In this document: one piece after another, positions 1 through 64,000 of the stretch
Layout: each line of letters starts with the position of its first letter
Numbering within the stretch: position 1 is the stretch's first letter
Source: a virus
Lineage: Duplodnaviria; Caudoviricetes
DNA: 64,000 nucleotides
Direction: 5' to 3' (one strand)
Virus record (IMG/VR): IMGVR_UViG_3300033802_000250
Position numbers and translations under genes: made by a program
The notes under the pieces: generated by a model
What the model saw: only the letters and a program-made list of their open reading frames with translations
Database searches by the model: none
Told to the model about the DNA's origin: nothing

Positions 1-1
1 G

Positions 2-1336
2 TCCTTGGTTGACGAACTCGATGCCGACCCCGGTTCTGCGGATGTTACCGACGGCATCATCCTTCATGAAGTCATCACGAACGGCATGAGCGACGAGTTC
101 CCGGTTCAATTCTGGATCTCGACGAACAACAACCGGATTGCGATGATTCTGATGGGCGACCCGACGCTGGATCAGGATAACTTCCTGACTTCCTTCGCGT
201 ACATCGGACGCATCCATCCGTTCTACGACAGCAAGTGCGTCGTCAAACGCGACAGTCAAGGCAACATTCTGCTGGACGCGAACGGCGAGCCGGTGCTGGA
301 AGAACAGCGCACCTACTTCGAGAACGACGTGAGCGGCAACTTCGCTCTTACGACGGGGTCTTCGACGATTCCGGCGGCTATCGGGGTTCCGCCGAAAGGC
401 CAGCCGATCATGCAGAGCGTCGAAGTGATCACCGACTCAAACGGAATCGTGCCGGGCGACCTGTACGACTTCACGGCGTACTCGTACATCGTCACGTATC
501 TGACGGACGGTGGCGAGTCCAGACCGAGCCGGATTGACGCCGGACGTTTGGTGGTCAACAAAGGACTCGTGATTCCGACGAACACCACACCGACGAAAGG
601 TATCTCGCTGAAGGTGAGCTTCGTGCTTCCTGAAGAAGCGACGGGGTACAAGATCTATCGTTATCACGAAGCGAGCAAAACCAACTTCACTCCGGCGGAC
701 GCGGCGAACTACGGTCTGTACAAGCTGGTCGCAACGGTGGAACGCTTGGGTCGCGAGCGGGAGATTACCTTCGTCGATGACGGTGTATCTCTGCCGATGG
801 ACAACAACGGAACGCTCATCCCGAACATGTCCAACTCGTTCTACAGCAAGTACACCTCGGCGGTTCCGACGGCTCGTTCCTTCAAGTCCGTAACCCGCGA
901 CCAATACACCGGTGCGATTCTGGACGTGAAGTTCACGAATAAGTGGGGTGCCGAAACGGCTACCGGCGTCAACGATATCATGATGTTCCAGACCCGCTCC
1001 GGCCTGAAATATCAGCGCCACCAAGCGGCGTTCATTACGACGGAACAATTCATGCGGAAGGAGAAGTCCGGCCAATCCCGCTGGACGGGCAAATTCCACC
1101 TGTCGCCGATCTACGTCGAACACAGCTACGACAAACAACGCGGCTGGCTCGACGGCGTCATGGCGGTGGACGACAGCGGCATCGAGCATCTCGACGAACT
1201 GATTGTGGACAAGGACACGCCGACGGAGGAAGTGTACAAGTTCTTCCGCATCAACGCTCCGTTCAGCTTCCTCAACAACTCGCCGAACTATGCGTACGGG
1301 GTGGCAATCATCAAGTCCTCGCAAAAATGGCAATAA
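2..1336 (+). CDS. 5'-partial virion structural protein (probably high copy); paralog of the three genes at 53967-56464, with an inserted FN3/Ig-like domain
   Basis: The frame is open from the window edge. Strong codon bias like the sheath and tube genes. Motifs FPVQFWISTNNNRIAMILMGD, TSFAYIG and HLSPIYV..QRGWLDGV match the 54-56 kb paralogs; the insert reads YSYIVTY..GES..S / GYKIYR / FVDDG. Confidence 0.6.
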   Translation, partial: SLVDELDADPGSADVTDGIILHEVITNGMSDEFPVQFWISTNNNRIAMILMGDPTLDQDNFLTSFAYIGRIHPFYDSKCVVKRDSQGNILLDANGEPVLEEQRTYFENDVSGNFALTTGSSTIPAAIGVPPKGQPIMQSVEVITDSNGIVPGDLYDFTAYSYIVTYLTDGGESRPSRIDAGRLVVNKGLVIPTNTTPTKGISLKVSFVLPEEATGYKIYRYHEASKTNFTPADAANYGLYKLVATVERLGREREITFVDDGVSLPMDNNGTLIPNMSNSFYSKYTSAVPTARSFKSVTRDQYTGAILDVKFTNKWGAETATGVNDIMMFQTRSGLKYQRHQAAFITTEQFMRKEKSGQSRWTGKFHLSPIYVEHSYDKQRGWLDGVMAVDDSGIEHLDELIVDKDTPTEEVYKFFRINAPFSFLNNSPNYAYGVAIIKSSQKWQ

Positions 1337-1362
1337 ACTCGCGGTGAAGGGGTGAAAAGAGA

Positions 1363-4300
1363 ATGCAGAATACGTTCAGTTTCTCATTCTTGTTTTCGCC
1401 CCCTAATCCCCGGCATGACGGATGGATAGGGCAGAGCTTTGCTTTGTCCTATCTTAATTCTGAGCCGGGAAACAGTTATCTGTTCCGATACAAGCCATAC
1501 TTCGTCGGTGACAGCCGGATCAATCGAGATGTGAAGTTGGCTGATTCGGTAGGTAGAGCCGGGGGCGAAGTTGAACACCACGTATTATCGGCAAGAGAAG
1601 CAAGCTATGGAGGGTACGTTTCGGAAGACGTACAGTACGCGATTGTCCGCAAGCGTCTGGACGCATTATTCAGGCGCGATTTCGCAAAGGCTCTGCGGGA
1701 ACGGGCGGCCAGCATTCTGAAGTGGCTCCCCGAAGGTTCAAGATCTCCGTTATCTGCCGAGGAGTTGCGGTTGCGTTTGCTGGAGCAGGCCGGACAAGAG
1801 GCTCAGGCCGCGAATCAACATTCATTCAGCGACCGCCGGTACGATCAGGACAGTCTGATTCTTGACGAGATGTTGATAGGCTACATCGAGAAGATCAGAC
1901 AAGGCGTTACGCTTCGAGACTTGATAGCGGAGCGGCGATTCGATGTTCTGCGCGATGCCTTTATAACCATCCCGTATGAGTTTGCGGACAAATATCTCAT
2001 CGCATTTACGCCCCGGGAGACATTGGCTTCTCGGAAGCCGGTGCCGGATCCTATCGGGATTCGTTTACATACACACGAACTGGCTTTTCGGCCATATGAA
2101 CATGATACGGTCGAAGTTGAGAAGATCGTTGGTGACAAGATCATCCCCGGTGTGATTGTTTATCCTCCGACCTTGTTCGGGAACGAGCCGGACAATATCG
2201 GGATTATTCAAGAGGCAACCCTCGGGAATCGTATCAACGTTTACGATACGGTGTTGCCGGAAGTTCTTTTTGGCTCCCCGGAAGACAAGTATGGGATCGG
2301 AATAACCTCATTGCGATTCGGCGACATCCCTGTTGATACCGCTATCCACTTGAAGGATCGGTCTTTCGACCGGCACTTCAATAAGGAGACTGTAATTGAT
2401 CGTATTACAGTTGATATCGTCAAGGACATCAGCAAGGAAGTCCGTGTTGACACTGAGGTATCAAAAGCCGATATTCGGAAAAGTGGAGATGCTCGCATCG
2501 ACTGGCTGATGGTGACGCCATACGGATCCGGCGTACACGAAGCACGACTCGATGAAAGCAACGAAAAACGCGGCGACTACTTCGGGTCGGACGCTTATGT
2601 GGAATGGGTAAAGTCCTTTTTCGATGGGCCAGACATTCATGCGCAACCCGCATGGATTGTGCAAAGAGTTGTCCGAGGAGAACCGGAGTCCTATAACGCC
2701 GGTATAACACAAGACCGCGTGATGCTGGATGGCAAGGACACCATCAATCACTCGCGCTATGATTACGACCATGTGCGCGTAGAGGTCATTCCGATGGAAG
2801 CCAGACCGGAATGGAGCAACATCGTTCGCGCAGATTTTCTGGAGGAAGATGCGCAGACAAAGCTCTACCCGTTCGAGATGATTCGGGCCGAACTGCTCCT
2901 TCTGAATGCGCGGACACATGATCCCAACTTCATCATCCAAGGAAGCCTATCGTCGAAGAATGTCCGGTTCGATTTTATCGACCACAGGATGACCTTGCTT
3001 CCGCACGATGCGACAGAGTTTACGGATCTGAGCGTCAGGGTGGAAAAGGTTCAAACTGTAGCGTGGATTATCGACGCTATCAGGCGGCTGGATAAGCTGT
3101 CAAAAGCGATGCTGATCGTAGAGAACCGCCACCTGCTGGATAAACTCCCCGACCAAAGCCTCAAGGTTATTCGGGACATATGGGCTCATTATCAAGACAA
3201 GTCTATGGACGCAATTATTCTGAATGGCGACATATCCCGGAAGGCCGAGAAGGAGTCTTTGGTACGATCTGTCATGGCGCAACAGCTTTTTGCCGTGGGT
3301 GTAGATCTTGACGCTATCCTGATGAACATGATTCAAGCGGAGCGGCTTGATATCGAAGGCATCATTCACGAGCATCCACAATTTGGCGATCACCATAATG
3401 CGCTTTCAGAGGCACAGGTGTTTGATCCGGCGATTCTTGCACATCAAAAGGATGCGTTGGATGAGGCGATTAAGCAACGGCAAAAAGTTGCTGACAGAGA
3501 GGAACTTTACGGTATTATCCAGAAGCTCATCAACGCCAGCAACGAGATGAAGCTGGATCGTCCGGGGTACATCCCGAAGGAAACGTACATGCTGGTCGGC
3601 GACCTTTCCGAATGGGAAGATATCTGGAACCGGTATTCGCCGGGCGTAGATGTTCTGGACGTGCCGGATTCCGACTACGATTACAGCAGGCTTGCCAACC
3701 AAGTGTACGACCCGGAGACCGGGGTGCCGTTTCATCCGATTGGGCCGACGAACCAACCGGACGTGAAGGTAAAAATTCCGCTCCACCATCCGGTGCCCAA
3801 CTTTGCAGAGATCGGTATTGGCGAAGCTGTTGTGGATAACTACATCCTGATGGATGTTATTCTCGCGGTAGAATCTCTGAAGAACCGAAACAAGCTTCGC
3901 TTCGCCGGGATGCCCGCAGAAAAGACCATGCGTGAACTACTCTCCAAGTTGTATGCATGGATCCAGCAAGCGGCCCCGGGGGTTTTCGAGTATGAGCGAA
4001 CATTCCGCTTTGTGCGCTGGTATGCGGAAGCTGTTGTCACCAAGCTCAGCGAGCATATTCTTCAGCGCGTGTACAATCCGTGGATCTCAAAGATTCATGA
4101 GAACGGCGACTTGGGGATTCCGTACACTTCGACCGGGTGGCGGTATATCCCAAACGCTTCTATCCTTCAGACGAGTGATACGTCGGCCAGCTTGTCGTTC
4201 ACCAAGGAGAACTACATCGACGGACGTGTAACGATAAGAGGGTACTTTGATAATCCTCGCGGAGAAGGTAAAATGGAAGTGAAAGTGGATGGAGACGTTA

Positions 4301-4605
4301 TGGCCTCCCTTGAGACAAGTGATAATGGGGTGTTCACGCTGACGTTCGACGTTCCGCAAGGGCATCACAATTATGACATTGTCTTTAATGGAGCGTCAGG
4401 CCGCATCTCCTTGTCCAGCATGGAGATCACCGGATGCGTCTTTGTAAGTGCAACGACCATTGCGGACGACTCCAATACCAATGGGTTGAAAGCCTGCACT
4501 ACGCTGATGCAAATGCTGTTGTACTACTTCGACAAGCATCACGGCGACAAGAAGATCAAAGGTACGATGGCGATCAAACAGCGTAAAGTATGGCAACAAA
4601 CATAA
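1363..4605 (+). CDS. Large hypothetical virion protein (1080 aa): quasi-repetitive N-terminal/central region and a beta-sandwich C-terminus
   Basis: Long ORF with GGGGTG RBS in a structural operon. C-terminal pattern GKMEVKVDG..FDVPQGHHNYDIVFNG..LSSMEI is beta-sandwich-like. Confidence 0.55.
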   Translation: MQNTFSFSFLFSPPNPRHDGWIGQSFALSYLNSEPGNSYLFRYKPYFVGDSRINRDVKLADSVGRAGGEVEHHVLSAREASYGGYVSEDVQYAIVRKRLDALFRRDFAKALRERAASILKWLPEGSRSPLSAEELRLRLLEQAGQEAQAANQHSFSDRRYDQDSLILDEMLIGYIEKIRQGVTLRDLIAERRFDVLRDAFITIPYEFADKYLIAFTPRETLASRKPVPDPIGIRLHTHELAFRPYEHDTVEVEKIVGDKIIPGVIVYPPTLFGNEPDNIGIIQEATLGNRINVYDTVLPEVLFGSPEDKYGIGITSLRFGDIPVDTAIHLKDRSFDRHFNKETVIDRITVDIVKDISKEVRVDTEVSKADIRKSGDARIDWLMVTPYGSGVHEARLDESNEKRGDYFGSDAYVEWVKSFFDGPDIHAQPAWIVQRVVRGEPESYNAGITQDRVMLDGKDTINHSRYDYDHVRVEVIPMEARPEWSNIVRADFLEEDAQTKLYPFEMIRAELLLLNARTHDPNFIIQGSLSSKNVRFDFIDHRMTLLPHDATEFTDLSVRVEKVQTVAWIIDAIRRLDKLSKAMLIVENRHLLDKLPDQSLKVIRDIWAHYQDKSMDAIILNGDISRKAEKESLVRSVMAQQLFAVGVDLDAILMNMIQAERLDIEGIIHEHPQFGDHHNALSEAQVFDPAILAHQKDALDEAIKQRQKVADREELYGIIQKLINASNEMKLDRPGYIPKETYMLVGDLSEWEDIWNRYSPGVDVLDVPDSDYDYSRLANQVYDPETGVPFHPIGPTNQPDVKVKIPLHHPVPNFAEIGIGEAVVDNYILMDVILAVESLKNRNKLRFAGMPAEKTMRELLSKLYAWIQQAAPGVFEYERTFRFVRWYAEAVVTKLSEHILQRVYNPWISKIHENGDLGIPYTSTGWRYIPNASILQTSDTSASLSFTKENYIDGRVTIRGYFDNPRGEGKMEVKVDGDVMASLETSDNGVFTLTFDVPQGHHNYDIVFNGASGRISLSSMEITGCVFVSATTIADDSNTNGLKACTTLMQMLLYYFDKHHGDKKIKGTMAIKQRKVWQQT

Positions 4606-4628
4606 GCCAATGAAGGAGGAATCTCCAC

Positions 4629-5027
4629 ATGTCTCTGGTCAAGTACCAAGTTGAGCGTCGCCCGATTGGCGATGACGGCCATGTGTATCGCGGTCTCGGT
4701 TCCGGCGACTACATCACCATCAAAACACATCACAATGCTCCGCTCGGCAACATTGAAGTCATTACCGGCGACGCCCGGACACTGGCGGCAAAACTGCTTG
4801 GGCCCAAGGATTCGCTTCCGCCTCTGATCGTTACTCAGGGTGACAACAAGTGCGAAGCGAAGACTCACTTCCGCGAAGTGACTGGCGAACCGTGGCTTGT
4901 CCACTCGACGCATTTCTCCATCGAGTCGGCGCTGGAGTCTGCGGCTCCGCTGGCGGCGGCCATCGGTGCCGAAAACGTACGCATCGTACAAGTGCTGTCC
5001 CACACGACCATATTCAAGCTTCAATAA
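4629..5027 (+). CDS. Hypothetical protein (132 aa)
   Basis: AAGGAGG RBS, strong codon bias, in operon. Confidence 0.6.
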   Translation: MSLVKYQVERRPIGDDGHVYRGLGSGDYITIKTHHNAPLGNIEVITGDARTLAAKLLGPKDSLPPLIVTQGDNKCEAKTHFREVTGEPWLVHSTHFSIESALESAAPLAAAIGAENVRIVQVLSHTTIFKLQ

Positions 5028-5048
5028 TGCTGAAGCGGGGGATGTATC

Positions 5049-6164
5049 TTGTCACTGTTAAATCGAATTTCCAGCGGGCTCGTCTTTAGAGACACCTTTG
5101 ATTCGCCCGAACTCAATTCGATGTGGCAGATATCACCCTCTGATGACCGTCGATACAGTTTGACAGAGAGGCCGGGAGTTCTTCGCCTGAAACACGGTGA
5201 TCCCGATCTCTTTTGTCTAATGACCAGCCCTCAATTTGACTATGTGTTCGAGGTCGATACGGACTACCAGCCGATCCGGGCGTCTGACCAAGGCGGCATT
5301 GTCGTATATCGGGATAAAGACACCCGGATCGAACTGCTGGAATATTACGATCCGCAAGTCGGCGCTTCCAAAGGATACAACCGTCTACGGATGGTGAAAA
5401 AGTCCGAACTATATGCCGGATACGGAAGCGACGACAACGGCAAGACATGGGAACTCATCGGCACCACGTTCTTGTCGTCTCCCAAAATCGGCATCGTACT
5501 TCACGGGATTCAGGAATCCCAATCCGATACGCTCGACGTATTGGAGGTGCGGATGTATCGAGACACGACAATACAGGTCGGCAATTTGCAAGAAGGCTTG
5601 AAGGTCAAACTGCTCGATGGTGCAGGGGTGTTGATTAAAGAAGCCACTTGCGAAAAAGATCGGGATCACGTCAAGCTCGATGTCTTCAATTGCAATTTCC
5701 CGCTGACCGGAAAACTGCAATTGCTCGACCCCACCGGACTCATCCTCGCCGAGACGGATGTAATCAACGATCTGTGGGGTGGCGATGTGTTCTGGTACGG
5801 CATCCATCTGGATTTGGAGATCGACGGCGTGCTTCTCCGCGAAGACCGTGAGTTCTTCCTCGGCAATATGGAGAACGGTATCATCGAGAAGAAAGCCTAT
5901 GTGGTAAACAACCACGATATCCCGATCCCGAACGTGCGCATCAGCGTGCAGGCTTTTGCCGAATATCAAGGTTGGGAATGGGTAGACATCGCTCAAGACC
6001 TGTTCGGCCAGCCAAGCATCTACAAGGACACCTATTTCATCGGTACGATGCAACCGGGAGATCGTGTTCCGTTCTGGATGAAGGTTACGAAGCGGGCAGG
6101 CTCGCAGATGGTCAGCCTCAGCGATTATAAGTTCCGTATTCTGTTTGAAAGCGGGGTGACATGA
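5049..6164 (+). CDS. Concanavalin-A-like (GH43 C-terminal/DUF1349-like) carbohydrate-binding virion protein
   Basis: FRDTFDSPELNSMW..YSLTERPGVLRL, QGGIVVY, LRMVKK..YAGYGSDDNGKTW, KIGIV is the typical GH43_C/DUF1349 lectin pattern. TTG start. Confidence 0.65.
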   Translation: MSLLNRISSGLVFRDTFDSPELNSMWQISPSDDRRYSLTERPGVLRLKHGDPDLFCLMTSPQFDYVFEVDTDYQPIRASDQGGIVVYRDKDTRIELLEYYDPQVGASKGYNRLRMVKKSELYAGYGSDDNGKTWELIGTTFLSSPKIGIVLHGIQESQSDTLDVLEVRMYRDTTIQVGNLQEGLKVKLLDGAGVLIKEATCEKDRDHVKLDVFNCNFPLTGKLQLLDPTGLILAETDVINDLWGGDVFWYGIHLDLEIDGVLLREDREFFLGNMENGIIEKKAYVVNNHDIPIPNVRISVQAFAEYQGWEWVDIAQDLFGQPSIYKDTYFIGTMQPGDRVPFWMKVTKRAGSQMVSLSDYKFRILFESGVT

Positions 6165-8930
6165 GTGGCGCTGAAATTCGTTCAAGTCGGGCTTACCGGA
6201 GGCGGCGCTGGCGGCGGAGGCACCTATGACCACAATCTGCTGGTCAACCGTGGATTGCCGGATCAGCATACCATCGAATCCATCACCGGACTTCGTCAAG
6301 CGCTCGACCGAAAATACGAAAAGCCATTCAGCGGCATCCCGAAAAGCGATCTGGCTTTCCCGGTGGCGACGATGACTGATCTGGATTCGCTTCGTCGCAC
6401 CGACCTTGCGGACTTGCGGAATCAGATCAACGCCGTCACCGAGGAAGTACAGGAAGCACGCGGCGGCCTAAACCGGTTGAAGGAATACATCGACACAAAA
6501 GTCTCCCGCTCCGAATGGTCGGGCGGCGGAGGCTCTGGCGGCGGACACGTCGATTCTCAAATCGGCTATCCACTGTATCAGGAGATCAAGCCGCAGGAGG
6601 GCCAGACGCTTATCGCGCTCAACAAGGAGTACCGGATGGGCACTCGTCAGCTTGAAGTGTACCTCAACGGTATCCGCATGGTTCAAAACGATGACTACGT
6701 TGAGGTCGATCCGACACATATCGAGTTCCAGTACCCACTGGAATCCGATGATTTGGTCGTCTGTCAAGTGCGTGCGGTCATCAATTCCGGACTCCACGAG
6801 GAGTATTACGCAACAGCGGGACAAACCCGCTTTCGTCTGCAAAGTCCCTACGGCATCCACCAAAACATCCTTCAGGTATATCGAAACGGCGTTCTTCAGC
6901 GAAAAGGCCGCGACTATCTGGAGATCGACAATATCACGGTGGACTTCGTCGTTCCGCTGGAGGAGCAGGACTTTATCACATTCATCCAGCCGGGCGCAAC
7001 TGATCCGCTGGCCGGAACTGTCATGCAATCAGAAATTGGCCGGGTGAAGGTGAACCTCGGATACACTACCATGATGCTTCACGACGCGGTGGGCACACCG
7101 GAGACCGACTATATGGATATGTACATCGACACCTTCATCACGGACAACAACATCGACAAGACCAAATCGTTCGCATACGACTATGTGAACAAGTCCATTC
7201 AGGTCTGCGATATTAACCGGTCACTGACGGCGTACGAAGATTTCGCTGGCGGAACGGTTGTTAACACCGACATCGAAACCTTCCCGGGCCGGATTGTTCT
7301 AAGGAATATGCCGGGCGGCGGCGACCGCAACAGCTTCCAGACACATCAGGTGTTTGCGAGCGGCACAATCATCACCGACACGCTCATTGTTCGCAATCAG
7401 TTCAGGGATGTATTCCGTTGCCATGTCCGACAGAACGGGATGGATCACGAACTTGTTGTCGGCGTAACACCGTTTGGCGGCATAGAAGCGACCATCTCGG
7501 TAGAAACGATTTCCGGCATCATTCAAGACTTGAACGGAGTGTTCGATTCACAGGGGCGCTTGCATCTGGCGTACACGGCGGAAGCAAATGGACGCTCAAA
7601 AATCGCGTATGTTATAATAAATCGTGACGCAACCGTGTCAACTTTGCAGGTTGCCAGCGATGAAAACTACGACGCAAAAACGCCGGATATCGACATCGGG
7701 CCGGACGACAAAATCCACGTCGTCTTTGTCTCAAAGCGTGTCCATACTAGCTATTTCAACGTGGATTATGTCATCATTGACAAAGACCTGAATCGGTCGG
7801 CGTACAAGAACATCACCACGTATAGCGCTTATGGTGCAGAAAATCCGCGCATTGCGGTCGGGTCGGACGGCAAGGCCCGCATCGTCTATGAATCCATCGA
7901 ATACGATGGTCAGACGAAAAACATCAAGTTCGTGGTTGTCAACAACCTGTTCCAAGAGTTCGAGGCGTATATTACGACATCCACGAGCTTTGACAACATC
8001 ATGCCGGATATCGACATTGACGCAAACAACACGTCCAAGATCGTATGGCGCTCGCGGCGACTGGATGCAAACTTTGGCCTCGATTACTGCTCGGTCAGCC
8101 AAGGCAACATCATATCGAGCGTGAAGATGGTCGCCAGCGGCCTGATCTGCTCCAGACCGCGTATTCAAACGGATTACGAAGGGATTTCACACGTCGTCTT
8201 TTCTGCCAACTATATTCGTTCCGATACGGATAACATCTGCTACTCAATGGTGTATGCGGATGATTCGGTGGATCAATTCATCAGCATCGCTGAGGCTTAC
8301 GGCGTACAGATGACAAATCCGAAAATCCATGTGTACGGAGACGAAATCCGGGTGGCCTTCCTCGGCGATGTGACCGGCTACGAACAGGTCAAAAGCCTGA
8401 GTAACTACACCGGACTCGGTGTATTCGATATGGTCTTTGACTCGATAACGCCGGACACGCAATGGCTGAGCATCCAAGCGCAGGTGGTTCTGCCTAATGC
8501 CAATACATCTGCGGTCGTCGAATACCGCATCAGCAACGACGGCATCGGCTGGACGGACTGGCAGAACATTGCGGCGCTTGCGCCGGAGAAAGTATCGGGT
8601 CGATACCTGCATCTGCGGGCCAGCCTGACTTCGACGGACTCCGCCAGCACGCCGGAGATCGAGAGCTTTGACGTGGTGTATCGGCCTTCGTTCATTGAAG
8701 TTCAATCCGTTCCCAAAGCATCGAACAAGGATGTGGATTCGATTATTCCTATCGGACGTTATGAAGGCGATGTGATCTTCTACGTTTCCCGGGACGGCGG
8801 AACCACATTCCAAGAAACGTTCGTCAACACGGCGGCGGATCTTACAGGCTCGCCAGCGGGACGCGATGTGGTGATTAAAGCCCGCATTGCCGACGGCTCC
8901 AAGCTCGATGCGTGGGGAGCCTTGTGGTAG
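6165..8930 (+). CDS. Fibre/appendage protein (921 aa): Gly linkers, two ~70-aa Ig-like modules, beta-propeller-like repeats, SRDGG C-terminal domain
   Basis: Two GQT.F.L...Y..G...L.VY.NG..DY.E.D modules. Repeated P.I.(I/V)..D...H(I/V)V(F/Y) blade-like units. C-terminus shared with 44060, 45202 and 48924. Confidence 0.6.
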   Translation: MALKFVQVGLTGGGAGGGGTYDHNLLVNRGLPDQHTIESITGLRQALDRKYEKPFSGIPKSDLAFPVATMTDLDSLRRTDLADLRNQINAVTEEVQEARGGLNRLKEYIDTKVSRSEWSGGGGSGGGHVDSQIGYPLYQEIKPQEGQTLIALNKEYRMGTRQLEVYLNGIRMVQNDDYVEVDPTHIEFQYPLESDDLVVCQVRAVINSGLHEEYYATAGQTRFRLQSPYGIHQNILQVYRNGVLQRKGRDYLEIDNITVDFVVPLEEQDFITFIQPGATDPLAGTVMQSEIGRVKVNLGYTTMMLHDAVGTPETDYMDMYIDTFITDNNIDKTKSFAYDYVNKSIQVCDINRSLTAYEDFAGGTVVNTDIETFPGRIVLRNMPGGGDRNSFQTHQVFASGTIITDTLIVRNQFRDVFRCHVRQNGMDHELVVGVTPFGGIEATISVETISGIIQDLNGVFDSQGRLHLAYTAEANGRSKIAYVIINRDATVSTLQVASDENYDAKTPDIDIGPDDKIHVVFVSKRVHTSYFNVDYVIIDKDLNRSAYKNITTYSAYGAENPRIAVGSDGKARIVYESIEYDGQTKNIKFVVVNNLFQEFEAYITTSTSFDNIMPDIDIDANNTSKIVWRSRRLDANFGLDYCSVSQGNIISSVKMVASGLICSRPRIQTDYEGISHVVFSANYIRSDTDNICYSMVYADDSVDQFISIAEAYGVQMTNPKIHVYGDEIRVAFLGDVTGYEQVKSLSNYTGLGVFDMVFDSITPDTQWLSIQAQVVLPNANTSAVVEYRISNDGIGWTDWQNIAALAPEKVSGRYLHLRASLTSTDSASTPEIESFDVVYRPSFIEVQSVPKASNKDVDSIIPIGRYEGDVIFYVSRDGGTTFQETFVNTAADLTGSPAGRDVVIKARIADGSKLDAWGALW

Positions 8931-8940
8931 GTGAGTTGAA

Positions 8941-9312
8941 GTGAACAAAACAGTCAAAATGCTTCGCGACGGGCTGTTGTACAAACTGCACATCGCCATC
9001 AGCGATCCGATCATGGTTCCGGCGGGCGAAGAAAGATACCACTTCGTTCAGCTTCCGTTCAGCAAGATAAATATCCAATCCCTTGAGGTGAACTGCAACA
9101 AGCAAACGCGCTTTGCTGTTGAGTTCTTCGAGGACACGACGCTGACGGATTCGCAATACAACAGCGGCGAAGTATCGGGCCGCCTGCTCGATGTGCTGAG
9201 TTACAGCTACGTCGATAAAGAAGAAACCGACAAGCTCCATCTGCTGATTCGCAATCTGGATGTGGTGGATGCAACGTACACCGTCGAAGTTCGCGGATTT
9301 CAACTCAAGTAA
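8941..9312 (+). CDS. Small beta-sandwich structural protein; paralog of 53580-53966
   Basis: Shared pattern I.(S/T)..(V/I)..F.V....Y.S...D..Y...I.N......(Y/F).(V/I)E(V/I)RG. Confidence 0.55.
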   Translation: MNKTVKMLRDGLLYKLHIAISDPIMVPAGEERYHFVQLPFSKINIQSLEVNCNKQTRFAVEFFEDTTLTDSQYNSGEVSGRLLDVLSYSYVDKEETDKLHLLIRNLDVVDATYTVEVRGFQLK

Positions 9313-9324
9313 GGAGGGGTGAGG

Positions 9325-10152
9325 ATGGCAAAGTTTTCTCCGATGGATGTTCATATCCCAACCGACGGGCAAACCGTCATCAACCTGAATCACCCCTACG
9401 TGATGGGCTCCGGCGAACTTGTAGTGTATCTGAACGGGATGGTTGCGGTACTCGGTGAAGACTACGACGAAACCGACAACACCACGATTACCTTCCGGTT
9501 CCAACTTTCCAGCCAAGATGTCGTCATCACCCAACATCTCGTCTACTACGACGACAAAGCCGTCAAGGTGATTACCGACGACAAACAAAGCCTCTTTCAT
9601 CGCTACGGAATTGAGGAGCGGCTGAAGAAGAACCAGAAGTATACCGTCACATTCAATTACGGCCAGCAAGAGATGGGCTTTACGTTCTACACCCGCATGG
9701 AGCCGCTGTATTCGACGGTGGAAACCATCCGTGGCGATCTCGGCGTTTTCATCAGTACAATCACTGATTTTCAGATCATGTATTTGATCCACGAAAACAG
9801 CAAGATTGCCGAACAGGAATTTGCCACCGAGCTTGAGGACAACAACGGCGAGCCGACCTTCGCCATGCGGCAATGGGTTCGCTACCGCACCGAACTCGAT
9901 CTTGTGCTTCAGCTTTACATGCATCAGATGGGTCGGAGCGGAAGCGACCATATGATCCTTGGTCAGCTTGAAATCGAGCGCCGAAGCAATCTCGGCGATT
10001 ACGAGCCGCTGATGAAGGAACTGAAGGCGAAGCTGATGAAGTATCAACGTAGAGGGTCTCCGGTGAGAACAGCGGTCAAGGGAGGATCTACCTATCCTCT
10101 CAACGCACCCCGTCGTGACTTCAATGTTACGATTGGAGGTGCGGAAGGATAA
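9325..10152 (+). CDS. Putative head-tail adaptor/neck protein with an N-terminal ~70-aa Ig-like module
   Basis: ATG at 9325, 7 nt after AAGGAGG. Helical C-terminal region in the adaptor position upstream of the closure, sheath and terminator genes. Confidence 0.45.
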   Translation: MAKFSPMDVHIPTDGQTVINLNHPYVMGSGELVVYLNGMVAVLGEDYDETDNTTITFRFQLSSQDVVITQHLVYYDDKAVKVITDDKQSLFHRYGIEERLKKNQKYTVTFNYGQQEMGFTFYTRMEPLYSTVETIRGDLGVFISTITDFQIMYLIHENSKIAEQEFATELEDNNGEPTFAMRQWVRYRTELDLVLQLYMHQMGRSGSDHMILGQLEIERRSNLGDYEPLMKELKAKLMKYQRRGSPVRTAVKGGSTYPLNAPRRDFNVTIGGAEG

Positions 10153-10784
10153 TGGACTTGCGGCGTGAGTTTGATCGCATCATTGACCATTACGGCCACT
10201 ATGTTCTGCTCCAGCGCACCAGTCGCCAAGTGCGGTGTATCTGCTGGAACGAAAAGTATCAAGAGTCGTCCGTCGAACAATACAAGCGGCTTACGAAATA
10301 CGAGGGAGAACTTTCCGGCTGTCCGCGCTGTCTCGGCAAAGGCTGGATCAGCCGGATCGAACGTCACAAGGTACGCCGTGACAATGCAAGCCAGATCATT
10401 TCTCTGCCACAACTCACGAAGCAGATGGATATCGGTCAGGTTGCATCCGAGGCCCGTGTGTTTTACATGCGGTTTGACTCCCATCCGAAGAAAGGCGACA
10501 TTATCTTCGAGGTGGGATGGCGCGGCCACAAGCCGACGCATATCATCCAATGCTACGAGATTCAGGCGGCTGAAGATCTGCGTGCCGGGCCGACCGGCGA
10601 AATCTATCGTACCATTGATTACCGGCCAAACCCTCTCTCCGGTCAACGTCAGCCGCACAATCCTGCGGGCGGGCGAGTGGAGTTCTATCAGGTGACGACA
10701 AAGGAGATCACGATTGCCACGAACATTCGTGACATTGTCATCCGTAGGCTCGGGCCCGTTGCGAACTATGAGTTCATTCATTAG
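10152..10784 (+). CDS. Putative head-closure/neck protein with zinc-finger insertion
   Basis: CxCW...CPRCLGKGW motif and PKKGDIIFEV pattern; position before the sheath genes. Confidence 0.5.
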   Translation: MDLRREFDRIIDHYGHYVLLQRTSRQVRCICWNEKYQESSVEQYKRLTKYEGELSGCPRCLGKGWISRIERHKVRRDNASQIISLPQLTKQMDIGQVASEARVFYMRFDSHPKKGDIIFEVGWRGHKPTHIIQCYEIQAAEDLRAGPTGEIYRTIDYRPNPLSGQRQPHNPAGGRVEFYQVTTKEITIATNIRDIVIRRLGPVANYEFIH

Positions 10785-10793
10785 GGGGTGTGA

Positions 10794-12371
10794 ATGTTGA
10801 ATCGCTACGACTTCATACTTCCGGGTGAACAAAGGCCAGCGGGGATTGGCGAAAACCTGTACATCTTGGGTACGAGCGAAGACGGCCCTATCATGCAACC
10901 AATGCGCATCAACGACCCGCAACACGCCGCTCGCGTCTTCGGCGATAGGCTGAAAGGAACTCTTGTGCGGGCGTTTGAACAAGCGTATGATATAAATAGC
11001 AACATTCCAATTTATTTGATGCGCATCACAGGAAAATCTGCTAAATTGAAGATAGCGGGGTTTGTTGACGGTGAATACGTAGATCTGATCAATCTGAGAA
11101 TGATCTACGGCGGCTCGAAGTACAATGATGTTGTTGTCAGAGTTGAACACCGCGAAACGACCGGGGAGACGGTGCTTGCCTTCGATTTCGGAGACTACAA
11201 CGTTTCCTATGCGCTGAACGAACACATGGATATCGACCACCTCATCAAGCACATCAATGAAGACGCGCGGGCCAACATCCATCACATCTTTGCAACAACG
11301 GAATACGGCCACCTGCCGACCGAAATCGTCACCGCTTCCTATACGGATTCGTGGCAGTTTACGGGCGGCGAAGACGGCGTTGATGCTACGCGGGACGAGT
11401 TGTATATCGCATGTGACGAAGCGCTCACCCTGCTTCTCGGCAGGCCCATCGACGTTATCGTTCTCGCAGGAATGTATGTCGATGATGTGCATCCGGTTGC
11501 GTTCTATGGACAAGCCGTCTATGGGAACGCGATGTACGCCTCCAACGAAGACTTTCTTCAATTGGTGGATACGATGGACAACAATCGCTTCGTGTCGTAC
11601 CACGAGCGGTTGATTGATTTCTGCCGAGACCAAATGAAGTTGGGCTACATGTCGCATGGTGTCATCGGGCTCCGGCCTCTGAAGACGGTGCCGGACACCA
11701 TCGAACATGATGACTCATACATAGTCCGCTTGGTTCAGGCCACGATTTTCCGGGATCGGTACGGGCTTATGGAGTTCCGTAACGGCCAGTGGTCGGACAA
11801 GGGGCATTACATCAGCGTGGCTGGCTTTGAACCTATCTTCCGGCAGGGCACTCCACAGGAGTATTACGACAACGGTGCAGTTGCGTATGCCGCTCTGCTC
11901 GCCGGACATTACGACACCACGACGAACGTCAAGATTCCGATTCAGGCTCTCCGTTATGAGCTATCGGAAGATACGATGGGGCAATTGGCGACGCTTGGTG
12001 TTGTAACCGTCCGAAACAGTGTGCGGAATGGGTACGTCGTTACAAGCGGGGTAACGGCGGCTCATTGGGAGAGTGAACTGCACGATGTCGCGAACATGAG
12101 GATGTCACAATTGACAATCGCCAACATGAACGACATCGTTCAGACCATTTATGAGTCTGACATTGCTCCAGAGGTGCGCCGCTTGTTCACGGAGAAACTT
12201 GTGAAGGAGCGGCTGGAGGAATTGGCAAGACTCGGCGTGCTGGTGAATTACGACTACCGCATTCTGTTCGATCCGAAGAACGACTACGGTACAATCGCCC
12301 TCACGCTTCAAACCAAGTACACTGTCGAAGGCATTTCAACGTCAGCCGAAATCGGATACGCGGAGGTGTAA
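10794..12371 (+). CDS. Tail sheath-like protein 1 (short, 525 aa)
   Basis: N-terminal YILGTSEDGPIMQPMRI..A.RVFG, FTGGEDG, and C-terminal GVVTVR..VVTSGVTAA..ANMRM; aligns by eye with 13078-15240. Confidence 0.75.
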   Translation: MLNRYDFILPGEQRPAGIGENLYILGTSEDGPIMQPMRINDPQHAARVFGDRLKGTLVRAFEQAYDINSNIPIYLMRITGKSAKLKIAGFVDGEYVDLINLRMIYGGSKYNDVVVRVEHRETTGETVLAFDFGDYNVSYALNEHMDIDHLIKHINEDARANIHHIFATTEYGHLPTEIVTASYTDSWQFTGGEDGVDATRDELYIACDEALTLLLGRPIDVIVLAGMYVDDVHPVAFYGQAVYGNAMYASNEDFLQLVDTMDNNRFVSYHERLIDFCRDQMKLGYMSHGVIGLRPLKTVPDTIEHDDSYIVRLVQATIFRDRYGLMEFRNGQWSDKGHYISVAGFEPIFRQGTPQEYYDNGAVAYAALLAGHYDTTTNVKIPIQALRYELSEDTMGQLATLGVVTVRNSVRNGYVVTSGVTAAHWESELHDVANMRMSQLTIANMNDIVQTIYESDIAPEVRRLFTEKLVKERLEELARLGVLVNYDYRILFDPKNDYGTIALTLQTKYTVEGISTSAEIGYAEV

Positions 12372-12375
12372 TGTC

Positions 12376-13062
12376 ATGAGTCCACCAAACTCCACAAGAG
12401 GGATGCTTTTGGCGAGCGGGTCGATGGATTTCGACGAATTCACCGACAAGATGAACGAACTCTTAAAGCTTGCTTGGGGAGAGGATTGGGGGAGGTTTGT
12501 CCAACGGGAACCCGTTGGCAACACGCCCGAAGGCATTGACCTATCCCGCCACGGGATTATCGCCTTCGATACATACGAAAGAGTCCGATCCAAATCACAC
12601 GTTTCCCTGAAGCCGATCCTGTACGACAAAAAAGTCCCGGATCCGAACAACCCGAATCGTTTCCTTGAACTTTCGCGGCAATGGTTTGATCTCACGGTTG
12701 ACTTCTACATCTATTCGCAATTCAATCGTGAAGCCCGAATCCTTATGGAAGATTTCGAGGATTTCTTGCTGACCTATGAAAGTCACATTAAGAACCTCGG
12801 CCTGTCTGAAATCATCTTCCTTGCGGAACTCCAACCAACAGTAGTAACGATGTGGGGGCAAGAGCTTCCAAGCAGGCACTTGCGCTACCTCGTTCGCATA
12901 GAGCGGATCCGAATCAACCGCTCCAATAACAAGCTCCAAAGAATTGACACCGATGCATCATTGCAGGGCGATCCCGAAGATAGGGACGTTGAGTCGTTTC
13001 TTCTTCGGCAGAGTCAAGCGATGAGAGAAGCATATGGTGATCTAATTCGTCGCGACGAATAA
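12376..13062 (+). CDS. Putative tail terminator/completion protein
   Basis: Position directly before the major sheath; alpha/beta pattern QWFDLTVDFYIYS..EARILMEDFE..LRYLVRIE. Confidence 0.5.
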   Translation: MSPPNSTRGMLLASGSMDFDEFTDKMNELLKLAWGEDWGRFVQREPVGNTPEGIDLSRHGIIAFDTYERVRSKSHVSLKPILYDKKVPDPNNPNRFLELSRQWFDLTVDFYIYSQFNREARILMEDFEDFLLTYESHIKNLGLSEIIFLAELQPTVVTMWGQELPSRHLRYLVRIERIRINRSNNKLQRIDTDASLQGDPEDRDVESFLLRQSQAMREAYGDLIRRDE

Positions 13063-13077
13063 AGGAGGCTCGTCGAA

Positions 13078-15240
13078 ATGGCACAAATGCAAAATGAGTA
13101 TGCGTCTCTGCCGGGTCACTTTACGCAGTTCAAAGACTCTGACCGCAGGCTGAGGGAAGACCCCCTTGCAAGTACCACGGAATCGGTGCTGTTGCTCGGG
13201 ACGGCGACTGACGGCCCCGTGATGCAACCGGTTCGGGTCACTCCGCAAACGGCGGCTCAAATCTTCGGGAAAATGACGCACCCGAACGGCGTCGCAAACG
13301 GCGCAACGTTGCTCCAAAAATTTGAGGAAGTGTGGAACGCGGGATGCCGCGACGTGCGCCTGATGCGCGTTACCGGCAAGCCTTCGGCGCTGAGCCTGAA
13401 GGGCGGCTCCTACACCCAAGTTACGGAGCAAATCCAACAAGACCAACTCGGTCTGTCCCAAGGCAACAATGCTGTGACGTTCACCCTGCCGCACGGCGGC
13501 ATCGACACCTCGACCGTTGTCGTCAAGGCCAACGGCATCCAACTGGCATCTACCGTGTACACGGTGGACGGCGGCGTGATGGCCGATCCGACGGCATCTC
13601 CGGCGGTATCGGAGGTCAAAGGCACGCTGTCGCTGGATGCTGATGTTACGGACATGAAGGCCGACATCACCATTTCGTACGAGTACACGTACCTCGACGA
13701 AGAAGGCAACGTGCAAACCGCCGAAGTGGTGGACAACAGCACCGACGCCAACGGCAATCCGATGATCGCCAACGGCGCGGACAAGGTGTTCACGCTGTCC
13801 AAGGTGCCGAAAAGCGGCCTGAAGCTGTATGCTGACGGCGCAGAAGTGACGGACACCACCGTTTACACCGTCGATGCGGCCAACAAGACGGTTACGGTTC
13901 ACAACACCGTGAAGATCAAGCTCGGCCAGCTTCTCGAAGCAAGCTACAGCCACGATGTCACGACCGTTGTGAATCCGACCATCGAACTCGAATCCTTCTA
14001 CGGCGGTAACATCTACAACGAACTCAAGGCGAAAGTGGAGTCCGAGAACGGCATCGTGACGATCACGATCACCAAGCCGGAGTCCAAGAAGGCGCTGATG
14101 AGCGAGCCGCCGATGGTCTTCAAATCGACGGACTATCCGAGCTTCCAACTGATGGTGAATGCCATCAACACGCATCCGCTGAACAACCAAGTGGTGCGGG
14201 CTTCGACGAAGTACCCGGATCGCAACACCAACACGCTCGAAGTGAAGCCGGAAACCTACTTCTCCGGCGGCGACGACGAACTGTTCATCTCCAAAGAGGA
14301 AATGTACAAGCGTCTCGGCGGCGAGCGCGACAGCGAAGGCTACATCGTCAAGCAGGGGGCATACCAAATCCTTGAGAACTACCAAGTGGACTACGTGATT
14401 CCGCTTGGCGTGTACGCCGACGACAAGCTGATCGGCAAGTACGACAACTTCGCTTACCAGCTTGCTCTGGCCTGCGGCGTCATGTCGCTGTACGGGCGCG
14501 TGACCCACGGCTTCATCGCAACTTCGTCTCCGCAAGGCACGACCCTGCAAGAGATCGAAGAACATGTGCAAAAGCTGTTGGAGAACGTGCCGCAAACGCT
14601 GTACATGCGCGACCGCTTCGGCAACGAAATCAAGGACGGCGAAGGCAACCGAATCGACCTTGGGCAGTTCATCTCGATTCTGGCTGGCCCGGACATCGTC
14701 GTCGGCAACACTCGCTTGGGTGCCATCGCAACTCAAGGCACGGCGGCATACGGCGGCTTTGTATCGCAACTGCCGATCCGTTCGGCTCCGACGAACAAAG
14801 TCATCCCGAACGCACTCGGTCTGCGCTACGAGTATTCGGCAAGCCAGCTTGATCGCCTGACCAAAGCACGGATGGTGACGTTCCGTCTGAAGAACAATGG
14901 CGGCGGTGTCGCGGTCGTTGATTCCATGACGTACGCCCACTCCGGCTCCGATTACACTCGTCAATCGACGGTACGGATCGTCAAGGCGGCGGTCAACACG
15001 ATCAAGGAAGTCGCGGATCCGTTCATCGGTGAACCGAACGACACGGCGAGCCGGAATGCCCTGACGGCGGCCATCAGCAAGCGTCTGGATCGTATGCAAG
15101 AGAACGGCGAACTCTTGGGCTACGACTTCCAAATCGTTGCTACGCCGCAGATGGAACTCATCGGTGAAGCGCAAATCGAACTGAGCCTGCAAGCTCCGAA
15201 CGAATTGCGTCAACTGACGACCATCGTGAGCCTGTCCTAA
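13078..15240 (+). CDS. Major contractile tail sheath protein (720 aa) with inserted Ig-like domains
   Basis: SLPGHF, LLGTATDGPVMQPVRV, FSGGDD, C-terminal STVRIV..VADPFIGEPN..LQAPNELRQL sheath motifs. Strong codon bias and AAAGGAGG RBS. Confidence 0.9.
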   Translation: MAQMQNEYASLPGHFTQFKDSDRRLREDPLASTTESVLLLGTATDGPVMQPVRVTPQTAAQIFGKMTHPNGVANGATLLQKFEEVWNAGCRDVRLMRVTGKPSALSLKGGSYTQVTEQIQQDQLGLSQGNNAVTFTLPHGGIDTSTVVVKANGIQLASTVYTVDGGVMADPTASPAVSEVKGTLSLDADVTDMKADITISYEYTYLDEEGNVQTAEVVDNSTDANGNPMIANGADKVFTLSKVPKSGLKLYADGAEVTDTTVYTVDAANKTVTVHNTVKIKLGQLLEASYSHDVTTVVNPTIELESFYGGNIYNELKAKVESENGIVTITITKPESKKALMSEPPMVFKSTDYPSFQLMVNAINTHPLNNQVVRASTKYPDRNTNTLEVKPETYFSGGDDELFISKEEMYKRLGGERDSEGYIVKQGAYQILENYQVDYVIPLGVYADDKLIGKYDNFAYQLALACGVMSLYGRVTHGFIATSSPQGTTLQEIEEHVQKLLENVPQTLYMRDRFGNEIKDGEGNRIDLGQFISILAGPDIVVGNTRLGAIATQGTAAYGGFVSQLPIRSAPTNKVIPNALGLRYEYSASQLDRLTKARMVTFRLKNNGGGVAVVDSMTYAHSGSDYTRQSTVRIVKAAVNTIKEVADPFIGEPNDTASRNALTAAISKRLDRMQENGELLGYDFQIVATPQMELIGEAQIELSLQAPNELRQLTTIVSLS

Positions 15241-15248
15241 TCCGCCCG

Positions 15249-15268
15249 GGGGAGGCAACCACCTCCCC
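15249..15268 (+). promoter_or_regulatory. GC-rich RNA hairpin between the sheath and tube genes (no U-tract)
   Basis: GGGGAGG-caacca-CCTCCCC perfect 7-bp stem. Confidence 0.45.
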
Positions 15269-15300
15269 TCCATACACCTCAGTAGAGGAGGAATTATGCT

Positions 15301-16068
15301 ATGGCATCTACGTTCGCACAAACGTACACCAGCTTCTCCGGTGCGGACTTGGTCGTCAGCTTCGGCCCGAAGACCATCGGAGAGCTTCAGCAAATTTCTT
15401 GGGGTATCAAGCGGGAAAAAGCGCCGGTCTTCACGCTCGGTTCTCCTGACCCGCGTTCGTTCTCGCGCGGCAAGCGCGGCATCGGCGGTTCGCTGGTGTT
15501 CGCCCAATTCAACCGCGACGCGCTGATCGAGGAACTGGTCAAGGACTCCAACGTGTGGCAAAACATCGCGCCGGTCGCGATGTTCAGCGCGAAGGGCAAC
15601 ATCGCGAATCGCGGCATGGAGTTCTTCCAAGACGCGCTGAAAATGGCTTCGTGGAACACGTCGTCCAGCGCGAACCAGCAAATGCTGGATCAAGGTTACG
15701 GCTTCCAAGGCCAAAATGCGATCAGCCCGCTGACCATCGACACCGCGTCCGACGGAAGCGGCACCCAAATCCGCGTCCCGCACGGCTTCGGCGTCATCAA
15801 GGCAAACAACATCATGTATGCCGACATGATCCCGCCGTTCGACGTGACGCTGACCTTCGCAAACGAATACGGTCAAGCGGCGTTCCAGAAAATCTACGAT
15901 CTGGACATTCTGGACGAGTCCAGCGGCGTGTCGGTTGACAGCATCGTCATGGAGCGCCAAATGAGCTACGTGGCTCGCCGGATCTCCCCGCTGATGGAAG
16001 GCATCTACGCCCGCGAAAGCGGCGGCACGATGTACGGTGTCGATGTCCAAGGCAACCGCATCCAGTAA
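15301..16068 (+). CDS. Major tail tube protein
   Basis: Immediately after the sheath. FSGADL..IGELQQISW..REKAPVFTLG..RGKRGIGGSLVF..PPFDVTLTFANEYG..YVAR. Strong codon bias, followed by a terminator. Confidence 0.8.
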   Translation: MASTFAQTYTSFSGADLVVSFGPKTIGELQQISWGIKREKAPVFTLGSPDPRSFSRGKRGIGGSLVFAQFNRDALIEELVKDSNVWQNIAPVAMFSAKGNIANRGMEFFQDALKMASWNTSSSANQQMLDQGYGFQGQNAISPLTIDTASDGSGTQIRVPHGFGVIKANNIMYADMIPPFDVTLTFANEYGQAAFQKIYDLDILDESSGVSVDSIVMERQMSYVARRISPLMEGIYARESGGTMYGVDVQGNRIQ

Positions 16069-16082
16069 GCCACAAACACATG

Positions 16083-16109
16083 AGCCCGGCGGCGTAACGC
16101 CGGGCTTTT
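16083..16109 (+). terminator. Intrinsic terminator after the tube gene
   Basis: AGCCCGGCG-gcgtaa-CGCCGGGCT stem-loop followed by a T run. Confidence 0.7.
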
Positions 16110-16130
16110 ATGCTACCGAGGTGATATTCG

Positions 16131-18593
16131 ATGGCGGACGGACAATATGAAAAGTTCACCAAGTTCTCGGAGTTTGTCAATCAGCTTGCCTATCTAAAGA
16201 AGTTGAGTAAAGACAATCCGTCTCCCGAATTGCTGGCTTGGATTACGAACGAAGCCAAAGATCTTCGCTTTCATGCGGTGATGAAGGGTTTCGATCTGGA
16301 ACTGCTCGAAACCGAGTCGTTCAAGAAAAACGGCTGGACGATGACGGATGAGGATCGAAAGAACTTCGAGCAATACAAGCTTCCTTACGATTACGTCAAG
16401 GAGCTTGCCGAATTGAAAAAACAATACAACGATCCGCGCTCCGACAAGGATGAACTCCACAAGCGGGCCCAAATGATCCGTGTCCGCGCGGCGGTAGACG
16501 GTGTCGATCTCCGGCAGGTTGAGGAATGGGCGACATGGATAGCGAAAGGAACCAAACCGTCCGCCGCAGAAATCGACGCGGCTGTGAAGGACTACATCGC
16601 CGAAGTCGAATATACGGCAAAGCTGATTCCGAACTCGCAAAGGTGGCAACAGGCCGAGGAGGATTATAAGGCGGGCAAAATCTCCAAAGAGGAGAAGGAT
16701 CGGATTCAGGCTCAGGCGCATCAGGCCAGCCAAAATATCCGGGCTGAGGCGCTCTCCAAAGGCGTCAACCTGTGGGAGATGGAGAAACTTCTGACCCGCG
16801 TGGTGAAGGGTCGGGAGTGGGGCAAAGAGGATTATGAGATCGCCAAAAGCTACATCGACAAGCTTTATGAAGCGGCGGGTCTCATGCCTAAGAGTCCTTC
16901 CAAACAGACGGTGGACACACATATCCCTTACAAGCGTCAGCCGAGTTACAAATCGCCGTTTGGCGAAACGTACTCCGGCACGGATATGGTAGTGTTCTTC
17001 GCCTTTCCGGGATTCCGTCCCATTGAGATCGGCACGGCGACCACCGTCAGTATCACTACGTATCGTGAAAAGAAACAGATTCGCACCATTGGCCGAATTG
17101 GCGCTCGCGGGTTTACCAAAGGGCCGAGAACGGTATCCGGCAAAATCATCTTCACTGTGATCCGCGAACACATCGTAGAAAGGCTCCGTCGGGAAATCCC
17201 TTATCTGCGTGAACATAAAACGTTGCTGATGGATGAATTGCCGCCGTTCGATATTCTGATCAGCTTCGGTAACGAATACGGCAACAGCGCATTTTTGGTC
17301 ATCAACGGTGTGACCACGGTTGATGAGCAGAAGACGATGTCTATCGAGGAAATGTTTACGGAAACCATCTTCACTTATCTGGCTCGCGACTATCAGCCGC
17401 TTCGCGCCATTGAGGCCGACCCGGATCTGCCGTATGATCCGCTGGATTGGTACAGCACCGTATTCCGTGACAAAGGAAGCGAACTGGTTGGCAAGTTTCA
17501 GCTTGACGATTTGATTCTGAGCGAATACGCCGATAGCTTCGCCAAAGCATTGCCTACGCTGAAGCAAAACGAAACGTGGACGCAAATGTCGGTGCAGGAC
17601 ATCATCAAGAACTACTATCAATCGCTGACACCGATAGAACATCTCGATCCGATGCAACCGCTGAGTCGTAAAATCTTCGTACAAGTGCTGACGAAAGAAG
17701 GCGAACTCGTCAGGTCTGGTAATCTGAAGCTGGAATTCAACAACAGCGCCTACAACGATCCGAGTTATCCGTGGGAGACCGGCCCGACGATTTCCCAATG
17801 GGCGATCAATGATTTGGATTTCGATGTTTCGCTGATCAAGCACTCCAGCGGATACGCTCCCGGCTTGCTGGTGATTCCCGATCATCTTGGCGCGGGCGAA
17901 GGATTCACCGTAACCTACTCCGGGTATGATACGACGGATTGGCACTACAAGCCCGCTACGATCAAAGGCGTTGTACATGACGGCGAACATACTTATGTGC
18001 AGGTCATCTGTGAGAAGGTTGCGGATGACACCGTTCGTATGATCTATCTGCCTGACGATCTTGATCCTTATAATCTGGAGAACTTCTCGTACGAAGGAGT
18101 CAACAAAATACCGGCGCTCAGCACGCTGACAAGCGACAACTTCAAGCGTCAGGTGCAGAAATCGGCGGACGGCGTCCATTGGATAAACCTTTATTGCTCC
18201 AAAGGGCCGAATCCGTATCCGAATGCGGAAATCCAATTGACGTGGAAGTTGGAGCCAAAATTCATGCCCGGGGGAACTACATATGAGAAGTTTGACCGAA
18301 TCACCGGTGGTAAGGCTAACTACGACAAATCTCTGCTGACGAGTCTGCCGGGGTTGCAGGCCAAATACAACAGCACGTATTATACAATCAAGAGCAATCA
18401 ATATGGAAGCGCCGCAATCCGAATCAAAGACTTGGTGTTCTGGAAAGACCAGTTGAATCCGGGCAAATACGTTTACTACGAAGATTTGCCGAAAGACGTG
18501 TTGCTCTACATCTACGCCAAGATCAAGAGCGGCAACGACTACAAAACCGTCACCTGTCTTGTCCGTAAGGTAGACAACGCAAACGACGTGTAA
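16131..18593 (+). CDS. Tube-fold paralog (tube initiator-like) with N-terminal helical repeats and C-terminal beta domains (820 aa)
   Basis: About 16971-17395 (YSGTDMVV..REKKQIRTIG..KGPRTVSGKIIF..LPPFDILISFGNEYG..YLARD) aligns with the tube protein. Confidence 0.7.
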   Translation: MADGQYEKFTKFSEFVNQLAYLKKLSKDNPSPELLAWITNEAKDLRFHAVMKGFDLELLETESFKKNGWTMTDEDRKNFEQYKLPYDYVKELAELKKQYNDPRSDKDELHKRAQMIRVRAAVDGVDLRQVEEWATWIAKGTKPSAAEIDAAVKDYIAEVEYTAKLIPNSQRWQQAEEDYKAGKISKEEKDRIQAQAHQASQNIRAEALSKGVNLWEMEKLLTRVVKGREWGKEDYEIAKSYIDKLYEAAGLMPKSPSKQTVDTHIPYKRQPSYKSPFGETYSGTDMVVFFAFPGFRPIEIGTATTVSITTYREKKQIRTIGRIGARGFTKGPRTVSGKIIFTVIREHIVERLRREIPYLREHKTLLMDELPPFDILISFGNEYGNSAFLVINGVTTVDEQKTMSIEEMFTETIFTYLARDYQPLRAIEADPDLPYDPLDWYSTVFRDKGSELVGKFQLDDLILSEYADSFAKALPTLKQNETWTQMSVQDIIKNYYQSLTPIEHLDPMQPLSRKIFVQVLTKEGELVRSGNLKLEFNNSAYNDPSYPWETGPTISQWAINDLDFDVSLIKHSSGYAPGLLVIPDHLGAGEGFTVTYSGYDTTDWHYKPATIKGVVHDGEHTYVQVICEKVADDTVRMIYLPDDLDPYNLENFSYEGVNKIPALSTLTSDNFKRQVQKSADGVHWINLYCSKGPNPYPNAEIQLTWKLEPKFMPGGTTYEKFDRITGGKANYDKSLLTSLPGLQAKYNSTYYTIKSNQYGSAAIRIKDLVFWKDQLNPGKYVYYEDLPKDVLLYIYAKIKSGNDYKTVTCLVRKVDNANDV

Positions 18594-18606
18594 GGAGAGA
18601 GCGAGC

Positions 18607-19695
18607 ATGGCGATCAAAGAACCGCTTGGTGTGCGATATACGAAAACCCGGGTCAACTACCAACTGTTTCCCGAGGAGTTCTTCGCTTCGTCCGACGTGT
18701 CGATTTATTTCAATGATGTGTGGGTGGACGACATCTCCGGGTTTCAGTTTGAACTCACCGAGATGGTGAAGCCGGTTTACGGGTACGCCTCCAAGACATG
18801 GGACTACATCATGCGCGGCAAACGCATGATTCGCGGCACCTTCCGTATTGCCTTCCGGGAGGCGGGATATCTGTTTACGATCTTCGACCACATCGGGCAG
18901 TTGGTGGGCCGTGACGGTAAAAACGTGGCCCCGGCTATCGCCTATGCTTTGCAGGGTCAACAACCGCCCAAATGGTACGGCCAAGCCAAACAACGGATCG
19001 AAGATATCCTCCGATACTGGCATGAGGAAAAAGATCTGCCCATAACCGGCGTAACAGAGACCCTCATTCCACCGTGGCCGGAAAACGTTCTGAAGCGGGG
19101 GATGACCGGCAACAGTGTACGTATCCTTCAGCAATGGCTGACGTATGAGGGGTACTACAATGGGCCGATCAACGGAATCTTCGATGAGGCGACGGAAAAC
19201 GCCGTCAAAACCAAACAGCGCCGTCGGGGTGAACCGCAGGATGGTATCGTCGGAGCCGCCATCAAGCGGGATTACTCCAAGAAGGAGTACAAATCCGCCA
19301 CAACACCGGCGGCCCTCGCGAAAGATGCCAATGGATGGGCAGAGCCCCGTATGGTACAATATGAAATGGAAATATGGGGAAGACCGTTCGTACAAGGCGC
19401 GGAAGACGTTCGCAAGCACGAATCGTTCTTCTGGCGCGGACGCACAACGGATGTCAACGGCCTGCATACGCAAGGTCTGATGCAAAAAGGCATTGACATC
19501 TACATCAACTACGGCCCCCTGCCGGAGTTTGTTCAGGCCAAGATGCAGAAGATTACGGAGGAGGTCGCCAGCTTCAATACGACCGTGCGGGCGATTCGCA
19601 ACGTACAACTTACCAATCTCGGCCAGATCATCGACTCCCGGACAGGGGAACCGATTGAAGAAGTCTACGAGTTTATTGCGCAGGATCTTGATTAA
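18607..19695 (+). CDS. Tube-fold paralog with an inserted peptidoglycan-binding (PG_binding_1-like) domain
   Basis: FASSDVSIYF..KPVYGY..RGKRMIRGTFRI..IDIYINYG..YEFIAQD tube pattern. LKRGMTGNSVRILQQWL..GYY.GPINGIFDEATENAVK..Q...G...DGIVG at about 19087-19265. Confidence 0.7.
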   Translation: MAIKEPLGVRYTKTRVNYQLFPEEFFASSDVSIYFNDVWVDDISGFQFELTEMVKPVYGYASKTWDYIMRGKRMIRGTFRIAFREAGYLFTIFDHIGQLVGRDGKNVAPAIAYALQGQQPPKWYGQAKQRIEDILRYWHEEKDLPITGVTETLIPPWPENVLKRGMTGNSVRILQQWLTYEGYYNGPINGIFDEATENAVKTKQRRRGEPQDGIVGAAIKRDYSKKEYKSATTPAALAKDANGWAEPRMVQYEMEIWGRPFVQGAEDVRKHESFFWRGRTTDVNGLHTQGLMQKGIDIYINYGPLPEFVQAKMQKITEEVASFNTTVRAIRNVQLTNLGQIIDSRTGEPIEEVYEFIAQDLD

Positions 19696-19729
19696 GTCAA
19701 TTCTGACAATGTAAGAGAGGGGAATCGGT

Positions 19730-20440
19730 ATGTCGTTTCTTCCACCGAAAGACAAAATGAACGAAGGAGCCGGAAAGCGCCCGGATGGCCGCTATAAACG
19801 TCGGGATGAACTGGAGCAACAAGGGGAAGACGAAGCTCAAAATCTCGACAACCACACCCTGCGGGTCGGCGGATTCGGGCCGCCACAATATGGCGAAGAA
19901 TCGCAATCGCAACGGCGACCGACGTATGACGAAGAACAGCTTCGTCGCGCATACCAAAACTTCTCCGACGAAGAAACCGAAGGCGATGAGGATCTGATCG
20001 GCGACGAAGACGACGAGGAGGATTACGATGAGGGCGACGAGTACCTCGATGATGTTGCGCCTCAATCCCTCCGTCAACCGGGCGGCGCGTTTTTGCAGGA
20101 TGAACCTCTGTTCCCGGGCGGGCCGATGGTCTCTGAAGTCAACTCGTGGAAAAAGCAGTTTGAAGTCGATGGACACGTCATCATGATGTCCGACGACATC
20201 GGCGGAGAAACGTTCATCTGGCGCACGCTGAGCCGGACGGAATACCGGGAGATCATGAATCTGCCGAACACCGATCCGCTTCAACGCGAAGAAATCATCT
20301 GCGAAATTTGCGTCTTGTTCCCGTACAACTACAAGTTCGATACGATGGCAAGCCGCAAGGCCGGAATCCCGGCGGTACTCGCGGAGCAAATTCTGCACGA
20401 ATCAGGATTCAAGAAACCGTCACCTCCGATCAGATTGTAG
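19730..20440 (+). CDS. Tail assembly chaperone-like protein 1 with an acidic disordered N-terminus
   Basis: Position between tube genes and tape-measure-like genes. FIWRTLSRTEYREI..CVLFP..LAEQILHESGF; D/E tract. Confidence 0.6.
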   Translation: MSFLPPKDKMNEGAGKRPDGRYKRRDELEQQGEDEAQNLDNHTLRVGGFGPPQYGEESQSQRRPTYDEEQLRRAYQNFSDEETEGDEDLIGDEDDEEDYDEGDEYLDDVAPQSLRQPGGAFLQDEPLFPGGPMVSEVNSWKKQFEVDGHVIMMSDDIGGETFIWRTLSRTEYREIMNLPNTDPLQREEIICEICVLFPYNYKFDTMASRKAGIPAVLAEQILHESGFKKPSPPIRL

Positions 20441-20450
20441 GTGATGCTCG

Positions 20451-21263
20451 GTGGATCAAGAAGAACTGGAGAGAATGCTTCTTCGGTTCCGCAACCAGTA
20501 CGGTGAAGTCTATGTCACAGCCATTGGTGATGTGGAATTTGTCTTCCGGGCTTTGACACCGAAAGAGCATCGGGAGATCGCCGAGTTCGCGGAAAATGAA
20601 GACGACGCATTCGAGCGCATCTGTAATACCGCCGTGCTGTGGCCCAAGATCGACTTTACCCGGGGCCGCGCGTATTGGCCTACGATGCTGGCCCCGCAAA
20701 TCCTTGAGGAATCCGGCTTCGGCGGAAACTACAAAGAGATCCAGTTGCTTGAGATCTTTCGTGAGCAACTGAAAGGCTTTGATAAACAAGCCGAAATCCT
20801 CATCGCCACGGCGTTTCCTCAATACCGCTTTGAGGAGATTGAGACGTGGACGAAGGAAAAGCTGATCAAAATGGCTGTCGCCGCAGAATGGCAATTGCGT
20901 TATCTGCGCGGACTGAAAGACTTTGAATTGATCCCGACTGTCCAGCAGGAGCCGGATGTTGATGGCGAAGTTCAGGAAGAACAACCGTTTGACATCATGG
21001 AGAAGGCTTGGGAACTCAGGCGCAGGGGCCAAGATCCGCTCTTTGTGCTTCGTGATTTGATCCAGAAGCCAAAGCCTCCATTCGTCGAGCGCCCGATCAT
21101 CGGCGGCAACCAACAGATCGACACGATCATTGGCGGTATCGACGCATGGAAAAAGGAGGTTCTCCCTCGTGGCAGATACGACATTATACAAAAACAGGTA
21201 CAGGAAGTATCTCGAAGACGACGCAGACACGTATCTCGGCGAAAAGACGCCGACCAGCACTAA
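20451..21263 (+). CDS. Tail assembly chaperone-like protein 2 (paralog of the preceding gene)
   Basis: FVFRALTPKEHREI..AVLWP..LAPQILEESGF. Confidence 0.6.
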   Translation: MDQEELERMLLRFRNQYGEVYVTAIGDVEFVFRALTPKEHREIAEFAENEDDAFERICNTAVLWPKIDFTRGRAYWPTMLAPQILEESGFGGNYKEIQLLEIFREQLKGFDKQAEILIATAFPQYRFEEIETWTKEKLIKMAVAAEWQLRYLRGLKDFELIPTVQQEPDVDGEVQEEQPFDIMEKAWELRRRGQDPLFVLRDLIQKPKPPFVERPIIGGNQQIDTIIGGIDAWKKEVLPRGRYDIIQKQVQEVSRRRRRHVSRRKDADQH

Positions 21264-24200
21264 GTTCATCATGGGAGGAGTTGCCGCCGTGGGCCTAGCC
21301 TTCGGCGGCCTTCACGCATTTAACAGCGGTATGCTCCGTGACATCATGCATTCGACCATCCTGCGTGCCGGACGCTATCGCCGTGGCCGCGTAACGGCAC
21401 TCAATCAGTCACTCCGCCGGTGGTCTGAAGATGACGGGTGGACTGGACTCAGTCAAGCGCTGAAGGATGCAATCAAGGGCAATCTCAACTCCGCAAAAAC
21501 CAATATGAACCGGTTTATCGAAACGATGGGCCGGGCGCGAAATTACGCGGAGGATGGCCTGATTGAACATCAGCGCCGGATGGAAAGGATCATGAACAGC
21601 CAACTCGTTGATAAGGAGTACGAGGCGTTCCGCCTGCATTCCAACTACAATGAGATTCTGCGACAAATGCGCGAGCAGGGCATTGACGAGGGAAGCAGAG
21701 CATACCGCTTTGCGGCAGAGCGGATGAGAGACTTCCGCGTGAAGTACACGACGCTCGATGACAAGTGGGAAGCATTGCAGATGCATCGCACCGGATTCCG
21801 TCATGCGACGATCAACGATTTGATTAGGGCAGGCGAACTCAGCCTCGATGAGCCGTGGGTCAAAGAAGGTATGGAGCTTTTCCGGCAGGCAACCGGCAAA
21901 GCGGAAAACTTCCTCACCAGTCGCGCCGACCGGAATATCCTGATCGACATGGACGGCAATATCGCCGATCTGCGCGATTTCCGCAAAACGTTTGTCGGCT
22001 TTATCGAAAGCATTACAACCGACTTCACGATTCCGCTGATCAAAATCAACCCGCTTCGGATGTTCTATCTGGATCTGTTCTTCAGAACCGAGGACAAGCC
22101 GTTCTTCTATCTGGCAAAGCCGTCGCATCGCAATCCAATTGTAACCGGCCACAATGGGGCGGCCAACACGCCGCTGTTCTTTGTGGACGGTAAGGTGTAC
22201 GACATGTTGCCAGCGGATAGCGATCTGCCGAAACAAGTTGCCCAAGGTGTCTTTTTGGCGGACGCCCGGCGTGGGCCGGTGGCTCGGCTTTTGCGGAATA
22301 TGTCGGGCATCAGTATCTCGAAATTCAACAGACCGGAAGCCAACGCGCCATTTTGGGTGCGGGCTCGATACAACCTTCAATCATTCTTGGGACTCGGCCA
22401 GCAGGATGAGCCGGGCGGCAAGTTCGACTTCTTCGATATGACCAGTTGGGGTCAGTCGTTCATGAACTTCTTCACGAAGCGTCTCCAGATGACAAAGTAT
22501 CAAGTGCGGGATGATTATCTGTCCGATGCGTTCGGCGAAGGTGCGCAGTACATCTTCTTCCACAAGCCGAAATCGTGGAATGAATACGACAACATCAAGG
22601 ATTTCTTGGGGCAATTGACGGCGGGCCGAAAGGATTTGACGAAGGTTACAGTAGCATCGCTGTTCCCATACGGTTTTGTGGAGCGCCTTAACGCAACGCT
22701 CAATCAAGTCTATCTCGGACTTCCGAACTCCGATTTGGGAAGCGCGTTCGATATCTTTAAGAACCTGATGCTCAAACGCATCATGCCGATTTGGGCAGGA
22801 TACGAACTGTTTCAGTACGTCAACTACGAATCGGAGAATTTTACCGGAGAGCAATTCAGCGACCGGTTTGCAAAGATGTACGCCCATACCTCTGTCGAGA
22901 TCGCACGTTTGCGGGATAAGCTCGGGATTACCGAATGGGCAAAAGGCGTATCGCCGCTACTTGTTGGTGGCGAACAGATTACGGAGTTCCCGGTTATTGG
23001 CCGGTTCTTTGACTGGAACGACAGCGAAGAAGAAACGAAGGAGTATTGGGAATCCGGCATGGATCCGGTTCGCAAAGGACGTTGGTGGCCGCTTGGCAAT
23101 ACGCCATACACGGGCGGCAAGATCGACTACTTCCAACCGAACTGGGTTCGCCGCGTGCTGGCGGATGCTAAGTTCAGCGACACGATGTATGGTAGCCGGG
23201 ACGAATACTTCGCCCATAGCTGGATGCCGACGCCACGATATCCGCTGGCACCGATTCGGCACTTCTTCACGGATCCGTATCATTGGGAGGAGAAGCATTA
23301 CTACGACCGTCCGTATCCGGTGACAGGCGGTATCCCGGAACTGGAGGAGTTTCCGCTCATCGGCCCGGTTCTCAATTCGACGGTCGGCGCGATCCTGAAA
23401 CCGCAACGCCGGATGCACATGGAGTATTGGGAAGGCCAACCGGAGGATTTGCAGGAGGCTGTTCCGGTTGCCAGCTTCGCGCCGGTTACGCCGGAGCTTC
23501 AGCGGGACTTTGTAATGGGAACCGGAATGTTTGGAGCCGCCGGAGGTGGAACAGGGCCTACGGTATCCATTCCGGCATCGACCATGCAAGCTGTCCAGCC
23601 GGTCATGGCGGCATATGTTACGGCCAGCGGACAGGTTCAACTGATTTCGACAGACGACCAAGAAAACATCCAGTACGCCCGACAAATCATGCAGGATCGC
23701 TCTCCGCTTTATACCGGACGCTTCCGGCAGGAGAACCTTCCGCAACCCGGAGATGTGCCGGATGATTCGATCCCGGTATTTCCGGGTGCATTGTCGCAAG
23801 TTGTTGGCAACCTGCACTATAACGTTTCGGAAATGGGCGGCTTCTACGGCTTCATGGGTACGTCGGTCACGGGCGAACTGTTCGATGATCGTCCCGTGTT
23901 GCAATCGTCGTCTGAAATCTCGTCGTACACCCGTGCGTTTTGGGATATGGACATTGGCGGTTACGGCGGCGACGCGAACGAAATCTTCCGGCGTTTCCTG
24001 CCAAAAGAACGCAGGCTGAATGAAGTGAACCCGATTCGCAACCGGATGCCGGACTGGCTCCCGGGGCAGGATTACTTCATCGACTTCCAGCGTGGCGATC
24101 CTTACGTCAAGATCAAGAAGGGTGAAATCCGCTTGCCGGGCGAAGCCTACGAGCGGATGTACAACATCGACACCGACAAAATGCTCCGCATGGAGATCGG

Positions 24201-26823
24201 CGCGTCGTTTATCGGGTACGACCCGCAAACAATCCGCGAACACATGCTGTACATGGATGCCGTCAAAGAAGAATCCTTCAAGCGCAAGCTGGATTTCGGT
24301 ACGGACTGGCACAAGGCGTGGGAGAAGCAAATGGCCGAATCCGGCATTGCGATCAGCATGGAGGGTTATGTTAAGGACGAAAGAGCAGGGATCAGCGGAT
24401 TCTATGACCTGTATGGCGATCACGAGAAGATCCTCGACTACCTGTTTGCGAATGCGGCGGAGTTCACCTATTTTGGCCCGACCTATGTTCCCGATCCGTC
24501 CGGGCAAGGCTTGCAACCGGACGAGAACCTCGGCGGCTTCTACTACGAAGGAAGCGTCATAGACTTGACCGATGAGGAGTCCCGGGAGCAGTTCAAAGAG
24601 TTCGCGTTGACACAAGGCCAATACGCGCTGATTGACCCGAAAACGCGGAGCCCGTGGGAATGGGAAAACGGGACGGTGCATTTCGAGAACATTCAGCAGG
24701 TCAACTTCTATGCGCAACATATGCAGACGCCAATCAACTATCTGATTCATGTGGATCGGGAAAACCCGGATCGCGGCTTCAAAGTATATGCCTTTGGCGC
24801 GAACCCGGAACTGTATGACTACAGTGTCGCAAAGGTCGAAGCGGTACGGGAGGGAATACGACAGGATATTGAATCGGGCAGACTGTCGCGCGGCGACCTA
24901 TACCGCCCGATTGACCGATACCGGATTCTCGCCGATGTTGCGCCGTATTCGCAGGAGTTCCGCAACCTGAAGTCTCAGCTTGCGATGATGGATCTGACGG
25001 AGGAGGAACAGGAGGAAATCCGGCGCATCAACGAAATGGTGTCGCAACGCAAACAGCGTCTTCGGCTGTATCCGTACCGGTTCACAACGGCCAATCTGGA
25101 GAACGCATTCGTCACGGTAGATCAGGTGATCGACAGCAATACGTTCACAACTCTGGAGTTCCCGGACAATCCCATTCGGCTGGCTGGACTCAGGGTGCCC
25201 GTCGGTCAAGACGATCCGGTGGCGCAACAAGCGCGTGAAGTGATTGACTCTGTTATCAAGCCGGGCAAGCGTTTGCGGATTGCTATCGACGCCGACGAAC
25301 TAAACCGCGTGAAGGATGACACCTACCAAACAATTCAGGCCGTGGTGTACGACCGCAAAGATCGCAATCTGAACTACTACCTGATTCAGCAGGGGCTCGC
25401 CAAGGAGAAAGAGGAGGATTATTCTCCTGCGGCGGTACACGCCCGCTTCACGCCTCGGGAGATCGCGTTCGGATCATTATGGGAACGGTTTGCCCATATG
25501 GATACGATCATCCACACGAAGTTCCTTCAAGTGCGCTCGCCGCTGGAAAGCTACGAGCGGCGGGAAGTCTACGGCAAGGACTGGCAGGAATGGACAGATC
25601 CTATTGCCGACTACCTGATTCCGGCAATCCAGAACGCGATGGTTCACCATCCGATTTTTGCAATTGCCGGGGGCGCATTCATCGGTGCCGCTTTCGGTTC
25701 TTTGAAGTCTGGTGACATCGGATATACCGGCGAGCGTATCGTCGCCCGGTATGGAAAGATCGTCGGCGGCGTACTCGGCGCATCGGTAATGGGTACGGCG
25801 GTCATGTACCGGATGTTGTACGAGGAGATTAACAACGAGGCATGGATTCCGAAGCGTCGGAGAAAAGAAAGGGAAACAGAAGAATACTTCGATATCCTGA
25901 AGTATATCAAGTACAACAAGCTGTTCGAGGAATACGCAAAAGCCGCCAAGGAACAAGAAGGCTTTGATGTCAAAGCGTACATCGAGCAGGAGAGCCGGGA
26001 AGGCCAACTGCGAGAACAGCGTGTGAAGGATCTCGAAGACATCAAGCGGCTAATCTATCGCTCGCGACAAAATCAATGGCCGGAAATCCAAGAACGACTT
26101 CGTGAATTGGGCATTGATGCAGAAGACCGCGAATCCGCCATGAAGGAAATCAACCGGGAGCTTGCGGCGCTGAAACAGCACCGGGAGATCCGTCCGGTGA
26201 CGCCGCTTGCGGCACGCGCGATTCTGTACCATCAGGCCGCCAGCAAGACCATGTATGGCTACAAGCCGGGTGATCCGGTCGCCAACGTGCTTGCCGCTCT
26301 GCCGAAAAAGGAGCGGGATTACCTCGTTCCGTTTATCGAAGCGCCGGAGGAAGAACGCCAGCGCATTCTGGATGTCGTTCCAAGCTATGTACGCCGTGTT
26401 CTGCAATCGGCGTGGGGGCTTCCGGTGGATGAGAAGATCAGCTTGCAGAAATACTTCGAGTCGCATCCGCTCCCCGGCCCGGGATGGGAAGGCTGGCGCG
26501 AGAATGTCTCCATCGACGACATCAAGGTGAAGTTTGTGGATCGCGTCGGTCTCGACCCGTCCGAGTTCGACATCTGGCCGCAAGACAAACAACGGGCCGA
26601 GATGGTCGATGCTCCGGTTCCGAACGTCTTCGGCGGATGGGAGACCGCCAGCAGTTACGCTGAAAAGATTCGCGGTATTTTGCAGGGAGCGGGACTGGAC
26701 GAGATTGAAGTTGACATCGTAGAATCAAATAGAGAAGGTATTCAGGTCGATATGGACATCCGCAAGGATCGCCGCGAGGAGTTCAAGCGACTGGTGAATA
26801 CGCAGGGGCAGTACGTTATCTAA
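21169..26823 (+). CDS. Giant tape-measure-position protein 1 with TM segments, a PD-(D/E)XK (RecB/Cas4-like) nuclease domain and a degenerate SNase fold
   Basis: Likely GTG start at 21169 after AAGGAGGT (track start 21130). GTDWH..E..GISGFYD..IDPKT..QVNFY at about 24295-24770. VIDSNTF..IRLAG..NLNYYLIQQGLA at about 25105-25410. Gly-rich hydrophobic segments at the N-terminus and about 25650-25815. Confidence 0.65.
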   Translation: MADTTLYKNRYRKYLEDDADTYLGEKTPTSTKFIMGGVAAVGLAFGGLHAFNSGMLRDIMHSTILRAGRYRRGRVTALNQSLRRWSEDDGWTGLSQALKDAIKGNLNSAKTNMNRFIETMGRARNYAEDGLIEHQRRMERIMNSQLVDKEYEAFRLHSNYNEILRQMREQGIDEGSRAYRFAAERMRDFRVKYTTLDDKWEALQMHRTGFRHATINDLIRAGELSLDEPWVKEGMELFRQATGKAENFLTSRADRNILIDMDGNIADLRDFRKTFVGFIESITTDFTIPLIKINPLRMFYLDLFFRTEDKPFFYLAKPSHRNPIVTGHNGAANTPLFFVDGKVYDMLPADSDLPKQVAQGVFLADARRGPVARLLRNMSGISISKFNRPEANAPFWVRARYNLQSFLGLGQQDEPGGKFDFFDMTSWGQSFMNFFTKRLQMTKYQVRDDYLSDAFGEGAQYIFFHKPKSWNEYDNIKDFLGQLTAGRKDLTKVTVASLFPYGFVERLNATLNQVYLGLPNSDLGSAFDIFKNLMLKRIMPIWAGYELFQYVNYESENFTGEQFSDRFAKMYAHTSVEIARLRDKLGITEWAKGVSPLLVGGEQITEFPVIGRFFDWNDSEEETKEYWESGMDPVRKGRWWPLGNTPYTGGKIDYFQPNWVRRVLADAKFSDTMYGSRDEYFAHSWMPTPRYPLAPIRHFFTDPYHWEEKHYYDRPYPVTGGIPELEEFPLIGPVLNSTVGAILKPQRRMHMEYWEGQPEDLQEAVPVASFAPVTPELQRDFVMGTGMFGAAGGGTGPTVSIPASTMQAVQPVMAAYVTASGQVQLISTDDQENIQYARQIMQDRSPLYTGRFRQENLPQPGDVPDDSIPVFPGALSQVVGNLHYNVSEMGGFYGFMGTSVTGELFDDRPVLQSSSEISSYTRAFWDMDIGGYGGDANEIFRRFLPKERRLNEVNPIRNRMPDWLPGQDYFIDFQRGDPYVKIKKGEIRLPGEAYERMYNIDTDKMLRMEIGASFIGYDPQTIREHMLYMDAVKEESFKRKLDFGTDWHKAWEKQMAESGIAISMEGYVKDERAGISGFYDLYGDHEKILDYLFANAAEFTYFGPTYVPDPSGQGLQPDENLGGFYYEGSVIDLTDEESREQFKEFALTQGQYALIDPKTRSPWEWENGTVHFENIQQVNFYAQHMQTPINYLIHVDRENPDRGFKVYAFGANPELYDYSVAKVEAVREGIRQDIESGRLSRGDLYRPIDRYRILADVAPYSQEFRNLKSQLAMMDLTEEEQEEIRRINEMVSQRKQRLRLYPYRFTTANLENAFVTVDQVIDSNTFTTLEFPDNPIRLAGLRVPVGQDDPVAQQAREVIDSVIKPGKRLRIAIDADELNRVKDDTYQTIQAVVYDRKDRNLNYYLIQQGLAKEKEEDYSPAAVHARFTPREIAFGSLWERFAHMDTIIHTKFLQVRSPLESYERREVYGKDWQEWTDPIADYLIPAIQNAMVHHPIFAIAGGAFIGAAFGSLKSGDIGYTGERIVARYGKIVGGVLGASVMGTAVMYRMLYEEINNEAWIPKRRRKERETEEYFDILKYIKYNKLFEEYAKAAKEQEGFDVKAYIEQESREGQLREQRVKDLEDIKRLIYRSRQNQWPEIQERLRELGIDAEDRESAMKEINRELAALKQHREIRPVTPLAARAILYHQAASKTMYGYKPGDPVANVLAALPKKERDYLVPFIEAPEEERQRILDVVPSYVRRVLQSAWGLPVDEKISLQKYFESHPLPGPGWEGWRENVSIDDIKVKFVDRVGLDPSEFDIWPQDKQRAEMVDAPVPNVFGGWETASSYAEKIRGILQGAGLDEIEVDIVESNREGIQVDMDIRKDRREEFKRLVNTQGQYVI

Positions 26824-26850
26824 GGAGTTCGGCAACGGACTCCTTTTCTT
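26822..26850 (+). terminator. Intrinsic terminator-like hairpin between the two giant genes
   Basis: AAGGAGTTCG-GCAA-CGGACTCCTT (10-bp stem, one G-U, GNRA loop) followed by TTCTT. Confidence 0.6.
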
Positions 26851-26862
26851 GAATGAGGAGGG

Positions 26863-38200: not shown

Positions 38201-40884
38201 ATCTGGCTTACGTGCGGATGTCCAATGTGTATGGCGCATTCGACTTCTCGACACGGCTTGTTGACCCGCGTGATTATATGAAGCATTCTTACGGCATTCT
38301 GGAGCGGGCAAAGAAGGTCTTCACGAACTTCTATCTAACGATCACCGAGAAGACGATTACCGAGCGCACGCAGTTGCTTGACCACCTCAAGCTGAAGCAG
38401 GGTTCCCGTGTGCATATCCGAATGGGATATGGCGCAACGGCGTCGTATCTGCCAATTTGTTTCAATGGTCAGATCGCAACGATCAATGAGGGCGATCATC
38501 TTGAGATGGTTTGCCAAGGCGACGGTGTCGAACTGACACGTATTGTTTCCGTGCATCCGAGCGGCAAGCTGACAAATGGCGCACCGCTTAAAGAAGAACC
38601 GCAAAACATCTTCAAGCAACTGCTTGTTTCGCGGATGTCGGACTTCTGGTTCGCAATGTCGGAGGATATGGGGAACATCTTCAACAATATCACGAACGCC
38701 TTCGGCATCGAGCATTTTGGGTACATCGAAAGCTACGCCAGCGACGGGACATGGCAAACGCTCAAAGACCTGATGGATTATCTGACCGACAAAATCTTCG
38801 ATACCGACAAGTCCGTCTACATCTACGATGTGATGAAAAACATCTATCGTGGAACAACAATTTCGGGCTTTACGGATACAGCGTTCGTGTTCGACTACGA
38901 AGCCAACATCAAAATCTATCCCTTCGGCAGAACAACATGGGATATTATGCAAGTCGTCACCTTGCATACCCCTGAGTTTATCTGTGCGCCGCATGTTCAC
39001 GGATTCCACAGCACGCTGTTCCACGGAATGCCGCATTGGCCCGTAAAGTATGCGTATCGCCGCAAACGAAATGCGAGCGGCAAGCCGATGGGCGACCCGG
39101 ACAAGTTGACCAGCTACGAGGAATTGTACAAGCCATTCCAGCAGTTCTATACCATCATGTCCGGGTACGATATTATCCATAACGGTATCGAGGTCAGTAG
39201 CGAAAACCTTCGTCATATCGCCGTCGGTGTGTATTTCAAAGGTGCGGGGCGCGAACAGGTCACGACGGATGCCGTTTATGCCGACCGTACCATCAAGCAA
39301 GAAATTCAGAAGACGATGCTGGTCGATACGATGGTTTATCAAAATCTGTGGGGGCCGGAATGGATTTATGACACTCTCCGGGGCGGCGCCGGATGGCTGT
39401 TTGACTTCACGGCATGGGGTGGCTCCAAGGTCGGTCGCTTCTTGTACAAGCATTTTGGAATGGATCCCGATCTGACAGACGAGCAGAAAGAAGCACTCTT
39501 GAAGCAACTCGACCCCTATGTCGAACAGGCAATGCCGGACAAAAACAAAGTGTTTCAGCCGGGATTTGAAATGGCGCTTGCTGTTACCATCGGAGCGCTT
39601 CAGCGCAACTTCATGGAGATGTATCAGGGCGAACTTATTATCTTCGGCGAACCATCCATCAAGCCGTGGGATATCTTCTATCTCGCAGATGAATACAACA
39701 TGATCCACGGAACGGCTGGTGTCGGCAAGGTTACGCATACGCTCAGTCAGGAGACCGGATTTACGACGGTTATCAAACCCGACCTGTGCGTAACCCGGAG
39801 CGATGGAGCGCATCGTAACTGGTTGTACAGTACCATTACCAAGGCCGGTAGCGCCCTTGTTTTGAAAGGGCTCCACCGTCTTGCGATGACGAAAGCGGCC
39901 AAGACAATCGCCGAACTGACCGGCGGCGGGACGCTGTGGACAGCCCGCAAGGTCATGCAAGGAGCCGGAAAACTGGCGTCGCTTACGGTAGGGGAAAATA
40001 CCGTACGGCTTGCCAAACAGGCGCTTGACGACTCGAAATTGGTCAAGACGGGGTGGTCATCGCTCAGAAGTCTTACCTCCATCGGCACGAAGGCGCTGAA
40101 GGCGGTCAAAACAAATGTCGTATTCGGCGTTATACTTGGCATCTTCACAACAAAGCTGGAAGATTGGATGCGTAAAGAACTCGGGTTCAACAACGTCATC
40201 TTCATCTACCCGTTGTGGAAGGCCGGTAAGCCGTTCGTTGCCGGGATTTCAGGATACCGCCACATCATTCCGAACTACATCGAGCCCGAATGGCTCCCGG
40301 TTGACTATATCGAGAAGATCGAGACTGGCGACCCCGAGTTCAAAAAGCCATCCTACGGTGACACCGAATATTCGGGATCGCTCATCGGCAGGTTGCCCGC
40401 AGGCGCAGTAACAAAACCGGTCGATCCATTCATCATCTCAAGCCGGTTCGGAATGCGTAACGGCAAGATGCATAAAGGGATCGACATCGCGCCTCTCCCG
40501 GATCGCAAAAAGAACACCTATGTCCGGTCGATTGCGGACGGCAAGGTCGTAGACTACGGATTCCAAGAGGAGATGGGCAACTATGTTTGTATCCAGCACA
40601 CCATCGGTGGTGAGCAATACTACGCAGTTTACATGCACTTGGCGCAGTCGTGGGTGCAAAAAGGCGACATCAGCGCCGGTGACGCCTTCGCCCTGATGGG
40701 TAATACCGGTAGCGTTCGCTCAGGAGGACGTGTGCCGGACGCCGACGAACTCGCGGCGGGCGCGGGCACCCATCTGCATCTTGAGATCAGCAAGGGAACG
40801 AAACGCGCAAAGACCGAGGAGGAAGGATTGCTCGATCCCGAAAAGTTCCTCGCGCAGTTCGGCATTGCGGACGAGAAGGAGTGA
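35272..40884 (+). CDS. Baseplate hub/tail-associated lysin: GH73 glucosaminidase, 2x LysM, hub-like region, M23 peptidase (1870 aa)
   Basis: YGINACFLAAVAALESGWGTS (GH73). YELEPGDNL..A.KF and YTVVDGDTW.DIA..FG..I.ALNP (LysM). ISSRFG.R..HKGID..YAVYMHL..HLHLEI (M23). GELIIFGEPSIKPWD..VTH..GFTT hub pattern. Confidence 0.85.
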   Translation: MADFYNHDVRSRCGVDAKTLDAKILPKAILNEQRRLKEEGVKVTSVMRGIGSLLLKMETEYGINACFLAAVAALESGWGTSDFAIQYKSIFAIGAYNKDPENTKEYGGATIEEGVANSVYAMKHYFIEKHKKYTINQFQSYPNAYAQLNDGTPTPHWAKNVADIWAELQGIPNTGVGRVSEYDNRSGSTSNGLIGRQWDWAKYELEPGDNLQTVAAKFKTGVDFLCKWNGITTSQVLHPGNVLRVYPCYTVVDGDTWNDIAVDFGLTIKEIKALNPGVPEVLNPGTKIRLPAIIITDDPPQSYDQVNRDTPDGASRYSRKLPLEPVLGVAPHVEDDEYPAHRTRQNPFTVRIGDVQLFLPPTSIKTSKEGFVDSRHVIRSHTDMMTRSGHTRRKIELELYFTDTDQINGYRVQGPNGMTYYMDGLRPLIAQFMKNPFLPIRNELLNDRHKIYNVAFHDLLIETDPDFPNVLVCRLSLLECSVEPLIQYPDFFYDELFMYPLFRWWYQQMLQENAANRLSARYLKTVPHGSLLGGITFNVLDREKVVELISNTNIYILSQIKFSELQSLMSPWPIGDAVLENVTVGMSKTYNPLHCDHHEIPVFQDLGGIKKEFILEFTCTNRAQLESLNNMVSHLEEMSRDFRHRFVSGFLQIDNEILNMCGIYNAMVVSMDTETLSEYDECFRVRLFCVGFDPTQKNHERVLGVNSLINDPEQYLSFSNPNNLNPETSALIENKTNRQSGVFMEAAVEEALNFLELYPDLELPTYDDVNKAIPAINKLRRTYGRSPLPMTQIPKPPGAVFVDPDFYFAYPDIKRAFETLEVGDFGAKFVNMFGNPDGYLDYAALSNEMDLGWWLDGQDDSLMKAWQDDAFKQTYREKMETVVDLSSLEPTDYADNIGTNWSADNPPPRNDELLRMMCHDMIMYNKRGRMVRAFPTYLILFVDEGQWLNGKRLWNNYYTYHAVHEISVVRDKDNPVDLAYVRMSNVYGAFDFSTRLVDPRDYMKHSYGILERAKKVFTNFYLTITEKTITERTQLLDHLKLKQGSRVHIRMGYGATASYLPICFNGQIATINEGDHLEMVCQGDGVELTRIVSVHPSGKLTNGAPLKEEPQNIFKQLLVSRMSDFWFAMSEDMGNIFNNITNAFGIEHFGYIESYASDGTWQTLKDLMDYLTDKIFDTDKSVYIYDVMKNIYRGTTISGFTDTAFVFDYEANIKIYPFGRTTWDIMQVVTLHTPEFICAPHVHGFHSTLFHGMPHWPVKYAYRRKRNASGKPMGDPDKLTSYEELYKPFQQFYTIMSGYDIIHNGIEVSSENLRHIAVGVYFKGAGREQVTTDAVYADRTIKQEIQKTMLVDTMVYQNLWGPEWIYDTLRGGAGWLFDFTAWGGSKVGRFLYKHFGMDPDLTDEQKEALLKQLDPYVEQAMPDKNKVFQPGFEMALAVTIGALQRNFMEMYQGELIIFGEPSIKPWDIFYLADEYNMIHGTAGVGKVTHTLSQETGFTTVIKPDLCVTRSDGAHRNWLYSTITKAGSALVLKGLHRLAMTKAAKTIAELTGGGTLWTARKVMQGAGKLASLTVGENTVRLAKQALDDSKLVKTGWSSLRSLTSIGTKALKAVKTNVVFGVILGIFTTKLEDWMRKELGFNNVIFIYPLWKAGKPFVAGISGYRHIIPNYIEPEWLPVDYIEKIETGDPEFKKPSYGDTEYSGSLIGRLPAGAVTKPVDPFIISSRFGMRNGKMHKGIDIAPLPDRKKNTYVRSIADGKVVDYGFQEEMGNYVCIQHTIGGEQYYAVYMHLAQSWVQKGDISAGDAFALMGNTGSVRSGGRVPDADELAAGAGTHLHLEISKGTKRAKTEEEGLLDPEKFLAQFGIADEKE

Positions 40885-40888
40885 TTCT

Positions 40889-41278
40889 ATGAACCCGGTA
40901 CAGAAGCGCATCTTCGATCAAGTCGTCAACCCGGCAATCCGTGGGCTTGCTGGTCTGCGGGTTGCCGAGATTATGGAGATCGACCACTTCCGAAAGAAGG
41001 CCAAGATTGCCTTTACGGACGGTCAACGGGAGAACGGGCAAGAGGTTGCGGAAGTCATGCTGGTTCGCCAGCAGGGCTTCCACGAACCCGGCCCGTTTGT
41101 CGGCGACACCGTTCTGATCGGATTCATGAACAACGACTACCGAAATCCGATCATCATCGGCTCGGTAGATTCTGCGTACCAGTTTCGCCGCAGAATCGAA
41201 CGAGATCGCCATCTCAGTCAAGGCTCGCTATTAAGCGACATCTATACGGAGAGGGTAGGTGAGACGTGGGATGTTTGA
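40889..41278 (+). CDS. Baseplate spike N-terminal (gp5-like OB-fold) protein
   Basis: ATG at 40889 after AAGGAG. P.VGDTVLIGFMNNDYRNPIIIG matches the gp5/VgrG OB-fold signature. Confidence 0.65.
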   Translation: MNPVQKRIFDQVVNPAIRGLAGLRVAEIMEIDHFRKKAKIAFTDGQRENGQEVAEVMLVRQQGFHEPGPFVGDTVLIGFMNNDYRNPIIIGSVDSAYQFRRRIERDRHLSQGSLLSDIYTERVGETWDV

Positions 41279-41987
41279 CCGGCAGTTTGGTTTCGAGGAG
41301 GTACACGATAAGCCCCGACTGGATCCAAACCAAGACCCGCTTCTCTCCATCTACGAGCAAGTCGCCAACAAACCGTATTTCTACGGCGACGAAGCGGGCC
41401 TCTATCACCCGCTTCTACATCAGGTTGTCAAAATGCGGAGTAATGGGATGATCGACATCTTCACAGCCCGCAACACCGGGATTCGGATTGATCCGAAAAC
41501 ACAATCCGTCAACCACTTTGCAAACCACCAGAAGTTCCACATCAACGAGATGTCGGCGTGGGTGACGGGAAATGTGAACGAGTACGTGAAGGGAACGCAT
41601 ACGATCAAGGCGGGCAAGAAGGTTGTCACAATTGCCAATGACAATATTGAGATCAAGACTGGCAAGAACATGGTCATCGAGATTTCCGGCGACGAAACGA
41701 TTCGCATCAAAGGTGATGCGAAGATCGAGGTCAACGGAAATTTAGATGCAAAAGTGAAAGAACATGCTACAATAAATGTAGACAAGACGGCTTCGATGCA
41801 CGGCCAAAACATTCGGATTCGTGCAACGAATGATCTGTCTTTGGACGGAAATCGGATTCTGATCGGGCTCAGCCAGCCTGACGACCACAATGCGGCTCGG
41901 TGGGAGGACTACTACGTCTACGACGAAAAGGGAAACCGCGAGAAACGTCGCCGCGTCGCTCAATCGAACAAGGTATGGATCGGGTGA
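41271..41987 (+). CDS. Baseplate spike beta-helix (gp5 C-terminal-like) protein
   Basis: 8-residue periodic I.I.G repeats (IEIKTGKN MVIEISGD ETIRIKGD AKIEVNGN). ATG at 41271 is preferred over the GTG at 41259. Confidence 0.7.
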   Translation: MFDRQFGFEEVHDKPRLDPNQDPLLSIYEQVANKPYFYGDEAGLYHPLLHQVVKMRSNGMIDIFTARNTGIRIDPKTQSVNHFANHQKFHINEMSAWVTGNVNEYVKGTHTIKAGKKVVTIANDNIEIKTGKNMVIEISGDETIRIKGDAKIEVNGNLDAKVKEHATINVDKTASMHGQNIRIRATNDLSLDGNRILIGLSQPDDHNAARWEDYYVYDEKGNREKRRRVAQSNKVWIG

Positions 41988-41991
41988 TGAT

Positions 41992-42411
41992 ATGGCGAAG
42001 TATGACAAAGTGGATCTCAAACTCACCGAAGACGGCGATCTTGTCATCGAAAAGGGTGACTTGGCGCTGGTTCGCAAGCAGGAATTTATCAACCAATCGG
42101 CGCGGAACCGCGTCAAAACTAACGACCCGGAGTGGCCCGACTATCAGGGGATCGCAATCGGCGCAAATTTTGAAGATTTGCGCGGCAAACCAAACACCAT
42201 CGAAACGGCTCGGGAAGGCGTAGAAAAACTGACAGATTGTCTGACACGAGATGGTCTTATCGACCCGGAGGATTTGTATATCCAGCCTGTTCCGATTGAT
42301 AGGAAAACCATCGTCTTCTTCGTCTTCATCAATTCGCCGTATGAAGCGGAGCCGACGGGGTTTCAGGTTAAGCTGAACCTCGACACGGGTGTTGCGATAA
42401 GAGGTGTATAG
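41992..42411 (+). CDS. Baseplate wedge / sheath-initiator protein (gp25/DUF2634-like)
   Basis: DLKLTEDGDLVI..GDLALV..INQ..NRVKT..EW..IGA; position before baseplate J. Confidence 0.7.
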   Translation: MAKYDKVDLKLTEDGDLVIEKGDLALVRKQEFINQSARNRVKTNDPEWPDYQGIAIGANFEDLRGKPNTIETAREGVEKLTDCLTRDGLIDPEDLYIQPVPIDRKTIVFFVFINSPYEAEPTGFQVKLNLDTGVAIRGV

Positions 42412-42414
42412 CGG

Positions 42415-43236
42415 ATGATCCTTCTCAAGAAGACAATCGAGGAAATCATGGAGGAAACCCTGAAGGAAGCCGAGGGCATGGGTATTACGGAAACCGATGC
42501 AGGCGGGGTATGCCGCCTTTTGTTGTATCTGATCAACAAGCGGTTGGCCGCTTTCTACGACACGCTTGACCTGAACATCGCGCAAGCCTTCGTGTCAAAT
42601 GCGACAGGGTTCTTTCTGGACAAGATCGGACAACTGCTGGATTGCAAACGCAACACCGGAGAAAGCGATGACGACTTTCGTTTCCGCATCACCAAGCAGA
42701 TTCAGAGCGTCGCATCCGGGAACTATACGGCAGTTCGCCTTGCGATCCTATCGGTGCCCGGCGTGCAGGACGTAAAGCTTCAGCGGTTCACGCATGGCGC
42801 GGGGTCGTTTTCTGCGTACGTCATCTCCGCAGATCCGATCACACCGCAGGCTATTCTGGATGCGGTCAATGAGAAAATCAACAACGGGATCGAGAGCTTC
42901 GGCATCCGGGCCGAAGCATTCCGTCCCATTATCATCCCGGTGGAAATGAAAATTCGGCTGATCTTCAACAAAACTGTCACCGACTTGGACAAGCGGCTCG
43001 CCATCGCGCAAGCCCAAGAAGAAGTCAAGAAGTACGTCAACAGCAGGAACGTTGGAGAACCATTGGAAATCAAAGAGATCGACCGGCGCATCCGGGCCAT
43101 CAACGAAGGCATCGAGGAGATTCTGATCTTCCATTTCAAGGTCAGCAATCGCCCGGCGCTCATCACTGACCAAACTTGCGCGTGGAACGAACGGTTTGTT
43201 GAGAGCGATAAACCGAACGCCATCCAAGTGATGTAG
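42415..43236 (+). CDS. Baseplate J-like wedge protein
   Basis: ATGFFLDKIG..R..ESDDDFRFRI..GNYTAVRLAILSVPGVQDV..GAGS..YV motifs. Confidence 0.85.
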   Translation: MILLKKTIEEIMEETLKEAEGMGITETDAGGVCRLLLYLINKRLAAFYDTLDLNIAQAFVSNATGFFLDKIGQLLDCKRNTGESDDDFRFRITKQIQSVASGNYTAVRLAILSVPGVQDVKLQRFTHGAGSFSAYVISADPITPQAILDAVNEKINNGIESFGIRAEAFRPIIIPVEMKIRLIFNKTVTDLDKRLAIAQAQEEVKKYVNSRNVGEPLEIKEIDRRIRAINEGIEEILIFHFKVSNRPALITDQTCAWNERFVESDKPNAIQVM

Positions 43237-43250
43237 GAAGGAGGAAGGCC

Positions 43251-44060
43251 ATGCATACGGGAATTGACCATACGCTCTTGGATCCCAAGCAGATCAAGCC
43301 ATCGAAGCCGGGATATGAGAGCCTGTACGAGCAGTTGGAGTTTGGTCGCTTCAACTCTGTCAAAAGCGGAGCGGCTCCGACGCTGTATCAGGAATTGGTT
43401 GCTTCACAGGGACAGCGGCGCTTCATCCTTCCGCAAGGAACATTCACGGTTGGCGATCACAGTCTCATGGTGCTGGTCAATGGTCAGATGATGCGCGTTG
43501 GCCCGGACAACGATTATGTTGAAATCGACAGCCGAACCATCGAGTTCAACTTCGATTTGGATCAAGATGATGTCGTTGTCTTCCGGGTAAACGGCGGCAC
43601 CAGCGGGCCGCTCATGCATGAAAGCTACGAAGCGACCGCCGGGCAGACGGTATTCGATCTAGCCTCAAGCTATGCGGTCGGCAACCATTCGCTGTTGGTA
43701 TTCGTCAACGGCGCATTCCAGACTGTGGATATCGACTACGAAGAAACATCCCCCAAACGGGTGACATTTCTGGAGCCGCTCGAAGAAGGCGACCTCGTAA
43801 CCTTTCGCGTGGAAGGATTGCCGGTCGTCGTCAGTAAATACCCGAACCAAACGGTGATCAGCACGTTCGACAACGACGGGCGGATTATCCGGGAGGAGAT
43901 CACGGGCGACGTACATATTGTCAAGGAGTTCGAGTACGATCAAAGCGGCTTTCCTTCTCGCATGATTATCCGTGAGGGCGGCTACACCGTCACCAAAACC
44001 TACACATGGGTCAATGGTGTCTGCACGGGTATTGAACAATCCGTGAAGGAGGCCACATAA
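43251..44060 (+). CDS. Fibre-associated protein: two ~70-aa Ig-like modules and a C-terminal YD-like hairpin region
   Basis: Two GQ..F.L....VG.HSL.V.VNG..DY.E modules; FDNDGRIIREE..YDQSG. Confidence 0.55.
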   Translation: MHTGIDHTLLDPKQIKPSKPGYESLYEQLEFGRFNSVKSGAAPTLYQELVASQGQRRFILPQGTFTVGDHSLMVLVNGQMMRVGPDNDYVEIDSRTIEFNFDLDQDDVVVFRVNGGTSGPLMHESYEATAGQTVFDLASSYAVGNHSLLVFVNGAFQTVDIDYEETSPKRVTFLEPLEEGDLVTFRVEGLPVVVSKYPNQTVISTFDNDGRIIREEITGDVHIVKEFEYDQSGFPSRMIIREGGYTVTKTYTWVNGVCTGIEQSVKEAT

Positions 44061-45202
44061 TGGACGAGTTTCTGATCCGACACAAATTCCATACGCTCGA
44101 TAAAACCATCGAGGCGAACAAGGCCGCCGCAGACCAGCACCTTGCTCAACATGACTCGGACATCGCCAGCCTCGATCAGCGTGTGGATACGCTGGAAGGC
44201 AAGGAAACAGAAAGCTCCGGCGCAATCAATACGCTTCGTCAGCAGGTAACAGATCTGCAAAAGATGCTTGCTGATGTGACGCACGAGTTGAACAAGACGA
44301 AGCTCATCAATCTGAAACAGGATATCGTCATCCGAACGCTTCATAACATGCAGGCGTTCGATGCTTACGATATGTTCGCCGACACGTTCGCAGATGCGAC
44401 CCACATCGACATGGAGAACAGCATCCGGGCAGAATGGATGCCGGATTACCAAGCGGTCGGCAAAACCCGCCGGTCGGTTGTCGAGCTTCAGCAACTTTCG
44501 GCTCCAACCAACTTCCTGATTGCGAAGAACCAAACGAGCGACGAAGCTATTGCGCAAAGTTTCGTCATTGATAAGACCAAACAGGTTGACAAGGTGTCCA
44601 TTGTCGTCAGCAGGTTCAACGACAATACGACACAGCCGCTTATCGTCAGCATACGAGCCACGATTGACGGCCCGGATTTGACGAGCCGCGATATTACGGC
44701 AAACGAAGCGATAGGCGGATTTGTGGACGTGGAACTACCGGATTACATGCTGGACGCCGGGCATGTGTACTATCTTGTCTTGCGTACCAATGACTCTTAC
44801 GGCTACAGAATTGGCATGGATACGGTGGACAAATATCTCGGCGGCACCTCATTCAGTCTGTTCAACAATGTCTGGACGGACAATAACCACGACATCGCCT
44901 TCAAAATCTGGTGTTTTCCGTCGGAGGACGAAAACAACGCAACGATCCTCAGCGTTCCGAAAACACTGGCAACGACGCCGAAAACAATTGTATTCGAGCG
45001 CGAAGAAACTCTGGAACCCGGGAGCGGGATCAACTACTTCGTATCACGCGACGGCGGCCTGAACTGGAAAATTCTCCAGCCGGGCATCGTAACGAATCTG
45101 GACGACCTGCCGCCCGGCAACAAGCTTGTGCTGAAGGCGTATATTTTGGGCTCCTCCCGGATCGAAGCGTGGGGCTATGTGGTAACAAGGAGTGACGTAT
45201 AA
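44060..45202 (+). CDS. Fibre/receptor-binding protein (coiled coil, jelly-roll-like domain, SRDGG domain)
   Basis: Heptad N-terminus; IAQSF..YYLVL..DIAFKI; YFVSRDGGLNW. Confidence 0.55.
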   Translation: MDEFLIRHKFHTLDKTIEANKAAADQHLAQHDSDIASLDQRVDTLEGKETESSGAINTLRQQVTDLQKMLADVTHELNKTKLINLKQDIVIRTLHNMQAFDAYDMFADTFADATHIDMENSIRAEWMPDYQAVGKTRRSVVELQQLSAPTNFLIAKNQTSDEAIAQSFVIDKTKQVDKVSIVVSRFNDNTTQPLIVSIRATIDGPDLTSRDITANEAIGGFVDVELPDYMLDAGHVYYLVLRTNDSYGYRIGMDTVDKYLGGTSFSLFNNVWTDNNHDIAFKIWCFPSEDENNATILSVPKTLATTPKTIVFEREETLEPGSGINYFVSRDGGLNWKILQPGIVTNLDDLPPGNKLVLKAYILGSSRIEAWGYVVTRSDV

Positions 45203-48200
45203 TGACCAGAACGACTCGGCTCAGCCAGCGCAAAATCAAGTCCACCGACCCGGCATACCCTTCGCTGAAAGAGCAGTTGGATGCTCGCAATCAGGGCGGC
45301 ACCGGGTCGGGGTACACGATGCCTGCGGGCGGGATTCCTCGTACCGACATGACAGATGATGTACAAGCGTCGCTGGCGCGGGCGGACATCGCCTACATCA
45401 TTCCGCCTACCGGCATCCCGGAAGCGGAACTGGAACAAGCTGTGCGTGACAGTTTGGGCAGAGCAAACACGGCTTATCAAAAGCCACCCGGCGGGATTCC
45501 GATTTCCGATCTGGAGCCCGCCGCGCAACAGCGACTTACCGATTACACATCCTTCTACGTCAAGCCTGCGCCGGGCATCCCTCGCATGGATCTTGATTCT
45601 GCCGTGCAGGCTTCGCTTGGTTTGGCCGACTCTGCATACCAGAAACCGGTCGGCGGTATTCCGGTTGCCGATCTCTCGTCGGAAGTTCAGGAAGCGCTGA
45701 ACAAGGCAGGTACAGCATACCAGAAGCCATCCGGGGGCATTCCGCTGTCTGATCTTGCGGAGACGGTCGTCCGTCTGTCGGATTTGACTCCGTATAACCA
45801 GCATATCAACGATACATCCAAACACATCACAGATCATACCAAGCTGTCGAATATCGGGATTTACTCCCACAGCGAGATCGACCAGCAACTCGATTATCAC
45901 AAGCGGATGATCGAGCAACTGAATCACGAAATCAGCGATGCCCGTGACACCTTTGTTTCGCTTGGCACCCGTATTGACGCAACCATCGGCAAAAACACCG
46001 AGTATGTCGTCAACGACGAGTTCGAGTGGAAGAAAGGCACCATCAACGGGCTGATTGTCAATAAGGAAGGCAACGTCACTTTCAGCTTTATACCGGAGCC
46101 GATCCTGATCGACCTCTACGATGTATCGCAAGGAGACGCTTTTACGGCTGAACGCCGTTTGGGTGGGATCTACTTTACACAAGAAACCCATGTCAATCGC
46201 GGTGATCTGCCTTGGGTGGATGCTACGAATTGGTATGACTACATCGGCATTCGCTCCATGTTTTATGTCTACGCACCGGAAACGGGCGAGTACGAGTTCA
46301 CCTTCGTATTTTCCGGGAAAGTACGGATGCAAGTAGGCGGCCAGCTTCTCTTTAACGACACCAGCGGTTACATCTTCCATAACGCAACGGCTCGCTCCGG
46401 GCGCGTAAAGCTGGAAGGCGGGCGGCTGTATCCGGTGGTTATCGAGGGATGGTATTATACCGAAGGCGACCGGATTATCAGCCTGTATTGGAAGCGTCCG
46501 GGATTCGCAAGCTCCAGCACAATTCCGATGGAATACCTGAACCATAGCGGATATGCAACGGCGGTCGAAGGCACCTATGAATCCGAGGTTATTGACCTCA
46601 AAGATACAGCCATCAGCGTGTGGTATCTGACGACCGAAATGGTGGATTACCGGCAGGAAGATGATGTTGTTGCTGAGGTTTCAACCAGTGATGATGGCGA
46701 AACCTTCGGGCCGTGGGTGGAAACCCCGGCGGTTGGGGAAATCGCGGCGACGCCAAAACGCTTCCTGAAAATCCGCTTCACTGTCCGCAAGCTATTCGCG
46801 CAGTACACGCCGATGCTGAAGGCGTACCGCATCCGCTACATTTCCTCGGCCAACAACTTCTACTACAAGGAGATCATGGAGGCCCGGGATGTTTATCTGA
46901 GCCTGAAGGATCGCCTCGATGCCATTCAGGAAGGCGTCAACCAACTGGCCGATTTGCAATTACAGTTCAACGCCAGCAACATCCATCCCGAATATTTCGC
47001 AAGCGTGCGGCTGGCGGCCATCGAACTTAATCTGCTGAATCAGTATTACAACCACCTGAAAGCCGTTGCCGACGACTATGAACTGCTTGTGGATGGTGTT
47101 GTCGATCATCTGAAAACGACGAATTGGATCGACATTGAACGGAGTGATGCCTTTACTTTTGTTCCCGGCTCGATTGGGCAGAATCAGAATACCACGATCT
47201 TCGAGGGAACGGGTGCGTGGAATCAGTTTACGCTGGATCGCCTTGATTACGACGATAACGGGTTTCTGCGTCTTGCGTATGTGCGCGGTTCTGGTGGAAT
47301 GGTCAACGATATTTTGGACAACCAATATGCGTGGAGCCAGACATCGGAAGCACAGATTGGCCGATCCTACAGAAAATTCCTCGCCCAGCCGTTTTATCCG
47401 CGTCCGCACACCGGAGCAATCAAGCGAATAAAAGTGTATCGGTCGTCAAACGCCAACAACACGGTCTGGTATCGTGTAATGATCTGTCCGGCCAAGCCGG
47501 ATGGAACGCCGGATATTTATGCTCCGCTCTGGCAATCTGCGGATCTTAGTGGAAGCGGAAACTATGTTCACGACTTCGACGAAATCTACGTTACCGTTAC
47601 GCCGGAGCAAAAATACTTCATCGTCATCCAGATGGTGAACTACAATAACAACAACGCATATCTGTACTTCTGGCAATCGTACAACAACTCCAATGCCAGC
47701 GAGCGGCTTCGCTCCGACAACCCGGAGAATCAGCCGTTGTTGATGATGTACACGAACAACGATGCACCTTCGGAAGCTTCGCATTGGGTGACAGGGCAAC
47801 ACTTCATGTGGTGTTATATCGAGGAACATACACAGCACGAGCCGGAGGGGTACGCAGAGTATATCATCGACTACGGCAAACCGACGCGGCTGATCAATGT
47901 CGATTATGATATTGACAATCCGGCAAACGGTGTGGTTCAGATCCGGTATGCGTCGTCGCCGGATATGGGTTTGTGGTCATTGTACTCCGAAGATCCAAAA
48001 GATGTTCCGCCGGATCGCTTCATAAAGGTGCAGATCCACATGACGGCTCCGAGCCTTGGTTATCTGTCACCCGCACTCAAGCGCATCTCCGTTGGGTTTG
48101 CCGGAGTTCATGGCGAAATTATCACGAAGGCGTTCACTTTGGGTCGCGTGCCAACGCACGCTTTGTTGATCGTTGAACAGCCGGAAAACCAACATGTGAG

Positions 48201-48927
48201 ATTCTTCGCCAGCCGGGATGATGGACATTCGTGGACAGAGATTCAGCCGTCAATGATGACGCCACTGACGAATTGCAGTCCGGGTACGCAGATGCGTCTG
48301 AAAATCATGTACGACGGCGATTATCCGCTTGAAGTCATCAACGGATATGCGTTGCAAGGTATCTATCATCGGGATATCACCGGCCAAAACATTACCTCGC
48401 TCCATGAGGAGTATATTGCGGAGAACGGCCAGACGACATTCCGACTCCAGAATCCGTACCCGATGGGCAACAATGCGCTGGAGGTTTACGTCAATGGCAT
48501 CCTGCAATCGGTTGGGCGGGATTACCTCGAAATCGACAACTACACGGTTCAGTTCACGGAGCCGCTGATCGGCAATGATCCGACCGGTGAGGGGGCCGAC
48601 ATCGTAACATTCCGGGTAGCCGTCGGTGCATACGACAATCATGACATGAAGCTCGTCCGGCGGATTGATGTATTGGAAAAGGTCAACAATCCGAAGGTTA
48701 AATCCCATGAAGTGGAGTATGTCTACGACGAGAACGGCAGGTTGGTGGAGGAAATCTACACGGGCTTTGGCTATCACACCGTCGAATACTCGTATTACCC
48801 GGACGGCAAAAAACAGATGGTTATCACGACCACGGACACCACCATCACTACCGAGGAGTTCTGGTATAATGATGATGGAACGATTGCACGAAGAAAGGTA
48901 ACAGTTAGCGAGGTGGCACCGTCATGA
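45202..48927 (+). CDS. Large tail fibre protein (1241 aa): 27-aa repeats, PA14-like domain, jelly-roll-like domain, SRDDG domain, Ig-like module, YD-like C-terminus
   Basis: YAPETGEYEF..VKLEGGRLYPVVIE..SLYWKRPG..IP..YL (PA14-like, about 46100-46550); other motifs shared with neighbouring genes. Confidence 0.65.
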   Translation: MTRTTRLSQRKIKSTDPAYPSLKEQLDARNQGGTGSGYTMPAGGIPRTDMTDDVQASLARADIAYIIPPTGIPEAELEQAVRDSLGRANTAYQKPPGGIPISDLEPAAQQRLTDYTSFYVKPAPGIPRMDLDSAVQASLGLADSAYQKPVGGIPVADLSSEVQEALNKAGTAYQKPSGGIPLSDLAETVVRLSDLTPYNQHINDTSKHITDHTKLSNIGIYSHSEIDQQLDYHKRMIEQLNHEISDARDTFVSLGTRIDATIGKNTEYVVNDEFEWKKGTINGLIVNKEGNVTFSFIPEPILIDLYDVSQGDAFTAERRLGGIYFTQETHVNRGDLPWVDATNWYDYIGIRSMFYVYAPETGEYEFTFVFSGKVRMQVGGQLLFNDTSGYIFHNATARSGRVKLEGGRLYPVVIEGWYYTEGDRIISLYWKRPGFASSSTIPMEYLNHSGYATAVEGTYESEVIDLKDTAISVWYLTTEMVDYRQEDDVVAEVSTSDDGETFGPWVETPAVGEIAATPKRFLKIRFTVRKLFAQYTPMLKAYRIRYISSANNFYYKEIMEARDVYLSLKDRLDAIQEGVNQLADLQLQFNASNIHPEYFASVRLAAIELNLLNQYYNHLKAVADDYELLVDGVVDHLKTTNWIDIERSDAFTFVPGSIGQNQNTTIFEGTGAWNQFTLDRLDYDDNGFLRLAYVRGSGGMVNDILDNQYAWSQTSEAQIGRSYRKFLAQPFYPRPHTGAIKRIKVYRSSNANNTVWYRVMICPAKPDGTPDIYAPLWQSADLSGSGNYVHDFDEIYVTVTPEQKYFIVIQMVNYNNNNAYLYFWQSYNNSNASERLRSDNPENQPLLMMYTNNDAPSEASHWVTGQHFMWCYIEEHTQHEPEGYAEYIIDYGKPTRLINVDYDIDNPANGVVQIRYASSPDMGLWSLYSEDPKDVPPDRFIKVQIHMTAPSLGYLSPALKRISVGFAGVHGEIITKAFTLGRVPTHALLIVEQPENQHVRFFASRDDGHSWTEIQPSMMTPLTNCSPGTQMRLKIMYDGDYPLEVINGYALQGIYHRDITGQNITSLHEEYIAENGQTTFRLQNPYPMGNNALEVYVNGILQSVGRDYLEIDNYTVQFTEPLIGNDPTGEGADIVTFRVAVGAYDNHDMKLVRRIDVLEKVNNPKVKSHEVEYVYDENGRLVEEIYTGFGYHTVEYSYYPDGKKQMVITTTDTTITTEEFWYNDDGTIARRKVTVSEVAPS
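45313..45766 (+). repeat. About 5.6 tandem degenerate 81-nt (27-aa) coding repeats Y.KP.GGIP..DL...VQ..L..A..A
   Basis: Counted directly in the translation of 45202-48927. Confidence 0.85.
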
Positions 48928-51689
48928 CGCAACGCGCCAGACTGGATCAGCTTAAACGAAGCCGAAACAATCTGAACTACCGTACGTTCCTTGAACAGTT
49001 CGAGGAATTTGAACGTGAGGCGAAGCATCTCCGAAAGCCGGTTGCGACTTTCGGGGATCTTCCCTATGTCGGCAACAAACATGGCGACGAATGCCTCGTT
49101 TTGGATACCGGTGTGAAATACTTTTGGGATGCAAATATCCAGAACTGGCTTCCTCTGCTCGGAAAGGGGTATGACGTTCCGAGCGGCGTTATCAAACGTT
49201 ACCGGGGGAAATACATCGCCAGAGGCGGCGAGACAGAGGTTATCCTCAGTCACCGCTACGATGTGGGCATGAACACGCTGGATGTCTACATCAATGGCTT
49301 GCTTCAGGAGGCTGATGTTGACTACCGGGAAATCGACGAGATCACGATTGAATTTACAACGCCGCTGGAAACCGGCATGATCGTGACCTACATGATGCCT
49401 TACGTGGTCGGCAATGCCAACGAAGATGCCGACATTCGGCGACGCCTGCTTCAAATCGAACATAACCATTATCAACTGATGATGGTGAACTACTACCAAG
49501 GCAAACCGGTGAACTCACAGGCATTGTTCTTCGATGGTTTTCTCAATACGAACTATGTCGATTACATCAAAACCACGAAGAACATCGAGTACGACAACAT
49601 CCGGCGGACGATGCGCGTTGCGACCAATACAATCTCCAAGTTCCAAGAGGTTTTTGACTCCGATAGTCAAATTGATCTAACTGTGTCCAATCTGCGCCTC
49701 TTGAACTCGGAAATCACGCTCCCGGTATCGCAGGAGTTCTCTGTTGCCTTTGAAGATGATTTTTCTACGCCGAATAAACTAGCGTTGGAGGCAACAACAG
49801 CTTATTGGGATCCCGAACTGCAACAATTGGCTGTTGACCCGTATTACTCCGGCGGCAATCATTATCAGTTGGGCGATTTCATGGGTACAACAGGCGGTGT
49901 GGAGCGAAGCGGAGTATATTGGGAACAAGCTCCATGTTATTCCGTTGCGCCCGGCAAAAATCACATGTTCGCTGTTCATGGAGTGGATGTAACTCTCGTT
50001 CCAATCAACCGTCCATTTCGTAACACGGATGGAGGCAGTATGTGGGTGCCTGATGTTTCATCAGAGAATATGTCTGGTGCATCCCAACATAACTCAACAC
50101 ATACATGGGGTGCGTACTACTCCAATTCTGCAATCAGAACATTGGTATACGTACCCGAAACCGATAAACTTTACTTCCTTCAACAAGATAGCGAAGGTGG
50201 TGGACGATATAATCAAAAAATACGCTCTTTTTCTACGGTAACATCCAGTTTCACTATCTCAACCGTGCAATCGCGTTGGTATAATAATAATAGGCGATGT
50301 GCCGTATGGGGAACTCAACAAGACCTTGGATGGCCCGCAGGAATGCCAAACACGACGGGCGGCTCGGGGAAAACTGATGTTATTCACAGCTTAGGAGCAA
50401 CTCAAACCCATCTGCTGATTCGTGTCGAGGATACCATCTATTTCGTCAATCCGGTGACATGGTCTGTAGAAAAAGTGCTGGACTGGAGTTCTGCCGAAAT
50501 CAAACCGTCCCGATTCCTGAACAACTCGATGCAATTCGCCGCCGACAACCGGTTTCTGTACTTCCCGTGGTGGGGTGTGTACAAGGAGCATAACGGATAC
50601 TTCGTCGAGGTATTTGACATCGAAGACGGTCGATTCATCGACAAGTATTGGATTACGGAGACGTACCCCACAACGACGGCAATGCACTATGATTTCTTGC
50701 GAAACCGCATGATTCTCGGTTTGTGGGGTGGTAACTGGTACAGTCTGGTTGAAAAAGGCGTTGCCGGAGATTTTAGCTCCAATGGAAGCTTCGCCGGATT
50801 CATGTTGTTTGATCCTCCTGCGACCGGCTTCTCGTTGGCACAGTCGATTCCGCTAACAACCAATCTGTCTGAAGTGGAATACAAACTGAGTGCCACCCAC
50901 GTCGAAAACGGCGGCGTTGTCGAATACTTCATTCGATTCAACGGAGCCGCATGGCAGAGGATTGATCTGGATCGGGAGTATAAATGGATCAATCCGAAAA
51001 AGACGGGTGAGGCGACCATCGAGCTTCGTGTGGCGCTAAAAAACAACGTCGGCACCAGTACATCGCCGATTGTGACGGACTGGAAACTGGACATCAAGCA
51101 ATACCTGAATGAAGGCATTTATGTGTCCAAAGAACAAACGCTCCAGATCAGTAGCGTCAGCAGTGGCAAGATGGTTCTCAATCAGGATGCGCCGAACGAA
51201 ACGTCGATCCAATGGACGATCCAACTGGCCCCCGATGCACCAGAAGTGCCGGTTTCCGAAGACGGCGTGTTCTCGATTAGCGACGGATTGGGTACGGCCT
51301 ACGCGACGATACGGGCCCGCATGGCAACCAACAATACCTTGCTGTCGCCTGTTGTTCGGGACTTTACGCTTCAGATGCATTACGTTGAAGCGGGACGATT
51401 GGAATCCACTGTCTACAATCAGATTTACGACATCGAATACGGAACGATGTGGGTTACGAATACCGCGTCCAATGATTACATTGTTCCGTACATGTCGCGT
51501 GATGGCGGACAAACGTGGGTCGAAGGCGTGCGAGAAGCCAGCGTCAAACTGCCCGACGGTAGTTTCGAGAGCCAATATCGGTTTACGTTTACGGGCGACG
51601 AGCAAATTCGCAACCAAGCCAAAGTGGCCTTTGATATTCGTGGAGCGACCGAGATTGTGCAATACGGCGTCTCGATCAATCCGCTGTGA
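48924..51689 (+). CDS. Tail fibre/receptor-binding protein (921 aa) with an AT-rich internal segment
   Basis: V.TFGDLP..GN..GD..LV.DTG..YFWD N-terminal motif, Ig-like module, propeller-like middle, YMSRDGGQTW C-terminus. Confidence 0.6.
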   Translation: MTQRARLDQLKRSRNNLNYRTFLEQFEEFEREAKHLRKPVATFGDLPYVGNKHGDECLVLDTGVKYFWDANIQNWLPLLGKGYDVPSGVIKRYRGKYIARGGETEVILSHRYDVGMNTLDVYINGLLQEADVDYREIDEITIEFTTPLETGMIVTYMMPYVVGNANEDADIRRRLLQIEHNHYQLMMVNYYQGKPVNSQALFFDGFLNTNYVDYIKTTKNIEYDNIRRTMRVATNTISKFQEVFDSDSQIDLTVSNLRLLNSEITLPVSQEFSVAFEDDFSTPNKLALEATTAYWDPELQQLAVDPYYSGGNHYQLGDFMGTTGGVERSGVYWEQAPCYSVAPGKNHMFAVHGVDVTLVPINRPFRNTDGGSMWVPDVSSENMSGASQHNSTHTWGAYYSNSAIRTLVYVPETDKLYFLQQDSEGGGRYNQKIRSFSTVTSSFTISTVQSRWYNNNRRCAVWGTQQDLGWPAGMPNTTGGSGKTDVIHSLGATQTHLLIRVEDTIYFVNPVTWSVEKVLDWSSAEIKPSRFLNNSMQFAADNRFLYFPWWGVYKEHNGYFVEVFDIEDGRFIDKYWITETYPTTTAMHYDFLRNRMILGLWGGNWYSLVEKGVAGDFSSNGSFAGFMLFDPPATGFSLAQSIPLTTNLSEVEYKLSATHVENGGVVEYFIRFNGAAWQRIDLDREYKWINPKKTGEATIELRVALKNNVGTSTSPIVTDWKLDIKQYLNEGIYVSKEQTLQISSVSSGKMVLNQDAPNETSIQWTIQLAPDAPEVPVSEDGVFSISDGLGTAYATIRARMATNNTLLSPVVRDFTLQMHYVEAGRLESTVYNQIYDIEYGTMWVTNTASNDYIVPYMSRDGGQTWVEGVREASVKLPDGSFESQYRFTFTGDEQIRNQAKVAFDIRGATEIVQYGVSINPL

Positions 51690-51701
51690 GGAGGATAGTC
51701 C

Positions 51702-53498
51702 ATGCAACTTCATATGAGCCAACTTCCACAAGCCGTCCAGCGGCTTGTGGAAGACTTCCCACAGCTTGAGGTCATCCTCAATAACTTGCAAAATACGCCG
51801 ACCGGCGACATTCTGGAGATCATCAATTTGCACGATCAAAAGATCGCCGTCCTGCAAACGGATGTCGCCAACTTGGAAGCCGCCGACGCAACAGCTAATA
51901 ATCGCCTGACGGCTCTGGAGACTTCCACAGCGACGACTCAAGCTGATTTGGATACGCTGGAGGCAAGAGTCGCTGAAATGCCGACAGGTGTTACTGCCAA
52001 CGGCGTCAAGCTGAACGGGGAGTTTGCATTACAAGCGGGGGCCAATATCAGCTTAATCGTCAACGAAGCCAGCAAGACGATCACGATTACGGCATCCGGG
52101 ACGAACGCGGCAGATGGGGTGCCGGTCGGCACCATCGCTTTCTTCGCCGCTATGACGGCCCCTGCCGGATGGATGGAATGTGACGGAAGGGAAGTGTCTC
52201 GTTCCGAATATTCAGATTTGTTTAATGCTATCGGCACATTGTTCGGGGCGGGTGATGGTACAACAACCTTTAATCTGCCAGATCTTCGCGGCGAGTTCAT
52301 TCGTGGATGGGATCATAATCGAGGCGTCGATGTAGGCCGAGGATTTGGTACAGCACAGGCTGATGCGATTAAAGACCATAAGCACTTCCGCAACGTAGAT
52401 AGGGTCAAGGAAGGCCCGATACTTTCTGAAACACAGGGCGTTAATAAGAATTATGGTCTTGCTATTCAATCTGGTTTCCGGTACGACTACTATCCAACGG
52501 ACGGTCAGAAAACCGGGCCTATGGAAAACGGCGACACCGAGACACGGCCTCGTAACATCGCGATGCTCCCCTGCATCCGCGTAAAACCGGTGGAGAAATC
52601 TCTGACGGAGGCCGTGGCTTCTCTCGAAGCTCGCATGAGTACAGCAGAGCCCAAGATCGACGCCAATATGGTGCAAATCTCCTGCGTCAAGAGCAAAATC
52701 TCTACCATCGACACGCAGGTTACGGCAATTCAAAGCGCCATCAGCGATCTGCAAACAGTGGATTCGCAAATTCTGGATCAATTGACCTTGATCCAGCAGA
52801 CTATCGACAGTCTCAAATCTGACATCGCTGAAATCAAGGAGGTTATCAGCATGGCTTATGTAACGCAGGAAGAATTGAATGCGGTCGTTACCCGCATCAA
52901 TGCGCTGGAGTCGAATGTGACGGGCCTGCAATCGTCGCTGGACAACCTGAATGAAGCGCTCAGCAATCTGAATGCGCTGGCATCCAATCTTGAAACATCA
53001 GTCTCCGATCTCGGCGAAGCGGTCTCGAATCTCGACAATACGGTTGCCCAATTGAATGCGGCACAGGAAGATCTCCAGCAGGCGCAGGAGCAAGTACGGC
53101 AAACCCAAGGAGAAATTCAGCGGCGGATGACCGCCGACAAATCTGTAACGCCAACTTCGATGCTCTCGTCGATCAGCACGTTTCAAGCAGGCGTCAACAC
53201 GGAATTTGAACTGTTCACCTACGCCAACGAGAACGAAGGCGAAATGGTGTTGGCGTACTTTACGAAGCCGGAAGAAATGTCGAGCCTCGAATATCTGGAG
53301 GTGCAAGACGGCAACTGGTATCCGCTCGTTACCGAATATTTCGGCCCGCCTGCGACCGGGTTCCCGCTTCAGGACATCAGCGTGAAGTTCCGTGCAACAC
53401 TGGATACGCCGGGCTCGTATGAAATGCCCATCGAATACCGCCGCGTCTCCGATCAAACCGTTATCGCAAGCGTTGTGCTGAAGTTCAACGTCGAGTAA
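51702..53498 (+). CDS. Tail fibre with a phage tail-collar domain and needle, flanked by coiled coils
   Basis: PVGTIAFFA...AP.GWM.CDG.EVSR..Y.DLF.AIG..FG.GDG.TTFNLPDLRGEFIRG (collar); HKH and ETRPRNIA tip motifs. Confidence 0.85.
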   Translation: MQLHMSQLPQAVQRLVEDFPQLEVILNNLQNTPTGDILEIINLHDQKIAVLQTDVANLEAADATANNRLTALETSTATTQADLDTLEARVAEMPTGVTANGVKLNGEFALQAGANISLIVNEASKTITITASGTNAADGVPVGTIAFFAAMTAPAGWMECDGREVSRSEYSDLFNAIGTLFGAGDGTTTFNLPDLRGEFIRGWDHNRGVDVGRGFGTAQADAIKDHKHFRNVDRVKEGPILSETQGVNKNYGLAIQSGFRYDYYPTDGQKTGPMENGDTETRPRNIAMLPCIRVKPVEKSLTEAVASLEARMSTAEPKIDANMVQISCVKSKISTIDTQVTAIQSAISDLQTVDSQILDQLTLIQQTIDSLKSDIAEIKEVISMAYVTQEELNAVVTRINALESNVTGLQSSLDNLNEALSNLNALASNLETSVSDLGEAVSNLDNTVAQLNAAQEDLQQAQEQVRQTQGEIQRRMTADKSVTPTSMLSSISTFQAGVNTEFELFTYANENEGEMVLAYFTKPEEMSSLEYLEVQDGNWYPLVTEYFGPPATGFPLQDISVKFRATLDTPGSYEMPIEYRRVSDQTVIASVVLKFNVE

Positions 53499-53504
53499 AA
53501 GGGC

Positions 53505-53534
53505 TTCGCAAAACGACTTGCGGTTTGATAGAAT
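53505..53534 (+). promoter_or_regulatory. Possible sigma-A-type promoter (TTCGCA-18 nt-TAGAAT with extended TG)
   Basis: Lies in the largest intergenic gap (81 nt). TGaTAGAAT extended -10; weak -35. Confidence 0.35.
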
Positions 53535-53579
53535 ATGAGTGAGTGCAGGGTTGCACTCCTCTGAAAAGGAGGGGGCGGC

Positions 53580-53966
53580 ATGAGGACACGATTGAGTCCG
53601 TGGCAAGTGAAGCAATCTGAGACAGAAGGTGGATCCATGAAGTATGTCTCGGTTAACTATACCACAAATGCTCATGTCCCAAATGACACGGTGGTTTACC
53701 AAATTCCATTTCCTGACGGAATTGAAGGCGTGCTGATCAGCACCATCCGCATCGAGTCTGTTGAGAACGTGCCGTTTGTGGTGGATCTGCTGGATGGAAA
53801 CACGACCAAGACGATCTACGAGAGCTTGGAAGAACTCAGGTTCCAGTACGATCAAGTCAATGTTCCCTATAAACCGAGTGAGAAATCGTTCTTTGTTCGT
53901 ATTCACAACAAAGGCGGTGTAACCACGAAGTTCAATATTGAGATTCGAGGAGTCGAGGTGAGGTAA
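53580..53966 (+). CDS. Small beta-sandwich structural protein; paralog of 8941-9312
   Basis: AAGGAGG RBS. N-terminus MRTRLS..QVK resembles MTRTTRLSQRKIK of 45202. C-terminus IEIRGVEVR versus VEVRGFQLK. Confidence 0.55.
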   Translation: MRTRLSPWQVKQSETEGGSMKYVSVNYTTNAHVPNDTVVYQIPFPDGIEGVLISTIRIESVENVPFVVDLLDGNTTKTIYESLEELRFQYDQVNVPYKPSEKSFFVRIHNKGGVTTKFNIEIRGVEVR

Positions 53967-54839
53967 ATGGCTTTCTATCAGGGTAAGGAAGTGCAAAGTC
54001 GCCTTATCGACACACTGGTAGAAAAGCTGACGACTCCACCGGCGGGTTCAGTAGAGCCGTACTGGACACGGGTGGAATCCGGCGGCTATCAAAACGAAGG
54101 CTTTATTCTTTTCTCCAACGGCAAATCCGGTGTGGATAGAATCTTTATCCGCATGAAACAAACCGTCATCAACGGCATCGAGTTCAGCATCATCGAGGAT
54201 TATCAGCCGAATCCGGTACAGGGGCTCAGCGGCATTGTGACGAATGAAGGGCCGAAACAGAATTGCCACTTTGCGTCATCCTCAGTTTACGGCTCCAATC
54301 AGCCGGTACACTACTGGCTGAGTTTTGATAAGGATAAGATCATGTTGGCACTGAAGGGCGACAAGGTTTTGTCCAACGCCGTCAAAAGCTTCGTATGGAT
54401 CGGTGCGCCGCAACGATTCTATGATCCGGCGCAAGAGCAAACAACGCCATTGGCCCACGCCAACAGCCGATGGTCATCACCATTGGTAAACACTAACGCC
54501 GACCATGACCTTCTGCTCGGATATTGCCGGGGGCTTCGCGACCGGGCTCGAAACACGAACGTCTTCTATACGATGACGACGCTCACCAAATGGAAGTCCA
54601 AAGGTTGGGGAAATACGATTCTGCTCGGGGAAATCTTCCTGCATCATAATGCCGCTGAAGGTTTCCGTGGAAAGATGGACGGCGTCTACGCACTCAACAA
54701 CTCCAACCCGCCGGACTTCCAAGACGGAGACGAAATCATGGTTGGGAGCAAGCGATACACCGTTCACAATATTTGGTCGGCGGGGTCGCGATCCAACTGC
54801 TGGAATACGCCGTGGTTGGCTGTTGAACAAATCCAATAG
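53967..54839 (+). CDS. Virion structural protein, paralog family member 2
   Basis: VHYWLSFDKDKIMLALKGD, SFVWIG, GWGN, GFRGKMDGVY, DGDEI. Confidence 0.6.
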   Translation: MAFYQGKEVQSRLIDTLVEKLTTPPAGSVEPYWTRVESGGYQNEGFILFSNGKSGVDRIFIRMKQTVINGIEFSIIEDYQPNPVQGLSGIVTNEGPKQNCHFASSSVYGSNQPVHYWLSFDKDKIMLALKGDKVLSNAVKSFVWIGAPQRFYDPAQEQTTPLAHANSRWSSPLVNTNADHDLLLGYCRGLRDRARNTNVFYTMTTLTKWKSKGWGNTILLGEIFLHHNAAEGFRGKMDGVYALNNSNPPDFQDGDEIMVGSKRYTVHNIWSAGSRSNCWNTPWLAVEQIQ

Positions 54840-54852
54840 GGGGTGAGATGTG

Positions 54853-55689
54853 ATGGGAGTATATGCCGGGCGCGTCAACTGCCGCCAGCTTCTCAACACC
54901 TTACATAACGCCATGCTTGCCGAAGGTTATCAGGAAATCTCCAGCGACATCGCAACGGATGGCCGGGTGTACAAATCCACCGGTATTGATGGCGAAAACG
55001 AGTTTTACATTCGCGTTCAAGACCCACTGAGCAACTACCTGCTGGTTGGATTCTACGACAAGTACACGCCGGGTACACCGGGGGTTCCGGGAGCATTCGG
55101 GAACGGCCACACGCAATCGTGTGTGACATGGAACCGATCTTCGACCAGTAACAGCCTGATGGTCGCCTATATCTTCAACATCAACAAAGACCGGGTGATC
55201 ATCCAATGCGAAGGTTTGAAGGTCAACTCCGGCAATTGCAGTTCGTTGACGTATATTGGAATGCCGAAACGCTATGATCTCAATGACAAGAACTGCAACT
55301 TTGGCGGGATTGCGGGATCAACCCGGATGGACAGCAACAATGAAGCGATGTGGAAGGCTCTGCGTGGTCGCAATCTCGCGCCAAACTTCTGGTACGAGAT
55401 GGACTACTACATGCCTCCGCGTTCTTACGGGTGGGGAAACAAAATCTTCTTCAGTCCGATCTTCATTGGGCATGACGACGAGGGGCCGCGCGGCGAACTG
55501 AGCGGGCTGTACACGTTGGAAGCTGGCGATGCTTTCGAGTTCCAGCATTACGACACGTTCAAAAAGGACGGAAAAACCTATATTATCCTCAGCCGTGCCA
55601 ACGACTTCAACAACAACAAGTATCTGCCGAACTCGTGGTACGTCATGGAGGTAGCGGAGGGGTTGCAATATGGCTTACTATTCCGGTAG
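54853..55689 (+). CDS. Virion structural protein, paralog family member 3
   Basis: NKDRVIIQCEG, LTYIGMP.RYD, GWGN, GPRGELSGLY. Confidence 0.6.
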   Translation: MGVYAGRVNCRQLLNTLHNAMLAEGYQEISSDIATDGRVYKSTGIDGENEFYIRVQDPLSNYLLVGFYDKYTPGTPGVPGAFGNGHTQSCVTWNRSSTSNSLMVAYIFNINKDRVIIQCEGLKVNSGNCSSLTYIGMPKRYDLNDKNCNFGGIAGSTRMDSNNEAMWKALRGRNLAPNFWYEMDYYMPPRSYGWGNKIFFSPIFIGHDDEGPRGELSGLYTLEAGDAFEFQHYDTFKKDGKTYIILSRANDFNNNKYLPNSWYVMEVAEGLQYGLLFR

Positions 55690-56464
55690 TGTGGCGGCCA
55701 AAAACCTGTTCACGACAATCCTGAACCATATCACGGCGGTTCAGCCGGGCGAAACGCAGGCATGGTGGGTGAAGGAATCTTCGGTTGCGACCGACGGTGT
55801 CTACACGTCCACCGGCTCGTCCGGCAACGAACGGATTGTCTTGGTATTCCGTGAACATACGGTCGGCCAGCGATTCACGGTAGGTATGGCGAAGGATTAC
55901 ACGCCGGGTGCAATCAACACGGCTGGTGCCTTCGATAGCCTGCAAACTTGGGATGTCTACTACTACAGCGCCATCCAGAACGAAAATGTGATCGTCAGCT
56001 ACGACGTGAATGTGACGAAAGACCGCGTCATCATCCATGTTCAGGGCGACAAGCTGATTTCGGCTTGGCAAAACACTGTCATCTTCTTGGGGATGCCGCT
56101 TCGCTATGATCCGAATGACCATCTCTGTATTGTCAAGGCACAAAGCGAAAGCGGCGGCGTTAACAACAAGATCACGGTGCTTCAGGACAGCATCAATACG
56201 ATGTACCAGAACTACGACTGGTTCTCCGTACAGTCGCCCGCGAACCCGTCTTGGGGGAACACCTACTTCCTTGAAACATTGCATTTTGGGTACGGAAACG
56301 AAGGACTTCGCGGCGAACTCGACGGCATTTACGGTACGCATCCCGGCGAACTGGTCGATGGCGACGAAATCGACGTTCTCGGCACGCGGTACAAAGTCAT
56401 CATCTCTCGTGGCGTAGGCCAAAACAACTTCCCTCGTACGGCTCTGCTTCTGAAGATGGCGTAA
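55670..56464 (+). CDS. Virion structural protein, paralog family member 4
   Basis: TKDRVIIHVQGD, IFLGMP.RYD, SWGN, GLRGELDGIY, DGDEI. Confidence 0.6.
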   Translation: MAYYSGSVAAKNLFTTILNHITAVQPGETQAWWVKESSVATDGVYTSTGSSGNERIVLVFREHTVGQRFTVGMAKDYTPGAINTAGAFDSLQTWDVYYYSAIQNENVIVSYDVNVTKDRVIIHVQGDKLISAWQNTVIFLGMPLRYDPNDHLCIVKAQSESGGVNNKITVLQDSINTMYQNYDWFSVQSPANPSWGNTYFLETLHFGYGNEGLRGELDGIYGTHPGELVDGDEIDVLGTRYKVIISRGVGQNNFPRTALLLKMA

Positions 56465-56478
56465 GGTGGTGATCCCTT

Positions 56479-56949
56479 ATGGCTGTCTATAGCGGAAGAT
56501 TTCTTCACGAGGATATTGTTCCGGGCTCCCGAGTGCAAGCAACGATTGAGGCGCAAAATATTCCGGTGAAACAAAACGTCATAAGCTTCCGCGAAACGAC
56601 GAAGAACAAGACCGGATGGGTGACGGATTCACTGTTTGGTTTTGAAGTACGACATCCGATCACCGCAATCAGCGTAGAACCTGCACTTGGCGCTATTGTC
56701 GCAACGCATATCCGGGATGGCTCCCGCCAGTATCGCGTCATTGAAAGCGAGCCGCGCGGCACCCGTCATCAACGGGTCAAAGAAGGAGACGGCCTGACGA
56801 TTGATGGTACAATCGGCCAGCGTATCAATAAGGTACTGACCGGAGTTGGCGCTTACGGCATTGGATACAATCCACAACCCACACCTCAGCCCGATTGCAA
56901 ACCGATCAGGAAATATCCTCGGGATTGGCACGGGGAGAACATGCACTAG
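56479..56949 (+). CDS. Hypothetical protein (156 aa)
   Basis: RBS and operon position. N-terminus MAVYSG resembles the three preceding genes. Confidence 0.5.
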   Translation: MAVYSGRFLHEDIVPGSRVQATIEAQNIPVKQNVISFRETTKNKTGWVTDSLFGFEVRHPITAISVEPALGAIVATHIRDGSRQYRVIESEPRGTRHQRVKEGDGLTIDGTIGQRINKVLTGVGAYGIGYNPQPTPQPDCKPIRKYPRDWHGENMH

Positions 56950-56976
56950 CAGGGGCTCTTTGCTCCTGCTAGTTTT
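56945..56976 (+). terminator. Intrinsic terminator
   Basis: ACTAGCAGGGGC-tcttt-GCTCCTGCTAGT stem (one G-U) followed by TTT. Confidence 0.65.
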
Positions 56977-56993
56977 CCTATGGAGGGATAAAC

Positions 56994-64000: not shown

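What the first reader, a model, noticed from the sequence alone, without database searches (positions are those of the whole stretch)
24290..24860. RecB/Cas4-like PD-(D/E)XK nuclease domain with intact motifs inside the ~1.9k-aa tail protein
Seen: G(T)xxH (GTDWH), E (SMEGYV), GISGFYD, IDPKT and QVNFY occur in the canonical RecB-family order, with an insertion of roughly 70 aa between the D and DxK motifs. No Cas4 Fe-S cysteine cluster is visible. Inference: an active nuclease embedded in a virion protein.
Basis: partly seen in the sequence, partly recalled or inferred. Interest (0 to 1): 0.75.

Follow-up and report, generated by a model that had tools for sequence, protein, structure and literature searches.

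The report
RecB-like nuclease inside phage tail protein
A giant tail-module protein of a jumbo Bacillus-type phage carries a RecB/Cas4-like DNA-cutting domain with its catalytic residues intact, so the phage probably brings a nuclease into the cell with its tail, though no activity has been measured.

Summary
This ORF is the homolog (54% identity) of Bacillus jumbo phage 0305phi8-36 gp145, a virion protein found by mass spectrometry and encoded between the tail chaperones and the tape-measure gene.

An AlphaFold2 model of aa 1020-1300 (pLDDT 92) matches only RecB-like PD-(D/E)XK nucleases. The best is Cas4 SSO0001 at Z 13.1, then lambda exonuclease, MGME1 and Dna2.

H1061, E1078, D1093, D1169-x-K1171 and Q1190-xxx-Y1194 are at least 97% conserved in 77 homologs down to 26% identity. 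They align column for column with Asp99/Glu113/Lys115/Gln131/Tyr135 of SSO0001.

The gap between D and DxK is 12-16 aa in distant homologs and 60-75 aa in this clade, so the insertion is real and clade-specific. Homologs without it hit Pfam PDDEXK_1 (E 3e-7) and NCBIfam cas4 (15 of 17, below cutoff). The protein has no cysteine, so it has no Fe-S cluster and is not a true Cas4.

The family is large: 2063 clusters, nearly all giant proteins on about 200-kb phage or phage-plasmid contigs. About 5% lost all motifs together and one homolog deleted the core, so the module is accessory but selected.

Activity and delivery are inferred. Earlier notes in this scan cover this same genome only.

The parts
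21169..26823 (+). Gene for the giant tail-module protein, homolog of 0305phi8-36 gp145. The longest ORF runs from TTG 21130 (1897 aa = P0001, the numbering used in this report). The likely start is GTG 21169, behind a GGAGG.
21265..21321 (+). N-terminal hydrophobic, Gly/Ala-rich segment (aa 46-64), transmembrane-like
   Evidence: Kyte-Doolittle mean 1.73 over 19 aa
23047..23439 (+). Highly conserved block A (aa 640-770; motifs RKGRWW, GNTPYTGGK, DRPY) of unknown fold. Homologs carry an intein here (GN|TP).
23947..24186 (+). Highly conserved block B (aa 940-1019; NPIRN..MP.WLPG..YF.DF..GDPY.K...GE.RLPGE.YE) leading directly into the nuclease domain. Homologs carry inteins at two or three sites here.
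24187..24915 (+). RecB/Cas4-like PD-(D/E)XK nuclease domain (aa 1020-1262)
   Evidence: AF2 pLDDT 92; Foldseek PDB; VIA Z 13.1 to 4ic1; BFVD; profile alignments
24298..24312 (+). Helix motif G-T-D-W-H (G1057, H1061; E1065 follows): the helix that carries the metal-ligand His of RecB-type enzymes
24355..24372 (+). Strand beta1 with conserved E1078 (SMEGYV)
24388..24408 (+). Strand beta2, motif II G-x-x-D (G1090, D1093). D is invariant, 77/77.
24412..24624 (+). Clade-specific insertion (about aa 1095-1165) replacing the beta2-beta3 hairpin. Predicted as helix, small sheet, helix, with lower pLDDT (64-76) in the middle.
24631..24645 (+). Strand beta3, motif III D-x-K-T (D1169, K1171, T1172)
24697..24711 (+). 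Helix motif Q-x-N-x-Y (Q1190, N1192, Y1194), the QxxxY hallmark of the RecB/Cas4/lambda-exo branch
24922..24951 (+). Invariant motif R-I-L-A-D-V-A-P-Y-S (aa 1265-1274) just after the nuclease domain; function unknown
25084..25407 (+). SNase-like (thermonuclease/OB) domain, aa ~1319-1426, with the catalytic positions substituted
   Evidence: Pfam SNase E 0.012; family profile vs PDB thermonuclease E 6e-5, with alignment
25636..25809 (+). Glycine-zipper-like hydrophobic hairpin (aa 1503-1560), transmembrane-like
   Evidence: Pfam 'Glycine zipper 2TM' in homolog P0083

Best explanation
Residues ~1020-1262 of this tail-module protein fold as a RecB-like PD-(D/E)XK nuclease. A helix carries G-x-x-x-H-x-x-x-E. 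Strand beta1 carries E1078, beta2 carries D1093, beta3 carries D1169-x-K1171, and the next helix carries Q1190-x-x-x-Y1194. In known members of this branch the His and the two acidic residues hold Mg2+/Mn2+, and the Lys activates water to cut a phosphodiester bond. A clade-specific ~60-aa insertion replaces the beta2-beta3 hairpin without touching the catalytic strands. There is no Fe-S cluster.

The carrier protein is a conserved virion protein of 0305phi8-36-like jumbo phages and phage-plasmids of Firmicutes. It is encoded in the slot where a tape-measure gene is expected and has transmembrane-like segments on both sides of the enzymatic region.

Inferred mechanism: the protein sits in the tail lumen or baseplate and is expelled ahead of the DNA when the sheath contracts. 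It anchors in the cell membrane through its hydrophobic segments. Its nuclease, helped by the adjacent catalytically dead SNase-like OB domain acting as a nucleic-acid grip, then cuts DNA in the infected cell. The target is most likely host or competing resident DNA; the phage's own ends are the alternative.

Shown: the fold, the intact and selected catalytic residues, the insertion, the gene position, and virion status of the homolog. Inferred: activity, substrate, ejection and site of action.
For: Fold: the AF2 model of aa 1020-1300 has pLDDT 92 and pTM 0.85, with topology helix, beta1, beta2, [insertion], beta3, helix, beta4, beta5. The top Foldseek PDB hits are all RecB-like nucleases: Cas4 SSO0001, LHK-Exo, MGME1, lambda exo, RecE, AdnAB, Dna2. 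VIA-align gives Z 13.1 to 4ic1 (152 aligned, rmsd 4.0), 11.9 to 3k93 and 11.4 to lambda exo, and the first 34 rows are all nucleases of this branch. In the viral library 64 hits have E<=1e-3; those that carry a name are almost all phage Cas4-like or PD-(D/E)XK proteins.

Sequence: a profile of 17 insertion-free homolog domains finds one PDB sequence, Cas4 SSO0001 (E 0.0045). Family D, D-x-K, Q and Y align with its Asp99, Glu113-x-Lys115, Gln131 and Tyr135 (active-site residues from PMC6137704). Single members hit Pfam PDDEXK_1 (best E 3.3e-7), PDDEXK_3 (23 bits, above its cutoff of 22), Cas_Cas4 and YqaJ. 15 of 17 hit NCBIfam cas4 (best E 8.6e-9). The window's own domain gives PHROG 1706 'CRISPR/Cas system associated' at E 0.0045.

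Selection: G1057, H1061, E1065, E1078, G1090, D1093, D1169, K1171, T1172, Q1190, N1192 and Y1194 are 94-100% conserved (all but E1065 and T1172 at least 97%) in 77 homologs down to 26% identity. Across 219 family proteins D is kept in 216 and motif III is D or E. About 11 members lost most or all motif residues together, in about 4 groups on a domain tree. One homolog deleted the beta core cleanly. Loss of all the residues together is the pattern expected if they form one active site.

Context: 54% identity over 99% of the length to 0305phi8-36 gp145, annotated 'identified as virion protein by mass spectrometry', between tail chaperonins gp143/144 and tape-measure gp146. The hub gene with LysM, glucosaminidase and M23 domains follows. 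Hydrophobic segments lie at aa 46-64 and 1503-1560. The family has 2063 representative clusters, and the best 150 are nearly all 1400-3771 aa. There are 22 IMG/VR loci on 40-261 kb viral contigs, most of them over 117 kb.
Against: No biochemical data exist for any family member.

The window's own domain gives no Pfam hit and no PDB hit by phmmer. Family assignment therefore rests on homologs, profiles and a predicted structure.

The geometry of D/D/K in the model could not be measured, because coordinates are not exposed.

A folded 28-kDa domain does not obviously fit a tail-tube lumen, and an active nuclease next to the phage's own DNA end needs some restraint. The insertion, unfolding in the tube or lack of metal could each provide it, but all of these are speculative.

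The module is dispensable in some lineages, so it is not essential for building the tail.

Virion location is known only for the 0305phi8-36 homolog, from a database annotation. The primary paper was not available.
Confidence: 0.6

Rival explanations
1. The nuclease is active but works on the phage's own genome. It trims or resects the leading DNA end on entry, for example to release it from the tail proteins or to expose the terminal repeats for recombination or circularisation, possibly together with a 3'-5' exonuclease module in the neighbouring tape-measure protein.
For: The domain belongs to the branch that holds end-processing exonucleases: lambda exo, RecE, Cas4, MGME1, Dna2. The protein is encoded next to the tape-measure gene, and tape-measure proteins touch the DNA end in tailed phages (general knowledge). 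DEDDh-like motifs (DMETTG, GQN..EAD, HLASTD) are visible in the next gene (scan note e1-5634566).
Against: Lineages that lost or deleted the domain keep the rest of the protein, which is unexpected for an obligatory step of genome entry. Nothing here shows end specificity. The link to lambda exo by sequence is weak (hhalign probability 11%).
Confidence: 0.2
2. The domain is kept as a structural or DNA-end-binding module, a grip that holds or pilots the genome end, without cutting. The conserved residues serve metal-dependent binding.
For: The neighbouring SNase-like domain has clearly become non-catalytic. Degenerate family members still keep the fold, with HMM E below 1e-30. RILADVAPYS and other invariant non-catalytic motifs show strong structural constraints.
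Against: All catalytic positions, including the general-base Lys and QxxxY, are kept in about 95% of members over deep divergence and decay together when lost. Binding-only relics of this fold usually lose part of the set (general knowledge).
Confidence: 0.12
3. The nuclease acts outside the cell, as a virion-borne DNase that clears extracellular DNA in biofilm matrix so that the phage reaches the surface.
For: Virion-borne depolymerases are common. A relative (BtI1) carries an SNase domain on its hub protein (PMC2147016).
Against: The protein occupies the tape-measure slot and has membrane-type segments, not a fibre or surface position. An internal tail protein is not exposed before ejection.
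Confidence: 0.05
4. The motif set is a chance resemblance and the region is not a nuclease fold.
For: No Pfam or PDB hit with the single window sequence.
Against: Structure, profile and conservation evidence all agree.
Confidence: 0.01

Closest known systems
Bacillus phage 0305phi8-36 gp145 (YP_001429636.1; BFVD A7KUR9)
   Same: Ortholog. 54% identity over 99% of the length, the same gene slot between tail chaperonins and the tape-measure gene, the same nuclease domain with the same insertion, and found in virions by mass spectrometry.
   Different: Annotated only as 'virion structural protein'. Neither the record nor the comparative-genomics paper I could read mentions a nuclease.
Cas4 (SSO0001, PDB 4ic1; Pfam PF01930; NCBIfam TIGR00372)
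   Same: Best structural match (Z 13.1). It is the only PDB hit of the family profile, with D / (D/E)xK / QxxxY aligned residue for residue, and 15 of 17 homolog domains hit TIGR00372.
   Different: No cysteines, so no Fe-S cluster. Scores are far below the equivalog cutoff of 65 bits. It is not CRISPR-linked, is embedded in a ~1900-aa virion protein, and has a 60-aa insertion in the beta2-beta3 hairpin.
RecB/AddB-type nuclease domains (Pfam PDDEXK_1, PF12705)
   Same: The motif pattern His ... Asp ... Asp-x-Lys ... QxxxY, with 12-16 aa between D and DxK in insertion-free members. PDDEXK_1 is the best Pfam family (E 3.3e-7). AdnAB and RecBCD chains appear in the structural list.
   Different: Not fused to a helicase. 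The window's own copy is below Pfam detection because of the insertion.
Lambda exonuclease / YqaJ / RecE 5'-3' exonucleases
   Same: Same fold (Z 11.1-11.4 over model residues 1-243). Weak YqaJ and TIGR03033 hits in a few members.
   Different: Sequence support is weak (hhalign probability 11%, only the QxxxY region aligned). No evidence of a toroidal oligomer.
Tape-measure and tail-lumen proteins with embedded enzymes (e.g. phage T5 pb2, cited in PMC4870245) and 'polyvalent proteins' injected with phage DNA (PMC5512222)
   Same: The same idea: catalytic modules carried on a giant protein that leaves the virion through the tail at infection.
   Different: The known tape-measure enzymes are muralytic or fusogenic, not nucleases. 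Polyvalent proteins are a different set of architectures, and searches of that paper for RecB, tape measure and 0305 found nothing.
Phage T4 gp4-type virion-associated REase-fold nuclease (PMC7824862)
   Same: A PD-(D/E)XK-superfamily nuclease that is part of a jumbo/T4-like virion.
   Different: That one is a TnsA-like head-completion protein acting in packaging. It belongs to a different branch, a different virion location and a different gene context.

Membership tests
PD-(D/E)XK nuclease superfamily | alpha-beta-beta-beta-alpha-beta core fold | tested here: met
   AF2 pLDDT 92 with that strand/helix order. The best PDB and viral structural matches (34 top VIA rows; named viral hits) are members of the superfamily.
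PD-(D/E)XK nuclease superfamily | Catalytic D ... (D/E)-x-K on adjacent strands | tested here: met
   D1093 lies on beta2 and D1169-x-K1171 on beta3. They are 97-100% conserved and align to Asp99/Glu113/Lys115 of SSO0001. Spatial distances were not measurable.
RecB / Cas4 / lambda-exo branch | QxxxY helix motif after motif III and a G-x-x-x-H/E helix before beta1 | tested here: met
   Q1190/Y1194 and G1057/H1061/E1065 are conserved. Q and Y align to Gln131/Tyr135 of SSO0001.
Cas4 proper (TIGR00372 / PF01930) | Four-cysteine Fe-S cluster | tested here: not met
   Zero Cys in the whole 1897-aa protein.
Cas4 proper (TIGR00372 / PF01930) | Score above the curated family cutoff | tested here: not met
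   The best member reaches E 8.6e-9 but member 1 scores 16.6 bits against a cutoff of 65. Cas_Cas4 best E is 0.01.
Cas4 proper (TIGR00372 / PF01930) | Association with CRISPR-cas adaptation genes | tested here: not met
   The gene lies in a phage tail module.
Pfam PDDEXK_1 (PF12705) | Hit above the gathering score (22 bits) | tested here: inconclusive
   No hit for the window copy. 4 of 17 insertion-free homolog domains hit, best E 3.3e-7. The L015 relative scores 21.2 bits, E 3e-4.
Lambda exonuclease / YqaJ | Sequence-profile match over the domain | tested here: inconclusive
   YqaJ hits 1 of 17 at E 0.005, TIGR03033 hits 2 of 17 at 0.038, and hhalign to lambda Exo gives probability 11%. The fold match is Z 11.4.
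Staphylococcal nuclease (PF00565), for the adjacent domain | Fold-level sequence match | tested here: met
   The family profile hits thermonuclease chains at E 6e-5 over ~105 columns. The window copy gives Pfam E 0.012, below cutoff. Homolog P0087 gives E 7.8e-6, above cutoff.
Staphylococcal nuclease (PF00565), for the adjacent domain | Ca2+ ligands and catalytic Arg/Glu (D21, D40, E43, R87 of SNase, recalled from the literature) | tested here: not met
   In the alignment these columns read N, R, V and Q/T in the window (VIDSNT; LAGLRVPV; DTYQT). Only the R35 equivalent is kept.
Tape-measure / tail-lumen protein | Gene directly after the tail-chaperone pair and before the hub | tested here: met
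   Synteny with 0305phi8-36 gp143-gp147. The authors assigned the measuring role to the next gene, gp146 (PMC2147016).
Tape-measure / tail-lumen protein | Physical presence in the tail lumen and ejection at infection | not testable with these tools
   The only evidence is the mass-spectrometry annotation of the homolog as a virion protein.

The most novel reading that the evidence does not exclude
0305phi8-36-like jumbo phages and phage-plasmids use the tail lumen as an effector-delivery device, in the manner of T6SS or eCIS. Two giant tape-measure-slot proteins would carry a RecB-like nuclease, a DNA-gripping dead SNase fold and (in the neighbour) a DEDDh exonuclease into the cell ahead of the genome, to destroy host, plasmid or rival-phage DNA or to disarm DNA-based defences. 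The module would be exchangeable, having been lost or deleted in some lineages, and restrained in the virion by the clade-specific insertion or by unfolding in the tube.
Probability: 0.35. Interest if true: 0.75.

Novelty: new variant of a known kind. Interest (0 to 1): 0.55.

Why it matters
Enzymes built into tape-measure or tail-lumen proteins are known, but those described so far attack the cell wall or membrane. I found no description of a nuclease with an intact active site, conserved in more than two thousand sequence clusters of giant virion proteins.

If it is active and delivered, nucleic-acid attack or processing would be the first event of infection in a whole lineage of jumbo phages of Bacillus, Paenibacillus, Clostridium and relatives. 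That would parallel nuclease effectors of contractile injection systems.

It also assigns a function to part of a ~1900-aa 'virion structural protein' that has been unannotated since 2007. It offers natural controls for experiments: insertion-free, motif-dead and core-deleted homologs.

Tried and rejected
**Searches that found nothing**
- Single-sequence searches with the window's own domain were negative: Pfam no hit and phmmer against PDB no hit. The insertion appears to mask the family, so I used homologs without it.
- The search for related loci with the single domain found nothing in IMG/VR. The alignment-based scan then worked.
- A protein-id sub-range is not accepted by align_proteins. 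I used a DNA reference plus full-length homologs (A1, A3) and typed parts of stored proteins (A2).
- The full-length family profile against PDB was swamped by thermonuclease variants, so I repeated the search with the trimmed domain profile.
- The protein atlas gave no usable hit on aa 560-1020.
- An AF2 model of aa 590-1020 (pLDDT 73) gave no fold match: Foldseek best E 2.9, VIA wide best Z 2.9. This says nothing about novelty of the fold, because the model is multi-domain and over 400 aa.
- hhalign of the domain profile against lambda Exo gave probability 11%, so lambda-exo membership is not claimed.

**Partial check on the neighbour**
- The DEDDh claim for the neighbouring 2719-aa protein was negative by Pfam and by phmmer against PDB. 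The motifs are visible by eye. I treat it as an untested lead.

**Tools or sources not available**
- No whole genome is held for this window.
- The primary 0305phi8-36 proteomics paper (PMC2171028) is not held.

**Readings rejected**
- True Cas4: no Cys.
- Active SNase: catalytic columns are substituted.
- Chance motifs.

**Literature**
- Searches found no description of a nuclease in this protein family. That is absence in the held library only.


Full report
**1. What is at the coordinates**

The window is a tail-morphogenesis region of a relative of Bacillus thuringiensis jumbo myophage 0305phi8-36. The finding lies in one ORF, 21130-26823 on the + strand (1897 aa from the first TTG). A GTG at 21169 sits 9 nt after a GGAGG and matches the start of the 0305phi8-36 homolog, so the real protein is probably 1884 aa. 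I use P0001 numbering, counted from 21130.

tblastn against the phage collection gives 54% identity over 99% of the length to 0305phi8-36 ORF145. Weaker matches (32-38%) go to Bacillus phages WH1, Edson and KLEB27-3 and to Moorella phage MTATph1.

In the 0305phi8-36 record gp145 is a 'virion structural protein; identified as virion protein by mass spectrometry'. It is encoded after the two tail chaperonins gp143/gp144 and before the 'hypothetical tape measure protein' gp146 and the hub/lysin gp147. The window keeps that order:
- chaperone-sized ORFs at 19730-21263;
- this gene;
- a 2719-aa ORF at 26863-35022;
- a 1870-aa ORF at 35272-40884 with LysM, glucosaminidase and M23 domains.

Hardies et al. 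assigned the length-measuring role to gp146. They noted that the chaperonin genes are 'one gene removed' from it (PMC2147016). gp145 therefore occupies the canonical tape-measure slot, and no function has been assigned to it.

**2. The observation**

- GTDWH at aa 1057 (nt 24298);
- SMEGYV at aa 1076;
- GISGFYD at aa 1087;
- IDPKT at aa 1168;
- QVNFY at aa 1190 (nt 24711).

**3. Is it a nuclease fold?**

The window's own segment gives no Pfam hit, no phmmer hit in the PDB, and only a weak PHROG hit (phrog_1706 'CRISPR/Cas system associated', E 0.0045). The case therefore rests on homologs and structure.

- **Homolog alignment.** A region-restricted search of the 5.8-billion-protein collection returned 85 homologs of 1372-2764 aa. 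In a 77-sequence alignment of the domain, identities fall to 26%. G1057, H1061, E1078, G1090, D1093, D1169, K1171, Q1190, N1192 and Y1194 are each kept in 74-77 of the 77 sequences, and E1065 and T1172 in 72.
- **Structure.** AlphaFold2 on aa 1020-1300, with 31 homologs as the alignment, gave mean pLDDT 92 and pTM 0.85. The order is helix 30-51 (G38, H42, E46 in domain numbering), strand 55-64 (E59), strand 69-78 (D74), an inserted helix/small-sheet/helix unit (79-143), strand 146-154 (D150, K152), helix 166-179 (Q171, Y175), two more strands and a long helix. This is the PD-(D/E)XK core with the beta2-beta3 hairpin replaced.
- **Fold searches.** Foldseek against the PDB ranks Cas4 SSO0001, LHK-Exo, MGME1, type I-C Cas4, lambda exonuclease, DinG's nuclease domain, RecE, AdnAB and Dna2. 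VIA-align gives Z 13.1 to 4ic1 (152 residues, rmsd 4.0), 11.9 to the phage-related exonuclease 3k93, 11.4 to lambda exonuclease, 11.6 to MGME1 and 9.8 to Dna2. Unrelated folds start only at about Z 6. In the viral structure library the best hit is the 0305phi8-36 protein itself (E 7e-33). Sixty-three further hits have E<=1e-3, and those that carry a name are almost all phage Cas4-like or PD-(D/E)XK proteins.
- **Profile and HMM hits.** A profile of 17 natural insertion-free domains (A2) hits exactly one PDB sequence, Cas4 SSO0001 (E 0.0045). The alignment puts family E, D, D-x-K, Q and Y on the Cas4 residues. With a constant offset of 4 between chain index and residue number, these are Asp99, Glu113, Lys115, Gln131 and Tyr135. 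PMC6137704 describes them as the Mn2+ site and channel residues. Scanned singly, these domains hit Pfam PDDEXK_1 (4 of 17, best E 3.3e-7), PDDEXK_3 (23 bits against a cutoff of 22), Cas_Cas4 (4 of 17), PDDEXK_9 and YqaJ. They also hit NCBIfam cas4 TIGR00372 (15 of 17, best E 8.6e-9, far below the 65-bit equivalog cutoff). A distant IMG/VR relative (L015, on a 261-kb contig) scores PDDEXK_1 at E 3e-4 as a full-length protein.

**4. The insertion**

Between the motif-II Asp and the motif-III Asp there are 12-16 residues in 42 of the 77 homologs. That is the normal hairpin length of this family. The other 35, including the window (75) and the close relatives of 0305phi8-36, have 60-75.

The insertion-free profile matches the window protein as two pieces, aa 1020-1094 and 1166-1274. 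The insertion is therefore a derived, clade-specific feature of about 60 aa. In the model it has lower confidence in its middle (pLDDT 64-76). Its role is unknown. An autoinhibitory lid is one idea, without evidence.

**5. Evidence for selection on catalysis**

An exhaustive profile search of 1.84 billion representatives gave 2063 clusters at E<=1e-3, 502 at <=1e-10 and 184 at <=1e-30. The best 150 are almost all proteins of 1400-3771 aa with the domain in the same relative place.

Sixteen apparent exceptions in that table are misalignments of insertion-bearing sequences. Fifteen of them are intact in the MAFFT alignment; the sixteenth, P0175, was not in that alignment and is presumed to be the same artefact.

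About eleven members (for example P0076, P0079, P0116, P0126, P0212) have lost most or all motif residues together. They fall into about four groups on a domain tree, though long-branch effects may merge independent losses.

One homolog, P0081 (35-48% identical and collinear), lacks about 200 residues. These are exactly the beta core with every motif. It keeps the flanking helices and the RILADVAPYS motif.

So the module is dispensable for whatever the rest of the protein does. It is strongly maintained in about 95% of lineages, and the motif residues behave as one functional unit. This pattern fits an enzymatic accessory or effector better than a purely structural element.

**6. The rest of the protein**

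- **SNase-like domain.** A second nuclease-type fold follows at aa ~1319-1426. The family profile hits staphylococcal nuclease chains at E 6e-5, Pfam SNase scores E 0.012 in the window copy, and homolog P0087 scores above the cutoff. In the printed alignment the SNase Ca2+/catalytic columns (D21, D40, E43, R87, which I recall from the literature) read N, R, V and Q/T in the window. This domain is most likely a non-catalytic OB-type nucleic-acid binder.
- **Hydrophobic segments.** They lie at aa 46-64 and 1503-1527, continuing as a Gly-zipper-like stretch to ~1560.
- **Conserved blocks of unknown function.** Blocks at aa 640-770 and 940-1019 are the most conserved parts outside the nuclease. 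A model of aa 590-1020 (pLDDT 73) found no structural neighbour.
- **Inteins.** Homologs carry inteins at five to six different sites, always inside invariant motifs: GN|TPFTGG, WLPG|, GDPY|, RGDLY| (at the C-terminal edge of the nuclease domain, in P0130) and DTxxH|TK. Several members carry two or three inteins, and this explains the 2300-3771-aa forms.

**7. How it most likely works**

*Shown:*
- a RecB-type active site (His, Asp, Asp-x-Lys, QxxxY) in a confident fold;
- its conservation;
- the gene's place in the tail module;
- virion status of the ortholog.

*From established knowledge of the family:* the His and the two carboxylates bind one or two divalent metals, and the Lys positions the attacking water. 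Members are DNA exo- or endonucleases, many of which act on ends.

*Inferred:* the protein lies in the tail lumen or baseplate with the tape-measure protein and is expelled on contraction. It anchors in the membrane by its hydrophobic segments and exposes the nuclease and the OB domain to DNA in the cell.

My estimates are 0.95 for the fold assignment, about 0.75 that the domain is catalytically active, and about 0.5 that it acts after ejection inside the host.

The substrate is open. Host or competing DNA fits the dispensability pattern best. Processing of the phage's own ends is the main rival, and a non-cutting DNA grip is the second. An extracellular eDNA-clearing role is unlikely for an internal protein.

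The neighbouring 2719-aa protein shows DEDDh-like motifs by eye (DMETTG, GQN..EAD, HLASTD). Another agent of this scan reports that domain as confirmed (note e1-5634566). My quick Pfam and PDB checks were negative, so I treat it as context only.

**8. Comparison with what is known**

The domain works like a RecB/Cas4-type nuclease. It is not a Cas4: it has no Fe-S cysteines, it is below the family cutoffs, and it has no CRISPR context. It is not demonstrably a lambda-exo/YqaJ member either (hhalign 11%). It is best filed as a divergent branch of the PDDEXK_1/Cas4-like group.

Enzyme modules in tape-measure-type proteins, 'polyvalent' injected proteins (PMC5512222) and a virion REase-fold nuclease (T4 gp4 type, PMC7824862) are precedents for the concept. 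I found no mention of this family or of a nuclease in a tape-measure-slot protein in the held literature. JGI's automatic naming of two homologs as 'endonuclease YncB (thermonuclease family)' reflects only the SNase-like part.

**9. Distribution**

Homologs sit on 40-261-kb IMG/VR viral contigs, most of them over 117 kb. They also sit on 185-235-kb 'plasmids' of Bacillus, Paenibacillus, Cytobacillus, Clostridium and Cetobacterium, which are most likely phage-plasmids of this lineage. Notes from earlier in this scan concern this same genome only.

**10. Verdict**

This is a new variant of a known kind: a RecB-like nuclease module, with a lineage-specific insertion, built into a giant tail-module virion protein. 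Interest is moderate to high (0.55). Activity, substrate and delivery need the bench.

Noticed in passing
homologs P0019, P0027, P0029, P0033, P0045, P0053, P0065, P0074, P0085, P0086, P0130, P0176, P0178, P0199; window equivalents aa 657/658, ~979, ~992, 1258/1259, ~1462: The gp145 family is an intein hot spot. It has five to six different insertion sites, each inside an invariant motif (GN|TPFTGG, WLPG|, GDPY|, RGDLY|, DTxxH|TK), and some proteins carry two or three inteins with LAGLIDADG domains. The window's own copy has none.
   Followed up: partly
homolog P0081 (aligned to window aa 1041-1243); P0076, P0079, P0080, P0082, P0116, P0126, P0156, P0159, P0192, P0212, P0215: Natural nuclease-less variants exist. 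One is a clean ~200-aa deletion of the beta core. About eleven have all catalytic motifs decayed together, in about four groups on a domain tree.
   Followed up: partly
homolog P0137 (aa 734-906 and 1718-1908): One 2353-aa relative appears to carry two copies of the nuclease domain (E 6e-14 and 1e-40 to the domain profile).
   Followed up: no
window 24922-24951 (aa 1265-1274): The motif RILADVAPYS directly after the nuclease domain is nearly invariant (five of its ten residues in 77/77 sequences). It is more conserved than the catalytic residues and is kept even in the core-deleted homolog. Its function is unknown.
   Followed up: no
window 22897-24189 (aa 590-1020): Two very conserved blocks, rich in invariant His/Asp/Arg/Trp/Pro, have no Pfam hit. 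With a pLDDT-73 model they have no structural neighbour (best VIA Z 2.9). The first block (aa 632-758) also matches a virion structural protein of Acinetobacter jumbo phage ME3 (31% identity).
   Followed up: partly
window 25084-25407: An SNase-like OB domain in which the Ca2+-ligand and catalytic columns are substituted (VIDSNT, LAGLRVPV, DTYQT). It is probably a nucleic-acid-binding relic.
   Followed up: yes
window 21130-21263: The gene's 5' end overlaps the preceding chaperone-like ORF (20451-21263). The likely start is GTG 21169 behind AAAGGAGG, whereas automatic gene calls in the databases start 40-50 codons further downstream (1844- and 1850-aa versions), cutting off a conserved N-terminal stretch.
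   Followed up: partly
window 30736-32370 (inside ORF 26863-35022): DEDDh-like motifs (DMETTG; IIGQNVSEAD; HLASTD) are spread over ~545 aa of the tape-measure homolog, as noted by others in this scan. There was no Pfam or PDB sequence hit in my quick checks.
   Followed up: partly
window 35272-40884: The hub-position protein (1870 aa) carries N-terminal glucosaminidase, LysM repeats and a C-terminal M23 peptidase. The 0305phi8-36 gp147 homolog has a different N-terminal lytic domain (transglycosylase), which fits domain shuffling at this position.
   Followed up: no
plasmid records NZ_CP006906.1, NZ_CP048288.1, NZ_CP118109.1, NC_018509.1 and others: Homologs of the whole protein lie on 185-235-kb non-mobilizable 'plasmids' of Clostridium, Paenibacillus and Bacillus. 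This suggests that the lineage often persists as phage-plasmids.
   Followed up: no
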